Shown one piece after another: positions 1 to 64,000 of a DNA stretch of 64,000 bases. Position 1 is the stretch's first letter. The number at the start of each line of letters is the position of its first letter. The translations under genes were made by a program, and so were the position numbers. The notes beneath the pieces were generated by a model. It ran no database searches and was not told the DNA's origin. It saw only the letters and a program-made list of their open reading frames with translations. The stretch is from contig NW_027590119.1 of the NCBI RefSeq assembly GCF_964213995.1, forward strand, positions 2,294,001 to 2,358,000, read 5' to 3'. The stretch comes from Mustelus asterias (Eukaryota).

Positions 1-190
1 CCTTTGTGAAAACTAAAGCAAAGTACAAATTTAATCCCTCAGCCATTTCTTTATTCCCCGTTATGAATTCTCCCATTTCTAACATTCGTTTTTGTCAATC
101 TTCTTCTCTTTACATATCTATAGAAACTTTTACAGTCAGTTTTTATGTTCCCTGCCAGCTTACTTCCATACTCCAATGTTCCCTGGGAGT
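1..190 (-). mobile_element. CR1/HER1 LINE ORF2 fragment
   Basis: Minus-strand translation EYGSKLAGNIKTDCKSFYRYVKRRR resembles CR1 ORF2. Confidence 0.75.
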
Positions 191-194
191 GGGT

Positions 195-680
195 GAAGCT
201 GTTTAAAACCTGTTGATCAGCCTGCTGTGCGATCCGGTCACTAGGACCCGGTTGGGAGCATAAAACGCTGAAGCCCACACCCACTCATTGTTGCGTCATC
301 AAGACACCAGCGCATGCGCTCCGCTCCCTGCTGAATCAAGATGGCGGCTGTTAACCTGAGCCTCGTCCCGGGAAAAAGACCCAAAGCTGCAAGCACGGGA
401 CCTGCGGATTACTATTAGAGGTTTGAGACCTTCGCCAGATATTTAGAAACCCTCTCCGTCCATCTGCCGGTTCCAATCCTCCCTCCATGTATCCGCATCC
501 TTACCGGTTGCTGATGAGACAAAGGAATGTCTCTCCCCATTGCCATCATTCACGCTGCGCATGCGCCACACACTGCCTGACTGCGGATGCGCAGCTCTCT
601 CCCGTGCTGTGGATAGGGGACATTCACCACCGCGACGAATGGTGGGTAAGGCGCACGTCATGGAGACGCCTCATTTGTGA
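195..680. promoter_or_regulatory. CpG-island ZNF promoter (NRF1, YY1, CRE-like sites)
   Basis: GCGCATGCGC at ~311 and ~557, AAGATGGCGGC at ~338, TGCGTCA at ~292; reverse-complement homologue of 37450-37825. Confidence 0.7.
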
Positions 681-846
681 ACAGTGAGCTTTTTCTGCTG
701 CGATGTGAAAATTAGGGACAGTGATGCAGTCATTAGGAATCAAATTATACTGTAATCTAAGTACTCAAGGCATTCCTTATCCACCAAAAAGTAAGGGAAT
801 GGAAATTCTCGACCGAAATATCTGAAATTGATAATAAAGGGGAAGT

Positions 847-1672
847 CATAGAGGTTTACAGCATGGAAACAGGCCCTTCGGCCCAACTTGTCCATGCCGC
901 CCATTTTTTAAAAAACCCCTAAGCTAATCCCAATTGCCCGCATTTGGCCCATATCCCTCGATACCCATCATACCCATGTAACTATCTACATGCTTTTTAA
1001 AAGACAAAATTGTACCCGCCTCTACTACTATCTCTGGCAGCTTGTTCCAGACACCTACCACCCTCTGTGTGAAAAAATTGCCCCTCTGAAACTTTTGTAT
1101 TTCTCCCTTCTCACCTTAAACCTATGCCCTCTAGTTTTAGACTCCCCTACCTTTGGGAAAAGATATTGACTATCTAGCTGATCTGTGCCCCTCATCATTT
1201 TACAGACCTCTATAAGCTCACCCCTCAGCCTCCTACGCTCCAGACAAAAAAGTCCCAGTCTATCCAGCCTCTCCTTGTAACTCAAACCATCAGGTCCCGG
1301 TAGCATTGCAGTAAATCTTTTCTGCACTCTTTCTAGTTTAATCATATCCTTTCTATAATAGGGTGACCAGAATTGCACACAGTATTCCAAGTGTGGCCTT
1401 ACCAATGTCTTGTACAACTTCAACAAGACATTCCAACTCCTGTATTCAATGTTCTGACCAATGAAACCAAGCATGCCGAATGCCTTCTTCACCACTCTGT
1501 CCACCTGTGACTCCACTTTCAAGGAGCTATGAACATGTACCCCTAGATATCTTTGCTCTGTAACTCTCCCCAACGCCCTACCGTTAACTGAGTAAGTCCT
1601 GCCCTGGTTCAATCTACCAAAATGCATCACCTCACATTTGTCTAAATTCCATCTGCCATTCGTCAGCCCACT
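847..1672 (-). mobile_element. CR1/HER1 LINE 3' part
   Basis: ORF 1055..1630 with LYKTLVRPHLEYCVQFWSP and LERVQKRF motifs, followed by a CR1 3' UTR. Confidence 0.9.
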
Positions 1673-1861
1673 GCCGTATCTTTAATGAACATCAACACGC
1701 AAAAATGGAACTTGATGACTTTTAAACAGCTCGCCCTCTTGACATAGAAGTGTCATAATGGGAAATGTGTGTGATGGATAGAGCGGTTTCTGGGGCACAG
1801 GGGATTGTGGGATCCACGGCCCCATTAAACAGCAGCTATTGGTATGTGTTTTATTAGAGAA

Positions 1862-1985
1862 GCATCAGTGACTGCAAACATTAACTCTGTTTCTGTCTCC
1901 ATAGATGCTGTCTAACCTGATGAGTATTTCCAACATTTTCTCTTTTCATTTCAGATTTCCAGCAGCTGCAGTGTTTTGATTTTGT
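1862..1985 (+). mobile_element. Penelope-like family 2 terminal fragment
   Basis: ctctgtttctgtctccatagatgctg...ttcagatttccagca matches 39085-39185 and 26470-26500. Confidence 0.55.
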
Positions 1986-2120
1986 TTAGTTGAAGGCGTT
2001 GCTCATGGAAACGAGTCTAGAAACAAATGGACCATTTAAAGCTGTGTTTCAAGTAAGGAAAAAGTCATTCTGTCAGGGATTTTCATTAAATTTACATTTA
2101 GAAAAATTTCAAATTTTTCA

Positions 2121-2182
2121 GTGTGTGGGAAGGGATTCAGTCATTCATCCACAATGCTGAGGCACCAGCAAGTTCACAACTG
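2121..2182 (+). pseudogene. Isolated terminal C2H2 finger remnant
   Basis: Translates as VCGKGFSHSSTMLRHQQVHN. Confidence 0.65.
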
Positions 2183-2420
2183 GAACATGTACATTACTAG
2201 AATTACCAGCAATTGGCTAAACCTCCTTTGGCCGCACCTTCCAAAACTACAAACCTCTCCTCCAACATGGATAAGGGCAGTTTGTGCATGGAGACCCCAT
2301 AACCTGCATTTACTCTTCAGAATCATGCACTATTCTGACTTGGTAGTATACTGCTCTGCCTTCACAATCATTCGGCCAAAATCCTAAAACTTATTTCCGA
2401 GCAACACAGTACAGTGGCTC

Positions 2421-2620
2421 AGGGTGACACAGTGGTCAGCACTGTTGTCTCACAGCACCAGGGACCCGGGGTTCGATTCCAGCTTTGGGTGACTGTCTGT
2501 GTGGAATTTGCACATTCTCTCTGTGACTGCATGAGTTTCCTTCAGGTGCTCCGGTTTCCTCCCACACCCCAAAGGTGTACAGGTTAGGTGGATTAGCTAT
2601 GCTAAATTGCCCCTTAAATG
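2421..2620 (+). mobile_element. HE1-type V-SINE (tRNA-derived)
   Basis: A/B-box head (GGTTCGATTCC) and V-domain ggtgctccggtttcctcccaca. Confidence 0.85.
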
Positions 2621-3031
2621 CAGGAGGTTACAGGTTACCTCAGGATTACAAGTTGTTTTGAGATTGAAAGCGACATTTGGAGGTGATAGTTTTCCTGCGT
2701 CCTTTGAGTTGGTGAAGGTTGCGGTTTGGCAGGTTCTGTCAGTTCTTGTCCAGTTGTAGATGTATAAAATCCTTACCGTTCATTCCCTCCCTGTTTCATC
2801 TCTATCTTTCTCCTCTCATTGAGGCTGAATTCTTGTGTAGATCTGGATGGGTGACAGGTTTCCTGCATTGAAGGACATTAACAAACCATTTGGGTTTTTA
2901 ATCACAATCCAGCAGCTTCCGGAGTCACTTCTTCCTTGTGCCGGCTCCACAAATTACCAGATTCATTCAGCTCAATTTCACAACCTGCCTTTGTGTTTAT
3001 CACTGTTTTTTTCTCCTCTTTTAAATTAATT

Positions 3032-3440
3032 TGCAGCCTCGAGAAATCCATGAGCCATGTACGTATTCAGTGTGAGAGATTGCAACCCCTGAAGGAGCTG
3101 CTTCTCCACTTTTAGTTACAATTCTGTCCTGCCCCACGCTCCTGTTCGTTGACTGCCCAGTGTGGAGGAGACTGGGGAGGTCAGAGGATCTTTTCCTGGA
3201 CCTGTTCTTGGGGCTGGTTAAAACAGTAATTTGTAGTTCAGCAGAGGGTAACTTGGCTGTGGTTCTTCTGTGGTTTCACAGTAACTTCATTACAGTGTTA
3301 CTGTCAGCCTTACTTGTGACTAATAAAAATAAACGTTAACTTTCTTGTCCGTGCTCGTGTGGTCCTGGAGAGGGAGCAGACAGTGTCGACTGGAACACTC
3401 GATATCTTCCACAACTCAGGGTACAGAGTGTCTCACAAAC
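3032..3440 (+). mobile_element. Tx1-clade LINE 3' fragment, interrupted by a SINE tail
   Basis: Decayed HVxxxCERLQPL...LFLGLVK C-terminus; second copy at 37845-37960. Confidence 0.5.
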
Positions 3441-3877
3441 ACCGGAAACAAAGTTCTGGTTTAGTTCAGATGGAAGTTCGATTGGACCACAAGATTGGAG
3501 AAACAAGATTTGAAATAATATTCCATGGAAACTAGAATTGTTTGTTCTGAATTTCTATCCTGTACTGACAGTGATACTGACTCTGTCAATGTCTTTTACA
3601 AGGTCCACAAGGGCGATGAATTGCAGATGGGAAACTGAAACCAAACATCACATCAAGATCTGACAGAGTCACTCAATTCATCAGAACCTGAATATCATCT
3701 ACCTTTAAATGTGGAAGGAGAAATGTTTGTCTGTTCTGGCGGTGGGAAACAATTTCAAACATCAGTGTGACTGGAAAAGCACTGAGACACAGACCTGAGT
3801 GAGAGTGAACTGACTGGAAAGAGCTTTAACCAGTTACACAGCCTGAAAGAAACATCACACCATTCACAGCAGAGAAC

Positions 3878-4020
3878 CATAAGATCATAAGAATTAGGAT
3901 CAGGATTAGGCCATTGGACCCATCGAGTCTGCTCCTCCATTCAAGGAGATCACGGCTGATCTGATATGACAATCCAATTTTCTGCCTTGTCCCATAACCC
4001 TTAATAGCCTTACTTAGAAG
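3878..4020 (-). mobile_element. CR1 3' end inserted in the ZNF 5' leader
   Basis: cataagatcataagaa tail and CR1 3' UTR. Confidence 0.75.
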
Positions 4021-4073
4021 CAATACACATGTTGTGTGTGGACAAGGCTTGAACAGATAAGAACACCTGCACC

Positions 4074-5063
4074 ATGGAGAAACCATGGAAATGTGGGGAC
4101 TGTGGGAAGGGATTCAGTTACCCATCGCTGCTGGAAATGCATCGGCGCAGTCACACTGGGGAGAGACCATTCACCTGCTCCATGTGCGGGAAAGGATTCA
4201 TTCAGTCATCCCACCTGCTGACCCACCAGCAAGTTCACATTGAAGAGAGGCTTTTTAACCATGCTGACGGTGATCACAACTCTAAAAGCCCTGAGGACCT
4301 GGTCATGCACCAATCTATTCACACCGAGAAACAGTTCTGCTGCTCTTACTGTGGGAAGTTATTTAAGCGATCACAGAATCTCATTGAACACAAACGCACT
4401 CACACTGGGGAAAGGCCGTTCACCTGCTCTGTGTGTGGGAAGGGATTCACACGATCATCCCACCTCGCTACACACCGACTGGTTCACACTGATAACAGAC
4501 CTTTCAAATGTACTGAATGTGCGAAGAGTTATAAAACCACAAGTGATCTGCTGATACACCAGCGAGTTCACAACAAGGAGAGGCCATTCAGATGTACAGT
4601 GTGTGGGAAGGGATTCACTCTGTTATCCAGCCTCCAGAAACACCAGCGAGTTCACACCGGGGAGAGGTCGTTCACCTGCTCCTTGTGTGGAAAAGGATTC
4701 ATTTATTTAACCAGCCTCAGATCACACCAACTTGTTCACTCGGATAAGAAACCTTTCAAATGTTCTGAATGTGAGAAGAGCTTTAAGACCTCAAGTGTTC
4801 TGCTGAGACACCAGCAAGTTCACTCCGGGGAGAGACCGTTCACCTGCTCTGACTGTGAAAAGGGATTCACTCGCTCATCCAACCTGCAAACACACCAGCA
4901 CATTCACACCGGGGAGAAACTGTTCACTTGCTCTGAGTGCGGGAAGGGATTTTCTCACTCATCCCACCTGCTGAGACACCAACACACTCACAATGGAGAG
5001 AGACCGTTCACCTTCTCTGAGTGTGAGATGGAATTCACTCAGTCAACCCATCTTCTAAATTGA
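4074..5063 (+). CDS. C2H2 zinc-finger protein (10 intact fingers, class A MEKPWKC start)
   Basis: Tandem CxxC-12-HxxxH repeats with TGERPF linkers; Kozak gcaccATGG. Confidence 0.9.
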   Translation: MEKPWKCGDCGKGFSYPSLLEMHRRSHTGERPFTCSMCGKGFIQSSHLLTHQQVHIEERLFNHADGDHNSKSPEDLVMHQSIHTEKQFCCSYCGKLFKRSQNLIEHKRTHTGERPFTCSVCGKGFTRSSHLATHRLVHTDNRPFKCTECAKSYKTTSDLLIHQRVHNKERPFRCTVCGKGFTLLSSLQKHQRVHTGERSFTCSLCGKGFIYLTSLRSHQLVHSDKKPFKCSECEKSFKTSSVLLRHQQVHSGERPFTCSDCEKGFTRSSNLQTHQHIHTGEKLFTCSECGKGFSHSSHLLRHQHTHNGERPFTFSECEMEFTQSTHLLN

Positions 5064-5479
5064 CAAATGTCTGGAGGGGTTGGATTCTGTTGTTATTGCG
5101 GCTGTCAATCACATCCAGGACTGAACCGTGTTCATTCTGACAGTTGGAGTTTGTTTTTGCTAATGTTAGTGATCGCTATAACTGGGCTGAAGTTTAATAC
5201 TCTGGATAAATGTCAACTGAACTAATATTGTTTAAGACACAAAGCCGGCATCTTCATTTCTCCAGGATAAGAACAGATTAATCAATGTCTTGTTGCATTT
5301 TTGTGGCCTTTTCTCCTTTCTAACTCTATATTATTTCAGTTCTCATACCTTCAGTTACTCTCATGGACAAGTCCCAGCTCCCCATACCTTCCAGAGTGTC
5401 TTTCCTGGCATCGGAGCCCAGGGAAGGTATCAGTAACACATCCGCGATCACAAAAGATAAATCACAGTTGTTTGCACTG

Positions 5480-5748
5480 ATCCCCAATCATTGAGGATGG
5501 TGATATTTGTGGAGCTTTCTCTCTCTGTGATTTGTTTAATTGTCCCCACCATTCACGACTGGATGTGGGGGGACTGCAGCTTTGATCTGATCCGTTGTTT
5601 GTGGGATCGCTTGGCCCTGCCTGGAACATGCTGCCTCTGCAGTTCAGCGTGCTTATAGTCCCATGTTACAGAGTAACCAGGTTGGAATCTCAGTTTTAGG
5701 GTGCCCAGTGCTGCTCCTGACTTGTTCTCCTACACTCCATGTTGAACT
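5480..5748 (-). mobile_element. CR1/L2-group LINE ORF2 fragment
   Basis: Minus-strand decayed reading frame FNMECRR...KLRFQPG resembling LINE ORF2. Confidence 0.5.
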
Positions 5749-5749
5749 A

Positions 5750-6103
5750 GGGGAGGTGATGACTTGGTGGTATTATTGCTGAACTATTAATCCAGAAACT
5801 CAGCTAATGATTTGGGGACTGGGTTTCGAATCCTGCCACATCAGTTGGTGGAATTTGAATTCAATAAAAAATCTGGAATTAAGAATTTACTGATGACCAT
5901 AAAACCATTGTTGATTATCGTAAAAAACCCATCTGGTTCACTAATGCCCTTTAGGGAAGGAAATCTGCTCTCCTTACCCTGTCTGGCCTACATGTGACTC
6001 CCTCTGAAATGGCCTCGCAAGTCACTCAGCTCAAGGGCAACAAGGACTAGACCATAAATGCTGGCCATCCAGCAATGCCCATTTCCCACGAATTAATAAA
6101 AAA
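5750..6103 (+). mobile_element. LF-SINE-like SINE
   Basis: tRNA-like head, ctggttcactaatgccctttagggaaggaaatctg core, A-rich end. Confidence 0.8.
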
Positions 6104-6179
6104 GGATTTCAAGTTGAGGACTCCCAGGATGACTCCCTTGCACTGTCCACCTCTGTGCTGCTCCCTCTACTCAGGTCTG

Positions 6180-7340
6180 AACTGCTGGTAGGACAGCACA
6201 TTTTGGCAGGAAGGATAAAAGGGAAGCAGATTATCTAAATGGTGAGAGATTGTAGAGCTCTGAGATGCAGAGGGATCTGAGTGTTCTAGAGATTGAATAA
6301 ACTGGGATTGTTCTCCCTGGAAAGATGGAGGCTGAGGCTCGACCTGATAGACGTTTATAAAATGATGAGGGGTGTGGATAGGGTGAACATTTGGGACCTT
6401 TTTCCCAGGGCAGAAATGACAATTACAAGGCAGCACAAGTTCAAGATAAGGGGGAAAGGTTCATTGGAGATGTGCGGGGAAGTCTTTTTACACAGAGGGT
6501 GGTGGGGGCCTGGAATGCACTGCCAAGTGAGGTGGTTGAGGCAGATACGTTAGTGACATTTAACACTTATCTGGATAGACACATGAACAGATGGGGAATA
6601 GAGGGATATAAGCGGTTGGTCTCGATAGGACAATGTGATCAGTGTTGGCCGAAGGGCCTGTCCCTGTTCTTTGTTCTTTGCATGAATCACAAAAAGCTTG
6701 TCAGCAGGTAAAGCAAGTAATTAGGAAAGCTATCATTTGTGAGGGGAATTGATTACATAAATATGGAGGTTATGCTTCAGTTATCCAGAGCACCAGTGAG
6801 ACCACATCTGGAGTACGGTGTACAGTATTGGTCATCTTGTTTAAGCAAGGATGTAAATACATTGGAAGCAGTCGATTGACCAGACTAATGTCAGAAATGT
6901 GTGGATTATGGGTAAAGCTTGGACAGGCTTGGTTTGTGTCTGCTGGAGTTTAGAAGAGTAAGATAAATTTGATCGAAACATAGAAGATCCTGAAGGGTCT
7001 TGACAGGTTGATGTGGAAAGGATGTTTCCTTTTGTGTGAGAATCGAGAGCGAGAGGTCCCTGTTTAAAAATAAGGGTTCGCACATTTAAAACGGAGATGA
7101 GGTGAAATATTTTCTTTCAGAGGGTCGTGAACCTCTGGAACACTCTTCTGAAAAGACGGTGGAAGCAGAGTCTTTGAATATTTTTAAGGCAGATGTAGAT
7201 AGATTCTTGGCAAGCAAGTGGGCGATAGATTATTGGGGGTAGGCAGGATGCAAATTTAAGGTTACTATCAGATCAGCCCTGATCTGATTAAATGGTGGAG
7301 CAGACTCAAGGGACCAAATAGCCGAATCCTGCTCCTTGTT
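6180..7340 (+). mobile_element. Nested or adjacent CR1 LINE 3' fragments
   Basis: LGLFSLERWRLRLDLIDVYK and FTQRVVGAWNALP motifs; two CR1 3' UTRs. Confidence 0.85.
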
Positions 7341-7696
7341 CCTGTGAGACATTGGCAGTAAGATATGATTCAAAGTATGTCTGTGTCAGCCTGTTGCTTG
7401 ACTGAACTTTGACTGTCGGAATGGTCATATTTAATAGTTTGTAGCTTAGTTATGTGTAATGATCAAGTAATTGAAGCTTATTAATCAATTAACCTGATGT
7501 GATATTCTGCTGAATTGTAATACGTTAGTATCATGTAACTGGCTTTGTCTGTAACTGCATCCTTATTTGACAAGTGAAATACATCACATGACCCGAGGCC
7601 GGTGTAAAGCTACACTTTTATACTTTAATTACAGAGTCCTGTGGATCCCATCAACTCTGGATGAGCTGAGGTCTGGAACTGTTAACCCCTCAGTGT

Positions 7697-7997
7697 CTCA
7701 CAGCTTGCCTCCTGGACTTGCAGAATCTCACTGGCTGTCCTGTCTGGAGACAATACACATCTCTTTAACCTGTGCTTAATGCTCCCTCCACTCACATTGT
7801 CTGTATCTTTAAGACCTGGTTGGCTGTAGAGATTCGCATTCTAATCAGTATTCTGTAACTTGATTTTGTCTCTCTGTGCACTGTTTGAGAGCACATTTCC
7901 ACTCCATCTGATGAAGGAGTAGTGCTCTGAAAGCTAATGGCATTTGCTGCCAAATAAACCTGTTGGACTTTAACCTGGTGTTGTTAAACTCTTACTG
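7697..7997 (+). mobile_element. Penelope-like family 1 3' UTR/pLTR
   Basis: Homologous to 53325-53623, which follows a GIY-YIG ORF. Confidence 0.8.
7904..7940 (+). ncRNA. Minimal type I hammerhead ribozyme
   Basis: ccat-CTGATGA-a-ggagt-agt-gctct-GAAA-gc-TA-atgg. Confidence 0.7.
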
Positions 7998-10179
7998 CAG
8001 TCACTACAAAAACCAGCAAGTAGTTTCTTTAATCAAAATATACTGATAGTCACCTGCCCCAATGAGAACTCTAAAAGGTCGACACATCAATGAGACATTT
8101 GAAACAATGAACCCAAATGTTAACCATTGGGATTTGACACCATAAACTTGCTTATTTCAAATAAGTGACAAAGAAGATATCTTTAGGTCTCCATTATCTC
8201 AGTATAAAGCCATAAAATTTAATAAAATCACAGAAAAGGCACATGGGGCAAACTCCGGAAGTAACTGATACATTAGAGGGCCAGTCGGGAGATTGCAGGA
8301 AATGGTCAGTAGATGACCATCACCATTAAGAAACCAATCAGAAACTGATTACACACCATCTAAATCAATCAGGGACTGATCATGGTGAACCAGAGTTCAG
8401 GAACACCATTGATCGTGCACAGGGGCTGTGTCTAGAAATGGTTAATAACCATCAGCTTTCAGCTGCCCAGTTCACAGCTCAGAGAAGCTGAGCAGGAAGA
8501 AGATAGACAACAATCAACAGAACAAGAAACAGTGCCGCAGTCGGCTGGAAGTTGTGCGCCAGAGTTACAAAGTGAACTGACTGCTTCCACTGTCTTTGTA
8601 AAGTTTTGCATTTTGTACTTATGTGATTAACTTAGTAAATTCTGTAAAGCTTGGAACAATATTTGCACCCAGTATGGTCCTGTAGCTAGTTGTAAATGAA
8701 AGTCCCTTTTAGATCAGCTCTCCCAACTAAACCCAACAACTGTAATTGACTCTAAGTCTTACATTTAAGTTGAGGTGAACCCACGTCTTTCAGAAAATCT
8801 CTGCCAACTTTGGCACAAGCCCCCAGCTGTTAGCCAGGAATTCTTTGCAGGATTAACTTGGGAACAGTGTGCTTTTATCATTTCTGGAACCTAGGTCAAT
8901 GCGGGGTGGTCAGTCTGGTTTTATCATTGACTCTTCTGTAGCAATTTGACACAACTGAATAGCTTGCTCAGGATAGAGAGCTCTGAATCTATTGTATTAC
9001 CTCTGTTCTGCAGAACAAGTAACTATACTCTGTCTATTATTGCAGTGCTGTAATAAAGTCAGTTAAAGACAATCGGTTGTTGGGAGTTTGATTATCTGAT
9101 GTATGAAACCACAAGATTCAATATTTAGAGTCAACAAGATGAACAAGGAAACACATCAGGGCCCAAAACTCCAGCTGGATATTCACAGGAGAAAGTCTGT
9201 TACCCAACATCTTGAGTGGACAGAACAGAGAAAGGTCCCAACTGTAAGAAACCCTCCAAACATTTGTAAATATATTTCAAATGTTGACAGGTCCCAACTC
9301 CCAGTTTCCATTAAATTGAAATCAATGAAAGATCTGAGACAGACAGTTGGGTTGAAAGCAGTGCGGGGCCCACATGGACTGAGAAACCAAATCCAGGGAC
9401 CACTTACACCGAGACACCAAATCCAGGCAGCATTTGCGCTTTGAAGTTGATTTATCAGGTAGAAGTTGTTTGCAATAAATCCCCAATTTTAAATTAAATC
9501 TACAATATTTAACTATCTGGCCAGAATGAACATTCTAATTGGTAAATTCAGATGATTTATTAACCATTAAAAGGTAGAAAGGTAACAAGTTAGAAAGATA
9601 AAAAGCAAAGTTTGAATTAACAGTGATTGACAGGAGGAGGAGAAAGCTCATCTTTAACAATGAAACAGACTTCTCACAACTTTCCTCGGTTGATCAGGCC
9701 AAAGACGTGAAATGATCATCAGACATGATACATGTTAACAGAATGGCTACTCAAAACCTTTATTTTAACCCCTTCAACTCACATTTGCTTAACTCAAATT
9801 AGCCTCAGTGTTGAATGATAATTGATTAACTTAATTGTCTGATTGGCCCCTGACACCTACTGGCATCTCCTGATGTCTGAGTACAAAGGTCTACTGAATA
9901 AATGAGACAGCTTGGGTAAGGTCCCATTTATTCCCAACTTAATGTAACTTGTCAAAGCCATAAATGTTTTGTGAGCTCGACCTTATCTTTCTAGATTGGC
10001 TGGAAAACATAATTTGACAGTTCTCATGATTTATGACCAGTGTACGTAAAATCATATTATTTATTATAATAAAACATTACAGACTTTGTGTTACAGGTTA
10101 TATTACCAGTCTGACAAGTACAACTATTAAGTGCTGATTCTTCAATTGTCTCAGAATGAAGGTTCTTCACTTCACCAAT

Positions 10180-10483
10180 ATGAGGATGTTAACCCGAGGG
10201 TCCCGTCTGCTCTCTGAGGTGAAAGATCACACAGCTTCTATTTGGAAGGAGAGCAGGGAGCTCACCCTGCTGAAACCAATATTACCCCTCACCCAATCTC
10301 ACTGAAAACAGAACACTGCTCATTATCACATTGTTGATGTGGTTTACCCCACTGAAACCAATATGACCCCTCACCCAATCTCCCTAAAAACAGATCACTG
10401 CCCCTCATCACATTGCTGCTTGTGGAGGCTGACTGCGCACAGAGATGTCCTGAGGTTGTGAAAGGTGCTATATGAATGCAAAT
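10180..10483 (+). mobile_element. Deu-domain SINE (SacSINE1/AmnSINE-like) with L2-type tail
   Basis: tgaggatgttaacccgagg...aaagatc...gaaggagagcaggg core; gttgtgaaaggtgctatatgaatgcaa tail; small internal duplication. Confidence 0.6.
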
Positions 10484-10604
10484 TCTGTCGACTCCAGCCC
10501 AGTTACTGTACTTTGCAGCAACATCATCAACACTTCCCCAATGTCAGAATGAACAAGGTTCAGTCCTGAATCTGATTAACAACAGCAGAATCAGAGCAGA
10601 GCCG

Positions 10605-11472
10605 TCATCTGTGAACTCGCTGGTGTTTCACCAGATTGGATGATTCGGTAAATCTCTTCCCGCACTCGGAGCAGGTGAACGGCCTCTCCCCAGTGTGAAT
10701 GTGCTGGTGTGTCAGCAGGTGGGATGATCGTGCAAATCCCTTTCCACACTCGGAGCAGGTGAACGGCCTCACCTCAGTGTGAATTTGTTGGTGTGTCAGC
10801 AGGTTGGAGGACTGACTGAATCCCTTCCCACACTTGGAGCAGATGAACGGCTTCTCCCCAGTGTGAACTCGCTGATGTACAGTGAGATGAGATGATCGCC
10901 TGAACCCAGTCCCACAGTGAGAGCACTGGAACGGTCTCTCCTCAGTGTGAACAAGCTGATGGGACATCAGTTCACCAGAACTTTTAAAGCACTTCCCACA
11001 CTCTGGACATTTAAAAGGTCTCTTGTCAGTGTGAACTCGTTGGTGTGTCTGAAGGTGGGTTGCTGTCCTGAAACTCTTCCCACACTAAGCAGCTGAACAG
11101 TGTGTACTCGGTGTGAATGCGCTGGTGCTCCCTCAGTCTGTGTGGGCTTTTAAAGCTCTTCTCACAACTGGAGCATTGAAACTCTCTCTTGTCAGTGTGA
11201 ACTTGCTGGTGTTTCAGCAGGTGGGATGAGCGAGTGAATCCGTTTCCACACACCGAGCAGGTGAACGGCCTCTCCCCGGTGTGGAGTCGCTCATGCAGCT
11301 GAAGGCAGATGAACTGAGCGAATCTCTTCCCACATACGGAACAAATGAACGGCCTCTCCCCGGTGTGTCTGCGTCGATGAATTTCCAGCTCAGATGGGGA
11401 TCTGAATCCCTTCCCACAATCCACACATTTCCACGGTTTCTCCCTGGTGTGAACGGTGCTTTTTGCTTCCAT
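10605..11472 (-). pseudogene. Class B C2H2 ZNF gene with a 2-bp frameshift near 11085
   Basis: ORFs 11026..11571 and 10605..10967 join into about 10 fingers if 2 nt are restored inside one CxxC. Confidence 0.75.
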
Positions 11473-11957
11473 GTTCAAAGGCCGATGATATTCAAGTCCT
11501 GATGAATCGAGTGACTCTGTCAGATTTTGATGTGATGTTTGGTTTGACTTTCCTGATCGTGAACCTTTCAAATATTCTGTAAAATGAATTTAAGACAGAA
11601 TCAAGGAAATATAAAAGAGAACCCAGAAAAACACAAAGGCAGGTTGTGAAATTGAACTAAATTAATCTTGTAATTTGTGGGGCCAGCGCTAGGAAAAAGT
11701 GACACTGAAAACTGCTGGATTCTCATAAAAACCCAACTGGTTCACTAATGTCCTTTAGGGAAGGGAACCTGCAACCCAGTCTGGGCCTACACAAGACTCT
11801 GGCTTCTATGGGAGGAGAGAAAGAGGCGAAGGAGAGGGTGAAAGAGATGAACTTCATAGATCTGCAACTGAATTTGAATTTCAAAAGAATCTCCCAAACC
11901 CATAACTCCACCCACTGGAAAGACAAGAGCAGCTGATGCCTGGAAAAACCATCACCT

Positions 11958-12325
11958 CCAAGACACACACCAGCGAGTTCAGACTGGGGAGAGACCAGAC
12001 TCCTGCTCCACATGTGAGAAAGATACAATCGATCATCTAATCGGCTGACACACCGGCGAGTTCAGCAGTGATTACTGGGATTGGATTCTGCTGTTGTTGC
12101 TGCTGTTAATGACATCCAAGACTGAACTCTGTTCATTCTGATAGTTTGAACATAAGAACATAAGAAATAGGAGCAGGAGTAGGCCATCCAGCCCCTCGAG
12201 CCTGCCCCGCCATTCAATAAGATCATGGCTGATCTGAAGTGGATCAGTTCCACTTACCCGCCTGATACCTGTTGGGTTTGTTTCTGTTGATGTTTACAAT
12301 CTCTGGATGTTTAACATTCTGGAAC
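11958..12325 (+). pseudogene. Decayed ZNF 3' end plus conserved 3' UTR, with a CR1 tail inserted at ~12150-12270
   Basis: HQRV-TGERP remnants followed by ggattctgctgtt...gactgaac...gttcattctga. Confidence 0.6.
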
Positions 12326-12397
12326 TTGGCTTGTTTTACCTTGTAACCCTTACTCTTCCAATAAAGTATCTTTCTTTGGTCTATAGCAAATAGTGAT

Positions 12398-13080
12398 TTA
12401 CTTGTAATTTTTTTCAACTGAATCAGAGCAGAGGAATAACCTCTCCCCAGTGTGAATCTGCTGGTGCACTGTGAGGTGAGATAATCGCCTGAACTCAGTC
12501 CCAAAGTGAGAGCACCTGAACGGTCTCTCGTCAGTGTGGACACGTTGATAGGATATCACTTCCCTGGAACTTTTACAGCTCCTCTCGTATTCTGGGCAAT
12601 TAACAAAATCACTCCAGAGTGCGAACACGTTTGTGTGTCATATGGTGGGATGACTGAATGAATCCCTTTCCATCTCTGGAGCATTTGAACAATCTCCCCC
12701 CAGTGTGACTATGTCAGTGAGCCAACAGGTTGGATGATGGAGTGAAATCAGTCCAATACACAGAGCCAGTGAACGGCCTCTCCCCGGTGCCCGATGAGCT
12801 TCCAGCTCAGACGGGTAACTGAATCCCTCATCACTGTCCTCACTCTTCCATGGTTCCTCCCCAGGATGTTTATATTTGTAGCTCCCGAGGCCAGATGATC
12901 AACTGAAGCTGCGTCCACACAGAGAACAGTTTCATCTACTGTGAACAATGCTTTTTCCTTCAATGTTTAAAATCTGAATGATAATCAAGTTAGCGTTAAC
13001 TGGGCAGCTCCGTCAGATCCTGATGTGATGTTTGTTCGAAGATTCCTGACTGCAAATCCTCCTCTTCTAAAACTCTGTGA
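12398..13080 (-). pseudogene. Class B ZNF pseudogene
   Basis: [30 protein letters not shown] with stops and frameshifts; class B leader. Confidence 0.8.
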
Positions 13081-13269
13081 CACTGAATTTAAAAGAAAAA
13101 AAAGTGAGAGAGAACCCACAAAAACACAAAGGCAGGATGTGAAATTGAGCGGAATGAATCTGGTCATTTCTGGGGCCGGCACTGGGAAAAAGTGACCATG
13201 AAAATTCTGGAGTGTCATAAAAATCCAAGTGATTCACTGATGTCCTGCAGGGAAGGGATTGAATGTCAC

Positions 13270-14295
13270 CCATTCAATAGGATCATGGCTGATCTGACAT
13301 TCCTCATGTCCACTTTCTTGCCCTTTTCCCGTAACCCTTGATTTCCTTACTGTTCAAAAATATACACAAGGGCTTTGCCCCCACAGCTCTCTGCGGCAAG
13401 GAGTTGCAAAGACTCTCAACCCTCTGGGAGAAGAAATTGCTCCTGATCTCAGTCTTAAATTGGCACCTTTTATTCTGAGACTGTGCCCTCTGGTCCCAGA
13501 CTCTCCCATGAGAGGAAACATCCGCTCAGCATTTACCTTGTCAAGTCCCTTAAGAATCCAATATGCTTCAATGAGATCACCTCTCATTCTTCTAAATTCC
13601 AATGAGGAGAGGCCCAACCTGTTTAACCTTTCCTCATAAAACAATCCCTCCATAACGGGGATAATCCAAGTGAATCTACTGTGAACTGCCTCCAATGAAA
13701 TAATATTTTTCCTTAACTAAGGAGACCAAAACTGCTCACAGTCCTCCAGATATGGTCTCGTCAGTACCTTGTACAGTTGCAGCAAGACTTCCCTACTCAT
13801 ATACTCCAACCACGGTGGCACTGCAGTTAGCACTGCTGCTTCACAGAGACCCGGGTTCAATTCCTGGCTTGGGTCACTGTCTGTGTGGAGTTTGCACATT
13901 CTCCCTGTGTCTGCGTGGGTTCCCTCCGGGTGCTCCAGTTTCCTCCCACAGTCCAAAGATATGCAGGTTAGGTGAACTGATCATGCTAAATTCTCCCTCA
14001 GTGTACCTGAACAGGTGCCAGAGTGTGGCGACTAGGGGATTTTCACTGTAACTTCATTGCATTGTTAATGTAAGCCTACTTGTGACAAATGAATAAACTT
14101 TACTTTACTTGAAATAAGGGCCAACATTCTATTAGGCTTCCTGATTACCAACTGCACCTGTGTGCTAGGTTTCTGTGTTTTGTGCAGAAGTCCCCCAAGT
14201 CCTGTTGTGTTGCAGCTTTACAGAATTTTCCCCCATTTAAATAATACTCCCCTGATCTCCCTTCTAAAATGAACAGTTTCACATTTTCCCACATT
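13270..14295 (-). mobile_element. CR1 LINE 3' part interrupted by a SINE
   Basis: ORF 13354..13695 YEERLNRLGLSSLEFRRMRGDLIE. Confidence 0.85.
13811..14105 (+). mobile_element. V-SINE, alternative-tail subfamily
   Basis: HE1 head and V-domain, then gtgtggcgactaggggattttcac...aataaactt tail. Confidence 0.85.
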
Positions 14296-14297
14296 AT

Positions 14298-14535
14298 CAT
14301 AGAGTCCCTACAGTGCAGAAGGAGGACATTCAACCCATGAGTCGCACCAATTCTCTCACATAGTATCTTACCCAGAGCTTCTCTCCCACCCTATCCGCAT
14401 ACCCTCACACATTTACCATGGCTAATCCATCTAACCTACATGTCTTGGGACACTAAGGGGAAATGGCCAACCCACTTAATTTGCACATCTCTGGACTGTG
14501 GGAGAAAACCAGAGCAACTGGAGGAAACCCACACA
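14298..14535 (-). mobile_element. HE1 V-SINE 3' part
   Basis: HER1-type tail and V-domain on the minus strand. Confidence 0.75.
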
Positions 14536-15155
14536 GAGGAAAGCTGCTGGATTATCATAAAAACCCAAGTGGTATGCTGATGTCTGTCAAGAAAGGAAAT
14601 CTGGCACCTGGTCTAGAGTGGAGACAGAGAGAAGTAGAAGGGGCCGGGGTGAAGGAGAGGGATTTTATACATCTAGAACTCAATGAGAACTTTGACAGAA
14701 TCTCCCAAATCCTCAACCTCCACCACCGAGAAGGACCAAGGTAGCAGGTAGATGTGAACGCCATCACCTCCGAGTTTCTCCCCCCCAACTCACACACAAT
14801 CCTGACTTGTCTGAAATCCAGTACTAAAAGAACTGAAGCTTCGTTCATATAAACACTGGGAAGACTGAACCCATTGTCTCCAGTTCCCACTACAAACTCC
14901 ACTCCCTCACCAGCAACTCTATCTTCCTGGTAACTGTCTGAGGCTGAACCAAACTGTTCATAACCATGGTGAAATATTTCACCCCAAGATGAGTTTCCAA
15001 CCACATATCCACATCATCATCAAAACCGCCTATTCCCATCTCAGTGATATCGCCCGACTCCACCCCAGTCTCACTTCATCTGGAACTCTCATCCATTCCA
15101 ATGTGACGTGGAACTCAAGGGAATGGAACTGACCAAATTGCTCCACAGAGAGTTC

Positions 15156-15325
15156 AGTAAGTCTCACAACACTAGGTTAAAGTCCAACAGGTTTATTTGC
15201 AATCACGAGCTTTTGGAGCACTGCTCCTTCCTCAGGTCACTCACCTGATGGACTTTAACCTGGTGTTGTGAGACTTCTTACTATGCCCAACCCAGTCCAA
15301 TGCCAGCATCTCCACATCATGGCTA
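15156..15325 (+). mobile_element. Palindromic Penelope-terminus insertion
   Basis: Inverted gtctcacaacactaggttaaagtcca arms; imperfect TSD ccacagagagtt/ccacgcagagtt. Confidence 0.7.
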
Positions 15326-15599
15326 CCACGCAGAGTTAGCATGGATTTAAGTTGCCAAATGCATTTCCTTCTATGTTGTAATCTCTGCATCACTGGAAAT
15401 TGATAAAGCAGCCACACTGCTGTATATTTCAAGACAAAAAATATGGGATCATAAATAACATATCTCTCTCCCATACAAATTTACTGTTCATTTAAATGTT
15501 AGCCCTCTTCTGGGAAAACTGAATTGTGAACATTGGGTAAGAGGCTCCCCTATTAGCCAGATAAACTGAGGGAACTAAAAGATGTCAATGTCTTTGAGA

Positions 15600-15788
15600 G
15601 CAGTCCAAAGATGTGCAGGTTAGGTTGATTGGCCATGCTAAAATTGCCCCTTAGTGTCCTGGGATGCGTAGGTTAGAGGGATTAGTGGGTAAATATCTGG
15701 GGGTAGGGCCTGGGTGGGATTGTGGTCGGTGCAGACTCGATGGGCCGAATGGCCTCCTTCTGCATTGTAGGGTTTCTATGTTTCTATG
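15600..15788 (+). mobile_element. HE1 V-SINE 3' half
   Basis: gcagactcgatgggccgaatggcctcc...tttctatg tail. Confidence 0.85.
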
Positions 15789-15989
15789 AGAGAAACAAAA
15801 ATATACCTGGGCCTAGTCCTGTTCCTGAATCCAGTCTTCATCTGTAACCTTTCCAGAGTCTGCTGCCTCCCTGGATTCACTTCCTTTCCCTTCAGTTGCT
15901 GCAAGTCCCCAATTTCCCCCAGAATGAGAAAAGAAATGGAAAGGGGGAAACATTGATTTCCTCCCAGATGTTGCCCAGAGGAGGGAGTT

Positions 15990-16420
15990 TGGACAACTTC
16001 CACATTGTGACATCATAATAGAGCTCTGCCTAAATCAGCCAATAGGAATCATTCTGCTCCGCGATGACGTCTCCGGCTTCCAGCGCACAGGCCCGGGCGC
16101 GCGGACCCGGGAACCCCGCTCCCACCCCCACCCATTGTTCCCCCTCCACCTCTTCCTGCCACGGTTTCCAATCAACCGGCTGACAGCTCCGGCCAGAGCG
16201 AGAAGCCGCGGAGTGATCGCCCCCTCCCTCGGCCCGGGACTGCGCATGTCCAAGGGAGAGGGGAAGATGCGCATGTGCGGGGGAAGCCAACCTTTTGACC
16301 TGCTGCTGAGGTATTGGCCAATGGAATGTTGGAGGACCGGAAGTTCTCTGGTCCTCCAGCCAATCAGAGCTCCCCCATTGTCTGAATGCGGAAGTGGACA
16401 ATGAGCTTCATATAAAGCAA
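15990..16420. promoter_or_regulatory. Bidirectional CpG-island promoter of a ZNF pair
   Basis: CCAAT boxes, TGACGT, NRF1-like TGCGCATG, ETS CCGGAAGT, dyad at 16330-16358; paralogue of 29735-30100. Confidence 0.75.
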
Positions 16421-16435
16421 TTTTTTTTTAAAGCG

Positions 16436-16648
16436 GCATCTCGGCCTTTTGGCTAAGATGCAAATGCGCCCAAGTCTGGAGGAGGATCCTCCCCCTTCTC
16501 CAATCAGCTTGGCTCATGTAGATCAGGCCCAGGACAGGGTGGTTTGGTCGCTTGCCCTGTCTTGCCAGCCTGGATCGGAAATGTCTCAACTTGTTGAGAC
16601 TCTGAATTGGATTTGATTTGATTGAATTGGAAAAGTATTTTAAAAAAG
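16436..16648 (+). ncRNA. U2 snRNA-derived structured element (SINEU-like or divergent U2 pseudogene)
   Basis: TCTCGGCCTTTTGGCTAAGAT equals U2 nt 7-27; several downstream hairpins; rest not alignable to canonical U2. Confidence 0.65.
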
Positions 16649-17357
16649 CTGCTCATTCCTGCCCAGCAAAGCTGCTGCTGCTCTCTCTCTGAATGAACAT
16701 TGAGCTTCAGACACAGACTCAAACTTCTCCAGTCATCAACATCTGTGAGTAAAACACTTTATTTTCTCTTCCTTTCCATTTCTTTTCTCATTCTGGGGAA
16801 ATTGGGGACTTGCAGCAACTGAAGGGAAACGGAGTGAATCCAGGGGGGCTGCAGACTCTGGAAAGGTTGGCCCAGGTCTCTCTTTCTCTTAAAGACATTA
16901 ACATCCTTTGCTCCCTCAGCTTGACACATTGATTTGTCTGGCTAAAAGGTCCCTTTCCTAATGTTCACAATTAAAGGGCTGGTTTCCCCAGGTGATGGCT
17001 GACATTTAAAAGGACAATAAATGAATATAGGACAGAGATATGCCTAGTGTTGTTATATTGTAGATTTGGTATATTATTTATGGTTCTGAAACAGAGTACA
17101 TTTATTATTAATTCTCGTTTTGTAATGTAGCACTGAAGCTATGTTATATATTTTCACTCATTGAGTCATTACAGCGCAGAAGGAGTCCATTCAGTAACTC
17201 GAATCCATGCCGACTCTCTGTAGAACAATCCAGTCAGTCCCATTCCCTTTCTCTATCCCCTTTCCCCTGCAACTTCATTTCCTTCATGTCCCCATCTAAT
17301 TTCTGAAATATATTAAAGGGGACAGTAAACTAATACAGGACAGAGACGTGTCTGATG

Positions 17358-17748
17358 TTTTTTATTCATCCTTGGGACACGGGCATTGCAAACTGGGCCA
17401 GCATTTATTGCCCATCCCTAATTCCCCTTGAACTGAATGGCTCGCTCGGCCATTTCAGAAGCTGGCTGAGAGTCAACCACATTGCTGTGGCTCTGGAGTC
17501 GCATGTAGGCCAGACTGGGTAAGGACGGCAGATTTCCTTCCCTAAAGCACATGAATGAACCAAATGGGTTTTTTGGTCAATCGACAATGGTTTCACGTTC
17601 ATCAGTAGATTCTTAATTCTAGATTTTGTTTTTAAATTCAAATTCCACCATCTGCTGTGGCAGGATTCGAACCCGGGTCCCCAGAACATCAGCTAAATTT
17701 CTGGATTAATAATCTGGTGATTAATACCACAAGGCTATCAACTCCCCT
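17358..17748 (-). mobile_element. LF-SINE-like SINE
   Basis: Reverse-complement homologue of 5750-6103. Confidence 0.8.
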
Positions 17749-17859
17749 ATAAATGGTACAGATTAGATATATTATTTATAGCTCTGTAATAAAATACACT
17801 TATTATATCTGGCTGTGTAATTTTGGACTGCAGCTATATTATATATTTCCAACAATCTC

Positions 17860-18252
17860 TTCCCTCAGAGAATTGTTAGTATCTAGATTTCTCTTCCATA
17901 GGGACCAGTGGAGGGATTGAATATATTCAAGGATGAGTTAGACAGTGTTTGAATGACAAGGGAGTCAATAATTATTGGGAACAGGCTGGAAAATGGAGAG
18001 AAAGCTCAGATGAGGAAGGATTTCTTCACTCAAGGATGTGGTGATGTTTTGGATTCTCTACCCCAGAGGACTATAGAGCCTCAGTCATCAAAAATTTTCA
18101 AGAGAGGGATTGATAGGTTTCTAGATATTGAAGATATCGATGGATATGGGGGACAGTGTGGGGAAAATAATGCAGAGGTAGATCAACCAATAATCTCAAT
18201 GAATGGTTGAGCAGACTCGATGGGCCGAATGCTGACTGCAGCTCCTATTTGT
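17860..18252 (+). mobile_element. CR1 3' fragments
   Basis: MRKDFFTQ motif; gactcgatgggccgaat 3' UTR. Confidence 0.7.
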
Positions 18253-18272
18253 TCTGATTTCTGTGCTGGACA

Positions 18273-18333
18273 GGAAGCAGTGAGCATGGATCTGTCAATC
18301 AGCCTCAATCAGCACCTTCAGGAGAATTGGGAG
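18273..18333 (+). other. Probable small 5' exon of the ZNF gene at 19045
   Basis: ggacag|gaagc...ttgggagg|gtgaat; homologue at ~63441-63493. Confidence 0.5.
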
Positions 18334-19044
18334 GGTGAATATTAGATACAGCAGAGTGAGAATGGAGGGAGAGTGTGTGGGATGGAGATTCACAGCTTTT
18401 GGGGAATGAGAGAGGAAAGAATGTTCATTAGAATCATAGAATTGCTGCATCTTATCAACCGTCCCTGAGCTTTCACAATGAATCCCACTTCTGAGGACAC
18501 CCTTATCTCTGACTTGTCTGTACTGCTGGCAGTCTCACAAAGCAGCTGCCTGTGTGCTGATATGGGAGGCCCTGCTGGGCAAGTTTAATGCTCCATGACT
18601 GTGTCTTTAAAGAATACTCCATAAACTAGAAATGTAGATTTGAATTTCGATCATATTCTGAATTGCAATGTTTTTTTTCTAAATTGACTTACAGGATATT
18701 AGACAAGGAGAAATCAGACAGAAATCTCCAACATCACATCGAGATCTGACAGAGTGACTCGATTTCTTGGGACCTGAATATCATCGGCCTTTGAATCTAG
18801 CAGGAGAAATGCTTGTTTGGCCTCTTGGCTTCAAAAGATTGTAAACATCACTGTTACTAGAAATGCACTGAGATACACACACCCGAGTGAGAGTGTTCCA
18901 GTGCAGTGAGTGTGGAAAGAGCTTTAACCAGTTACACAGCCTGAAAATACATCGCAGCATTCACAGCGGGGAGAGATTGTACCCGTGACCTGTCTGAGAT
19001 TTAACTGATTGTTTAACCTGGAGAGTCACAAGGACACCCGCACC

Positions 19045-19971
19045 ATGGAGAAACCGTGGAAATGTGGGAACTGTGGGAAGGGATTCATATCCCCATCTCA
19101 GCTGGAAATTCATCAACGCAGTCACACTGGGGAGAGACCATTCACCTGCTCTGTGTGTGGGAAGGGATTCACTCAGTTATCCAGCCTGCAGAAACACAAT
19201 CTCACTCACACCAATGAGAGACCATTTAAATGCTGTGACTGTGGGAGTGGTTTTAAAAGCTCTCAGGATCTGGTGTCCCACCAGCGCATTCACACTGAGG
19301 AGAGACCGTTCAGCTGCTCTCACTGCACAAAGAAATTTAGAACTTCATCCAACCTGCAGATACACCAGCGAGTTCACACTGGGGAGAGACCGTTCACCTG
19401 CTCTGTGTGTGGGAAGGGATTCACTCAGTCATCCAGCCTGAAGACACACCGAGTCATTCATACCAATGAGAGACCCTTTAAATGCTGTGACTGTGGGAAT
19501 GGCTTCAAAAGCTCTCAGAAACTGATCGTCCACCAGCGCATTCACACTGAGGAGAGGCCGTTCAGCTGCTCTCACTGCTCAAAGAGATTTAGAATATCTT
19601 CAGCATTGCTGAACCATCAGCGAGTTCACACCAGGGAGAGACCATTCACCTGCTCGGTGTGTGCGAAAGGATTCACTCAGTTATCCAGCCTCCGCAGACA
19701 CAACATCACTCACACCCCGGAGAGACCCTTTAAATGTTCTGACTGTGGGAGTGGCTTCAAAAGCTCTCATGAACTGATTACCCACCAGCGCATTCACACT
19801 GGGGAGAGACCGTTCAGCTGCTCTGACTGTGGGAAGGGATTCGCTCAGTCATGCAACCTACGGGTACATCAGCGAGTTCACACTGGGCAGAGGCTGGTCA
19901 CCTGCTCTGTGTGTGGGAAGGGATTCACTCGGTCAGCAAACTTGGTGAAACACCAGCGAGTTCACAAGTGA
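19045..19971 (+). CDS. C2H2 zinc-finger protein (11 fingers, class A)
   Basis: Intact array; gcaccATGG; splice acceptor at ~18694. Confidence 0.92.
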
Positions 19972-20054
19972 TTACAGTTCTGGGATTATTCTTGTGAATC
20001 TTTCTTGCCCCTTCTCCAGTGCCTTTATTTCCTTTTTCTAAATGGAGATCACAA

Positions 20055-21240
20055 ATAGAACGTAGAACAGTACAGCACAGGAACAGACCCTTCAGCCCAC
20101 GATATTGGGTCGAACATGATGCCAAATTAAACTTATCCGTTCTGCCTGCCCTTGGTCCATATTCCTTGCATATTTTTGTGTTTATCTAAACGCCCCTATC
20201 GTATCTGTTCCAGACACGACCACTCTCTGTGTAAAGGAAAAACTTGCCCCTCACATCTCCTTTGAACTTTCCTCCTCTCTCCTGAAGTGCATGCCCCCTA
20301 GTATTAGAAATTTTAACTCTGGGGAAAAAGATTCTGACTGTCAACCCTATCTCTGTCTCTCATAATTTTATAGACTTCAATCAGCTCTCCCCTCAATCTC
20401 TGCAGTTTCAGAGTTTGTCCAGCCTCTCATTATAGCTCATCCCCTCCAGTCCAGGCAGCATCCTGGTAAACATCTTCTGCACACTCTCCAAATCCTCTGC
20501 ATCCTTCCTGTAATGTAGCGAACAGAATTGAATGCACTATTCTAAGTGCGGTCTAACCAAGGTTTTATAAAGCTGCAACATGACATCCTGAATAAAGGAT
20601 GTCAGACTCAATAAAGGCAAGCATGCCATCTGCCTTCTTTACCACCTATCTACTGGTGTGGCCAATTTCAGGGAGCTCTGGACTTGAACCCCAAGATCAA
20701 TGCTGTTCAGGGGTCTGCCATTAACTGTATACTTACCCTTAACATTTGATCTCCCAAAGTGCAGCACCTCACACTTGCCCGGATTAAACTCCATCTGCCA
20801 TTTCTGCGCTCATATCTGCAGCTGATCTACATCCCACTGTATCCTTTGACAACCTTCTACATTATCTACAACTCCATCTAGCTTTGTGTTGTCTGCAAAC
20901 TTACTAACCCACCCATCCACGTTTTCATTCAAGTCATTTATATGTATCCCAAAGAGCAAAGGTCCCAGTACGGATCCCTGCAGAACACCACTCGTCACAG
21001 ACCTCCAGTCAGAAAAACACCCTTCCACCACTATTTTCTGACTTCTATGGGCAAGTCAATTCTGAATCCAAGCGGCCAAGTCACCGTGAATCCCATGCAT
21101 CTTAATCTTCTGGATGAGCCGACCATGAGGGACCTTGTTGAAAGCCTCACTAAAATCCATGTACACAACATCCACTGCTCTACCCTCAATGGTCACCCTT
21201 GTCAGCTCCTCAATAGAATCAATCAAGTTAGAAAGATGTT
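20055..21240 (-). mobile_element. CR1 LINE (RT domain to 3' end)
   Basis: QGSVLGPLLF, KFADNTK and VYMDFSEAFNKVPH motifs. Confidence 0.9.
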
Positions 21241-21334
21241 GACATTGCTGCCAGTGTAGTCTGGTGATGAAAATATAGACTGGTTCAGTGAAATGTAGGT
21301 AACGGGTAGAATTGATATCTAATGAGGACTTTAG

Positions 21335-22440
21335 CAAGGGAGGTGTTGCATAAGGTTAAATCTCATGGGATCCAGGGTGAAGTAGCTAAATGGATACAAA
21401 ATTGGCTGGATGATAGAAGACAGGGGGTGGTTATAGAGGGTTGTTTTTCAAACTGGAGGCCTGTGACCAGTGGTGCACCACAGGGATCAATGCTGAGTCT
21501 ACTCTTATTTGTCATTTATAATAATGATTTGGATGAGAATATAGGAGGCATGGTTAGTAAGTTTGCAGATGACACCAAGATTGGTGGCACAGTGGACAGT
21601 GAAGAAGGTTATCTCAGATTGCAACGGGATCTTGATCAATTGGGCTAGTGGCCTGATGAATGGCAAATGCAGTTTAATTTAGATAAATGCGAGGAGATGC
21701 ATTTTGGTAGACTGAATCAGGGCAGGACTTACTCAGTTAATGGTAGGGTGTTGGAGAGAGCTATAAAACAAAGAGATCTAGAGGTACATGTTCATAGTTC
21801 CTTGAAAGTGGAGTCACAGGTGGACAGAGTGGTGAAGAAGGCATTCAGCATGCTTGGTTTCATCGGTCAGAACATTGAATACAGGAGTTGGGACGTCTTG
21901 TTGAAGTTGTACAAGACATTGGTAAGGCCACACTTGAAATACTGTATACAGTTCTGGTCACCCGATTATAGAAAGGATATTATTAAACTAGAAAGAGTGC
22001 AGAAAAGATTTACTAGCATGCTACCAGGCCTTGATGGTTTAAGGTATAAGGAGAGGCTGGATAGACTGGGTGTTTTTTCCCTGGAGCGTAAGAGACTTGG
22101 GGGTGATCTTATAGAGGTCTAAGTAAAGTAACGTTTATTTATTAGTCACAAGTGGGCTTACATTAACACTGCAATTAAGTTATTGTGAAAATCCCCTAAT
22201 CGCTGCACCGTGGCACCTGTTCGGGTACACTGAATGAGAATTTAGCATGATCAATGCATCAAACCTGCACATCTTTGGATTGTGGGAGGAAACTGGAGAA
22301 CCCGGAGGAAACCCACGCAGACACGGGGAGAATGTGCAAACTCCACACAGACAGAGGGCATAGGTTTAAAATGAGAGGGGAGAGATACAAAAGGGTCCAG
22401 AGGGGCAATTTTTTCACAGAGGGTGGTGGGTGTCGAGAAC
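21335..22440 (+). mobile_element. CR1 LINE RT to C-terminal fragment, with a V-SINE at 22123-22352 on the minus strand
   Basis: KFADDTKIGG and LYKTLVRPHL motifs. Confidence 0.9.
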
Positions 22441-22442
22441 GA

Positions 22443-22762
22443 TTGCCCTTGAATGGAGTGACTTGCTCAGCCATTTCAGAGAGGCAGTTAAGATTCACCC
22501 ACATCGCTGTGTGGGTCTGGATTCACATGTAGGCCAGACCGGGTAAGGATGGCAGATTTCCTTCCCTAATAGGGAGCATAAAGAGGGTGAACTGGACAGG
22601 TTTTTACAACAATCGATGACAATTTCATGGTCACCATTACTGAGACTAACTTTATATAATTCCAGATTGATTCACTGAATTCAAATCCCACCAGCTGCCT
22701 GTCCCCAGATCCTTTGCTGCATCTCTGCATTACTCGACCAGCGACATTCCCACCACCTCCCC
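22443..22762 (-). mobile_element. LF-SINE-like SINE (partial)
   Basis: catgtaggccagaccgggtaaggatggcagatttccttccctaa. Confidence 0.7.
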
Positions 22763-23339
22763 CTGAATGGAATATTCCACACAACCCCTTCGTTAAACGG
22801 GAAGGAGAAAAGAGAGGCTTTGACCTTTGGATGACCTCATCACCAACTACAGAAACCTTAAAGCTGACCATTCTGTAAAAGTTTAAAAACTTTATTTTTA
22901 TAAAACACAGAGTAAGAAGCAGGTGAAAAGTAACGATGGACGTTGTGACTGACATCAGAAACATTGATTGACCGGATAAACACTCACTACATCACAGAGC
23001 GATCCTCAAACATTAAAGAATTGACCCACAATAAGGAATGAGAGAGCCTTATAAAAAGGGGCAGGAGTTTACACAGAGAGGTGACACCCACAGCTGCTCA
23101 GGATGATGGAATTCAGTTCAGGAAGGGGATAAAGTGAGAAGATTTTGCGATTCAAGACAGAAGTATTGAACAATCTGGAATCAGTGCTTCTCGAGTTTGC
23201 TGACTAGCCGAACACTTCAATTAATCTCATCATAAAAACTCCCAGTGTAAATAACATGGATTTGGCTGACAAATGTTGAAGTGTTGGTTTAGAGCCACAA
23301 GTTTTGACTTCCCATTTGAGCCTGGGGCACCTTTCTGTC

Positions 23340-23620
23340 TCTCTGTTGCTCGTGTCAATGACAGCCAGGTGACGGAGCTGAGGGCTGAATTCAGCTGCGA
23401 ATAACAGGCCTGCGCCCCAGTTGGGAAACTGCCCTGGGCGTTGCACTAATAGAGAGACAGGAAGGCGCTGGAGGACTGACTGGGAAATGGGCCTCCAACC
23501 AATCGGGGCTTGGGAGGGGGGTGACCGAGGCTGATGGTGACGTGACCCTGGGTTCAGTGTCCCTGTGTCCAAAGCGGGGAGTCACAGGAACAGGGGACAG
23601 AGGAGCTGAAGAAACACGAT
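23340..23620. promoter_or_regulatory. Orphan ZNF-type promoter remnant
   Basis: Dyad at 23469-23497, CCAAT, GTGACGTGAC; GC-rich. Confidence 0.5.
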
Positions 23621-26437
23621 TTGTGTCCAGAACATTGTGAACATCCTTTTACTCTGGTTGTCTTTGATCTTCAAGTCATTTTCTGTTTGTTTTAACCATG
23701 TTCTGTTTCATTAATAAACTTTCATCAGTAAAAATATTTGATTTTTCTGGTCTTTTCCTGATGAGATTGATGCACTTTAGGGAAAGTGGGTGAGAGGGGT
23801 TGGCAGGCTCTTTAACAGAAAGTGAGCCTCTCTAAGGTAATTGGCAAAGGAGCCAGAGGGGGAGATGAGATTTTATTTTTGACTCAGTGATGTTAGAAAA
23901 TGGGGTTCAGGGCGTCAATTAATCCTTTCTCCCCTTTTCCCAAACTCTGAAATGATTCCCAGTGATAACCCTTATTGGTGACAGTGGTTAGATTTTATTC
24001 AGTATCAATAAGAGCCGACACAGGCTAATGTCTGAGCAGTCGTATCAAAGTGCAGCAGCATTACCATTACACTCTGGGTAGAAGCAGCATCTCCATGGAA
24101 ATGCTCCCTGCTCTGCCCCAGATGCCATGGCACCAGTCAATGCAATATGTAAAACCTCGACTAATCTCTGTGCTCGGGGAATCCCTTCTTATACTTTGTT
24201 ACAGCACAAAGTCTATGGAGACTGATTTTACCCAATCATTGCCCGGCTAACATTTGAACGGACCAATTACAAAACCTGTCATTGAACCATCTGTATCCGC
24301 CCATGCCATGTCAAACTCTCAAACAATTGTCTTCCCACGCTCCATCCCTGGTACAGGGAGTCAGCATTCCCATGCCAAGTAGGAAAACATGGTGGCCTTG
24401 GCACACAGGTGTCATCCAGGATTCAAGGCACTCTTGTTTTCTCTGTCCTCCGGGAGCTGTTTATCTCCCTGCTCCCACACAGCAAGTCATCTGTTCTCAG
24501 CTCTGCTAGATTTCTGCTGAAGTTTTGCCCATTTTACACCTTTCGGATCAATAAAACATTTGGTCAAAGACCCAAACCACAATTTCCCATCCTGTCACCT
24601 GTCAACCATCCTTACCCAGAGTGTAATCACAACAGGAATAAAAACAGGAGACGTGTAACAATCAAATTCAAAATCAATGCACAGCCAGTCATAGAATTTA
24701 ATCTAATGTTCACTAATTAGCAAGAAAACCCGAAGGAGGGGGTCCCCCAGGATTCTTACAGTCCATACCTTGAGGGGGGAGAACTCTCTCTCTCTGACCC
24801 CTCACTCAATTTCACTCCGTTATTTTCCAGTTCTGTTCTGGCCCTGCCTGGGGTAACATCTACTCGATCTTTTCTTCTGAAGGAGCACCGTGAGTTCTAG
24901 GTTACGAGTACATAAGGACAGATGCTTCAAGCAACAGATCAAGCATGGATGCAAATGATTCTCCAGCTCTCCCTTTACCTGTATCCAACTTGTGGATAGT
25001 TCTTACTCAGTATTATTTCTCCCAAGTGGCTAATTGTCCTAATCTATAATATTATCCATTTTACTTTAATTTTCCTCATGTGCAGTGTGTTTAATTGGAT
25101 CCTGATTGTTTTGAACTCAGTTTCTCTCTGGAGTGTGTGTCAGTGCCTTGATGATGTCACAATGTTGTCTCAATCCCCTGGTCACATTAACCATTTCATC
25201 TCCTGCTGTGTCTCAAGTAGCTGTGTGTGTTTGGGACCCGCTCTTCACTCCATCTCACCATGAATTTAGGCTTGCTATTTTTCACACGTAACAAATCACA
25301 TCTGTACACTCACTCCGGTGTCCCAAAATCATGTCACACATTCTTAACTCTCAGAAGTGTTGATGAAAAGATCAATATGTCTGTCTTTCTTATCTCCTCC
25401 TGTTATAGTGCTGATATTTCATATCGTGGCTGGGCTTTCAAATGTGGATTTCGTTTTAACAGAGTTCATGGACAATGATGTTAAAAGTTCCAAGAGAAAA
25501 TATCCACCTCTTCATCCCATCTCACGTTTTAGAGGTGTTGATGGAAAGGAGGTCATTGATATTGTTAAATATCATAAGAATAAAAAAACTACAAATTCAG
25601 ACAATACTGAGATGTCAATCATTAAGCAGGTTATTGATTGTGGAGTAAAACCATTGACATATTTGCAACCGGTCTTTTCAAACTGGGCTATTTCCCTGTA
25701 AAATGAAAATAGACAAAGTTACTCCATGGTTTAAAGCTGGTGGCAAACGTGATATTACTAATTACAGGAGAGTGTCCTCACTTTTCTTGTTTTTCAGAGA
25801 AAAGGGAAGTCATTTGCTAAATGGTCTGATAATTCCATTGCTCAATGTAACTCACTGTGTAATAGTCAGACCAAGTCGGTCTATCTCATTATCACTGATG
25901 GAATTTGTGGAGAAAATGACGAATGCTGTGGACAAAAAGACAATTTACAATAGAGGTTTCTACTGATCTTACACAGATTTTGATACAATTGACCATGGAA
26001 TATTACTTAAAACACTGGAAACAAGGGATTAGGGGAGTAGTGAATAAGTGGCTCAGACGTTATTTGGAAAATCTCAACAATTTGTAACAGTAGATTATGT
26101 GAATCAGATTTTGTGAATATTCTGTGTGGAGTCTCACAGGGATCTGTTTTGGGCCTTAAATTGTTTATTTTATATATTAATGACATTTGGAATGTATCAA
26201 AGTTATTACAATTAGTTTTGTTTGCAGATGATGCCAATACTTTTTATTCTGTGTGGGATCTTCAAGAGCTTATTGAAAGTGTTAGTGCTGAATTGGAGAA
26301 AATAAAAATATTGTTTGTCAAAAATGAATTGTGACTGACTCTGAGTGGAACGAAGTTTATGTTATTTGGTGAAGTAAATCCCTTGGTTAATATGATAAAC
26401 AATGGCAACATTTACAAAAATAGAAGAGGGGTCAGAC

Positions 26438-26500
26438 CCCTCTGATGAAGGGTCATCGAGACTCAAAACGTTGGCTCTATTCTCTCCCCACAGACAATGT
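26438..26500 (+). mobile_element. Penelope family 2 end with degenerate hammerhead
   Basis: CTGATGA-a-gggtc-atcga-gactc-AAAA-cgtt. Confidence 0.55.
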
Positions 26501-26504
26501 CAAC

Positions 26505-26867
26505 ATTTATTTATTCACGGGATGTGGGTGTCACTGGGACAGCATTTATTGCCCATTCCTAATTGCCCTTGAACTGAGAGGGCAATTAAAGGCAGCCATG
26601 TTGCTGTGGATCTGGAGTAACATGTTGGTCAGACCAGATAAGGGGGTTGGCAGATTTGCTTCCCTAAAGGACATCAGTAAACCAGATGGGTTTTTATGAC
26701 AATCGACAATAATTTCTAATCATCATTAGACATTTAATCCCAGATTTTCATCTAATTTATATTTCACCAGTTGCCACAATAGGATTCGAACCTGGGTCCC
26801 CGGAGCATTACCCTGAGTCTCTGGGTCACTCGTGCTGTGACACTGCCACTACACCATCGCCTCCCCA
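26505..26867 (-). mobile_element. LF-SINE-like SINE
   Basis: Homologous to the other LF-SINE-like copies. Confidence 0.8.
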
Positions 26868-27083
26868 ATATGGAAATATAGTTCTGGGTGTTCTCCTGGA
26901 CCATACCTTTTGTTGGAAACCACACATACAATATATTAAAACAAAATAATCAAAGAGTATTGAAATTCTGAGTAAAACTAAATTTATATTGGATCCACAG
27001 TCATTGTATATTTTGTATTGTTCATTTGAGATGATTCTTCAGAGGTTTGGGGAAACGTTATAAAGCATGAATATTTGGGCAAC

Positions 27084-27375
27084 ATGGCGGCACTGTGGTT
27101 AGCAGTGCTGCCTCTCAGTGCCAGGGACCCAGGTTTGATTCCTGGCTTGGGTCACTGTGTGGAGTCTGCACATTCTCCCTGCGTCTGTGTGGATTTCCTC
27201 CGGCTGCTCCGGTTTCCTCCCACTGTCCGAAAGACGTGCTGGTTAGGTGCATTGGCCATGCTAAATTCTCCCTCAGAGTCACCAAACAGGTGCTGGGTTG
27301 TGGCAACTAAAGGATTTTCACAGTAACCTCATTGCAGTGTTAATGTAAGCCTGTTTGTGACACTAATAAATAAAC
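27084..27375 (+). mobile_element. V-SINE, alternative-tail subfamily
   Basis: HE1 head, V-domain, alternative tail. Confidence 0.85.
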
Positions 27376-27764
27376 ATACTATTATAGTGTCATGTTCAAA
27401 ATAAAGAAATCAGTTCAGTGTAACTTAGGTAAGGGGCCCATTAACTACTCCCACAAGAGACCTCATATCTTTAACATTTCTTATCTCAACCCAAACCGAT
27501 CCTTCATCCTGATCTTTCAGGCTAAGGTGGTAGCTTTGTACTGAACTAATGTCATCGTTAATTAATGGGAGATCCTGTCACCTTTTCCGAACTTGCTGCC
27601 ATTCCATTATGTCAAATACCCTTCAATATTTAGATCCCAGCCTCCGTAACCTTTCAACTAAGTCTCTGTAATGTCTATCAGGACACACACATTTATCTCT
27701 ATCTGCGCTGACAATTCATCCTTTTTGTTACAAATGCTGTGTGCATTTTCAGAGATTCAATAAT

Positions 27765-28005
27765 CTAATAGGGATTTAATGAGAAACCTCTTTATCAGCG
27801 AGTGGTGAGACTGTAGAACTCACTATCACAGCGAGTGGTTGAGGTGAACAGCATGAATACATTGAAGGGGAAGCTAGATACATACATGAGGGAGAGAGGA
27901 ATAGAAGGGTATGCTGATGGGGGGTGAGTGGAGCTCATGTGGAGCATAAATACTGACACAGACCAATTGAGCCGACTGGCCTGGCCCTGTGCTGTAGACT
28001 CAATG
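27765..28005 (+). mobile_element. Old CR1 3' end
   Basis: gagtggtgagactgtagaactcact...ggcctggccctgtgctgta. Confidence 0.6.
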
Positions 28006-28241
28006 GAACAGAGACAAATGTATTTATTTCAGATCTACCTGTAGCGTTAGGAAAAACACTATTTACTCTCCAGGATAAATAAATGTCCCTCATCAGCTTT
28101 TGTGGATAATTTCAGTGGAAATGTGCTCTCCCAGGCTCAAAGAGCATCAGCCCACTGGAAACAAAGTCATGAGACCGGCCAACCCAGCAGAAAGAAACCC
28201 TCCGACCCTCCCATTTCATCACCTGTCAGAATGAACATGGT

Positions 28242-29210
28242 TCAGTCCTGGGTGTGATTAACAGCAGAATCCAATGCTTGGAATCGCTTGTGAATTCGCT
28301 GGTGTCTCAGCAGGTGGGATGATCGTGTGAATCCCTTTCCACATTCAGTGCAGGTAAATGGTCGCTCCCCAGTGTGAAGTCGCTGGTGTGTCAGCAGGTT
28401 AGACAATCGACTGAATCCCTTCTGACACACAAAGCAGTTAAATGGCCTCTCCCCTTTGTGAACTCGCTGGTGTGAAATCAGGTTGGATGAATCACTGAAT
28501 CCCTTGCTGCACATTGAGCAGGTGAATGGCCTCTCCCCGGTGTGGACTCGCTGGTGTGTCTGCAGGCTAGATGCCTGACTAAATCCCTTTCCACACAGTA
28601 AGCAGGTGAACGGCCTCTCCCCAGTGTGAGTTCGCTGGTGTGAAAACAGGTTGGACGAATCACTGAATCCTTTACCACACTCAAAGCAGGTGAAGGAAGC
28701 CTCCCCAGTGTGAAGTTGCTGGTGTCTCAGCAGGTTGGCGGAGTTAGTGAATCCCTTCCCACACACAGAGCAGGGAAATGGCCTCTCTCTGGTGTGAACT
28801 CGCTGGTGTGAATACAGGTTAGATGACTGAGCAAATCCTTTACCACACATGGAGCAGATAAACGGCCTCTCCCCAGTGTGAACTCTCTGGTGTGTCTGCA
28901 GTGTGGATGAATCGCTGAATCCCTTCTCACACATGGGGCAAGTGAATGGCCTCTCTCCATTGTGAACTCGCTGGTGTATCAGCAAGTGCGATGACTGAGT
29001 GAATCCCTTCCCACACTGAGAGCAGGTGAATGGCCTCTCCCCAGTGTGAACTCGCTGGTGTGTCCGCAAGATCGATAACCGAGTGAATCCTTTCCCACAA
29101 TTGGAGCAGGTGAATGGCCTCTCCCCGGTGTGACTGCGTCGATGAATTTCCAGCACTGATGGGGAACGGAATGACTTTTCACAGTCCTCACATTTCCATG
29201 GTTTTTCCAT
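28242..29210 (-). CDS. C2H2 zinc-finger protein (11 fingers, class A); frame stays open upstream to 29357
   Basis: Intact array starting MEKPWKC. Confidence 0.92.
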
Positions 29211-29719
29211 GATCCGTGTGTCTTTGTCTCTCCTGCAGTTTTCACAATACGTGCACTGGAACACCGTCACTCGGGTTGCACGGGCCTCGATGCTTTTCTG
29301 TTCACACCAATGGTTCACCCAATTCAAACAGCTATACGTTTCTTCTTCCAGATTCAAACCGATGACATTCAGCTGCCATGAATTGAGTGACTGTTAGATC
29401 TTGACATTTCTATCAGTAAATCCTCTCCTTCTAATATCCTGTAAAAAGAATTTACAAAAGTCATCACTGTCAGAACAAGATAGAAATTCAGATCAGACAA
29501 TTCTAATTCATGTGGAACTCTGCAAAGGATGTCAATATCTTTAAGAGAGAGAGAAACCTGGGCCAACCTTTCCAGAGTCTGCAACCTCCCTGGATTCACT
29601 TCCTTTCCCTTCAGTTGCTCCAAGTCCCCAACTTCCCCGAGAATGAGAAAAGAAATGGAAAGGGGGAAACATTGATTTCCTCCCAGATGTTGCCCAGAAG
29701 AGGGAGTTTCACTGAGTCT

Positions 29720-30150
29720 GAATCTGAATCAATCGAACTTCCGCATTGTGACGTCCACAATGGAACCTGCCTGAATGAGCCAATAAGAATCAGTCTCTTC
29801 CGCAATTACGTCATGGTGTTCCAGTGCGCAGGCCCGGGCGCGCGGACCCGGGAGCCCCGCCCCCACCCATTGTTCCCTCTCCCCCTGCACCTCTTCCAGG
29901 CAACCGGCTGGCGGCTCCGGCCACAGCGAGAAGCCGCTCGGTGATCTCCCCCTCCCCCCGGCCCGGGGATTGCGCATGTCCAAGGGAGAGGGGAAACTGC
30001 GCATGTGCGAGGTCGACCGCCTCCTGACCTTCATGCTAGGGTGTTGACCAATGGGAAGAGTTGGAGGACCGGAAGGACTCTGGTCCTCCAGCCAATCAGG
30101 TCTTTGTGGCACTCAGATTGAGCTGCACACAGACTGAAACTTCCTCCTGT
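29720..30150. promoter_or_regulatory. Bidirectional CpG-island promoter of a ZNF pair
   Basis: Paralogue of 15990-16420; dyad at 30062-30090; lies between divergent ZNF genes. Confidence 0.78.
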
Positions 30151-30151
30151 C

Positions 30152-30436
30152 GGAAGGGAGTTATTTTGATGATATGGATTACAGCTTCATATCCCAGATG
30201 AAGCGAGGTACCTAAGTATGTTTTATTCTCCAAACAAGCGATCAGATGACATCGAACTCTGGCGGATAACTAATTTATCACTTATTTCCTTAAAAGAGGC
30301 CAACATCTAGCTCTTATTTTGTACTTTGATTTTTGTTCGGGTTGTTCCCCCTCCTTTTGGGGAGCTGCCCCTTTTACTTTGTCCTGATTTAAGTTGAGTT
30401 TGTTCATTTGTTTTGACCTAAAAGAGGCCAACATCT
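30152..30436 (+). mobile_element. Two tandem short insertions, possibly Tx1-like 3' ends
   Basis: Absent from the paralogue at ~16735; both end TAAAAGAG followed by GCCAACATCT. Confidence 0.45.
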
Positions 30437-30567
30437 GTGAGTTTCTTTTCTCATTCTGGGGGAAATTGGGGACTTGCAGCAATTGAAGGGAAAGGAAGTG
30501 AATCCAGGGAAGCTGCAGACTCTGGAAAGGTTGGCCCAGGTCTCTCTCTCTCTCTTAAAGACATTGA

Positions 30568-31022
30568 CATAGAAACATAGAAGGTAGGAGTAGGAGGAGG
30601 CCATTTGGCCCTTCGAGCCTGCTCCGCCATTCATTACGATCATGGCTGATCATCCAACTCAGTAGCCTAATCCTGCTTTTTCCCCATAACCTTTGATCCC
30701 ATTCGCTCCAAGTGCTTTATCCAGCCATCTCTTGAATACATTCAATGTTTTGGCATCAATTACTTCCTGTGGTAATAAATTCCACAGGGTCACTACTCTT
30801 TGGGTGAAGAAATGTCTCCTCAAATCCATCCTAAATGGTCTACCCTGAATCCTCAGACTGTGACCCCCTGTTCTGGACTCCATCGCGAACATCCTCCCTG
30901 CATCTATCCTGTCTCGACCTGTTAGAATTTCATAAGTCTCTTTGAGATTCCCCCCTCATTCATCTGAACTCCAGCGAAAACAATCCAAACCCAGTCAGTC
31001 TCTCCTCATACATCAGTCCCGC
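30568..31022 (-). mobile_element. CR1 LINE 3' part
   Basis: RHFFTQRVVTLWNLLP motif; ttctatgt tail. Confidence 0.88.
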
Positions 31023-31184
31023 GATTCCCTCAGTGTTCCAGTGACCCGACTGTGGAAAGAGCTTTAACCAGTTACACAGCCTGAAAAAACATCATACCAT
31101 TCACAGTGCGGAGAAATGTACATGTGTTTTGTGTGAGGCTCCAACTGACCGTCCAATCTGGAGAGACAAATGAATAACTGAATC

Positions 31185-32195
31185 ATGGAGAAAGCATGGA
31201 CATATGATGATTGTGGGATGGGATTAATGTTCCCATTTGAACTGGGAAATGATCAATACAGTCACACTGCGGAGGGACCGTTCACCTTCTCCATTTGTGG
31301 AGATGGATTTACTCAGTTATCCAGTCTGTTGACACACCAGCCAGTTCATTCCGGGGAGAGGCCATTCAGATGCTCCATGTGTGGGAAGGAATTTGCTGAC
31401 TCATGTGACCTGCTGGCGCATGAGCAAGTTCACACTGAGGAGAGCGCATTCACCAGGACTGTGTGTGGCAACGGCTTCACTCAGTCATCCCAGCTCACTG
31501 AACATCAACATGTACACAGTGATCAGAGACTTTTTAAATGTTCTGACTGTGAGAAGAGCTTTAAAAGCAAAAAATATCTGCAAATACACCAACGACTTCA
31601 CAGTGGGGAGAGACTGCTCAGCTGCTCTGAGTGTGGGAAGAGATTCGTTCAGTCATCTCAGTTGCTAATACACCAGCGAAGTCACAGTGGGGTGAGGCCA
31701 TTCACCTGCTCTGTGTGTGGAAAGGGATTCACTCAACCACACCACCTTCGGACACACCAGCGAGTTCACACTGGGGAGAGGCCATTCATCTGCTCTGAGT
31801 GTGGGAAGCGATTCACTCACTCATATCAGCTTCTGTTGCACCAGCGAGTTCACACTGGGGAGAGGCCGTTCACCTGCTCTGTGTGTGCTAAGGGATTCAT
31901 TCAGTCATCAGATCTACAGGTGCACCAGCGAGTTCATACTGGAGAGAATCCATTCACCTGCTCCGTATGTGGGAAAAGATTCTCTCAGTCATCGCAACTC
32001 CTGAAACACCAGCAAGTTCTCACTGGAGAGAGGCCATTCACCTGCTCTGACTGTGGGAAGGGATTCACTCAGTCATCCCATCTGCTGAGGCACCAGCGAG
32101 TTCACACTGGGGAGAGGCCGTTCACCTGCTCAATGTGTGGGAAGGGATTCAATCAGTCATCACACCTTGTGACACACCAGCGAGTTCACAAATGA
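31185..32195 (+). CDS. C2H2 zinc-finger protein (12 repeats, about 8 intact)
   Basis: Open 336-aa ORF with degenerate N-terminal fingers. Confidence 0.85.
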   Translation: MEKAWTYDDCGMGLMFPFELGNDQYSHTAEGPFTFSICGDGFTQLSSLLTHQPVHSGERPFRCSMCGKEFADSCDLLAHEQVHTEESAFTRTVCGNGFTQSSQLTEHQHVHSDQRLFKCSDCEKSFKSKKYLQIHQRLHSGERLLSCSECGKRFVQSSQLLIHQRSHSGVRPFTCSVCGKGFTQPHHLRTHQRVHTGERPFICSECGKRFTHSYQLLLHQRVHTGERPFTCSVCAKGFIQSSDLQVHQRVHTGENPFTCSVCGKRFSQSSQLLKHQQVLTGERPFTCSDCGKGFTQSSHLLRHQRVHTGERPFTCSMCGKGFNQSSHLVTHQRVHK

Positions 32196-32896
32196 CTGCA
32201 AGAATTAGATTCTGCTTTTAATCTTATTGAAGACTGAATGTGTGGGTTAATCCTGAGATGTGTAAGAAAGCCACTCTCTTCCATGGTTCAGAGCTCCTAG
32301 GTATGGAACAGAAGCTCTTTACAACTGTGTTTAGAGTCAGGAAGAACAACAGTGAATGCTGGAAACGTGCTGTCAAAGATTGGTGTAAAACTGGGATCTA
32401 TTCCTGACTGAGAGTGAAACGGCAGGTTTAACTTTACAGTCTGAAAATAGTACGAAGATTGAAAATGTTTGTGTGACATTCCTGAACCTACCAATGTAAG
32501 GTAATGATAACATCAAGTTACATTTCTATCTGGAACTTTTAACCGTCTCTCACCTTCCATTGACTTCATTATAATGGAAATTGACTGTTGAAATGTCAAC
32601 ATTAGGAACATATTTATAAATAATTTGAGGGTTCTTTACTGTTGGGATCTTTCTCTGTTCGCTCCACTCAAGGTATTAGATACCAGACTTTCTCCTGTGA
32701 ATATCCAGCTGGAGTATTGGGCGCTGATGTGTTTCCTTGTTCATCTTGTTGACTCTAAATATTGAATCTTGTGGTTTCAGACACCAGATAATCAAACTCC
32801 CAACACCAGATTGTCTTTTATTGACTTTATTAACAGCGCTGCAATAATACAGACAGAGTAATTCCTCACATGGTTCCAGTACTCAGTGAAATACTT

Positions 32897-33268
32897 ATTT
32901 TTTATTCATTCATGGGATGTGGATGTCACTGACTTGGCCAGCATTTAGTACCCACCCTAATTACCCTTGAACTGAGTGGTTTGCTAGGCCATTGCAGAGG
33001 GCATTTAAGAGTCAACCACATTGCTGTGGATCTGGAGTCAAAGATGTGCCAGACCAAGTAAGGACGGCAGATTTCCTTCCCTAAACACATTAGTGAACGA
33101 GATGGTTTTCTTTTACAACAATCGACATGGTCATTAGACTTTTAACTGCAGATTTTTATTGGATTTAGATTTCACCACCTGCTGTGTTGGGATTCGAACC
33201 CTGGTCACCAAAATATTACCTGGGACTCTTGATTAGTAGTCCAGCGACACACAATGCCATTGCTTCCC
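32897..33268 (-). mobile_element. LF-SINE-like SINE
   Basis: Homologous to the other LF-SINE-like copies. Confidence 0.8.
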
Positions 33269-33899
33269 TTTATATGAAATTTATATGTATTTCTGAGCCT
33301 GTAACTTAGGAATGGTGTATTGGTCTGTAATTTTAACAATCTAATTCAATATTCCTTCTTTAATATCCTGTCTACCACTTTCCTTTTGCCTGATCAATTT
33401 GTTAATTGTTATTATTACTGGATTGTCACAGGTTTCCATGTGCTTAACACGATTATTTAGTGTGTACCTGAATTTTATGATTTTTTGATGCAAGTTATAC
33501 AGCAATTCAGCCTTTTGGCTGTGATCCTGTTTCTTGAATGAAATATCATTCGATTTAAAAAGTTACCCAGTCTGGAGAACAGAGATAATACAGTGGATTC
33601 AGAACTCTCTCCTCCCCAGCTCTGATCTAACAAGTTGCAGCTACACTAGAGATATTCATGTTTAAATTGTTCACTACAGTTGTGATCTGACCCTGTTCAA
33701 ACTGTAACCAGAATGATATCTGTGCATTGTTCTGAGTGTGAGCACAAGGTTGTGTCACTGTCACAAACAGATACCATTTCCTTGGTTCATATCTCCACAC
33801 AAAGACCAGCTCTTTACACATCCCCTTTCTGCACAATCACAGCAACATGAGCAAGGATATGAGGCTCATTACTTTTCACCCACATTTCATAATAGCAAA

Positions 33900-34912
33900 G
33901 GCTCCACAGTACAGGAGCACACTGACCGTATAAGAGTCTAATCAGCCTGCAGGTTCCTGTTAAATACAGAGCAATACAGGAACACACTGACAGTGTAACA
34001 CAGTCTCATCAGCCTGCAGGCTCCTGTTAAACATGATGTGGAGATGCCGACGTTGGACTGGGGTAAACACAGTAAGAAGTCTCACAACACCAGGTTAAAG
34101 TCCAACAGCTTTATTTGGTAGAACAAGCCACTAGCTTTCGGAGCACTGCCCCTTCATCAGATGAGTGTTCACCTGACGAAGGAGCAGCGCTCCGAAAGCT
34201 AGTGGCTTGTGCTACCAAATAAACTTATTGGAATTTAACTTGTTGTTGTGAGACTTCTTACTGTCGCCCCTGTTAAACACAGAGCAGTACAGGAACAGAT
34301 ATTCAAGAGGTGGGCTGGATATAGCACTTGGGGCGAATGGGATCAAAGGTTACGTGGAAAAAGCAGGATTAGGCTATTGAGTTGGACGATTGTAAAGAAT
34401 GGTGGAGCAGGCTCGAAGGGGCAAGTGGGCTCCTCCTGCTCCTATCTTCTATGTTTCTATTAACACACTGACTGGATAAAACTGTCTCATGAGCCTGCAG
34501 GCTCCTGTTAAATACAGAGCGGCAGAGGAACACACTGATAGTGTTACACTGTCTCATCAGGCTGCAGGCTCCTGTTAAATACAGAGCGGCAGAGGAACAC
34601 ACTGACAGTGTAACACAGTCTCATCAGCCTGCAGGCTCCTGTTAAATAGAGCTGTACAGGAACACACTGACAGTGTAACACAGTCTCATCAGCCTGCAGG
34701 CTCCTGTTAAATACAGAGCGGCAGAGGAACACACTGACAGTGTAACACAGTCTCATCAGTCTGCAGGCTCCTGTTAAACACAGAGCAGTGCAGGAACACA
34801 CTGACAGTGTTACACTGTCTCATCAGCCTGCAGGCTCCTGTTAAATACAGAGCTGTACAGGAACACACTGACAGTGTAACACAGTCTCATCAGGCTGCAG
34901 GCCCCTGTTAAA
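33900..34912. repeat. ~67-bp minisatellite interrupted by Penelope and CR1 ends
   Basis: Unit cagtgtaacacagtctcatcagcctgcaggctcctgttaaatacagagcggcagaggaacacactga, about 9 copies. Confidence 0.9.
34032..34268. mobile_element. Palindromic Penelope-terminus insertion with two back-to-back hammerheads
   Basis: ~95-bp inverted arms; hammerheads at ~34127-34165 (-) and 34169-34206 (+); TSD cctgttaaaca. Confidence 0.8.
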
Positions 34913-35509
34913 TTTGCTGAGATGATTTCAATTTAAACCAGGTTTGCAGGCATCATGTTCCATTCACACATCAAAGGAGAGAGAGATGTTTTGGGACAGG
35001 GGTGACGTCCAAGAGTCAAAAACAACAAGCAGACTTGCTTTTGGCTTTATTGATCACAGGACTGTGACCGATAACTTCCCTGGATCCCAGCGCCAGGAAA
35101 GACACTCTGGAAAATATGGGGAGCTGAGAATTGTCCATGAGAATAACCGAAGGTGAGAGAGTGAAACAATCTAGAGTTAGAAATGAGAAAAGGCCCCAAA
35201 ATGAAGCACTCGGTAACAGGACATCAATTAATCTCCTCTTACATTGGAGAAATATGGAACACAGCACAGTGTATTTCCATAAAAACTGATTTAGTGACAT
35301 TCATCTAGAATATTAATCACCCCGACAATGGGGCTGGAGTTTAACAAGCAGAAACACACAAGAGGACACAAACTCACTCCTGCGCATTAACTCACTGATG
35401 TCTCAACAGGTGTTGTGACTGAATAAATCCCTTCCCACAGACAGAGCAGGTGAGAATCCTCTCTCCAACATGAATGCATTGGTGTGTCTGCAACTCACTC
35501 ACTCTTCTC

Positions 35510-35959
35510 TCATTCGTAATGTTTAAAAAGTAATTTTTCAGTGTGAACATGTTGATGCAAACTGAGAGTGTCTAACCGAGTGAATTCCTTCCCACACTTG
35601 GAGCAAGGGAACGGCCTCTCCCCAGTGTGAACTCGCTGGTGTCTCATCAGGGTGGCTGACTGAGTGAATCCCTTCCCACACACACAGCAGATGAACGGCC
35701 TCTCTCCAGTGTGAGTGTGTTGGTGTTGTTTCAAGTGCTTTTTGCTCTTAAAGCTCTTCTCACAGTTGGAACATTTTAAATGTCTCTTATTGGAATGAGA
35801 GCGTTGGTGTGACTGCAGGTGTTGTGACTGAACAAAACCTTTTCCACACACACAGCAGATGAACGGTCTCTCTCCTGTGTGACTGCGACGATGAGTTTCG
35901 AGATGGGAAGGATAATTAAATCTCTTCCCACAGTCCTCACATTTCCACGGTTTCTCCAT
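35510..35959 (-). CDS. Short C2H2 ZNF (5 fingers, class A); decayed fingers continue to ~35385
   Basis: MEKPWKC start; premature end inside the array. Confidence 0.75.
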
Positions 35960-36345
35960 AGTGCCAGTGTCCTTGTGTCTCTCCAGGTTGGATGATCAGT
36001 TGAAGTCTTGTCCACACACAGAACACATGTACAGTTTCTCCCAGCTGTGAATGGTGTGATGTTTCTTCAGGCTGTGTAACTGGTTTAAGCTTTTTCCACA
36101 GTCAGTTCACTGGAACACTCTCACTCGGGTGTGTGTGTGTGTGTCTCAGTGCTTTTCCAGTCACACTGATGTTTGAAATCTTCTCCTCCAGGCAGAACAG
36201 ACAAACATTTCTCCTTCCACGTTCAAAGTCTCAGGATATTCAGGTCCTAATAAATCGATACTCAGTCTGATTTTATGTGATGTTTCCTCACCTCACCTGT
36301 AAAAAGAGTTAACAAAAATCGTCACGGTCAATCGAGATAGAAATT

Positions 36346-36537
36346 CAGTCCAAAGATGTGCGGGTTAGGTTGATTGGCCATGCTAAAACAAAATTGCCCT
36401 TAGTGTCCTGAGATGCGTAGGTTAGAGGGATTAGTGGGTAAATATGTAGGGATTTGGGGGTAGGGCCTGGGTGGGATTGTGGTCGGTGCAGACTTGATGG
36501 GCCGAATGGCCTCTTTCTGTACTGTAGGGTTTCTATG
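36346..36537 (+). mobile_element. HE1 V-SINE 3' half in a ZNF intron
   Basis: HER1-type tail. Confidence 0.85.
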
Positions 36538-36719
36538 AAATTCTGAACAGACAATTCTAGTTTCTCTGGAACATTTTTTCCTCTCTTGTTCCCCCAAATC
36601 AGTAAATCCCTGTACCACACACTCTCCCTCTTCCCGGGCTGAAATCCAAACCCATCTCACCATTTCTTTCCCCCACTCCCAGTTTTCTCCCTCCCTCTCC
36701 TCTGTCTGGATTCAGTTCT

Positions 36720-36818
36720 GATGTGGAGATGCCGGCGTTGGACTGGGGTAAACACAGTAAGAAGTTTAACAACACCAGGTTAAACAACACCTTTAATCTG
36801 GTGTTGTTAAACTTCTTA
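36720..36818. mobile_element. Short palindromic Penelope-terminus insertion
   Basis: Inverted agtaagaagtttaacaacaccag arms; 14-bp TSD ctggattcagttct. Confidence 0.8.
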
Positions 36819-37029
36819 CTGGATTCAGTTCTCCAGCTCCTGTCTGCAGACTGACAATAAAACCAATGGGTCTTATTGGGGGTGTTGGGGCCTCCAGCGG
36901 GTGTTTGTGAATCCTCCCCGCCCACCTCCCAGGGTTTCCTTCCTTCCCAGAGATCAGAGTCCTCATTGATTTGAGGCCAAAGTGTAACCTCTTATTTATT
37001 GTCCCCCTCCCCCATCCTCTGATGTGAAC

Positions 37030-37825
37030 CATCCTCCAGTGGCTGAGCCAGGATGGGGCCGTTAACCTGGGCCTGTTCCCGGGAGGGAGAAGCCCCGCAG
37101 CTGCAAACCAGGGAGCTGACAATGATTCTGAAGGGTTTGCGGATCCACAAAGTGTTTCCAAATCCTCCCAGCCACCGCCTAACGCTGACTCCGCTTCTCC
37201 GGGACAAACAAGCGCCAAGGACACTGCGCATGCTCCACATCACAATGCCCCAGGGTGTGATTGACGGCCGCTTGGGACCAATAGGAAGGGGCGGGGCTGG
37301 AGGACCCAGCAGGAGCGGCTAGTCCTCCAACCAATCGGAGTGAATGAGGGGCGGGGCTGAGGTGTCCCCATACAACGCACGGGAAGGCGTTCGCATGCGC
37401 AGTAATGTTACAGTCTGGAGCATGCGTTGTAAGCAACGGCGTTTGCAACACGCGCAATGTGGGTGATCGCAATCGGAGAGAAGTTCCTCTGTCTCATCAG
37501 CAGCCGGTAAGGATGCGGAAACATAGAGGGAGTAATGGAACCGGCGGATGGACGTAGAGGGTTTCTAAATACCTGGTGAAGGCCTCAAATCTCGAAAATG
37601 AGCCCGTCGGTCTGTGTTTGCAGCTTCCGGTCTTTTTCCCGAGACGAGGCTCAGGTTAACGGCCGCCATCTTGATTCAGCAGGGAGGAGAGCGCATGCGC
37701 GGTGTCTTGGTGACGCAACAGCGAGTGGGCGGGGCCTCACGTTTCTGCTTCCCCTCCAGGTCCTAGCTCCCGGTCCAATAGCACAATGAGCTATTAATAG
37801 GTTTCTAAACAGCTTCACCCACCCT
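37030..37825. promoter_or_regulatory. Bidirectional CpG-island promoter of a ZNF pair
   Basis: NRF1 sites, GC boxes, CCAAT, YY1 GCCGCCATCTT, dyad at 37298-37329. Confidence 0.75.
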
Positions 37826-37975
37826 CAGGCTGCAGCTGCTGTTTGCAGCCTCGATGAGTCCATGGGCCATGTACATATTCAGTGTGAGAGTTGCAAACCC
37901 TGTATAGTTACCTAAAGCGGTTACACAGCTTTTGGTTACACTTCAGCCCCAGGCTCCTCATGTTTACATAGAAAC

Positions 37976-38095
37976 ATGATGTGGAGATGCCGGCGTTGGA
38001 CTGGGGTGAACACAGTAAGAAGTCTCACAACACCAGGTTAAAGTCCGACAGGTTTATTTTGTATTTGATACCAAGTAAACCTGGTGAGACTTCTT
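37976..38095. mobile_element. Short Penelope-terminus insertion
   Basis: Same end sequence as 34032; TSD ttacatagaaacat. Confidence 0.7.
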
Positions 38096-38290
38096 ACATA
38101 GAAACATACATAGAAAATAGAAGCTGGGAGTCGGCCGTTCGGCCCTTCGAGCATGCTCCGCCATTCATTATTGTCATGGCTGATTATCAAATTCAATACC
38201 CTGATCCCTGTCGCCCCAAGAGATTTATCTCATTGAAATCAGGCTCGACTTCCACTTTTGAAGAACGTGAATCCAAAGATTCATGACCCT

Positions 38291-38628
38291 CATAGATCAT
38301 AGAAACCCTACAGTGCAGAAGGAGGCCATTCGACCCATCGAGTCTGCACCGACCACAATCCCACCCAGGCCCTACCCCCACATATTTACCCGCTAATCCC
38401 TCTAACCTATGCATCCCAGGACTCTAAGGGGCAATTTTTAACCTGGCCAATCAACCTAACCCGCACATCTTTGGACTGTGGGAGGAAACCGGAGCACCCA
38501 GAGGAAACCCACGCAGACACGAGGAGAATGTGCAAACTCCACACAGACAGTGACCCAAGCCGGGAATCGAACCCGGGACCCTGGAGCTGTGAAGCAGCAG
38601 TGCTAACCACTGTGCTACCGTGCCGCCC
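38291..38628 (-). mobile_element. Full-length HE1 V-SINE
   Basis: tRNA head, V-domain, HER1 tail. Confidence 0.92.
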
Positions 38629-38757
38629 ATTAAAATAATTTTTTTTAAAAACCCTCTGAGAGAAAAACATCTCATCTCTGTTTTCAATGGGCAATGCTGT
38701 TTTTTAAAACAGCGACTCCCTAGATTCTCCCCTGAGAGTAAACATCCTCTCCAGATC

Positions 38758-39190
38758 CAAAACAGAAAATGCTGGAAAATCTCAGCAGGTCAGGCAGCAC
38801 CTTTTCTCCCCCTTTGCTTCGCCTTTCCCCCTTTTTCTCAATTTGTCCTCCCTCCAATCCACCCCCCCCCCCCCCCCCCCGCCCCACATCTTCATCCATC
38901 ACAACTTCTTCAGCTTCTCTGCTGTTTGGCCATTCACGCTTTCTATTCTCTCTATAGACTGCCATTAGCATCCTTTCCCCTGGTTCCTGTGGCTTGGACC
39001 CATCTTTCATCCCCTCACAGTTAAACATCTCCCACTTTCTATGCCTTTTTTATGCTTTGACAAAAGGTCATCTGGACTCGAAGCTTCAACTCTTTTCTCT
39101 CCTCACAGATGCTGCCAGATCTGCTGAGATTTTCCAGCATTTTCTCTTTTGGTTTCAGATTCCAGCATCCGCAGTAATTTGCTTTTACCT
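38758..39190 (+). mobile_element. Penelope family 2 element with inverted terminus, inserted in a CR1 (~38650-39545, minus strand)
   Basis: 38758-38800 is inverted against 39110-39152; TSD ctctccagatcc/ctctccatatcc. Confidence 0.65.
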
Positions 39191-40009
39191 TTCTCTCCAT
39201 ATCCACCCTGTCAAGAGTTTTCAGAATCTTGAAGGTTTAAATTAAGTTGCCTCTTACTCTTTTGAAGTCGAGCAGAAGCTAAACTCAAGCAGAGACTGTC
39301 TCACTGCTCCTCATCAGACAATCCACCCATTTCCAGGTATTAGTCTACTAAACCTTCTATGAACTGCTTCTCGTAAAGCAGTTAAGGAATAATATGCACT
39401 CATATTTTTCCTGAAATAAGGAAACCAATAATGTACACACTGCTCCAGATATGTCTAACCAATGCCCTGTGCAACTGAAACATAACTTCCCTGCTTTTAC
39501 TCAATTCCCCTCACAATAAATAATAGTTTTCTGAATTACTTGTACCTGAGACAATATTGCGATTTTCTATCGTGATGGATTTTGGATACTTTTTCTTAAA
39601 CAGGGGGTTAGAAAGGGAGGATTTACACACAACAAGCTCAAACTAAGAGAAAAATGTTGTCTCTTCTGATATGGGCTTTCTGAATGGGATAAGTCGGAGG
39701 ATGTGAATGGAATGTTTCCACTTGTTGGTGTTTCTAATACTGGGAACCATGAACAGACAACAGAGACGAATAAATCAACAGGAGGAGATATTTATTTCTT
39801 CGGACAGTTGTTAGAATATGGAACTCACTGCGACTGGAAGTGGTTGAGACAAATACTTTAGATGCTTTAAAAAGGAAACCAGATGAGAACATGAGAGAAA
39901 AAGGATTAAAAAGTTGAGCTGAAAAGCTGAGTTAAGGTGAGCAGAATGAGAGGAGATTTGTGTGGATTAGAAATTCCAGTACAGATCAGGGCAGGGGTGG
40001 GAGGGTGGT

Positions 40010-40360
40010 GGCGGAGGCAGTGGCACAGTGGAACTATCACTGGACTAGCAACCCAGAGACCCAGGATAATGTTCTGGGGACCTAGGTTCGAATCCCACCA
40101 CAGCAGATGGTGAAATTTAAATTCAATTAAAAGTCTGATGATGACCATGAAACCATTGTTGATTGTCGTAAAAACCCATCTGGTTCACTGATGTCCTTTA
40201 AGGATGGAAATCTGCTGGCCTTAACTGGTCTGGCCTACATGTAACCACAGCAATGTGGTTGACTCTCAAATGCCCTGTGAAATGGAGGGCAGTTGGGGAT
40301 GGGCAATAAATGCTGTCCCAGTCGGTGACGCCCACACCCCGTTAAAAATGAATTTAAAAA
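40010..40360 (+). mobile_element. LF-SINE-like SINE
   Basis: GGTTCGAATCC B-box and LF core. Confidence 0.82.
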
Positions 40361-40398
40361 ATAGACTGGCCTGTTTGTGTATTGTGTATCTCATGTAT

Positions 40399-40690
40399 TC
40401 ATAGAATCCCTACAGTGCAGAAGGAGGCCTTTCAGACCACCCCACCCAGGCTATTCCCGTAACCCCACATATTTACCCCGCTAATCTCCCGAACCTATAC
40501 ATCTTGGGACAGAAAGGGGCAACCACCTAACCTGAACATCTTTGGAGAGTGGGAGGGAACTGGAGCACCCGGAGGAAACCCACACAGACACAAGGAGAAT
40601 GCGCAAACTCCATACAGACAGGTAACCAAGGCTACAATCGAACCCATGTCCCTGGTGCTGAGAGGCAGGAGTACTAACCACTGTGCCATC
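40399..40690 (-). mobile_element. HE1 V-SINE
   Basis: Head, V-domain and tail. Confidence 0.85.
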
Positions 40691-40837
40691 CATGTAATTC
40701 TTTGTAAACTTATTTTACAGGAAATTGAAGAGAAGGATCTGCAGTCTGGATGATCGAATCTCACGTCAGACAGAGTCAATCGGTTCATCGGGATCTGAAA
40801 ATTTGTGCATCTGAAGGGATTTAATTGACCATCTCAG

Positions 40838-42781
40838 TTGGAAACTGGTGAGAATCTGTTTCCTTGCCCCTCCTGTGGGAAGGGATTGATACAGCTGGAA
40901 AACATGCTGACACGACAGCGAGCTCGCAATAGTGAGAGTTCATTCACCTGCTCCGTGTGTGGGAAGAAATTCATGTGTTCGTCCAACCTGCTGGCTCACC
41001 AACTCGATCACATTATTCAGAAGCCTCTTCAAAGCTCTGACTCTGGGGAAAGCATTGAAACCTCTGAGGAACAGGCCCAACACCAGCTCCTTCACACTGA
41101 CGAGAGACCGTTCAGCTGCTCCCACTGCGGGAAGAGGTTCAGCCAGTCCTCCCGCCTTGCAGAGCACCAGCTCCTTCACACACACGCCAGACCGTTCAGC
41201 TGCTCCCACTGTGGGGAGTCGTTCAGCAACTCAGTGCATCTCACTGAGCATCAACCAGTTCATACCAAGGACAGGCCATTCAGCTGCTCCCAGTGTGGGA
41301 AGAGATTCACTCAGTCCTCCCACTGCACCGTTCACCAACTGGTTCATTCTCAGAAGAGACATTTTAAATGCTTTAAATGTGAGAAGACCTTCAAAAGAAG
41401 GATTAGTCTGCTGAGACACCAGGACACTCACACCGGGGAGAGGCCGTACCCCTGTTCTGTTTGTGGGAAGAGATTCGCTCATTCATCTCATCTTCTGACA
41501 CACAAGCGAGTTCACACTGGGGAGAGGCCTTTCCTCTGCTCCCTGTGTGGGAAGAGATTCACTCGATTTTCACACCTTTTGACACACAAGAGTGTTCACA
41601 CTGGAGGGAAACCATTCACCTCCTCAATGTGTAGAAAGGAAGAAGTTCAATCAACTGACCAGCTGACACACCAGCGAGTTCACACTGGGGAGAAGCTGTT
41701 CACCTGCTCGGTGTGTGGGAAGGAATTCACTCGGTCTTACTATCTTCTGAGGCACCGGCGAGTTCACACTGGGGAGAGGCCATTCCTCTGCTCCGTGTGT
41801 GGGAAGATGTTTCCTCATTCATCCCAGCTTGTGATACACGAGCGTGTTCACACAGGGGAGAGGCCTTACGTTTGCCCTGTGTGTGGGAAAGCATTTGCTT
41901 CTTTACAACACCTGCTGAAACATCGGCCTGTTCACACAGGGGAGAAGCCATTCTCTTGCTCCATTTGTGGCAAGAGATTCACTCAGTCGTCTGACCTGCT
42001 GAGACACCAATACATTCACACAGGGGAGAGGCCGTTCACCTGCTCTGTGTGTGGGAAGGGATTCATTGGTTCATCCTGCCTGCAGACACACCAGCGAGTT
42101 CACACCGGGGAGAAGCCGTTCACCTGCTCTGTGTGTGGGAAGGGATACACTCAGGTATCCAGCCTGCAGAGACACCAGCGAGTTCACACTGCGACAGAAC
42201 CGTTCACCTGCTCCCTGTGTGGGAAGGGATTCACTGATCCATCCCACCTGCAGAGACACCAGCGAGTTCACACTGGAGAGAGGCCGTTCCTGTGCTCTGT
42301 GTGTGGGAAGGGATTCGCTCAGTCGTCTAGCCTGCTGAGACACCAACGCATTCACACCGGGGAGAAGCCGTTCATCTGCTCTGTGTGTGGGAAGGGATAC
42401 ACTCAGGTATCCAGCCTGCAGAGACACCAGCGAGTTCACACTGCGACAGAACCGTTCACCTGCTCCCTGTGTGGGAAGGGATTCACTGATCCATCCCGCC
42501 TGCAGAGACACCAGCGAGTTCACACTGGGGCAAAACCTTTCAACTGCTCCATGTGTGGGAAGGGATTCACTGATCCATCCCGCCTGCAGAGACACCAGCG
42601 AGCTCACACTGGGACAGAACCGTTCACCTGCTCCCTGTGTGGGAAGGGATTCACTGATCCATCCCGCCTGCAGAGACACCAGCGAGTTCACACTGGGGCA
42701 AAACCTTTCAACTGCTCCATGTGTGGGAAGGGATTTAATCAGTATTACAGCCTGCTGAAACATAGACGACTTCATGTGTGA
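40838..42781 (+). CDS. Long C2H2 zinc-finger protein (23 repeats, about 20 intact; first ATG at 40904)
   Basis: 647-codon open array; splice acceptor at ~40720. Confidence 0.9.
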   Translation: METGENLFPCPSCGKGLIQLENMLTRQRARNSESSFTCSVCGKKFMCSSNLLAHQLDHIIQKPLQSSDSGESIETSEEQAQHQLLHTDERPFSCSHCGKRFSQSSRLAEHQLLHTHARPFSCSHCGESFSNSVHLTEHQPVHTKDRPFSCSQCGKRFTQSSHCTVHQLVHSQKRHFKCFKCEKTFKRRISLLRHQDTHTGERPYPCSVCGKRFAHSSHLLTHKRVHTGERPFLCSLCGKRFTRFSHLLTHKSVHTGGKPFTSSMCRKEEVQSTDQLTHQRVHTGEKLFTCSVCGKEFTRSYYLLRHRRVHTGERPFLCSVCGKMFPHSSQLVIHERVHTGERPYVCPVCGKAFASLQHLLKHRPVHTGEKPFSCSICGKRFTQSSDLLRHQYIHTGERPFTCSVCGKGFIGSSCLQTHQRVHTGEKPFTCSVCGKGYTQVSSLQRHQRVHTATEPFTCSLCGKGFTDPSHLQRHQRVHTGERPFLCSVCGKGFAQSSSLLRHQRIHTGEKPFICSVCGKGYTQVSSLQRHQRVHTATEPFTCSLCGKGFTDPSRLQRHQRVHTGAKPFNCSMCGKGFTDPSRLQRHQRAHTGTEPFTCSLCGKGFTDPSRLQRHQRVHTGAKPFNCSMCGKGFNQYYSLLKHRRLHV

Positions 42782-42842
42782 CCGGCAAAGTTGGATTCTG
42801 TTGTTTCTGCGCCCTGAGATAAACAATAACAATTGGATGAAT

Positions 42843-43198
42843 AGGGGAGGCAGTGGCACAGTGGAATTATCACTGGACTCAGGGTAAGGCTCTGGGGACC
42901 CAGGTTCGAATCCCACCACAGGCAATGGTGAAATTTGAATTCAATTAAAATCTCGAATTAAAAGTCTAATGACAAACCTTAACCATTGTTGATCGTCGTC
43001 AAAACCACTCTGGTTCAGTAATGTCCTTTAAGAAAGGAAACCTGCTGTCCTTACCTGGTCTGACCTACATGTGACTCCAGACCCACAGCAATGTGGTTGA
43101 CTCTCAAATGCCTTCTGAAATGGAGGCAGTTAGAGATGTGCAAGAAATGCTGGCCCAGCCAGTGACGCCTATATCCAGTAAAAATGAATTTTAAAAAG
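42843..43198 (+). mobile_element. LF-SINE-like SINE in the 3' UTR
   Basis: Homologous to 40010-40360. Confidence 0.85.
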
Positions 43199-43319
43199 TT
43201 CCTCAGTATCTCAGTAACCTCCTCCAGCCCCACAACACTCTGTGTAAATACAAGTTGTTGCTGATTATGCCCTGAGATAGAAAATGTGAACCCGATTCCC
43301 CTCGTCCACCAACACAGCA

Positions 43320-44120
43320 ACTTCTTCACAAAAATTGAAGCACATGGGATTGGGGCGAATGTATTGAGATTGAAAACTTGTTGGCAGACAGGAAATAGAG
43401 TAAGATTAAACAGGTCTTTTTCCAACTGGCAGGCAGTGATTATTGGGGTAATGCAGGATCAGTGCTGAGACCCCAGCTAGTCACCTGCCATGGGTCTTCT
43501 GTTTTTCTTTCCCTGTTTACAATGCATCATTTTTAAATTGTTGCTTCTTAATATTCTGATTTAAAACCATGGATAAGCTCAAACCACTTTTGGATAACCT
43601 GTGACTCCCTGATCAAGAATCTTACCGACCACTGCATGCCATTCTGGTCACCGTATTATAAAAAAGATATCTCTGCACTGGAGAAGGGTACAGAGATGAT
43701 TTTTAATGATGATACCAGAAATGTAGAAAACAGCTCACCACCACCTTCTCAAGGTCAATCTGAGGTTAGCAATAAATGCTGGCCAAGCCAGCGATGTCCA
43801 CATCCCATAAATGATTTTTAAACTGTGTGTTTGGTTCTCTATCAGGAAAGGATTGACATGCTCACGCTTTCTTGAAAAATTAAGGCTGAGGGGGAACCTA
43901 ATAGAGGGCTTCAAAATTATAAAAGGTTTTGAAATAATGTTTCTTCTTTTGGAGAAAGGCAAAACTGGAGACCATCAATACAAGACAGTCGCCAAGAAAC
44001 CCAATAGGAAATCCAAGATAAATTTCTCCACCCAAAGAGTGGTGAGAATATGGAAATCATGACCACAGGGAGTGAAATGAACAGTATCGATGTCTTTCAG
44101 GGGAAGCTCAACAAGTATTT
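43320..44120 (+). mobile_element. Fragmented CR1 LINE pieces
   Basis: KIEAHGIG, FWSPYYKKDI and LRGNLIEGFKIIKG motifs. Confidence 0.7.
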
Positions 44121-44744
44121 GTGTGTGATTTTATAATTCATTCAGGATTTATTTCAAAAAAACTAAGAATAAAGTAACAGGAGATATTTTGAGGCATCTG
44201 AGAGTCTGTGTGTGTGTGAGGGTGTCTGTGAGTGTGTGTGTAAGGGTGTCTGTGAGTGTGTGTGTTACTTCTCATTGGTTTCACACCAACCTTCCTCTTT
44301 CTGAGCAGACATTCTGGCCCCTGATAAACCCATTGAGTGATTTGAATGGTACAATTCAGAGATTCTTCATCCAGGGTGAAACCACAGGCTGACTGTGTGC
44401 TGTGTAAAACCTGACATCTACACAACCTAATCCCACTTCTCCTGGAACAACGTGAAGTGACTACAATTTTCCAGATTCATTTCTTTGCTCTCAATATTCT
44501 TTCAGATAGTTCATAAATTCCATGAGTACGTTATCCTTTAACACACCTGTGGTGTCCAGTTTAAATACTTTCCTCAGTCTGACCAACATATAGCAATGGG
44601 ATTGTTGCTATTACAGGAATCCATTCTGTAAATCTGATTCCAAGGCACTCTGGAGTAATGCAGTGATCCAGACCTTCTCACTCAACACCAATCTATAGTT
44701 CCATCTGAGTTCCAGATTTTAACATGATTTTTCAAAACACAGGC

Positions 44745-45140
44745 AGCAGGGTGGCACAGTGATCAGCAGCGCCAGGGACCTGAGTTCAATCCTGGGCTCA
44801 GGTAGTACGAGTAAGCTTACATTAACACTGCAATGAAGTTACTATGAAAATCCCCTAGTCGCCACACTCGACGCCTGTTTGGGTGTACTGAAGGAGAATT
44901 TAGCACGGCCAATGCACCGAACCAGCATGTCTTTCAGACTGTGGGAGGAAACCTGAGCACCCGGAGGAAACCCATGCAGATACGGAGAGAACGTGCAAAC
45001 TCCACACAGTCACCCAAGACTGGAATTGAACCGGATCCCTGGCACTCTGAGGTAGCAGTGCTAACCACCGTGCCACAGCTCTCTGTGTGGAGTTTGCACG
45101 TTCTCCCTGTGTCTGCATAGGTTTGCTCAGAGTGCTCCAC
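44745..45140 (-). mobile_element. V-SINE cluster (main copy 44813-45077, minus strand, alternative tail)
   Basis: HE1 head and V-domain pieces on both strands. Confidence 0.75.
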
Positions 45141-45149
45141 TTTTTGGAA

Positions 45150-45457
45150 GGAGTAATTTGACAAGGAAAAATTCAATGAACGGCATGACACTAGTAAGCT
45201 CTGTGGAACAAAGGGACCTGGGTGTGATTGTCTATAGATCTCTGAGGACAGAAGTGTATGTTAGTAGGCTGGTGAAAAAGGCATGTAGGACACTTGCCTT
45301 TATCAATTGAGGTATAGATTACAAAAGCAAGGAAGTCATGTTGGAGTTGCATAGAACTGTGGTGAGGTCACTGCTGGAATACTGTGTGCAGTTCTGGTCG
45401 CCACATTATAAGAAGGATGTGATTGCATTGGAGGGGGTGCAGAGGAGATTTACCAGT
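45150..45457 (+). mobile_element. CR1 fragment
   Basis: LEYCVQFWSPHYKKDV motif. Confidence 0.8.
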
Positions 45458-45982
45458 GAAGGTGAGTTACAGATGAGAGGGACAGTGTCAAAAGAGAGAA
45501 CCATTGACAATATTAGATAATGTGGGGAAGTTGGGTTATCAGTGGTTTAGAGGGTAAAGGGAGATGAAGGGAGGTCTCATGGACAAGATGAGCAGTGAGA
45601 GGGTTTGATGGGAGATAGCAGAAGAATTGGAGAAAGATGTGAGTTCAGTACTTGGAAAAAGGGAAATTTCAGAGAGAGTTTTGTCTGGTGGTCCAGTGGA
45701 AGGGAGGGAGGCAGCTGATCAGATTGTCTCAATCTTAGAGACAAAGAAGCTCCACGAGCTCCTCACACTTGTTGTTGAAGATGAGGATGGAGGAGACGGG
45801 AGAGAGGCCCTTCAAAAGGAGAACCATTCACACATTTTTAAAAAGACAACAGAGAATACATTAACACAAAGACGGTGTATTTGAATTTTGTCCAGAATAT
45901 TCGCCTCTATAACTGGCCTGAAGTTTATTAACATCAGCAGGTGCAGACCACAGTGTGATTGACAACAACATCCAATCTCCAG

Positions 45983-46852
45983 TTATTTATGAACTTGCTG
46001 GTGTCTCAGCAATGCGGATGACTGAGTGAATCTCTTCCCACACTTGGAGCAGGTGAATGGTCTCTCCCCGGTGTGAACCCGCTGATGGACAGTGAGATGA
46101 GATGTTCGCCTGAACCCAGTCCCACAGTGAGAGCATCTGAATGGTTTCTCGTCAGTGTGAACTTGTTGATGGGACACCAGTTCCTGCGAGGTTTTAAAAC
46201 ATTTCTCACACTTCAGACACTTAAACGGTCTCTCATCAGTGTGGCCTCTTTGGTGTGTAATTAGGATGGATGAATTAACAAATCCCTTCCCACACTGGGA
46301 GCAGGTGAATGGTCTCTGCCTCGTGTGAACTTGCTTGTGTGTCAGCAGGGTGGATTTGTGAGTGAATCCCTTTCCACACTCAGAGCAGGTGAATCGCTTC
46401 TCCCCGGTGTGAACTCGCTGGTGTGTCAGCAGCGTGGATGACTGAGTGAATCCCATCCCACACACAGAGCAGGTGAATGGTCTCTCCCCAGTGTGAATTA
46501 GTTTGTGTTTAATCAGGGTGGATGACTGAGTGAATCCCTTCCCACACAAAGAGCAGGTGAATGGCCTCTGCCCAGTGTGTGTGCGCTGGTGATTCTGCAG
46601 GGTGGATAACTTAGTGAATCCCTTCCCGCAGTCCGAGCAGGTGAACGGCCTCTCCCCGGTGTGACCACGCCGATGGGTTTCCAGCTGGGATGGGTAATTG
46701 AATCCCTTCCCACAGACCCCACATTTCCACGGCTTCTCCTCATCATGACTGCATTTATGTTTGAACAGGCCAGATGATTGGTTGAAGTCTTGTCCACAAA
46801 CGGAACACGAGTCAGGTTTCTCCCCACTGTGAACGGTGCTTTTTCCTTCCAT
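45983..46852 (-). CDS. C2H2 zinc-finger protein (10 fingers, class [14 protein letters not shown] start)
   Basis: Intact array. Confidence 0.9.
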
Positions 46853-47643
46853 GTTCAAAATCCGATGATATTCCGGTCACAAAGAATTAGGCGACTCTGT
46901 GAGATCCTGATGTGGAGTTTGGCTTCAGTTTCCCAACTGCAAATCCTAATCTTCTAAGACACGATGAAATTGATTTAAAACAGAAAAAAAGGGAGTGAGA
47001 GAGAACACGCAAAAACAGGCTGTGAAATTGAGCTGAATGAATGGGGTCATTTGTGGGGCCGGCATTAAGAAAAAGTGGCCATGAAAGCTGCTGGATTGTC
47101 ATAAAAACCCAACTGATTCACTCATGTGCTTCAGGGAAGGAAACCTGCCACCTGGTCTGGACTGACACATGAACCAATATCTATCGAAGGGGTGAGAGAG
47201 AGGTGGAAGAAGCAGAGGGTGAAGGAGAGGGTTTCTCTACATCTACATCCTGACCAGAACTCTGACAGAATCTCCTAATCTCTCAACCTCCACCATTTAG
47301 CTGGACCAGGGTAGTACGTGCATGTGAAGATCATTACCTCCTAGTTCCCCTCCAACTCATACAACATCCTGACTTGTCTGACATCAATTACTGCATGAGC
47401 AGAAGTTTCCAGCATTTAAATATCAGGAAGACTGGAATCATTGTCTTCAGTCCCCACTACAAACTTCACCACCCTCACAACTGACTCCGCCCTCTCCATG
47501 TTAAATATCTGAAGCTGAACTAATTTGTTCACAACCATGGTGTCTTACTTGAGAAGAGTTTTAGACCACATATCCACATCATCACCAAAATCATCTGTTT
47601 CCACCTCAGTAACATCCCCCAACTCTGTCTTAGCCTCAGTTAA

Positions 47644-47955
47644 TCATAGAATCTCTACGGTGCAGAAGGAGGCCATTCGGCCCATAAAGTCCACACCGAC
47701 AACAATCCCACCTCAGCCCTATCCCCATCGCCCCATGTATTTACCCTGCTAAACCCTGACACTAAGGGGCAACTTAGCATAGCCAATCAACCTAATCCAC
47801 ACATCTCTGGAGTATGGGAGGAAACTGGAGCACCTGGAGGAAACCCACGCAGACACAGGAAGAATGTGAAAACTCCACACAGACAGTGACCCAAGCTGGG
47901 AATCGAACCTGGGTCCCTGGCACTGTGAGGCAGCAGTGCTAACCACTGTGCCATC
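47644..47955 (-). mobile_element. HE1 V-SINE
   Basis: Head, V-domain and tail. Confidence 0.88.
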
Positions 47956-47959
47956 ATGT

Positions 47960-48525
47960 CGCTGCAGAATCCATCATCCATTCCTTTCTTACCTCTCGAC
48001 TGAACAATTCCAATACAGTTCCAACCGGCCTCCAACATTAAGCAACCCCCTCCAAACTATCCTAAACTGCCCATGTGCTTACTCACACCAAATCATGTTC
48101 ACCCATCGCCCCTATGCTTGCTGATCTACAAATGCTTCCTTTTAAGAAGCATCAGAATTTTAAAATTCTCATCTTTGTTTTCCTCCATGGTTACAATCAT
48201 TCCTGTGTCTGTAATCTTCTCCGGCCACACACTCCTCTGCGATCTCAACGATAATCTAATTCCTCTTGAGCATTCTCAGTTTTAATCATTATACCATTAC
48301 AAATCATCCTTTCAGTTGCACACAGGCCACAAGCTCTGCAATCTCTTCTTTAAATCTCTCTGCCTGTCCATCACCTCTGCTTTCTTGAAAACCCACCTCT
48401 TTGACCAAACCTTTGGTCACCTGTCCTAATATAGCTCAGTATCAAATGTCACTGTCTAATATTTGTGAGAAAATGTCTGGGGCTGTTTTATTATGTTAAA
48501 GACACAATATGAATATAAATGATTG
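47960..48525 (+). mobile_element. Decayed L2 LINE 3' end (upstream pieces at ~47480-47640 and 14940-15090)
   Basis: cttgaaaacccacctctttgaccaaacctttggtcacc...tatgttaaagacac tail. Confidence 0.6.
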
Positions 48526-48629
48526 CAACTGCCCTGATATCGTTGTTCTCATCAGCAAGAGATTGGAAGTGAAAGGGTGAAGCAGTTAGATGGTCAAGTT
48601 ATTCACATTCTGTCAGTGGTAATTCCAAA

Positions 48630-49150
48630 ACATTGCCCCAAACAAAGATGGCGACTGCGCATGCGCCGTGTTGCTGGTGCGCCGACTGAAGACGGCGACT
48701 GCGCACGCGCCGTGTTGCTCGTGCCCCGATGACGATGGCCCTGATTAACCCGGGTCTGTAACTGGGAGAATGCTGAGGCCCTGCTCTGCGCTGAGGGCCG
48801 GGACCATCCTCTGATATCGCCAGGTTCTTTTTAAGAGTTCGCAGTTTACGTAACATGTTTACGACGCCTCTCCAAACCCCCGCCTGGTCTATCGCGTCCT
48901 CCGCCCCGCCATTCCCACCTTTACTGATTGTGGATCCGAGAAAGAATGTCTCCACTGCCATTAATCACACTGCGCATGCTTCACTCAGCCCCGCCCCTCA
49001 TTCGCTCCGATTGGTCGGAGGACCAGCTGCTCCCTCGCGATCGTCCAGCTTCCTCTCCTTCTATTGGCCCGGAGCTGCCGTCAATCAGTCCCCGGGCATT
49101 GTGAGGTGTCGGGTGAGAGGTCAGTGCCGGGGGGCGGGGTTTACAATGAA
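48630..49150. promoter_or_regulatory. Bidirectional CpG-island promoter of a ZNF pair
   Basis: YY1 AAGATGGCG next to NRF1 TGCGCATGCGC (duplicated), GC boxes, reversed dyad plus CCAAT at 49010-49047. Confidence 0.75.
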
Positions 49151-49490
49151 CATCCTCCACTCTCCCTGTCCACCGCTTCCGGCTTCTCCCCACAAACCAT
49201 CTCCAACAAAGAGAGAATGGGACACACTGACCGAGTGACAATGTCACTGCATTAGTAATCCAGAGAGACAGCACAATGTTCTGGGGACAGGGCTTCAAAT
49301 CCATTCAATTAATACAATCTGCAATTTAAAGTTAGTCTCAGTGAGGGTGACTGAGGCTTCTCTGAGAAAATCTGCACACATTCCATTCTGGGCACAAGAT
49401 TCAGATTCCTGTTTTGTCACAAGGTATGAATGAAATTATGTTCAGTTTGTTATTTTTGTTAAAATTGGATTTTTTTGTTAAATTTGACAA

Positions 49491-49782
49491 ATGGTACACT
49501 GGTTAGCACTGCTGCTTTTCAGCGCCAGGGACCTGGGTTCGTTTCCCGGATTGGGTCTGTGTGGAGTTTGCATGTCCTCCCCGTGTCTGCGTGGGTTTCC
49601 TCTGGGTGCTCCGGTTTCCTCCCACAATCTGAAAAATGTGCTGGTTAGGTGCATTGGCCATGCTAAATTCTCTCTCAGTATACCCGAACAGGCGCTGGAG
49701 TGTGGCGACTGGGGGATTTTCATGGTAACTTCATTGCGGTGTTAATGTAAGCCTACTTGTGACTAATAAATGGACTTTACTT
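49491..49782 (+). mobile_element. V-SINE, alternative-tail subfamily
   Basis: Head, V-domain, alternative tail. Confidence 0.85.
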
Positions 49783-50323
49783 TAAAAGGATCTGGAAAAA
49801 ATTATCTAAAACTTAATTTGGATATCCAAAGAGTGTGTGGGACGGGAATTTACAGATTTGGGGGAACAAGAGAGGATAAAATGTTCCAGAGAAACTAGAA
49901 TTGTTTGTTCAGAGTTTCTGTCCTGGACTGACATTTGGTTACATTTGTAAACCCCATTGACAGCATATTAGAAGCTGAGGATTTGTGGAGAAAATATTCA
50001 ATTAAGGATCAATTCCGGGTCAAAGTCATTTGGGGAATGAAAGTGAAAAATATTCCACCAAATGAGAACTGTCTGTTCTGAATTTCTATCTTGTACTGAC
50101 ATTTTAAACTCCTTTATCAGATTATTAGAAGCAGAGGATTTGGAGATAGGAAATGCAAACCAAACATCTCATCAACATCTGATACTCAATGAATCAGAGT
50201 GTGAGTATCATTGGCCTTTGAATGTGGAGGGAAGATTGTTTTAACAAGTTGCATAGCCTTTAAGACATTTCAACATTTGAAGCAGATAGAATCCACGTGT
50301 ACTGTGTACGAGGCTTGAACTGA

Positions 50324-50950
50324 TCAACCAACCTGGAGAGAAACAAGGATACCAGCACCACAGAGAAACCGTGTAAATGTGGGGATTGTGGAAAGGAATT
50401 CAAGTATCCATCCCTGCTGGAAATTCATCGACGCAGTCACACTGGAGAGAAACCATTCACCTGCTCTGTATGTGGGAAGGGATTTACTCAGTCAACCATT
50501 CTGCTGAGACACCAGCGATTTCACACAGGGGAGAGACCGTTCCCCTGTTGTGGGTGTGGGAAGGGATTCACTCAGTCATCTGAGCTTCTGATACACTGGA
50601 GAGTTCACACTGGGGAGAAGCCATTCACTTGCTCTGTTTGTGGGAGGGGATTCACTCAGTTATCCCAGCTGCTGACACACCAGCGAGTTCACACTGGGGA
50701 GAGGCCATTCACCTGCTCTGTGTGTGAGAAGCGATTCACTAATTCATCAAACCTGCTTACACACCAGCGAGTTCACACTGGCAAGAGACCATTCATTTGT
50801 TCCATGTGTGAGAAAGGATTCACAACTTCATCCAACCTTTTGACACACCAGCGAATTCACACCTGGGAGAGGCCATTCACCTGTTCAGTGTGTGAGAGGG
50901 GATTCAGTCAGCTAGCCCACCTGCTGACACACCAGCAAGTTCACAAGTGA
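50324..50950 (+). pseudogene. Class A ZNF with 7 intact fingers but start codon ATG changed to ACA (50360)
   Basis: gcaccACAgagaaaccg versus gcaccATGgagaaaccg in paralogues; frame otherwise open. Confidence 0.7.
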
Positions 50951-51659
50951 CTAAAGGGTTTGGATTCCACTGATGTTGCTGGCGTTCACTATACCCAGGA
51001 CTGAACCATGTTCATTCTGACAATTCAGGTTTGTCTCTCTGATGTTACCAACAATAGTTCTGGCTGGAGTTTAAGATTCTAGTTAGTTAGCTGATTGCGT
51101 TCTTGGGCGTGCAGCCTCCCTTTAAGAATATGTGTCTGTGATCATTCCCCTGAATTCAGAGAATTCCACCAGCAATCAGTTTGCCACAAATATTGAACTT
51201 TTACTTCAATCCTAAATTGATCTTTGGTACAAACTCGACAATTCAGTGTCTGAGAGGTTCCACTGATGAACATCTCCAATTAGAAAGTGCTAATTAATCC
51301 TTGCTGACAATTCTTACTGACCTGCACATTACACACAGTGACACCTCCATTATCCCCCAGAAAGAAGGGGAATGGGAATTGGTGGAGAATCAAGCGTTCC
51401 CAAATGTTACCCCTCCCGTCTGGTACAGAAATCCCCTCGGCTCGGGAATGAAGACAGGTCCAATTGAAATAACAAACTTGTGTATATCTTTCATGAAAAA
51501 GGGGCTACAAAATCATCAGATAGGAGAGATTGGGACCAATCTTATTGAGTAAACAAGTAAACTAAATCAAATTAACTGAGGGGAGGGGATTGGTGTCAGT
51601 GTGGGGTTTACATCAGTCAGCAGGAGATTGGTGTCAGTGTGCTTAGAACCCAAGGGAAT

Positions 51660-52545
51660 AGGGGAATAGGGGAGATCCTAAATGAATACTTTGCATCGGT
51701 ATTCACGAAGGAGAGGGGTGTGTTAACCGGGAGTGTCTCGGAGGGAGGTGTTGACCCGTTAGAGAAAATCTCCATTACAAGAGAGGAAGTGTTAGGTTTT
51801 TTAGGGAACATTAAAACTGACAAAGCCCCAGGGCCTGATGGCATCTATCCTCGACTGCTCAGGGAGACGAGAGGTGAAATTGCTGGGCCTCTGACGGAAA
51901 TCTTTGTTGCTTCTTTGGACACGGGTGAGGTCCCTGAGGATTGGAGGATAGCGAATGTGGTCCCGTTGTTTAAGAAGGGTAGCAGGGATAACCCAGGAAA
52001 TTATAGGCCGGTGAGCTTGACGTACTGCGTCCAGTTCTGGTCGCCGCACTACCAGAAGGACGTGGAGGCATTGGAGAGAGTGCAGAGAAGGTTTACCAGG
52101 ATGTTGCCTGGTATGGAGGGTCTTAGCTATGAGGAGAGATTGGGTAGACTGGGGTTGTTCTCCTTGGAAAGACGGAGAATGAGGGGAGATCTAATAGAGG
52201 TATACAAGATTATGAAGGGTATAGATAGGGTGAACAGTGGGAAGCTTTTTCCCAGGTCGGAGGTGACGATCACGAGGGGTCACGGGCTCAAGCTGAGAGG
52301 GGCGAAGTATAACTCAGACATCAGAGGGACGTTTTTTACACACAGGGTGGTGGGGGCCTGGAATGCACTGCCAAGTAGGGTGTGGAGGCAGGCACGCTGA
52401 CATCGTTTAAGACTTACCTGGATAGTCACATGAGCAGCCTGGGAATGGAGGGATACAAACGATTGGTCTAGTTGGACCAAGGAGCGGCACAGGCTTGGAG
52501 GGCCGAAGGGCCTGTTTCCTATGCTGTACTGTTCTTTGTTCTTTT
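51660..52545 (+). mobile_element. Young CR1 LINE with internal RT deletion
   Basis: NYRPVSLT joined in frame to YCVQFWSPHY at ~52021. Confidence 0.88.
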
Positions 52546-52663
52546 GTGGGGGTTTATATCAGACAGGAGGAGATTGGTGTCAGTGACTGTGTGTGTGTGT
52601 GTGTGTGTTTGTGGAGGGGGGGGGGGGGGGGGGGGCGATGCCGGGGGGCCGGGCCGGGCTGGC

Positions 52664-53623
52664 GGCCTTGGCGAGATGTTCGTCTTCATCAATGACATGT
52701 TGAAGGCTCTGGAGGAGATGCCGTAGCTTCTCCGCATCTCCTCCAGAGCCTTCAACATGTCATTGATGAAGACGAACATCTCGCCAAGGCCATCCCCACA
52801 CCCCCACTTCTTGCCTTCAAACAACCGCACAACCTCAAACAGATCATTGTCCGCAGCAAACTACCCAGCCTTCAGGAGAACAGTGACCACGACAACACAC
52901 AACCCTGGTACAGCAACCTCTGCAAGACGTGCCGGATCATTGACACAGATGCCATCATCTCACGTGAGAACACCAGGTACATGGTACATACTCTTGCAAC
53001 TCGGCCAACGTTGTCTACCTGATACGCTGCAGGAAAGGATGTCCCGAGGCATGGTACATTGGGAAAACCATGACGCTACGCTACGACAATGGATGAATGA
53101 ACACCGCTCGACAATCACCAGGCAAGACTGTTCTCTTCCTGTTGGGGAGCACTTCAGTGGTCACGGGCATTCAGCCTCTGATATTCGGGTAAGCGTTCTC
53201 CGAGGCGGCCTTCACGACACATGACGGCGCAGAGTCGCTGAGCAGAAACTGATAGCCAAGTTCCGCACACATGAGGACGGCCTCAACCGGGATATTGGGT
53301 TCATGTCACACGATCTGTAATCCCCACAGCTTGCCTGGACTTGCGGAATTTCACTGGCTGTCCTGTCTGGAGACAATAGACATCTCTTTGACCTGTCTTG
53401 GTGCTCTCTCCACTCACATTGTTTGTACCTTTAAGACTTGATTAGCTGTAAGTATTCGCATTCCAACCATTATTCTGTAAATTGAGTTTGTGTCTTTATA
53501 TGCCCTGTTTGTGAACAGAATTCCCACTCACCTGAAGAAGGGGCTTGGAGCTCCGAAAGCTTGTGTGGCTTTTGCTACCAAATAAACCTGTTGGACTTTA
53601 ACCTGGTGTTGTTAAACTTCTTA
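52664..53623 (+). mobile_element. 5'-truncated Penelope-like element (GIY-YIG endonuclease, pLTR)
   Basis: Frameshifted translation PLLAFKQPHNL...CKTC...NVVYLIRC...WYIG...RQWMNEH...VGEHF...GLN; 58-bp 5' inversion. Confidence 0.9.
53524..53568 (+). ncRNA. Minimal type I hammerhead ribozyme
   Basis: cac-CTGAAGA-a-ggggc-ttgga-gctcc-GAAA-gc-TT-gtg. Confidence 0.7.
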
Positions 53624-54147
53624 ACAACCCTACAACTGGCTGAAGTTTAATAATCTGGAGATGTCCCTTTTTAAAGGCACTATCTGTGATCTTTCAGCTG
53701 AATTAAAGAACTGTCAACAGAAACTTGGTTGCAATAAAATTATGAACTTTTTACTTCAATCCTAAATTGATCTTTGATGCAAAATCTACAATTCATTGTC
53801 TCCCAAAGGTGATGGGTTCCCATCAAGTAGAGGTGACTTTTCCAGCTCAGGTACATTCACAGGATGGAGGAAGGTCACTCCAGTGGCTCGGCAACAAGAG
53901 CCAACACTGAAAACAACAACCCACAACCAGACCTGAGAACCACTTCACTTGTGGCAAGACCTGCCCCTCACGGATTGGTCCCTTCAGCCATCAGTAACAG
54001 TGAAGCAGAGGGTGCGTGGGCCTTCAGGGTCTCAGTGACCAGGAGAGACAACAATTCTGCACAGAGGGGCCTGAGAGCTGAACCCAGACAGAGTGGAGGG
54101 AGGGAGAAAACTGAGTGGAGAAAAGAATTGGTGGAGAGGGTGAGATG

Positions 54148-54474
54148 GGGCGGCACGGTAGCGCAGTGGTTAGCACTGCTGCTTCACAGCTCCAGGGTCC
54201 CGGGTTCGATTCCCAGCTCGGGTCACTGTCTGTGTGGAGTTTGCACATTCTCCTCGTGTCTGCGTGCTCTGGTTTCCTCCCACAGTCCAAAGATGTGCGG
54301 GTTAGGTTGATTGGCCAGGTTAAAAAAATTGCCCCTTAGAATCCTAAGATGCGTAGGTTAGAGGGATTAGCGGGTAAAATATGTGGGGGTAGGGCCTGGG
54401 TGGGATTGTGGTCGGTGCAGACTCGATGGGCCGAATGGCCTCCTTCTGCGCTGTAGGGATTCTATGATTTCTAT
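54148..54474 (+). mobile_element. Full-length HE1 V-SINE
   Basis: Head, V-domain, HER1 tail. Confidence 0.92.
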
Positions 54475-54971
54475 GGGTTTGGATTTCAGCCCAGGGACGG
54501 GGGAGAGTGTGTGAGATGGGGATTTACAGATTTGGAGGAAACGAAAGGAAAAAATGTTCCAAAAACAAAACTAGAATTGTCTGTTCAGAATTTCTATCCT
54601 GGACTGACCGTGATTAATTTTGTAAACTCTTTTTCCAGGTATTAACAAGGGAAAGATTTGTAGATGCAAAACTCAAAACAAACATTTTGGTTTGAGTCAA
54701 TCGATCATTCATCAATCTGTGAATGTGGAAGGAGAAATGTTTATCTCTTGAAGATTTTAAACATCAGTGCAACTGGAAAAACACCGAGACACACACACAC
54801 ACCCGAGTGAGAGTGTTCCAGTGAACTGACTGTGGAAAGAGCTTTAACCAGTGACACAGCCTGAGAAAACATCACACCATTCACAGCAGGGAGAAACTGT
54901 ACACGTGTTATCTGCAAGGACGAGGTTTCAACTGATCATCTAACCTGGAGAGACACAAGGACACTGGCACC

Positions 54972-55772
54972 ATGGAGAAACCTTGGAAATGTGGGGACTG
55001 TGGTAAAGGATTCAAGTCTTTATTCCGACTGGAAATCCATCAACGCAGTCACACTGGGGAGAAGCCATTCGTCTGTTCTGTGTGTGGAAAGGGATTTACC
55101 AAGACAACATACCTGATGTTACACCAGAGAATTCACACTGAGGAGAGGCCCTTCAGCTGCACTCACTGTGAGAAGAGGTTCAACAGCACATCCAGTCTCG
55201 CTACACACCAGCGGATTCACACTGGGGTGAAGCCGTTCACCTGCTCTGTGTGCGGTGAGAAATTCACTCGGTCATCCGGCCTTTGGACACATCAGCGAAT
55301 TCACACTGAGGAGAAACCGTTCAGCTGCACTTCTTGTGGAAAGAGTTTCGGGCAGTCATCCACCCTGACTGCTCACCAACGCACTCACACCGGGGAGAGA
55401 CCGTTCACCTGCTCCGTGTGTGGGAAGAAATTCTCCCAGTCATTTGATCTGGTGAGACACCAGCGACTTCACACCGGGGAGAGACCATTCACCTGCTCGG
55501 TGTGTGGGAAGGGATTCACTCGGTTATTCACCCTCCAGTCCCACCACCGCACTCACACTCAGGAGAATCCATTCAGCTGCAGTACCTGTGGAAAGAGTTT
55601 CAAGCAGTCATCCAACCTCCTGACTCACCGACGCACTCACTCTGGGGAGAGGCCTTTCACCTGCTCCTTGTGTGGAAAGGCATTCACAAGGTCCTCCAGC
55701 CTGCTGAGACACCAGCAAATTCACAATAGACTGCAAGGATTGGATTCTGCTTTTAATCACAGCTTGGATTGA
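54972..55772 (+). CDS. C2H2 zinc-finger protein (9 fingers, class A)
   Basis: Intact array; gcaccATGG; splice acceptor at 54638. Confidence 0.92.
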   Translation: MEKPWKCGDCGKGFKSLFRLEIHQRSHTGEKPFVCSVCGKGFTKTTYLMLHQRIHTEERPFSCTHCEKRFNSTSSLATHQRIHTGVKPFTCSVCGEKFTRSSGLWTHQRIHTEEKPFSCTSCGKSFGQSSTLTAHQRTHTGERPFTCSVCGKKFSQSFDLVRHQRLHTGERPFTCSVCGKGFTRLFTLQSHHRTHTQENPFSCSTCGKSFKQSSNLLTHRRTHSGERPFTCSLCGKAFTRSSSLLRHQQIHNRLQGLDSAFNHSLD

Positions 55773-56199
55773 TAGTCTGACAATATTGGTTCGATTTTGC
55801 TGATATTAACATCCCTATAAGTAGCTGGAGTTTAATATTCTGGAGATGTCACTGATTTTCGGAGCTGCAATGTCCCTTTTTAAAAACACCTTCTGTGATC
55901 TTTCCCCTAAATTCAAGAATCCTTAACAAGAACCTGTTCAACATAAAATGATGAACTTTACTTCAATCCTAAATTAATCTTTGATGCAAATCAGTGTGTG
56001 AGAGATTCCACTGATTAACATCTCCAATTAGAAAGTCCTGATTAATCCTTGCTGACAATTCTGACTGACGTCTTCACAGTGACACGTCCATTATGAAATT
56101 AAATATGAAGGAACATAAACAAAATAGTGAAATATTATACAGGCACAGTTAAATCTCACATAAAATCCTTAACAATCAATATTGAAGTTGATGAAACTT

Positions 56200-57080
56200 G
56201 GAGGTCTCTGAGTTCACCCATTTCTGACACAGCAGCAGCAACATTTGGTAAAGGTGGCTCCTACAACAGACTGGTTTGAGACCCACTCAGCAGAGATGAC
56301 ACCGGTCATTGAAGCAAAAAGCAAAGCCTACCTGATGCTCATCATAAACCCAACAGCTGGAACATTGCATCAGAAATTCTGAAAACAGTGAGATACTCTG
56401 TTAATAAACACCAGACAATCCTACACCAATAATTCCAAACTGCCTGTGATAATGAACATCTCTGTGCGATGTATGATGGGATGAATATGATGCTTTCTCC
56501 TACAATCACCAAATTGTTCCCCTGAAATCGGCAGATGGTGAAGTTCTCACCGACAGAAGTAAACCGATGTCCCACTGGGTTGAACACGACTGTGAGCTGT
56601 ACTCCCGTGAGATGGATACCTCCCAGTCTCTGTTTGATTCTACTGCAGCTTCCTGTCACGGTTGAGTTGGACGAGGAATCCTCATCACTTGAGCTGGAAA
56701 AGGCCATTGATTGTGGAACAAGCAGAAAGGCTCCCAGCAAGGATGAGTTCCAGCTGAACTGTTCAGACACGGAAAGTCCCATCGCTGCCACATCTTCATA
56801 ACCTCCTGCTTCTCTGTTGGGAGGTAGGGCCTGTTCCACAGGAGATACGTGACACAAAAATCTTCACAATATACAAAACATGCAGTGACAGAGGAGATTG
56901 CAACAACTACAGGAACATCTCACTCCTTCGCATCACTGGGAAGGCCTTCACTAGGGTCATGTTTAAACGACTCCAGCTATTTGCAGACTGAGTGTATCCA
57001 GAAGCACAGTGCGGTTTCTGTCCTGACAGAGCTCCAGTGAACATGATCTTCTCCACACACCAGCTACAAGAGGAGTGAAC
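56200..57080 (+). mobile_element. Decayed RTE-clade LINE
   Basis: ELEKAID...KAP, GDCNNYRNISLL..TGK, YPEAQCGF and DMIF-like motifs. Confidence 0.75.
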
Positions 57081-57293
57081 AATTAGTATTGAATCTAAAA
57101 TGTTGCCAGCTCCTGTGCTGAGAAAAGTGAAATGTTGTAATTACTGAGTGAAAGTGAACCTTTCGGTGTGAATTACAATTTACTTGTACAATTGGAAAAG
57201 GCACCAAAATGTTTGATTCTTAACTTAAGCTTTGAAGTTGTACTTCGGAGCTCACAGGCTGAGGGAAGCTCCACCCTCTTTAACTCTTTCTGA

Positions 57294-58162
57294 CATAGAA
57301 AAACTACAGCACAAACAGGCCCTTCGGCCCACAAGTTGTGCCGAACACATCCCTACCTTCTAGACCTACCTATAACCCTCCATCCTATTAAGTCCGATGT
57401 ACTCATCCAGGAGTCTCTTAACAGACCCTATTGAGTTCGCCTCCACCACCACTGACGGCAGCCGATTCCACTCGCCCACCACCCTCTGTGTGAAAACCTT
57501 ACCCCTAACATCTCCCCTGTACCTACCCCCCAGCACCTTAAACCTGAGTCCTCTCGTAGCAGACATTTCCACCCTGGGAAAAAGCCTCTGAGAGTCCACC
57601 CGATCTATGCCTCTCAACATCTTATACACCTCTATTAGGTCTCCTCTCATCCTTCGTCTCTCCAAGGAGAAAAGACTGAGCTCCCTCAGCCTATCCTCAT
57701 AAGGCATGCCACTCAATCCAGGCAACATCCTTGTAAATCTCCTCTGCACCCTTTCAATCTTTTCCACATCCTTCCTATAGTGAGGCGACCAGAACTGAGC
57801 ACAGTACTCCAAGTGGGGTCTGACGAGGGTCTTATATAGCTGCATCATTATCCCCGGACTCCTAAACTCAGCCCCTCGATTGATAAAGGCCAGCACACCA
57901 TACGCCTTCTTAACCACCTCCTCCACCTGCGGGCCGATTTCAGAGTCCTATTGACCCGGACCCCAAGGTCCTTCTGATCCTCTACAGTACTAAGAGTCTT
58001 TCCCTTTATATTGTACTCCTTCATCCCATTTGACCTACCAAAATGGACCACGATGCATTTATCTGGGTTGAAGTCCATCTGCCACTTGTCCGCCCAGTCT
58101 TGCATCCTATCTATGTCCCTCTGTAACTTCTGACATCCCTCCAGGCTATCCACAACCCCACC
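57294..58162 (-). mobile_element. CR1 LINE 3' part
   Basis: ORFs 57366..57926 and 57848..58153. Confidence 0.92.
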
Positions 58163-59309
58163 TTAGAAGGTTGACATTTACCTGTGAAAACGCACTTTTG
58201 TGGTTTAATTTTCCTTGCGTTATAATATATTTATTTGGAAAGACACTTGAAGAATGAAGAAAAAAACATTTTGGAAAAACTGAGAAAAAATGCCAAAATA
58301 ATTGGAAACACAAAGATCAAAATGGTGTTTGGTTCACCTTTGATCTGGAAATAAAGTTGACATAATTGGAATATTTGCTTCACCCTTTTACAATCAGGCA
58401 GCACGGTGACAACTTAAACCAAAGATTCTGCTTTTTGAAGATTTGACTTCATCCCATTTGTTATCATTTAAATCAAAGCTCCTGAGAATGGGAGATATGA
58501 GCATTACCCCAAACTGATACAACTACCTGTACTTCTGCCTCTGATCTCAAAATACACTATTGTGTGAGTGTTCAATTGGACAGAAAGGTTTCCGCATTCT
58601 CCTGAAAGCGGGAGAAAGGGAAGCCCCATTTGGAATCAAACATCGAAAAAATTCACACCAGCAAATGGGAATTGAAGTAATTCACTCTGAGTCTAGTTCA
58701 ATGGAATAGACAAACAGGATATCCACGTACGTTCTTGTAGAAGTCAGGAAAGTGGAGATGAGTCAAGTAATAGTTTTCTCTTGGAGATGTTTGTATCCTT
58801 GCTTGTGAACTTTAAAACAAACTGAATCAGATAACCTGGCCTCTGCCTGAAGACATTGGAACCATACAGAGAGAGAGATAAGCAAACATTTTCATATAGA
58901 CACTTCCTTGCGATTACTTGAAAATCTAGGAATGGGTGTCTCAGATGGTACATGGAGCATCCTTTGGGATACCAGTGTGAGTGTGCCCCTGCACTGAGGA
59001 ACAGACGTGTTCAGCTATTCGACAACAGAACAACATTGAGTGCTTAACATTGTCAGTAGAATGGGAAGATATTTTAATTTGTCAAGATATTGGCATATTT
59101 TGCAGAGAAACTGACTTTAAAACAATCAGGATCGAATGAAACACACTGGTATCTATCAGAGGGAGTAAACTTAAGCTGAAGAGTGATCTAAATCTGGCTT
59201 TTGAAAATATCCACAAGGTGGATGCAGGTGAGCAGAGAGCTGGAGAACCTTTGAAGTTTGTGCTTGAATATTTGAACCAGATGTATTTACAACTCGTCAA
59301 TAAACAGAA

Positions 59310-59462
59310 ATTGATAAATTCTTGATTTCTCGAGGAATTAAGGGCTATGGGGAGAGAGCGGGTAAATGGAGTTGAAATCAACCATGATTGAATGGTGGAG
59401 TGGACTCGATGGGCCGAATGGCCTTACTTCCGCTCCTATGTCTTATGGTCTTATGGTCTTAT
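59310..59462 (+). mobile_element. CR1 3' end with (TCTTATGG)n tail
   Basis: gactcgatgggccgaatggcc followed by the tail. Confidence 0.8.
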
Positions 59463-59534
59463 AATTTAGAATTGTGTGAGATAATCTGCAGAGGGGGAGG
59501 ATGAATCAAAGTCGATGATTGTCACATTTACTGG

Positions 59535-60377
59535 TGTGATGTTACTGTGCATTTAAGAACTGTATTTTTAAATCATGTTTTCTGCAGTTTGGGAGCAGGC
59601 CTTTGTTTTTCATTGTGGCGTTGGCTGAATGTTTGTGTGTCCTTTTATTGCTGCTTAAATGGTTTGAATGGGTTTATCTTTAATCTGGGTTTAAGGCACT
59701 TTGTGAGTTTGAAGTGTTGTGGGAAGAATGATTGACAGGTCAGGTTGGACAGTTTTGTTTCTCTCTCCCAAGAGTTCTTACTTTCAGTTTTGGTTGCTGG
59801 TTAGTTAGAAGGCGTTTGGACTCCAGACTGAAAGGCAGTATTTCTGTTCTCTCTCCTTGATATTAGAAATTCTGCTCTATTGGAAGCAGTTTTTCTTGCC
59901 ATCCTGGAGTGAAAGATTCTGATGTTGGTGATTTGCTAGGTAATGCCAGCTGTGGCTTTATCTCTACCTCAAGGTGCTGGGAGTTTCCGGAATGGTGAAG
60001 TCAGAATTTCAATTCTCCAACCAAAGGACTAATTTCCAGAATCACATGAGCATTCTTATTTTCTGTGCTAAACCTGTGACAGGTGTATGTTTGTAGGGAG
60101 GTTTGTCGTATTGGAACAGTGCATTTAGTTGTTAAGGTTTCTACAATATCATGGTTGTTTTCTTGTTTGTAATTAGCAAAAGCGATTGCTAATTTTCTTT
60201 CTATGTGTTAACTGTATTCTTAAATAAACTTTGTTTGATAAAATCTCCCCAGTGAGTCATTTGAATCATACAATGTTTCACTGCAGGTATGTTTACCCCA
60301 GCCAAATTCAAACTGCAAAACCTGTGGTCCAAGCTGACTTCATAAATACTTTGGAGTTTCTGACCTCAATTATAACA
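59535..60377 (+). mobile_element. Probable solo LTR
   Basis: TGTGAT...ATAACA termini; AATAAA at ~60223; TSD unclear. Confidence 0.4.
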
Positions 60378-60663
60378 CGGCAAAGTATTTACTTTTATTT
60401 CTGGTGACAACTCAAAGGTTTGTGTTGCTGATTCTGATCATTCTAGTACCTTTAGTTTTCTTGTCTATGGAATGTAATCAAGAAATTAGGAAAACAAGCT
60501 TGTAACTTAGAATCGCTGGGTTATTCAGAAATCAGTTTTTGAGTAGACAGTGAAGCTAATCCTTTCTCAAGATGGGAGATTTGTAAGAAATCACAGTCTA
60601 ATAACCTAATGAAAACTTCAGAAATGTATTACATATTATAGGAATCGTTCTGTGTGTATCTAC

Positions 60664-61980
60664 AAAGAAAGAACAAAGAAAATTACAGCACAGGAACAGG
60701 CCCTTTGGCCCTCCAAGCCTGCACCGACCATGCTGCCCATCTGAACTAAAGCTCCCTACCCTTCTGGGGACCGTATCCCTCTATTCCCATCCTATTCATG
60801 TATTTGTCAAGACACCCCTTAAAAGTCACAATCGTATCTGCTGCCACTACCTCCTCCAGCAGCGAGTTCCAGGCACCCACCACCCTCTGTGTAAAAAGAA
60901 AACTTGCCTCGTACATCTCCTTTAAAGTTTGCCCCTCGCACCTTAAACCTTTGCCCCTTAGTAATTGACTCTTTCACCCTGGGAAAAAGCTTCTGACGAT
61001 CCACTCTGTCCAAGCCCCTCATAATCTTGTAGACTTCTATCAGGTCGCCCTTTAACCTCCATCGCTCCAGTGAGAACAAACCAAGTTTCTCCAATCTCTC
61101 CTCATAGCTAATGCTCTCCATGCCAGCAACATCCTGGTAAATCTTTTATGTACCCTCTCCAAAGCCTTCACATCCTTCTGGTAGTGTGGCGACCAGAATT
61201 GAACACTATATTCCAAATGCGGCCTAACTAAGATTATATAAAGCTGCAACATGACTTGCCAATTTTTAAACTCAATGCCCCGGCCGATGAAGGCAAGCAT
61301 GCCGTATGCCTTCTTGACTACCTTCTCCACCTGCGTTGCCACTTTCAGTGACCTGTGTACCTGTACACCCAGATCCCTCTGTCTATCAATACTCTAAAGA
61401 GTTCAGCCATTTACTGTATATTTCTATCTGTATTAGATCTTCCAAAATGCATTATCTCACATTTGTCCAGATTAAACTCCATTTGCCATCTCTTCACCCA
61501 AGTCTCCAACCAATCTATATCCTGCTGTATCCTCTGATGGTCCTCACCGCTATCCGCAAATCCACCAACCTTTGTGTCGTCTGCAAACTTACTAATCAAT
61601 TCAGTTACATTTCCTTCCAAATCATTTATATTTAAATATATTACAAACAGCAAAGGTCCCAGCACTGATTCCTGAGGAATGCCACTTGTCACAGCCCTCC
61701 ATTCAGAAACGCACCCTTCCACTGCTACCATCTGTCTTCTATGACCGAGCCAGTTCTGTATCCACCTTGCCAGCTCACCTCTGATCCAATGCGACTTCAC
61801 CTTCTGCACCAGTCTGCCATGAGGGACCTTGTCAAAGGCCTTACTGAAGTGCATGTAGACAACATCCACTGCCCTACCCTCATCAATCATCTTCGTCACT
61901 TCCTCCAAAAACTCGATCAAGTTAGTGAGACACGACCTCCCCTTCACAAAACCATGTTGCCTCTCATTAATATGTCCACT
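60664..61980 (-). mobile_element. CR1 LINE (RT domain to 3' end)
   Basis: QHGFVKGRSCLTNL, FSKAFDKVPH and KFADDTK motifs. Confidence 0.92.
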
Positions 61981-62319
61981 TATCTCTTTCTCGCTTGGGA
62001 ATAAAGACTCCTGGCTTGACGAACACACGGAAATGTATCTCAATATTACCCCATAGGGATGGACTTGGTAGTTAGGGAACGGAATTTGTAGTGGTGACTT
62101 AAGATAATGACATTGGTCTTTCCAATAGCATTACTTCATCTCCCATTGAACTGTTAATATAATGGATGGGATGGAACAAAGAAGATCATCAAGGGTAGGT
62201 TAGAGAGTGGAAGAAATTAAATAATAAAGAATCTTCGTGTATTTGTTAATTTGTCTTCATTTGGTAACACTGATTTTATCCCTGGTACGTCAATTCAATG
62301 CCCGTGCTATTACCCACCA

Positions 62320-62905
62320 TTCCCTGCGGCCCTACAAGTGCTCTATTCACTCCACAGGAGTCCAGTGCGCAGGCGCCTTGCTGTATCCGGAGCATGCGCA
62401 GTGTCACTTTGCTCAGAGTTCTGCGAGTGCGGGAGCTACTTTTTCCAGCGGGTGAGAGTCGGTCGGGCGGAGGGAGGAATGGAGACGGGCTGGGGGGCTG
62501 GGGGGGGGGGGGGGGGCGGAGCAGAGGCTTCACAAACACCCGCGGAGGCCGCAAGCCCAGAATGAGAGTCGAGATTGCAGCTCCGGGGATTCACTCCTGG
62601 GCACTGGCCCAGGTGGCACAGTGGTCAGCACTGCTGCCTCACAGCACAAGGGACCCGGGTTCAATTCCCGGCTTGGGTCACTGTCTGTGTGGGTTTACTC
62701 CGGGTGCTCCGGTTTCCTCCCACAGTCCAAAGATGTGTGGATTAGGTAGATTGGCCATGAGAAATTGCCCCTTAGTGTCAGGGGGACTAGCTCGGGTAAA
62801 TGCATGGGGTTATATGGGGATAGGGCCTGCAGACTCAATGGGCTGAATGGCCTCCTTCTGCACTGTCGGATTCTATGATTCTAGGTTAGCGGCCACCATC
62901 TTGGG
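62320..62905. promoter_or_regulatory. CpG-island promoter of the next ZNF gene, split by an HE1 SINE at 62611-62883
   Basis: GCATGCGCA, GC boxes, YY1-like GGCCACCATCTT at ~62892. Confidence 0.6.
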
Positions 62906-63363
62906 CAACAGAGTGCATGCATGGTCATGTCTGTGTCCCTGAAATATTCGTCACTCTGGTTGTTATATAGCACACAGTTAAAGACTATAGTTATATAGTC
63001 TTTATTTATCACACTTAGATATAGTCTTGCAGCTCATGGCTGCGTAATTTATTACTTTAAAGTGTCATTATGGCATAGAAAGATTCCATTCGACAACTCG
63101 AATCCACGTTGACTCGAGCAATCCACTTCTCCCTCTACTTCACTGTTCCGCTGCAAGTTTATTTCTTTCAATTGTCCATCCAATTTCATTTTGAAATCAC
63201 TGATCATCTCCACATATACTTTCTGTGTAGGCAGTGAGTTCCAAGTCATAGCCCTCACTGCTTAGATAATGTTCTTGTTCATAAACTTTCTTCATTTCTA
63301 ATTATGTAATACTGTAATACAGTCTATATGCATTTTTACACCACAAAATGTTGAGATTTACTT

Positions 63364-63395
<32 letters not shown>

Positions 63396-63674
63396 TGTCC
63401 AGCAGCATCAATGAAAATTTTGGGTCTCTTTGCCCGAACAGGAGACCTTTTCTTCAGTCAGCATGAATTAGCACCACCAGGAGAATTAGGAAGGTGAATA
63501 TTTGGAAGAGCAGAGTGAGGATGGGAGCAGAGTGAGGATGGGGGGGAAAGTGTATCCGATGGGGATGTCGTGGTTTTTGGAAATAGGAAAGAATTTTCAA
63601 CAGAAATTAGAATTGTTTATTCTGAATTTCTATCCTGTACTTGCGGTGATAACTTTTGCAAACTCCTTTTCCAG

Positions 63675-64000
63675 GATATTTAAAGGGAAGGGTTTTCAGA
63701 CAAAAATCTCAAACAAAACAGGTCAAGATTTGACAGAAGCGTTTGATTCATCAGAACCTGAAAATCGTTTGATTTGAACCCAGAAATCTTGTCTGTTCTG
63801 TCACCTTCTGAAGTTTTCAAACATCAGTGTGACAGAAAAACACAGAGACACAGACATCCAGGTGAGTGTGTCCCAGTGAACTGACTGGAAAGACCTTTGA
63901 CCAATTACACAGCCTGAAAAAAACATCACACCGTTCACAGCGAGGAAAAACTGTCCACGTGTTGTGTGTGTGGACGAGGCTTTGACTGATTGTCCAACCT
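63675..64000 (+). other. 5' leader of a further class A ZNF finger exon (continues beyond the window)
   Basis: Acceptor ttttccag, DLTE..DSS linker, decayed fingers, TGA at 63987. Confidence 0.75.

Follow-up and report, generated by a model that had tools for sequence, protein, structure and literature searches.

Genes, promoters and inserts in the window

The window, by which we mean the whole 64,000-nucleotide stretch of Mustelus asterias DNA that was analysed, carries ten arrays of C2H2 zinc fingers (ZNF) in the strand order + − + − + − + − + +. As the initial annotation had described, four divergent arrangements are present at ~16.2, 29.9, 37.4 and 48.9 kb, in each of which a CpG island lies between a minus-strand and a plus-strand finger array. 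The first two islands are the cores of cassettes framed by inverted arms, here termed cassette 1 and cassette 2, and no arm was found at the 37.4- and 48.9-kb promoters. The features are collected in Table 1.

Table 1. Positions of genes, promoter cores, arms and inserts in the window.
Feature	Position	Strand	Remarks
Second, distal minus ZNF exon	10605..11576	-	ATG 11472, frameshift near 11086; open with 10 fingers in 14 paralogues
Decayed ZNF exon, nearest left partner of cassette 1	~12300..13074	-	no canonical finger
Outer ~70% mirror homology to 16886-17042	15459..15600	-	parted from the arm by a repeat insertion, 15601-15790
Left arm of cassette 1, GG type	15845..15973	-	end of exon-1 homologue, donor position without GT, conserved ~100-bp block 15845-15944
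Promoter core of cassette 1, CpG island	15981..16408	.	NRF1-, CCAAT-, ETS- and CRE-like motifs, GGAGGACC..GGTCCTCC dyad; putative bidirectional use
3' part of young U2-headed SINE-like repeat, A-rich tail	16409..16647	+	239 bp, inside likely exon 1 of the plus gene
3' part of exon 1 of the plus gene, likely non-coding	16648..16744	+	donor GT at 16745; predicted splicing
Right arm of cassette 1, GT type	16745..16905	+	likely start of intron 1, conserved block 16771-16870
Plus ZNF exon	18695..19971	+	acceptor before 18695, all three leader frames closed by stops, ATG 19045, 11 C2H2 fingers and no further Pfam domain
Intact minus ZNF exon, cassette 2	28242..29438	-	ATG 29210, 11 fingers
Left arm of cassette 2, GG type	29522..29692	-	ends ~85 bp before the acceptor at 29439
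Promoter core of cassette 2	29700..30110	.	80% alike to core 1
Two inserts in a row that end in AAAAGAGG, shortly before exon 1 ends	~30151..30428	+	first boundary read by eye
Right arm of cassette 2, GT type	30429..30570	+	cut off by a repeat at 30568
Plus ZNF frame, cassette 2	31182..32195	+	8 canonical fingers, degenerate first fingers, acceptor region missing
Divergent CpG-island promoter, other class, without arm	37201..37800	.	
Divergent CpG-island promoter, other class, without arm	48601..49200	.	

The two cores had been called near-identical, but in a BLAST of the window on itself they share only 80% identity over 550 bp. The cassette length of ~1 kb given at the outset includes the inserts 16409-16647 and ~30151-30428: an insert-free copy is ~830 bp long.

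At all four divergent islands, NRF1-like sites (2-4 per promoter vs 0.03-0.14 expected from shuffled sequences) and CCAAT boxes (2-3 vs 0.1-0.3) exceed expectation; every one of the islands also has ETS-like sites, and YY1-like sites occur at those of 37.4 and 48.9 kb. Divergent promoters are enriched in Nrf-1, CCAAT, YY1, Sp1 and GABP motifs according to the available part of PMC2077898. The islands thus combine NRF1/CCAAT/GABP/YY1-type motifs with a head-to-head arrangement of genes on opposite strands, whose start sites, judged from the motifs and the homology of exon 1, would lie <1 kb apart. The proposal of a bidirectional-type promoter therefore stands as the likely reading of the cassette core. 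A dyad of the form GGAGGACC-N-GGTCCTCC followed by CCAAT is found at 16331-16357, at 30063-30089 and at 37299; as it is common to promoters of different classes, the dyad together with CCAAT is a candidate family-wide binding site. Unstranded contigs of four runs (three from other organisms, one from a fish metagenome), guessed to be RNA and aligned to cassette 2 only, cover both arms and the core: they carry the family-majority letters at least at 29620, 29632, 29639 and 30483, unlike the window copy, and none of the 15 joints listed for cassette 2 from these presumed RNA runs, out of a set with 395 further joints, matches a predicted donor.

In both arm-linked genes of the window, the leader between acceptor and ATG contains stops in all three frames. 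Pfam scans of six finger frames and three arm or core frames returned finger families only and no KRAB box; a genome-wide KRAB search gave no match, but neither did its positive control. The predicted proteins are bare arrays of ~8-12 fingers without a Pfam effector domain. One partner is damaged in each of the two cassettes. The left partner of cassette 1 had been taken to be the array at 10.6-11.4 kb; the nearest one is instead the decayed exon at ~12.3-13.07 kb, into which the first acceptor left of the cassette leads and which lacks a canonical finger in all 27 loci, of 40, that hold it. On the right side, 18 of 40 cassette-1-like loci have an undisturbed exon 1, and the other 22 bear an insert or deletion in it. 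What looked like an inversion of the left array in 13 of 39 paralogues is in fact another gene, convergent and on the plus strand, that stands in its place. The window holds a 3' remnant of such a ZNF gene on the plus strand at 11965-12148, and since 13/39 paralogues hold the whole convergent gene, a rearrangement has replaced it in the lineage of the window. Separately, the array at 40829-42781 comprises 20 fingers, and the internally repeated fingers at its 3' end are a sign of recent unequal crossing over.

Both cassettes have been invaded by mobile elements. The insert at 16409-16647 is absent from 28 of 30 loci and has 2435 first-look candidates genome-wide, the scored copies lying mostly on contigs C1-C26. 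It belongs to a repeat of ~330 bp whose copies are ~95% alike and which consists of a U2 5' head, a second U2 piece and an A tail (L053, L054, L059, L064); a target duplication is visible at L053, and the U2 match, 49 bits at L064, is above the gathering threshold in one of three loci scanned. The second of the two inserts in 30151-30428 matches the 3' end of a LINE, a longer copy of which encodes endonuclease and reverse transcriptase. Insertions of this LINE recur at the end of exon 1 on both cassette sides, often as stacked 3' tails (L244, L094-L104), and in all 20 loci viewed, many of them copies of one insertion, the inserts stop just before the CAACATCT word. The start of the left exon-1 insert of L103 and L104, which is joined to a 3' part of the LINE, resembles what we take to be tRNA-derived sequence. 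Further repeat DNA comprises the near-palindromes at 34069-34264 and 52664-52791 (87% and 95%) and a short tandem array at 34462-34913.

The arms and the conserved block

Self-BLAST of the window recovers the inverted arms at both cassettes: 15846-15973 pairs with 16737-16868 (133 bp, 88%, E 7e-41), and 29529-29655 with 30442-30570 (129 bp, 92%). The two motifs reported for them are also in place in both copies: CAACATCT is followed by GTGAGT on the plus strand (16737-16750 and 30429-30442) and by GGGAGG on the minus strand (15973-15960 and 29692-29679). Mirror homology falls from 88-92% in the arms to ~70% in the intron, which supports an old inverted duplication. The arms are not the ends of the cassette: because the inverted homology runs outward at ~70% (15459-15600 with 16886-17042), they are not sharp ends, and among 31 arm matches in six contiguous regions (1.06 Mb, 95 arrays) 16 stand in mirror pairs and 15 alone, the pairing being our reading of the map. 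Of 120 distinct arm contexts, 51 are of GT type, 54 of GG type, and 15 have neither motif. The types are fixed and tied to the promoter half; since GG occurs in left-type genes, intact ones included, it is an old fixed trait and not a lesion of the window copy. In the L039/L040 region, ~6.2-6.8 kb left of the window, two same-strand arms, one GG-like and one of GT type, stand in tandem. The arms are thus a ~100-bp non-coding block just past exon 1 on many genes of one promoter class, and the inverted repeat results where two carriers of the block came to lie head to head after an old inverted duplication.

Conservation peaks in a block from about -45 to +55 around a TTGCAG word, which is 94-97% alike between families vs 76-85% in the intron beyond: GG and GT arms share 0.94 of positions (23 pairs; 0.76 beyond), and GT arms of different families share 0.97 (57 pairs; 0.85 beyond). 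Among close paralogues, with misaligned parts masked and groups of fewer than three sequences left out, GT arms vary at 8 in 300 columns (0.027) vs 91 in 1173 (0.078) in the intron (p 0.0016), which indicates constraint, while GG arms show none (44/699, 0.063, vs 143/2765, 0.052; p 0.27). A purely functional element does not explain the free variation of GG arms; the largest GG group leads to the decayed exon. The arm does not behave as a hairpin or pre-miRNA, folding no better than shuffles (z -1.1 to +1.8 in seven folds, median +0.86 in 61 variants), and in Rfam it has matches far below gathering only.

We consider it probable, on the whole of this evidence, that the cassette consists of a CpG-island core, which likely serves as a bidirectional promoter, between back-to-back C2H2 genes, and that its arms are a shared ~100-bp non-coding leader block, which likely stems from an old inverted duplication and has probably been kept as a regulatory element of the DNA. 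Both genes would start in the core. In GT-type genes a short non-coding exon 1 would be spliced to a single finger exon; GG-type genes would use a later, weaker GT in or just past the arm, or would remain unspliced. The block itself may bind transcription factors just downstream of the start site, and the GG arms might be kept alike partly through occasional exchange between paralogues.

Exchange can also be taken as the whole explanation: the arm would be mostly functionless and kept alike by repeated non-allelic gene conversion and by crossover near the promoter, perhaps with the LINE contributing, so that it serves as a joint for swaps of promoters and gene bodies. We think this unlikely. 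It accounts for GG arms that vary at the intron rate in recent copies and are yet 94% alike to GT arms, and three loci (L004, L103 and L104) bear marks of exchange at the arm: L004 contains a tract of ~400 bp, reaching from exon 1 into the intron, whose identity to the other copies compared does not exceed 93.8%, and in L103 and L104 a family-1 left intron is joined to an 83% core via a hybrid GG/GT arm behind a LINE insert. One block match, moreover, has its two ends within the first exons of cassette 1 and cassette 2. Against conversion as the main force, however, stands the comparison of left and right arms in 39 two-arm cassettes: identity is 92.6% within a locus and 92.3% between loci, which lends no support to pair-specific homogenisation, and the variants shared between the two sides (7/245, p 0.08) apparently all come from one locus with a one-base shift. 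Family-specific changes of right arms were not copied to left arms, a discordance scan for an exchange hot spot, itself disturbed by indels, showed no clear excess at the arm, and GT arms are constrained among close paralogues. The description that fits the block best is that of an element selected at the DNA level on the GT side and exchanged now and then.

A bolder extension of this description, which we regard as quite doubtful, is that the block is a family-wide control element, for example one bound by a finger protein of the family itself, which would switch hundreds of effector-less ZNF genes together; lying beside the site of a target-specific LINE, it would also be a standard joint for the exchange of promoters and arrays, and would thereby give rise to a modular, recombining repertoire of DNA-binding proteins in cartilaginous fishes.

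Gene pairs, duplication units and remaining alternatives

The initial annotation viewed the cassette as a module of two genes, amplified together, through which pairs of rapidly varying finger proteins are co-expressed, resembling a KRAB-independent repertoire for the recognition of transposons. The scans described above, free of KRAB boxes in the six finger frames, are compatible with the last part, and gene orientation lends some support to the pairs. Strand switches between neighbours amount to 60 of 90 vs 46.8 expected (permutation p 0.003) for the 95 arrays of at least three fingers in the six regions of 1.06 Mb, four of which were chosen for holding cassettes and which share duplicated blocks; the unselected region with arrays gave 10/17 (p 0.32), an under-powered count, a second unselected region being without arrays. 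Head-to-head gaps are also shorter (median 4.2 vs 7.1 kb), and a CpG island is present in 25 of 30 head-to-head, 19 of 30 tandem and 4 of 30 tail-to-tail gaps. The head-to-head excess is real in the sample, but modest.

The unit of duplication is nevertheless larger than a gene pair. The window is collinear from 1.7 to 36.3 kb with contig C181 at 92-96%, from 12.3 to 30.4 kb with one region of C71, and from 16.7 to 30.2 kb with another; these blocks of 13-35 kb hold both cassettes and up to six finger arrays each, and some small contigs may be alternative haplotypes. Searches of the 3.68-Gb genome gave 1569 first-look candidates for core 1 and 1599 for core 2, of which 40 were scored per core; among the 28 best core-1 copies, at least 12 are accompanied by a core-2-like match at a distance of 12.7-16.9 kb and in the same orientation. 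Nor are the pairs fixed, as partners have been exchanged: the right partner of cassette 2 is, across copies, one of three unrelated arrays, and about seven types can be told apart among the right arrays of cassette-1-like loci, many of these arrays being cut off by the 10-kb limit of view. Co-expression of pairs is doubtful in view of the damaged partner in each window cassette, namely the fingerless left exon of cassette 1 and the right gene of cassette 2 that has lost its acceptor region, and of the inserts and deletions in exon 1 on the right.

Rapid variation, finally, applies to the right partners, whose arrays are swapped, but not to the left genes. Fourteen copies of the distal-left gene contain 32 synonymous and 30 nonsynonymous variants (ratio 0.26, purifying selection), with 2 base-contacting changes in 91.7 sites; such changes number 0 in seven copies of a neighbouring gene and 1 in three copies of a right gene. 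In four copies of the left gene of cassette 2, the base-contacting residues are nearly constant, the exceptions being single changes and the loss of one finger. Positive selection on base-contacting residues was thus not seen within subfamilies by variant counts, which are not a codon-model test and do not cover swapped arrays. Taken together, the array swaps among right partners and the purifying selection within subfamilies show that finger variety arises by swapping and reshuffling of arrays. We therefore hold the two-gene module to be improbable as a whole.

Very improbable is that the arm is a small coding exon which adds a short N-terminal effector peptide to the finger proteins. One frame of its central 50 bases contains no stop in any of the 109 full copies, and its splice phase would fit the acceptor, but third codon positions are no more variable than the other two, so that no synonymous bias is evident, the leader downstream is closed in every frame of the two arm-linked genes of the window, and Pfam gives no hit. 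The only protein matches are three unnamed gene calls of 62-72 amino acids without fingers; word searches, which are weak, found neither proteins with the arm peptide nor any annotated protein extended at its N-terminus. That the cassette is an invertible promoter switch, or a non-autonomous DNA transposon bounded by terminal inverted repeats, as suggested by inverted arms around a core with about 1570-1600 first-look candidates, is refuted for the copies examined and hardly credible otherwise: in the 28 best core-1 copies homology continues at 93-98% for kilobases past the arms and leaves no boundary for a target duplication, so that the sharp terminal repeats, target duplications and unrelated flanks of a MITE are lacking, all 40 scored matches of each core lie on contigs numbered C71 or higher whereas the inserted repeat hits C1-C26, and the orientation of the core to its left flank is kept in 28/28 and 26/26 loci.

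Comparison with known systems

Two of the inserts have counterparts in the part of PMC4494074 available to us. The U2-derived head, the repeated U2 piece and the A tail of the insert in cassette 1 recall SINEU, which that study found only in crocodilians; a literature search that lay outside most subscription papers and outside Repbase found no title on SINEU in sharks, and if the repeat is absent from repeat databases, it would widen the range of SINEU-like elements past the crocodilians. The LINE that inserts at a fixed site resembles the target-specific Tx1 LINEs of the same source, with the difference that its target here is exon 1 of a ZNF gene.

The cassette shares head-to-head genes, a CpG island and NRF1/CCAAT/ETS-like motifs with vertebrate bidirectional CpG-island promoters, as far as the available parts of PMC2077898 and PMC3082894 describe them, and differs from them in that the partners are paralogous, the leader is mirrored and the copies are many. 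No paper on head-to-head ZNF genes with a bidirectional promoter or a mirrored leader was found among the literature searched, which excludes most subscription papers, and the accessible portion of PMC10887517 holds no ZNF passage. With tetrapod KRAB-ZNF clusters, in the sections at hand of PMC10547256 and PMC11603059, the locus has in common dense, duplicating tandem C2H2 arrays (here 95 in 1.06 Mb, by Pfam zf-C2H2), a single finger exon, birth and death of genes, and shuffling of arrays; here, unlike there, no KRAB was found, the leader is apparently non-coding, and the tested subfamilies lack positive selection. The arrangement would thus resemble a vertebrate bidirectional CpG-island promoter placed inside a birth-and-death ZNF cluster.

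The nearest functional analogue, going by excerpts of PMC10547256 and PMC11603059, is the FiNZ-ZNF family of cyprinids, likewise a lineage-specific, clustered ZNF expansion without KRAB. The excerpt of PMC10547256 attributes to FiNZ genes a conserved N-terminal domain, positive selection in four of seven clades, and repression of transposable elements seen by knockdown; the closed leader of the window genes would leave little room for an N-terminal domain of the FiNZ kind. In cartilaginous fishes, KRAB-box families are enriched among the lost families, as stated in the part of PMC8455134 at hand, and this reported loss makes the control of finger-gene clusters an issue in these animals. The mirror cassette is an ordinary by-product of inverted duplication and of head-to-head paralogues; what merits testing is the conserved non-coding block. 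Being a short element in hundreds of copies, it lends itself to reporter, footprint and knock-down experiments that might reach many genes together, just as morpholinos hit more than 400 zebrafish FiNZ genes at once in the work excerpted from PMC10547256.

Follow-up and report, generated by a model that had tools for sequence, protein, structure and literature searches.

Promoters with two CCAAT boxes are known from human ChIP experiments, in which a class of NF-Y sites spaced by 43 bp has been found; the available text of that report gives the partner factor as unknown and describes no dyad (PMC4889920). Another arrangement is the DECA-CCAAT composite, which involves TALE proteins (PBX/PREP), NF-Y and Sp2 and has a canonical distance of 11 bp, although the models presented in the available part of the preprint still allow bridging by Sp2 at 12 (bioRxiv 10.64898/2026.02.16.706105). 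The BTB-zinc-finger protein ZBTB24 is reported, in the portion of the article at hand, to recognise a 12-bp site, CT(G/T)CCAGGACCT (PMC6895263). With regard to lineage-specific zinc-finger (ZNF) gene families, the zebrafish FiNZ-ZNF 'sharp peak' genes have a TATA-based promoter design, and the main text of that report, as available, does not mention sharks (PMC10547256).

The window analysed here (the whole 64-kb stretch of DNA) comes from contig C87, in a genome of 3.68 Gb. Across the window, C2H2 zinc-finger exons form a cluster on both strands, interspersed with LINE fragments. Associated with these exons is a dyad, i. e. two inverted arms separated by a spacer, located between CCAAT boxes. 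Modules with a 14-nt spacer are designated family A, and those with an 11-nt spacer family B.

The module resembles the human double-CCAAT class in having two boxes on the same strand, and in 34 of 43 copies with an 11-nt spacer these are 42 to 44 nt apart (44 nt in 27, 43 nt in 5, 42 nt in 2). It differs in that the boxes of family A are 53 to 60 nt apart, and the human class, in the text available, comes without a dyad. The match in distance of family B may be due to chance, and NF-Y binding is here a prediction. As in the DECA-CCAAT composite, GAnnGAC was found upstream of the first CCAAT in 45 of 81 family A copies, but at 12 nt in 43 of them, at 11 nt in 2, and it was absent from the other 36. 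This composite accounts for the module's upstream portion and not for its dyad. With ZBTB24, the half-site has AGGACC in common, and inverted half-sites at a variable distance would fit a BTB-zinc-finger dimer; however, on comparison by eye with the site as given in the available text, the half-site has GG where CC is needed (positions 4-5) and A/G where T is needed (position 12), and this candidate was rejected. The FiNZ-ZNF genes are likewise a duplicated ZNF family with a common promoter design, but here TATA-like words were found after 0 of 37 family A copies and 3 of 43 11-nt copies, and the available text on these genes makes no mention of the dyad.

No published description of the motif was found in the open literature searched. 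Four papers containing an arm and CCAAT string were apparently unrelated, judging by title and abstract. The half-site may resemble that of ZNF263, but a literature search for this link gave 0 papers.

Copies of the dyad in the window

All five copies of the original prediction are present. Those at 16330-16358 and 30062-30090 are perfect, a strict pattern matching twice in the window and in none of 100 shuffles. The other three are degenerate, with 1 to 3 arm changes each, and lie at 23469 (arms TGGAGGACT and GGGCCTCCA), at 37298 (right arm AGTCCTCCA) and, on the reverse strand, at 49016 (arms TGGACGATC and GGTCCTCCG). The CCAATC expected 1 nt past the right arm yielded 5 matches, for a chance mean of 0.01, and 0 of 100 shuffles reached 5. 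A second CCAAT, said to lie usually upstream, was found in 4 of the 5 copies (42, 44, 53 and 53 nt between boxes), with CTAAT at this place in copy 23469. Spacers do vary, as had been noticed, but mainly between families, their conservation within a family being 92-93% per base. What did not stand is the claim that the copies occur in promoter types which otherwise differ: these types are homologous descendants of one module rather than independent contexts, and copy 23469 is found 3′ of an array.

Copy 1 belongs to family B, and all its elements are on the forward strand: an upstream CCAAT box (16318-16322), the dyad with 9-nt arms and an 11-nt spacer (16330-16358), and CCAATC 1 nt past the right arm (16360-16365). 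The end of its left arm together with the start of the spacer (16336-16343) forms what we take to be an ETS-like site. A non-coding exon 1, common to paralogues, would end with a GTGAG donor at 16736-16750 (+), and a C2H2 zinc-finger exon with 11 fingers lies downstream at 19009-19968 (+). An insertion (16424-16465) is present within this presumed exon 1; 3 matches in 1.46 Mb, together with high contig depth, suggest that it is a repeated element. It contains a 21-nt stretch which presumably resembles the 5′ end of U2 snRNA, Rfam reporting nothing there.

Copy 3, also of family B, spans 30048-30097 (+), with CCAAT, the perfect dyad (30062-30090) and CCAATC, the boxes being 44 nt apart. It is placed between a divergent C2H2 exon of 11 fingers (28245-29393, reverse strand) and a downstream one of 8 fingers (31182-32192, +). 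Its presumed exon 1 is split, immediately ahead of the donor, by an interruption of about 270 nt (30152-30420) that closes with a second copy of the exon-end word. Copies 1 and 3 are both flanked by inverted blocks, 15810-15980 / 16720-16900 and 29520-29710 / 30415-30570 respectively, which correspond to the exon-1 end and intron start of head-to-head paralogues; both leftward blocks have GG instead of the GT donor.

Copies 4 and 5 have the family A module. In copy 4 (37259-37336, +), a DECA-like GAnnGAC stands 12 nt before CCAAT (37278), followed by a GC box (37288-37297), the dyad with its 14-nt spacer (37298-37329) and CCAATC (37331-37336); a C2H2 exon of 5 fingers is divergent from it (35513-35995, reverse strand) and one of 20 fingers lies downstream (40829-42778, +). 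Copy 5, on the reverse strand (49009-49086), comprises a DECA-like site (49086), CCAAT (49067-49063), a degenerate dyad (49047-49016) and CCAATC (49014-49009). Downstream of it is a C2H2 exon of 10 fingers (45986-46876, reverse strand), and divergent from it one of 7 fingers (50324-50947, +).

The remaining copy defines a family C, with a degenerate dyad and CCAATC (23469-23504, +) without upstream CCAAT, 3.5 kb 3′ of a ZNF array. Several clusters have this module 3′ of their ZNF arrays, with shared flanks (23290-23890 in the window); it may be a remnant, or serve as promoter for some other transcript. Elsewhere in the window, on the reverse strand, a ZNF exon split over two frames (10608-11589, 4 + 5 fingers) represents a frameshifted copy.

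Architecture of the module families

The order of elements in family A is GAnnGAC, 12 nt, CCAAT, GC box, dyad, CCAATC, GC box, then CATGCGCA in 25 of 37 copies, and 16 of 37 have a word of ATGGCG type at about +44. Given these downstream words, transcription of family A is likely to start ~40 nt past the second CCAAT, which would leave the dyad outside the transcript. In family B the order is CCAAT, dyad, CCAATC and an exon-end/donor signal, the latter ~64 nt past CCAATC in 22 of 43 copies (at exactly 64 nt in 12). CCGGAWG covers the left-arm end and spacer start in 65 of 127 11-nt copies. The NRF1, YY1, Sp and ETS labels that we attach to neighbouring sites of the two families are assumptions of ours.

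Families A and B have blocks in common beyond the arms, after the first and after the second CCAAT, from which it follows that they descend from one promoter. When 13 representatives with spacers of 11 to 15 nt and unalignable flanks, which had been picked by their arms, were compared, the arms and both CCAAT boxes were the main shared blocks. Among the matches listed, a large family B subfamily has a fixed change in the right arm. Two copies are without left arm and spacer altogether.

Abundance and distribution in the genome

A genome-wide scan placed the motif far above control, with ~2,000 copies in 3.68 Gb, the counts below not being independent since copies are paralogous. The composite pattern gave 1,586 matches (control 0), and right arm plus CCAATC 2,001 sites (control 4), ~1,536 of which carry a perfect left 7-mer. 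Perfect 8-nt dyads with spacers of 5 to 25 nt numbered 1,973 (control 44); spacers of 14 nt (1,176) and 11 nt (699) together accounted for 1,875 of them. Searches in metagenome contigs and in viral contigs gave 0 matches each. Taking the matches listed in contig order, only 1 of the 2,001 sites is on C1-C11, after which they are dense on C12, C23, C68, C71 and small contigs. This clustered distribution means that the motif is not a dispersed repeat.

A sample of 1.464 Mb was studied more closely, made up of the 64 kb of the window plus 1.4 Mb (400 kb around the window and 1 Mb chosen for dense matches). It contains 86 copies, 43 with a spacer of 11 nt, 37 of 14 nt and 6 of other lengths. A left arm was found at 71 of 82 right-arm sites, compared to 462 of 13,306 by chance.

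Several local amplifications were observed. Family A modules often have 60-bp tandem duplications of GC box, dyad and CCAAT, in 2 to 3 units (C71 clusters, e. g. L050:5054-5114 and L140:2325-2487), and adjacent tandem pairs number 9 among the 86 copies. On contig C68 (L031-L032, G000:C68:178000-194300), a 59-bp minisatellite has GC box, dyad (13-nt spacer) and CCAATC as its unit; 47.8 copies with 65% matches follow each other head to tail in one array, near the contig end and without ZNF exons. A histone-cluster origin of these dense copies was rejected, as no histone frame was found in 50 loci scanned and the copies are the minisatellite. Finally, a segmental duplicate exceeding 10 kb (L034-L038, L231, L233) is found on many small contigs (C28-C55), L037 and L038 being 96% identical; it carries one family A module and an 80-bp tandem array, with no ZNF array within 5 kb.

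Position relative to zinc-finger genes

The 1.464 Mb hold 128 finger arrays, and collapsing tandem copies left 78 copies of the motif. Enrichment at ZNF genes was confirmed: 62 of the 78 face a ZNF 5′ end within 8 kb, compared to 37.4 +/− 3.9 for random positions (0 of 1,000 trials reaching 62). In 50 of them the 5′ end is faced in the direction of the module itself (null 22.8), and 26 have ZNF 5′ ends on both sides (null 8.3). Seen from the arrays, a copy was upstream in 76 of 117 and downstream in 35 of 117. Head-to-head module pairs 300 to 400 nt apart were encountered in 5 cases.

Copies lay in CpG-rich sequence in 43 of 78 cases, against 16% of random places, and the dyad was found in 47 of 95 CpG islands 5′ of arrays against 13 of 53 other islands. 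Half-site 8-mers, present in 51 to 52 of these 95 islands, came ahead of the GC box (48) and were outranked only by CATGCGCA words (57 to 64 islands).

Exceptions exist. All 4 family C copies, including the one at 23469, are 3′ of ZNF arrays. For 20 outlier stretches, 13 had no ZNF array within 10 kb; by content, 7 had a finger array, 3 belonged to the minisatellite region, 5 to one segmental duplicate and 5 to none of these (one with a finger fragment). Of 15 further outliers, 6 had an array of 7 or more fingers within 8 kb and 9 did not. Other host genes at the outliers were sought with Pfam (53 + 19 frames) and rejected, as nothing came up but fragments of reverse transcriptase, C2H2 fingers and a single CHCH match below threshold. 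We conclude that the motif, where checked, lies mostly just upstream of clustered zinc-finger genes, and that it is a real, non-random, family-wide motif of presumed promoters.

Conservation of arms and spacers

Since copies chosen by their arms would bias a comparison between arms and spacer, copies found by flank-only profiles were used (37 of family A, 40 of family B). In family A, mismatches were fewer in the arms (20/666) than in the spacer (39/518, p = 4×10−4), but significance was lost when CpG columns were left out (18/629 against 16/333, p = 0.14). In family B the figures were 41/720 and 36/440 (p = 0.11). On a tree built from the flanks, changes per site amounted to 1.1 in arms and 2.8 in spacer for family A (p = 0.006), and to 2.2 and 2.5 for family B (p = 0.39). 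Compared to the flanks (2 to 8 changes per site), arms were conserved in both families (p = 3×10−5 in A, 10−5 in B); the CCAAT boxes had 0.4 to 1.4 changes.

Among 986 flank-anchored family A sites genome-wide, a number that includes at least 25 unrelated ones among the matches listed, 640 keep all 14 arm-core bases and 389 all 14 spacer bases. For family B, 28 of 30 further flank-anchored loci (2 of other lengths were dropped) had 31/504 mismatches in arms and 13/308 in the spacer. In family A, positions that vary in one arm vary in the other too (rho = 0.83, p = 0.005), most of all position 5 on both, whereas the left and right tolerance profiles of family B show no correlation (rho = 0.03).

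The conservation of the arms that had been noticed was borne out with respect to the flanks, and in that all families share them. With respect to the spacer it was seen in the 14-nt family only (640 against 389 perfect sites), arms in the 11-nt family being no more conserved than their spacer (p = 0.11 to 0.39), the outcome that the original prediction had itself named as speaking against it. The whole core is constrained, and arms stand out in family A and between families, not within family B. An ETS-like site may be what holds the family B spacer.

Discussion

We favour, with a probability of roughly 0.55, the interpretation that the arms are two inverted half-sites for a candidate DNA-binding protein, lying within a double-CCAAT (NF-Y) promoter spread by gene duplication. 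The dyad would stand in the middle of a CCAAT-dyad-CCAAT module located ahead of the C2H2 zinc-finger exons in the clusters, and duplication of these genes likely spread the module, the promoter travelling with each copy. NF-Y would occupy both CCAAT boxes, and the arms, with their core GGAGGAC, are likely read as inverted half-sites by one putative protein beside it. Next to these, family A would bind TALE/Sp-type and NRF1-type factors, and family B an ETS factor. The arms may be bound by a flexible dimer (for example of the BTB-zinc-finger type) or by two monomers, either of which would explain why spacers of 11 to 15 nt are tolerated, and a start site would be activated some 30 to 50 nt past the second CCAAT. 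The original proposal of a dimeric factor cooperating with NF-Y is consistent with the promoter position, the lock to CCAAT and the constraint above flanks, but is weakened by family B, where arms do no better than the spacer. Parts of the arms, we assume, overlap NF-Y flank and ETS preferences.

A passenger origin of the symmetry has to be weighed against this. The dyad could be what is left of an inverted duplication that the founding promoter underwent long ago, kept only through its overlap with real sites, or its place between them (the NF-Y flank on the right, an ETS-like site and GC box on the left), while the symmetry itself is idle. We hold this to be rather doubtful, even though the family B spacer is conserved as well as the arms, the ETS-like CCGGAWG often ends the left arm, and the left arm and spacer are missing from two copies. 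Additional pairing within both spacers also fits a longer inverted repeat as origin, and many copies are young (median pairwise identity 82-91%). It fits less well that the GGAGGAC core on both sides lies outside the neighbouring sites and is nevertheless kept across families whose spacers and flanks cannot be aligned, or that a mirror-symmetric ancestor ATTGG...CCAAT had 0 matches. Moreover, the matched tolerance of both arms in family A is expected if one protein reads both. As a special case of two half-sites read by one protein, the reader could be one or a few effector-less ZNF proteins of the cluster itself, binding the arms and co-regulating the family. The motif is confined to these ZNF genes where checked, and tetrapod KRAB-ZNFs target promoters and other KZNFs according to the available text of PMC10547256, which can be counted in favour. 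Adjacent R-H-x finger pairs (crudely TGG-AGG) were in excess, 6 against 2.0 +/− 1.4 in shuffles, but tandem finger duplication explains this equally well, and the other 3 of 4 readings of this crude finger code gave 0, 0 and 1 pairs (expected 0.4, 0.05 and 1.8) in 129 arrays. Of 236 KZNFs, only 11 had finger-code predictions that agreed with experiments (PMC10547256, available text), and a fast-evolving family would be a poor candidate for reading an invariant site. Such feedback appears quite unlikely.

Pairing of the arms with each other, as a DNA cruciform or, should family B start upstream, as a hairpin in exon-1 RNA, is very improbable in our view. Perfect copies do fold (stems of 9 to 12 bp, −11.1 kcal/mol), the commonest family B change leads to a G-U pair, and the family B exon-1 end lies only ~64 nt past CCAATC, so that the start site could lie upstream. 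Degenerate copies, however, fold weakly (−2.7 to −4.8), and none of 60 changed pairs was compensated, at a divergence which gives this comparison little power: 43 changes break pairing, 16 give a wobble and 1 has both sides changed without pairing. The wobble share (27%) is within the 25-35% of a simple neutral model, and deep families keep the same letters instead of swapping pairs. Cells changed on both sides were 0 of 252 and 0 of 279 (33 of 37 family A copies), i. e. 0 of 531, a comparison of low power as shuffles expect only 0.2 to 0.4. Rfam gave 3 sub-threshold miRNA-like hits in 15800-50000, none at the element. Hardly tenable, and largely refuted, is the notion that the dyad belongs to a transposable element (MITE, Helitron, LTR), as its terminus or as a motif inside it, and has no connection with the genes. 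It would account for the 130-nt inverted blocks around copies 1 and 3, and for copies in segmental duplicates and the 59-bp minisatellite without ZNF genes. Yet sites are clustered and not dispersed, pairwise homology ends raggedly over 20 to 500 nt with no sharp shared ends, the inverted blocks belong to head-to-head paralogues and have unequal ends, and modules are oriented towards ZNF 5′ ends.

We conclude that recurrence of the motif reflects gene duplication and not independent recruitment. What is new here is an undescribed dyad; a double-CCAAT module of a duplicated gene family is of a known kind. If the arms are passengers, we are dealing with an ordinary duplicated promoter. At the other extreme, an undescribed dimeric factor, possibly encoded in the cluster, might act with NF-Y as a single master switch for the effector-less zinc-finger genes of the shark, well over a thousand in number, its site being amplified further in the 60-bp tandem promoter units and the minisatellite; this we regard as unlikely. 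The effector-less C2H2 zinc-finger repertoire of cartilaginous fishes seems to be very large, and the literature found contains no description of how it is controlled. A single module of 30 to 50 nt with ~2,000 copies offers one probe for the factor by which the entire family may be switched, and can mark the short first exons of these genes for annotation. It may also lead to the partner factor of double-CCAAT promoters with boxes ~43 bp apart, for which none is named in the available text of PMC4889920.

Follow-up and report, generated by a model that had tools for sequence, protein, structure and literature searches.

A U2-headed SINE of the shark Mustelus asterias with copies at the Keno site of U2 snRNA genes

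The window analysed here, the whole stretch of 64,000 nucleotides from Mustelus asterias, contains a copy of a ~340-nucleotide non-autonomous retroposon that is headed by a piece of U2 snRNA and is present in the genome in thousands of copies. The element has spread by retroposition, occupies the site in U2 genes that is used by the LINE Keno, is found fused to U2 position +1, and has left retrocopies derived from U2 gene arrays. Taken together, the data make it likely that this SINE is copied by the genome's own Keno and transcribed from source copies residing in the U2 arrays.

The copy in the window is truncated at its 5′ end and lies upstream of a C2H2 zinc-finger (ZNF) open reading frame. 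Its component parts and immediate surroundings are as follows.

16409–16647, plus strand: 5′-truncated copy of the U2-headed SINE (element nucleotides ~105–343), 96.6% identical to the nearest dispersed copies
16411–16416, plus strand: TATAAA, a G-to-A change of the element-internal TATGAA in the 3′ arm of the linker hairpin; no promoter of the element
16439–16459, plus strand: inner (second) U2 piece, U2 nucleotides 7–27, whose flanking bases close a longer hairpin
16464–16517, plus strand: hairpin H4, with a loop that differs between subfamilies; related to H5 by duplication
16521–16576, plus strand: hairpin H5, whose 3′ arm opens a weak colinear match to U2 nucleotides 40–117
16583–16600, plus strand: perfect hairpin, at the position of U2 stem-loop IIb in the weak alignment
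16606–16647, plus strand: U-rich tract followed by the terminal motif AAAAGTA(TA)TTTT, similar to the 3′ end of Keno, and a short A tail
16648–16744, plus strand: ZNF promoter and putative 5′ exon sequence, resuming after the insertion, reaching a GT donor at 16745 and common to hundreds of paralogues
19009–19971, plus strand: C2H2 zinc-finger ORF, the presumed host gene

An earlier note on this DNA placed the start of the element at 16436 and took the U2 piece just inside it for the head. The copy actually starts at 16409. What had been seen was the last two thirds of the ~340-nucleotide element, and the piece in question is an inner, second one; full copies are ~130 nucleotides longer at the 5′ end and open with U2 nucleotides 1–39. 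Comparison with the genome's own U2 gene nonetheless confirms an exact 21-nucleotide identity to U2 nucleotides 7–27 at 16439–16459, and the extended hairpin, the GGAGG/CTCC hairpin, the long stem at 16521–16576 and the perfect hairpin at 16583–16600 that had been described are all present in the predicted fold (z −3.4; equalled by none of 200 shuffled sequences), as is the U-rich tract in the sequence. The TGTAG at 16517–16521, which had been likened to the branch-site region, is not the U2 branch-site hexamer. A TATAAA does occur, at 16411–16416, but it lies inside the element and is not an upstream promoter; the family copies and the duplicate of this locus on C471 read TATGAA.

The element is absent from the 30.1-kb paralogue, as had been claimed, but that paralogue already diverges before the site and does not constitute a clean empty site. 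Of the 30 loci fetched with downstream flank, two are filled, the window locus and C471, and the 28 others, likewise ZNF paralogues, all show a clean empty site. There is no target site duplication (TSD) around the window copy; 4–5 nucleotides of target have been replaced, and the 5′ junction shows a 2-nucleotide microhomology at 16407–16408. The status of the insertion site as a first exon would follow from the GT donor at 16745 and the ORF at 19009–19971, and the copy, which has no promoter, is a passenger in a probable 5′ region of a ZNF gene. We note that window positions 15846–15973 and 16737–16868 form an inverted pair, 88% identical, which flanks the ZNF promoter, much as if two 5′ exon/intron starts were arranged bidirectionally. 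Elsewhere in the window, 62607–62679 gives the sole Rfam match of the window at the gathering score, a tRNA-like one (30 bits) that is probably the head of a tRNA-derived SINE.

The earlier proposal of a U2-derived SINE is borne out by the thousands of dispersed copies, with TSDs, A tails, 5′ truncations, subfamilies and empty paralogous sites. An exact 28-mer pattern from the element has 4,598 matches in the genome and an exact 21-mer pattern from the tail has 4,207, the control patterns having none; both counts are lower bounds. A genome search with the element returned 2,329 candidates, and the 40 that were scored are 96–98% identical and lie on many contigs. In a full copy the head is identical to the genome's U2 nucleotides 1–39 at 39 of 39 positions. 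TSDs were found in 71 of 134 distinct copies, compared with 1.1 in shuffled pairings, and in 16 of 34 copies of a positionally unbiased set, with a median length of 16 nucleotides when adjoining A's are counted. The 5′ ends of the 134 copies fall at U2 nucleotides 1–2 in 39 cases, at 3–20 in 65, and further in for the remaining 30. An A tail is typical, the flanks are varied in appearance, the several subfamilies differ chiefly in their hairpin loops, and the median private divergence is 1.9%. Runs of six organisms contain 0.24–0.55 of the sampled words, and 9,760 reads from 1.9 Gb of raw DNA reads of organism D align to the SINE body, ending in poly-A, indicating that the family is multicopy there too.

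Copies of the SINE cluster with one another: eight of 99 gaps are shorter than 400 bp where 0.06 would be expected, and a single TSD is repeated up to five times in such clusters. Divergence gives no signal as to the polarity of the tandem insertions (11 versus 8). At L172:5579–6300 (minus strand), L020, L048 and L123, a single unique site holds a stack of as many as four elements, in which Keno and SINEs from different subfamilies occur together and one TSD recurs; these stacks include insertions adjoining headless copies. A further arrangement is seen at L008, L026 and L133, where one SINE has inserted, inverted, directly after the U2 head of another; fold-back arms may have arisen in this way.

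The partner LINE was found in a U2 array on C24 with an 8-kb unit. It encodes an ORF1 (ZCCHC3-type, with a zinc knuckle) together with APE endonuclease, reverse transcriptase and zf-RVT domains, its homologues include named Tx1 relatives ('transposon TX1' protein), and its tail is followed by U2 nucleotides 38–191. On sequence grounds this APE–RT non-LTR element, lying in U2 genes just before nucleotide 38/39, is a U2-headed, U2-targeting Keno of the Tx1 type. All 17 of the LINE 5′ ends shown carry U2 up to nucleotide 35; 13 of these are outside the C24 arrays, four of the 13 representing one duplicated event. A Keno 3′ UTR pattern has 212 matches, mostly dispersed outside U2 genes. None of the 10 copies fetched has an unbroken ORF2 (two ran past the fetched stretch), the longest stop-free run being 1,063 aa. 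The array itself (L046; C24:44.81–44.94 Mb) consists of 16 tandem units of 8,035 bp, each with an intact U2 gene and a Keno-interrupted U2, the Keno ORF2 being itself broken by another repeat. At L244:6683–7870 an internally deleted and diverged Keno-like element, made up of the head, ~100 nucleotides of 5′ UTR and ~1 kb of the 3′ end, directly precedes a full U2 copy.

The link to Keno is stronger than was originally suggested, in that the two elements have a common head, a common target site and a habit of co-insertion, a SINE following directly in six cases when the first 30 3′ ends of Keno are inspected. The earlier note's own counter-case, that the stretch is simply the 5′ junction of a Keno element, is excluded, as beyond the U2 head the body of the SINE is unlike the Keno 5′ region. 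Nor is the SINE an internally deleted LINE of the SIDE kind, its body having no match to the Keno of L046 or to the Keno-like element of L244. The tails of the SINE and Keno have only a short motif in common, a marginal similarity (equalled or bettered in 50 of 1000 shuffles). A long LINE-derived tail was also sought, and the 3′ search gave SINE copies only among the 40 matches scored; with the search limited to these 40, another partner LINE is possible.

We find the tail of the SINE joined to U2 nucleotide 38/39, the Keno site, at seven places, with none in the control. The upstream sequence of the main type of U2 gene has 58 matches, and of the 13 units read, which were picked around irregular spacing, one contains the SINE. 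In the last gene of the main array the order is promoter, U2 (1–39), SINE, TSD, truncated Keno, TSD, SINE and U2 (38–191); this copy at +1 is not a master, because it has a private deletion. Seven of the 13 units read at C24:43.02–43.055 Mb (L179–L181) have a tandem duplication of a ~16-nucleotide piece (nucleotides ~20–37) in place of nucleotides 38–50, possibly the scars of abortive Keno insertion that have spread through the array.

A second type of U2 gene forms units of 448 bp (175 bits) and has no octamer that we could find upstream. Its upstream 25-mer occurs at 15 sites, leading into an intact U2 at four, into Keno at four, and into the SINE at +1 at seven. One of these seven is in the C21 array, five are in four dispersed blocks, and one (L231) is without a TSD that could be found. 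The dispersed blocks (L227, L228, L230 and L232/233) have TSDs of 10–18 nucleotides, an A tail at the end, and from 35 to ~390 nucleotides of second-type U2 array DNA ahead of the SINE. They show that U2 arrays with a SINE in them gave rise to RNA that was reverse transcribed and inserted elsewhere. Array-derived copies belong to several different subfamilies. The loci that can be named are C24:43,060,550, C21:28,064,5xx, and retrocopies on C1, C6, C7 and C14 in which the SINE is fused to U2 +1 or accompanied by array DNA. Only two copies at +1 were observed within an array, and U2 upstream DNA is lacking from all 39 full-length members of an earlier set, so that the array link rests on eight copies. 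Some SINE copies are preceded by U2 5′ pieces of other lengths (to nucleotides 47–53), which template switching explains equally well. At C21:28.05–28.08 Mb (L234–L241) the second U2 type is ~86% identical to the main type beyond nucleotide 38, and its units are heavily occupied by Keno copies with a common deletion.

Six full copies of the SINE give whole-element folds with z values of −3.4 to −8.2. A full copy begins with the U2 head, which pairs with a G–U-rich mirror arm. A linker hairpin and a run of T's lead to the inner hairpin with U2 7–27, after which come two duplication-related hairpins and the perfect hairpin; the U-rich tract is next, and the tail closes the copy. The duplication relationship of H4 and H5 is matched by only 0–3 of 500 shuffles. 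The fold-back arm of the head is predicted to pair with U2 nucleotides ~10–39 and to mask most of the branch-site-binding bases, four to six of the six being paired in the predicted folds of four copies. The consensus structure that RNAalifold derived from the alignment of 105 copies was poor, and the fold of the majority sequence was used. After removal of three duplicate loci, pairing is kept in 21 of 39 variants common to subfamilies (at least four copies) versus 36 of 135 private ones (p=0.002), and without A-to-G changes in 12 of 30 versus 22 of 121 (p=0.015). Subfamily variants keep pairing more often than private ones, but there is only one fully compensatory pair.

A-to-G changes outnumber T-to-C changes in the 105 copies (193 versus 122), and six copies have 5–22 A-to-G changes each, whereas none has five or more T-to-C; when those six are set aside the numbers are 129 and 113. 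ADAR disfavours a G immediately 5′ of the edited A. G is depleted 5′ of the changed A's, a neighbour bias that fits ADAR editing of double-stranded RNA; there is no enrichment of the A-to-G changes in predicted stems (26/217 versus 28/148).

The earlier note also saw in the order of the structural parts a loose mirror of U2 itself, a likeness that is weakly supported. One test was negative (384 of 500 shuffles as good) and nhmmer found no U2 similarity in the SINE body, but a transition-weighted test aligns U2 40–117 colinearly with the 3′ part of the SINE (2–39 of 1000 shuffles as good in eight tests), 21 of the 27 mismatches being transitions. The linker was considered as captured U2 promoter DNA (115 of 1000 shuffles as good, not significant) and as U2 41–191 (also not significant), and both were discarded. 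Rfam finds no U1 or U4 piece in the family.

In L228, L230, L075 and L215, additional 5′ pieces of U2 are joined on through microhomology. These junctions, the small number of array-resident copies found, and the many masters implied by many subfamilies could all be accommodated if masters of this same retroposon used any flanking promoter, the U2 head being renewed by template switching onto U2 snRNA and the copies in U2 genes being by-products of the Keno preference. We consider such an origin unlikely, since the head/body junction at nucleotide ~39 is identical in all subfamilies, the fold-back arm is complementary to the head, and the retrocopies carry spacer DNA of U2 arrays. More doubtful still is the reading in which the element has a promoter of its own, either as an ordinary SINE of the Pol III kind or as a Keno with an internal deletion. 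In size, A tail, TSDs and high copy number the element does look like a normal SINE, and the Keno-like copy of L244 demonstrates that internally deleted forms exist; against this, Rfam at E≤10 gives only U2 and chance matches on a full copy, with no tRNA, 5S or 7SL piece and hence nothing of the head and internal promoter of a canonical Pol III SINE, and beyond the head nothing resembles the Keno 5′ UTR or ORFs. The head and linker contain T runs of 4–6, which would stop Pol III.

By far the least probable reading is the other one offered at the outset, in which a TATA promoter belonging to the window element would drive a functional RNA, a remodelled variant of U2. The strong fold and the weak colinearity with U2 40–117, including the IIb and Sm-site regions, are what might have been expected of such an RNA. 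However, the element in the window belongs to a mobile family, of which it is a truncated copy; it is absent from 28 paralogues, and its TATAAA is a private mutation. It has none of the full structure, branch-site hexamer, contiguous Sm site or snRNA promoter of a U2 gene or variant, Rfam calls no U2 in the window at the gathering score, and the U2 genes of this genome have their own arrays on C24 and C21.

Returning to the reading that we prefer, Keno-mediated copying of transcripts from the U2 arrays, the enzyme of the SINE is very probably Keno ORF2p, and there is a good chance that the U2 promoter or arrays are the main source of transcription. Where the SINE is inserted at U2 38/39, its head coincides with U2 nucleotides 1–39 behind the gene's own upstream DNA. 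Initiation by the snRNA promoter at U2 +1 would produce most templates, so that every retrocopy would have the head and no promoter; that most copies start at or just inside nucleotide 1 is as expected from this. Read-through of the arrays would account for the rarer copies with 5′ extensions. Keno ORF2p would prime at the A-run, and relaxed target choice would scatter most copies, with a strong tendency to re-insert where a copy is already present. Masking of the branch-site bases by the predicted fold-back would stop the RNA from taking the place of U2 or poisoning it.

The closest known elements are SINEU-1, -2 and -3, described in the available text of Kojima (2015, PMC4494074) from crocodilians only, as mobilised by Tx1-Mar and preferring Mariner-N4_AMi, with their transcription left open and with a U2 head proposed to be renewed by template switching onto U2 snRNA. 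Like them, the new SINE has an snRNA head, is shorter than 500 bp, ends in an A tail, shows TSDs or deletions of the target, contains repeated U2 pieces and internal oligo-T, forms tandem insertions that share a single TSD, and has a Tx1 partner with an snRNA head (PMC4494074). With its U2-derived 5′ head, short length, A tail and many copies of one common structure, which are not independent retrocopies, it fits the SINEU class as there described and probably works in the same way, and the descriptions of SINEU-2 (U1+U2) and SINEU-3 (one internally deleted U2) set it apart from both (PMC4494074). It differs from SINEU in targeting the Keno site of real U2 genes rather than Mariner-N4_AMi (PMC4494074), in having no U1 piece that we could find, in a head locked in a predicted fold-back hairpin, and in array-derived retrocopies that point to source loci. 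Two further papers in their available text (PMC5786205, PMC7245038) cite SINEU and add no taxa. In the freely accessible papers surveyed on SINEU, Keno and shark snRNA SINEs, SINEU is confined to crocodilians and no snRNA-headed SINE of a shark turned up; prior cataloguing in Repbase or Dfam is possible.

Keno is described as a Tx1-clade LINE targeting U2 (PMC4494074), and the 3′ flank of Utopia is U2 from nucleotide 38/39, stated to be identical for Keno (PMC4640811). The LINE of this genome has the corresponding APE endonuclease and is followed by U2 from nucleotide 38/39, the SINE using the same site (PMC4640811); it has its own U2 1–35 head and is mostly dispersed outside U2 genes. The SINE is non-coding and has only the head and the short terminal motif in common with it. 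In functional terms the closest analogues, as far as the text available to us describes them, are the R2 and R2/R1 SIDEs of Drosophila rDNA, internal LINE deletions with a 5′ ribozyme that are confined to rDNA (PMC3414825). Like these, the SINE is a non-autonomous element at the target of a site-specific LINE in a multicopy RNA-gene array and is probably served by host-gene transcription, whereas its body is not LINE-derived, the 5′ end of a host RNA is kept as its head, and its spread is genome-wide (PMC3414825).

These findings extend SINEU-like elements beyond the crocodilians. They also supply the site-specific Keno with a natural cargo that is itself non-autonomous, a matter of interest for the recognition properties of ORF2p. 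The named loci also make the transcription of promoter-less snRNA-headed SINEs, an open question since Kojima (2015, PMC4494074), directly addressable. More tentatively, and at somewhat less than even odds, the element may be an RNA parasite composed almost wholly of serially duplicated and reworked U2 pieces, breeding in U2 genes with the captured branch-site sequence hidden in the fold-back and its copies serving as landing pads for SINE and Keno alike. If this is true, insertion at the Keno site would generate a U2-promoter transcript of U2 1–39, the element, and U2 38–191 with its Sm site and 3′ box, and the parasite RNA would ride the snRNA pathway without poisoning splicing.
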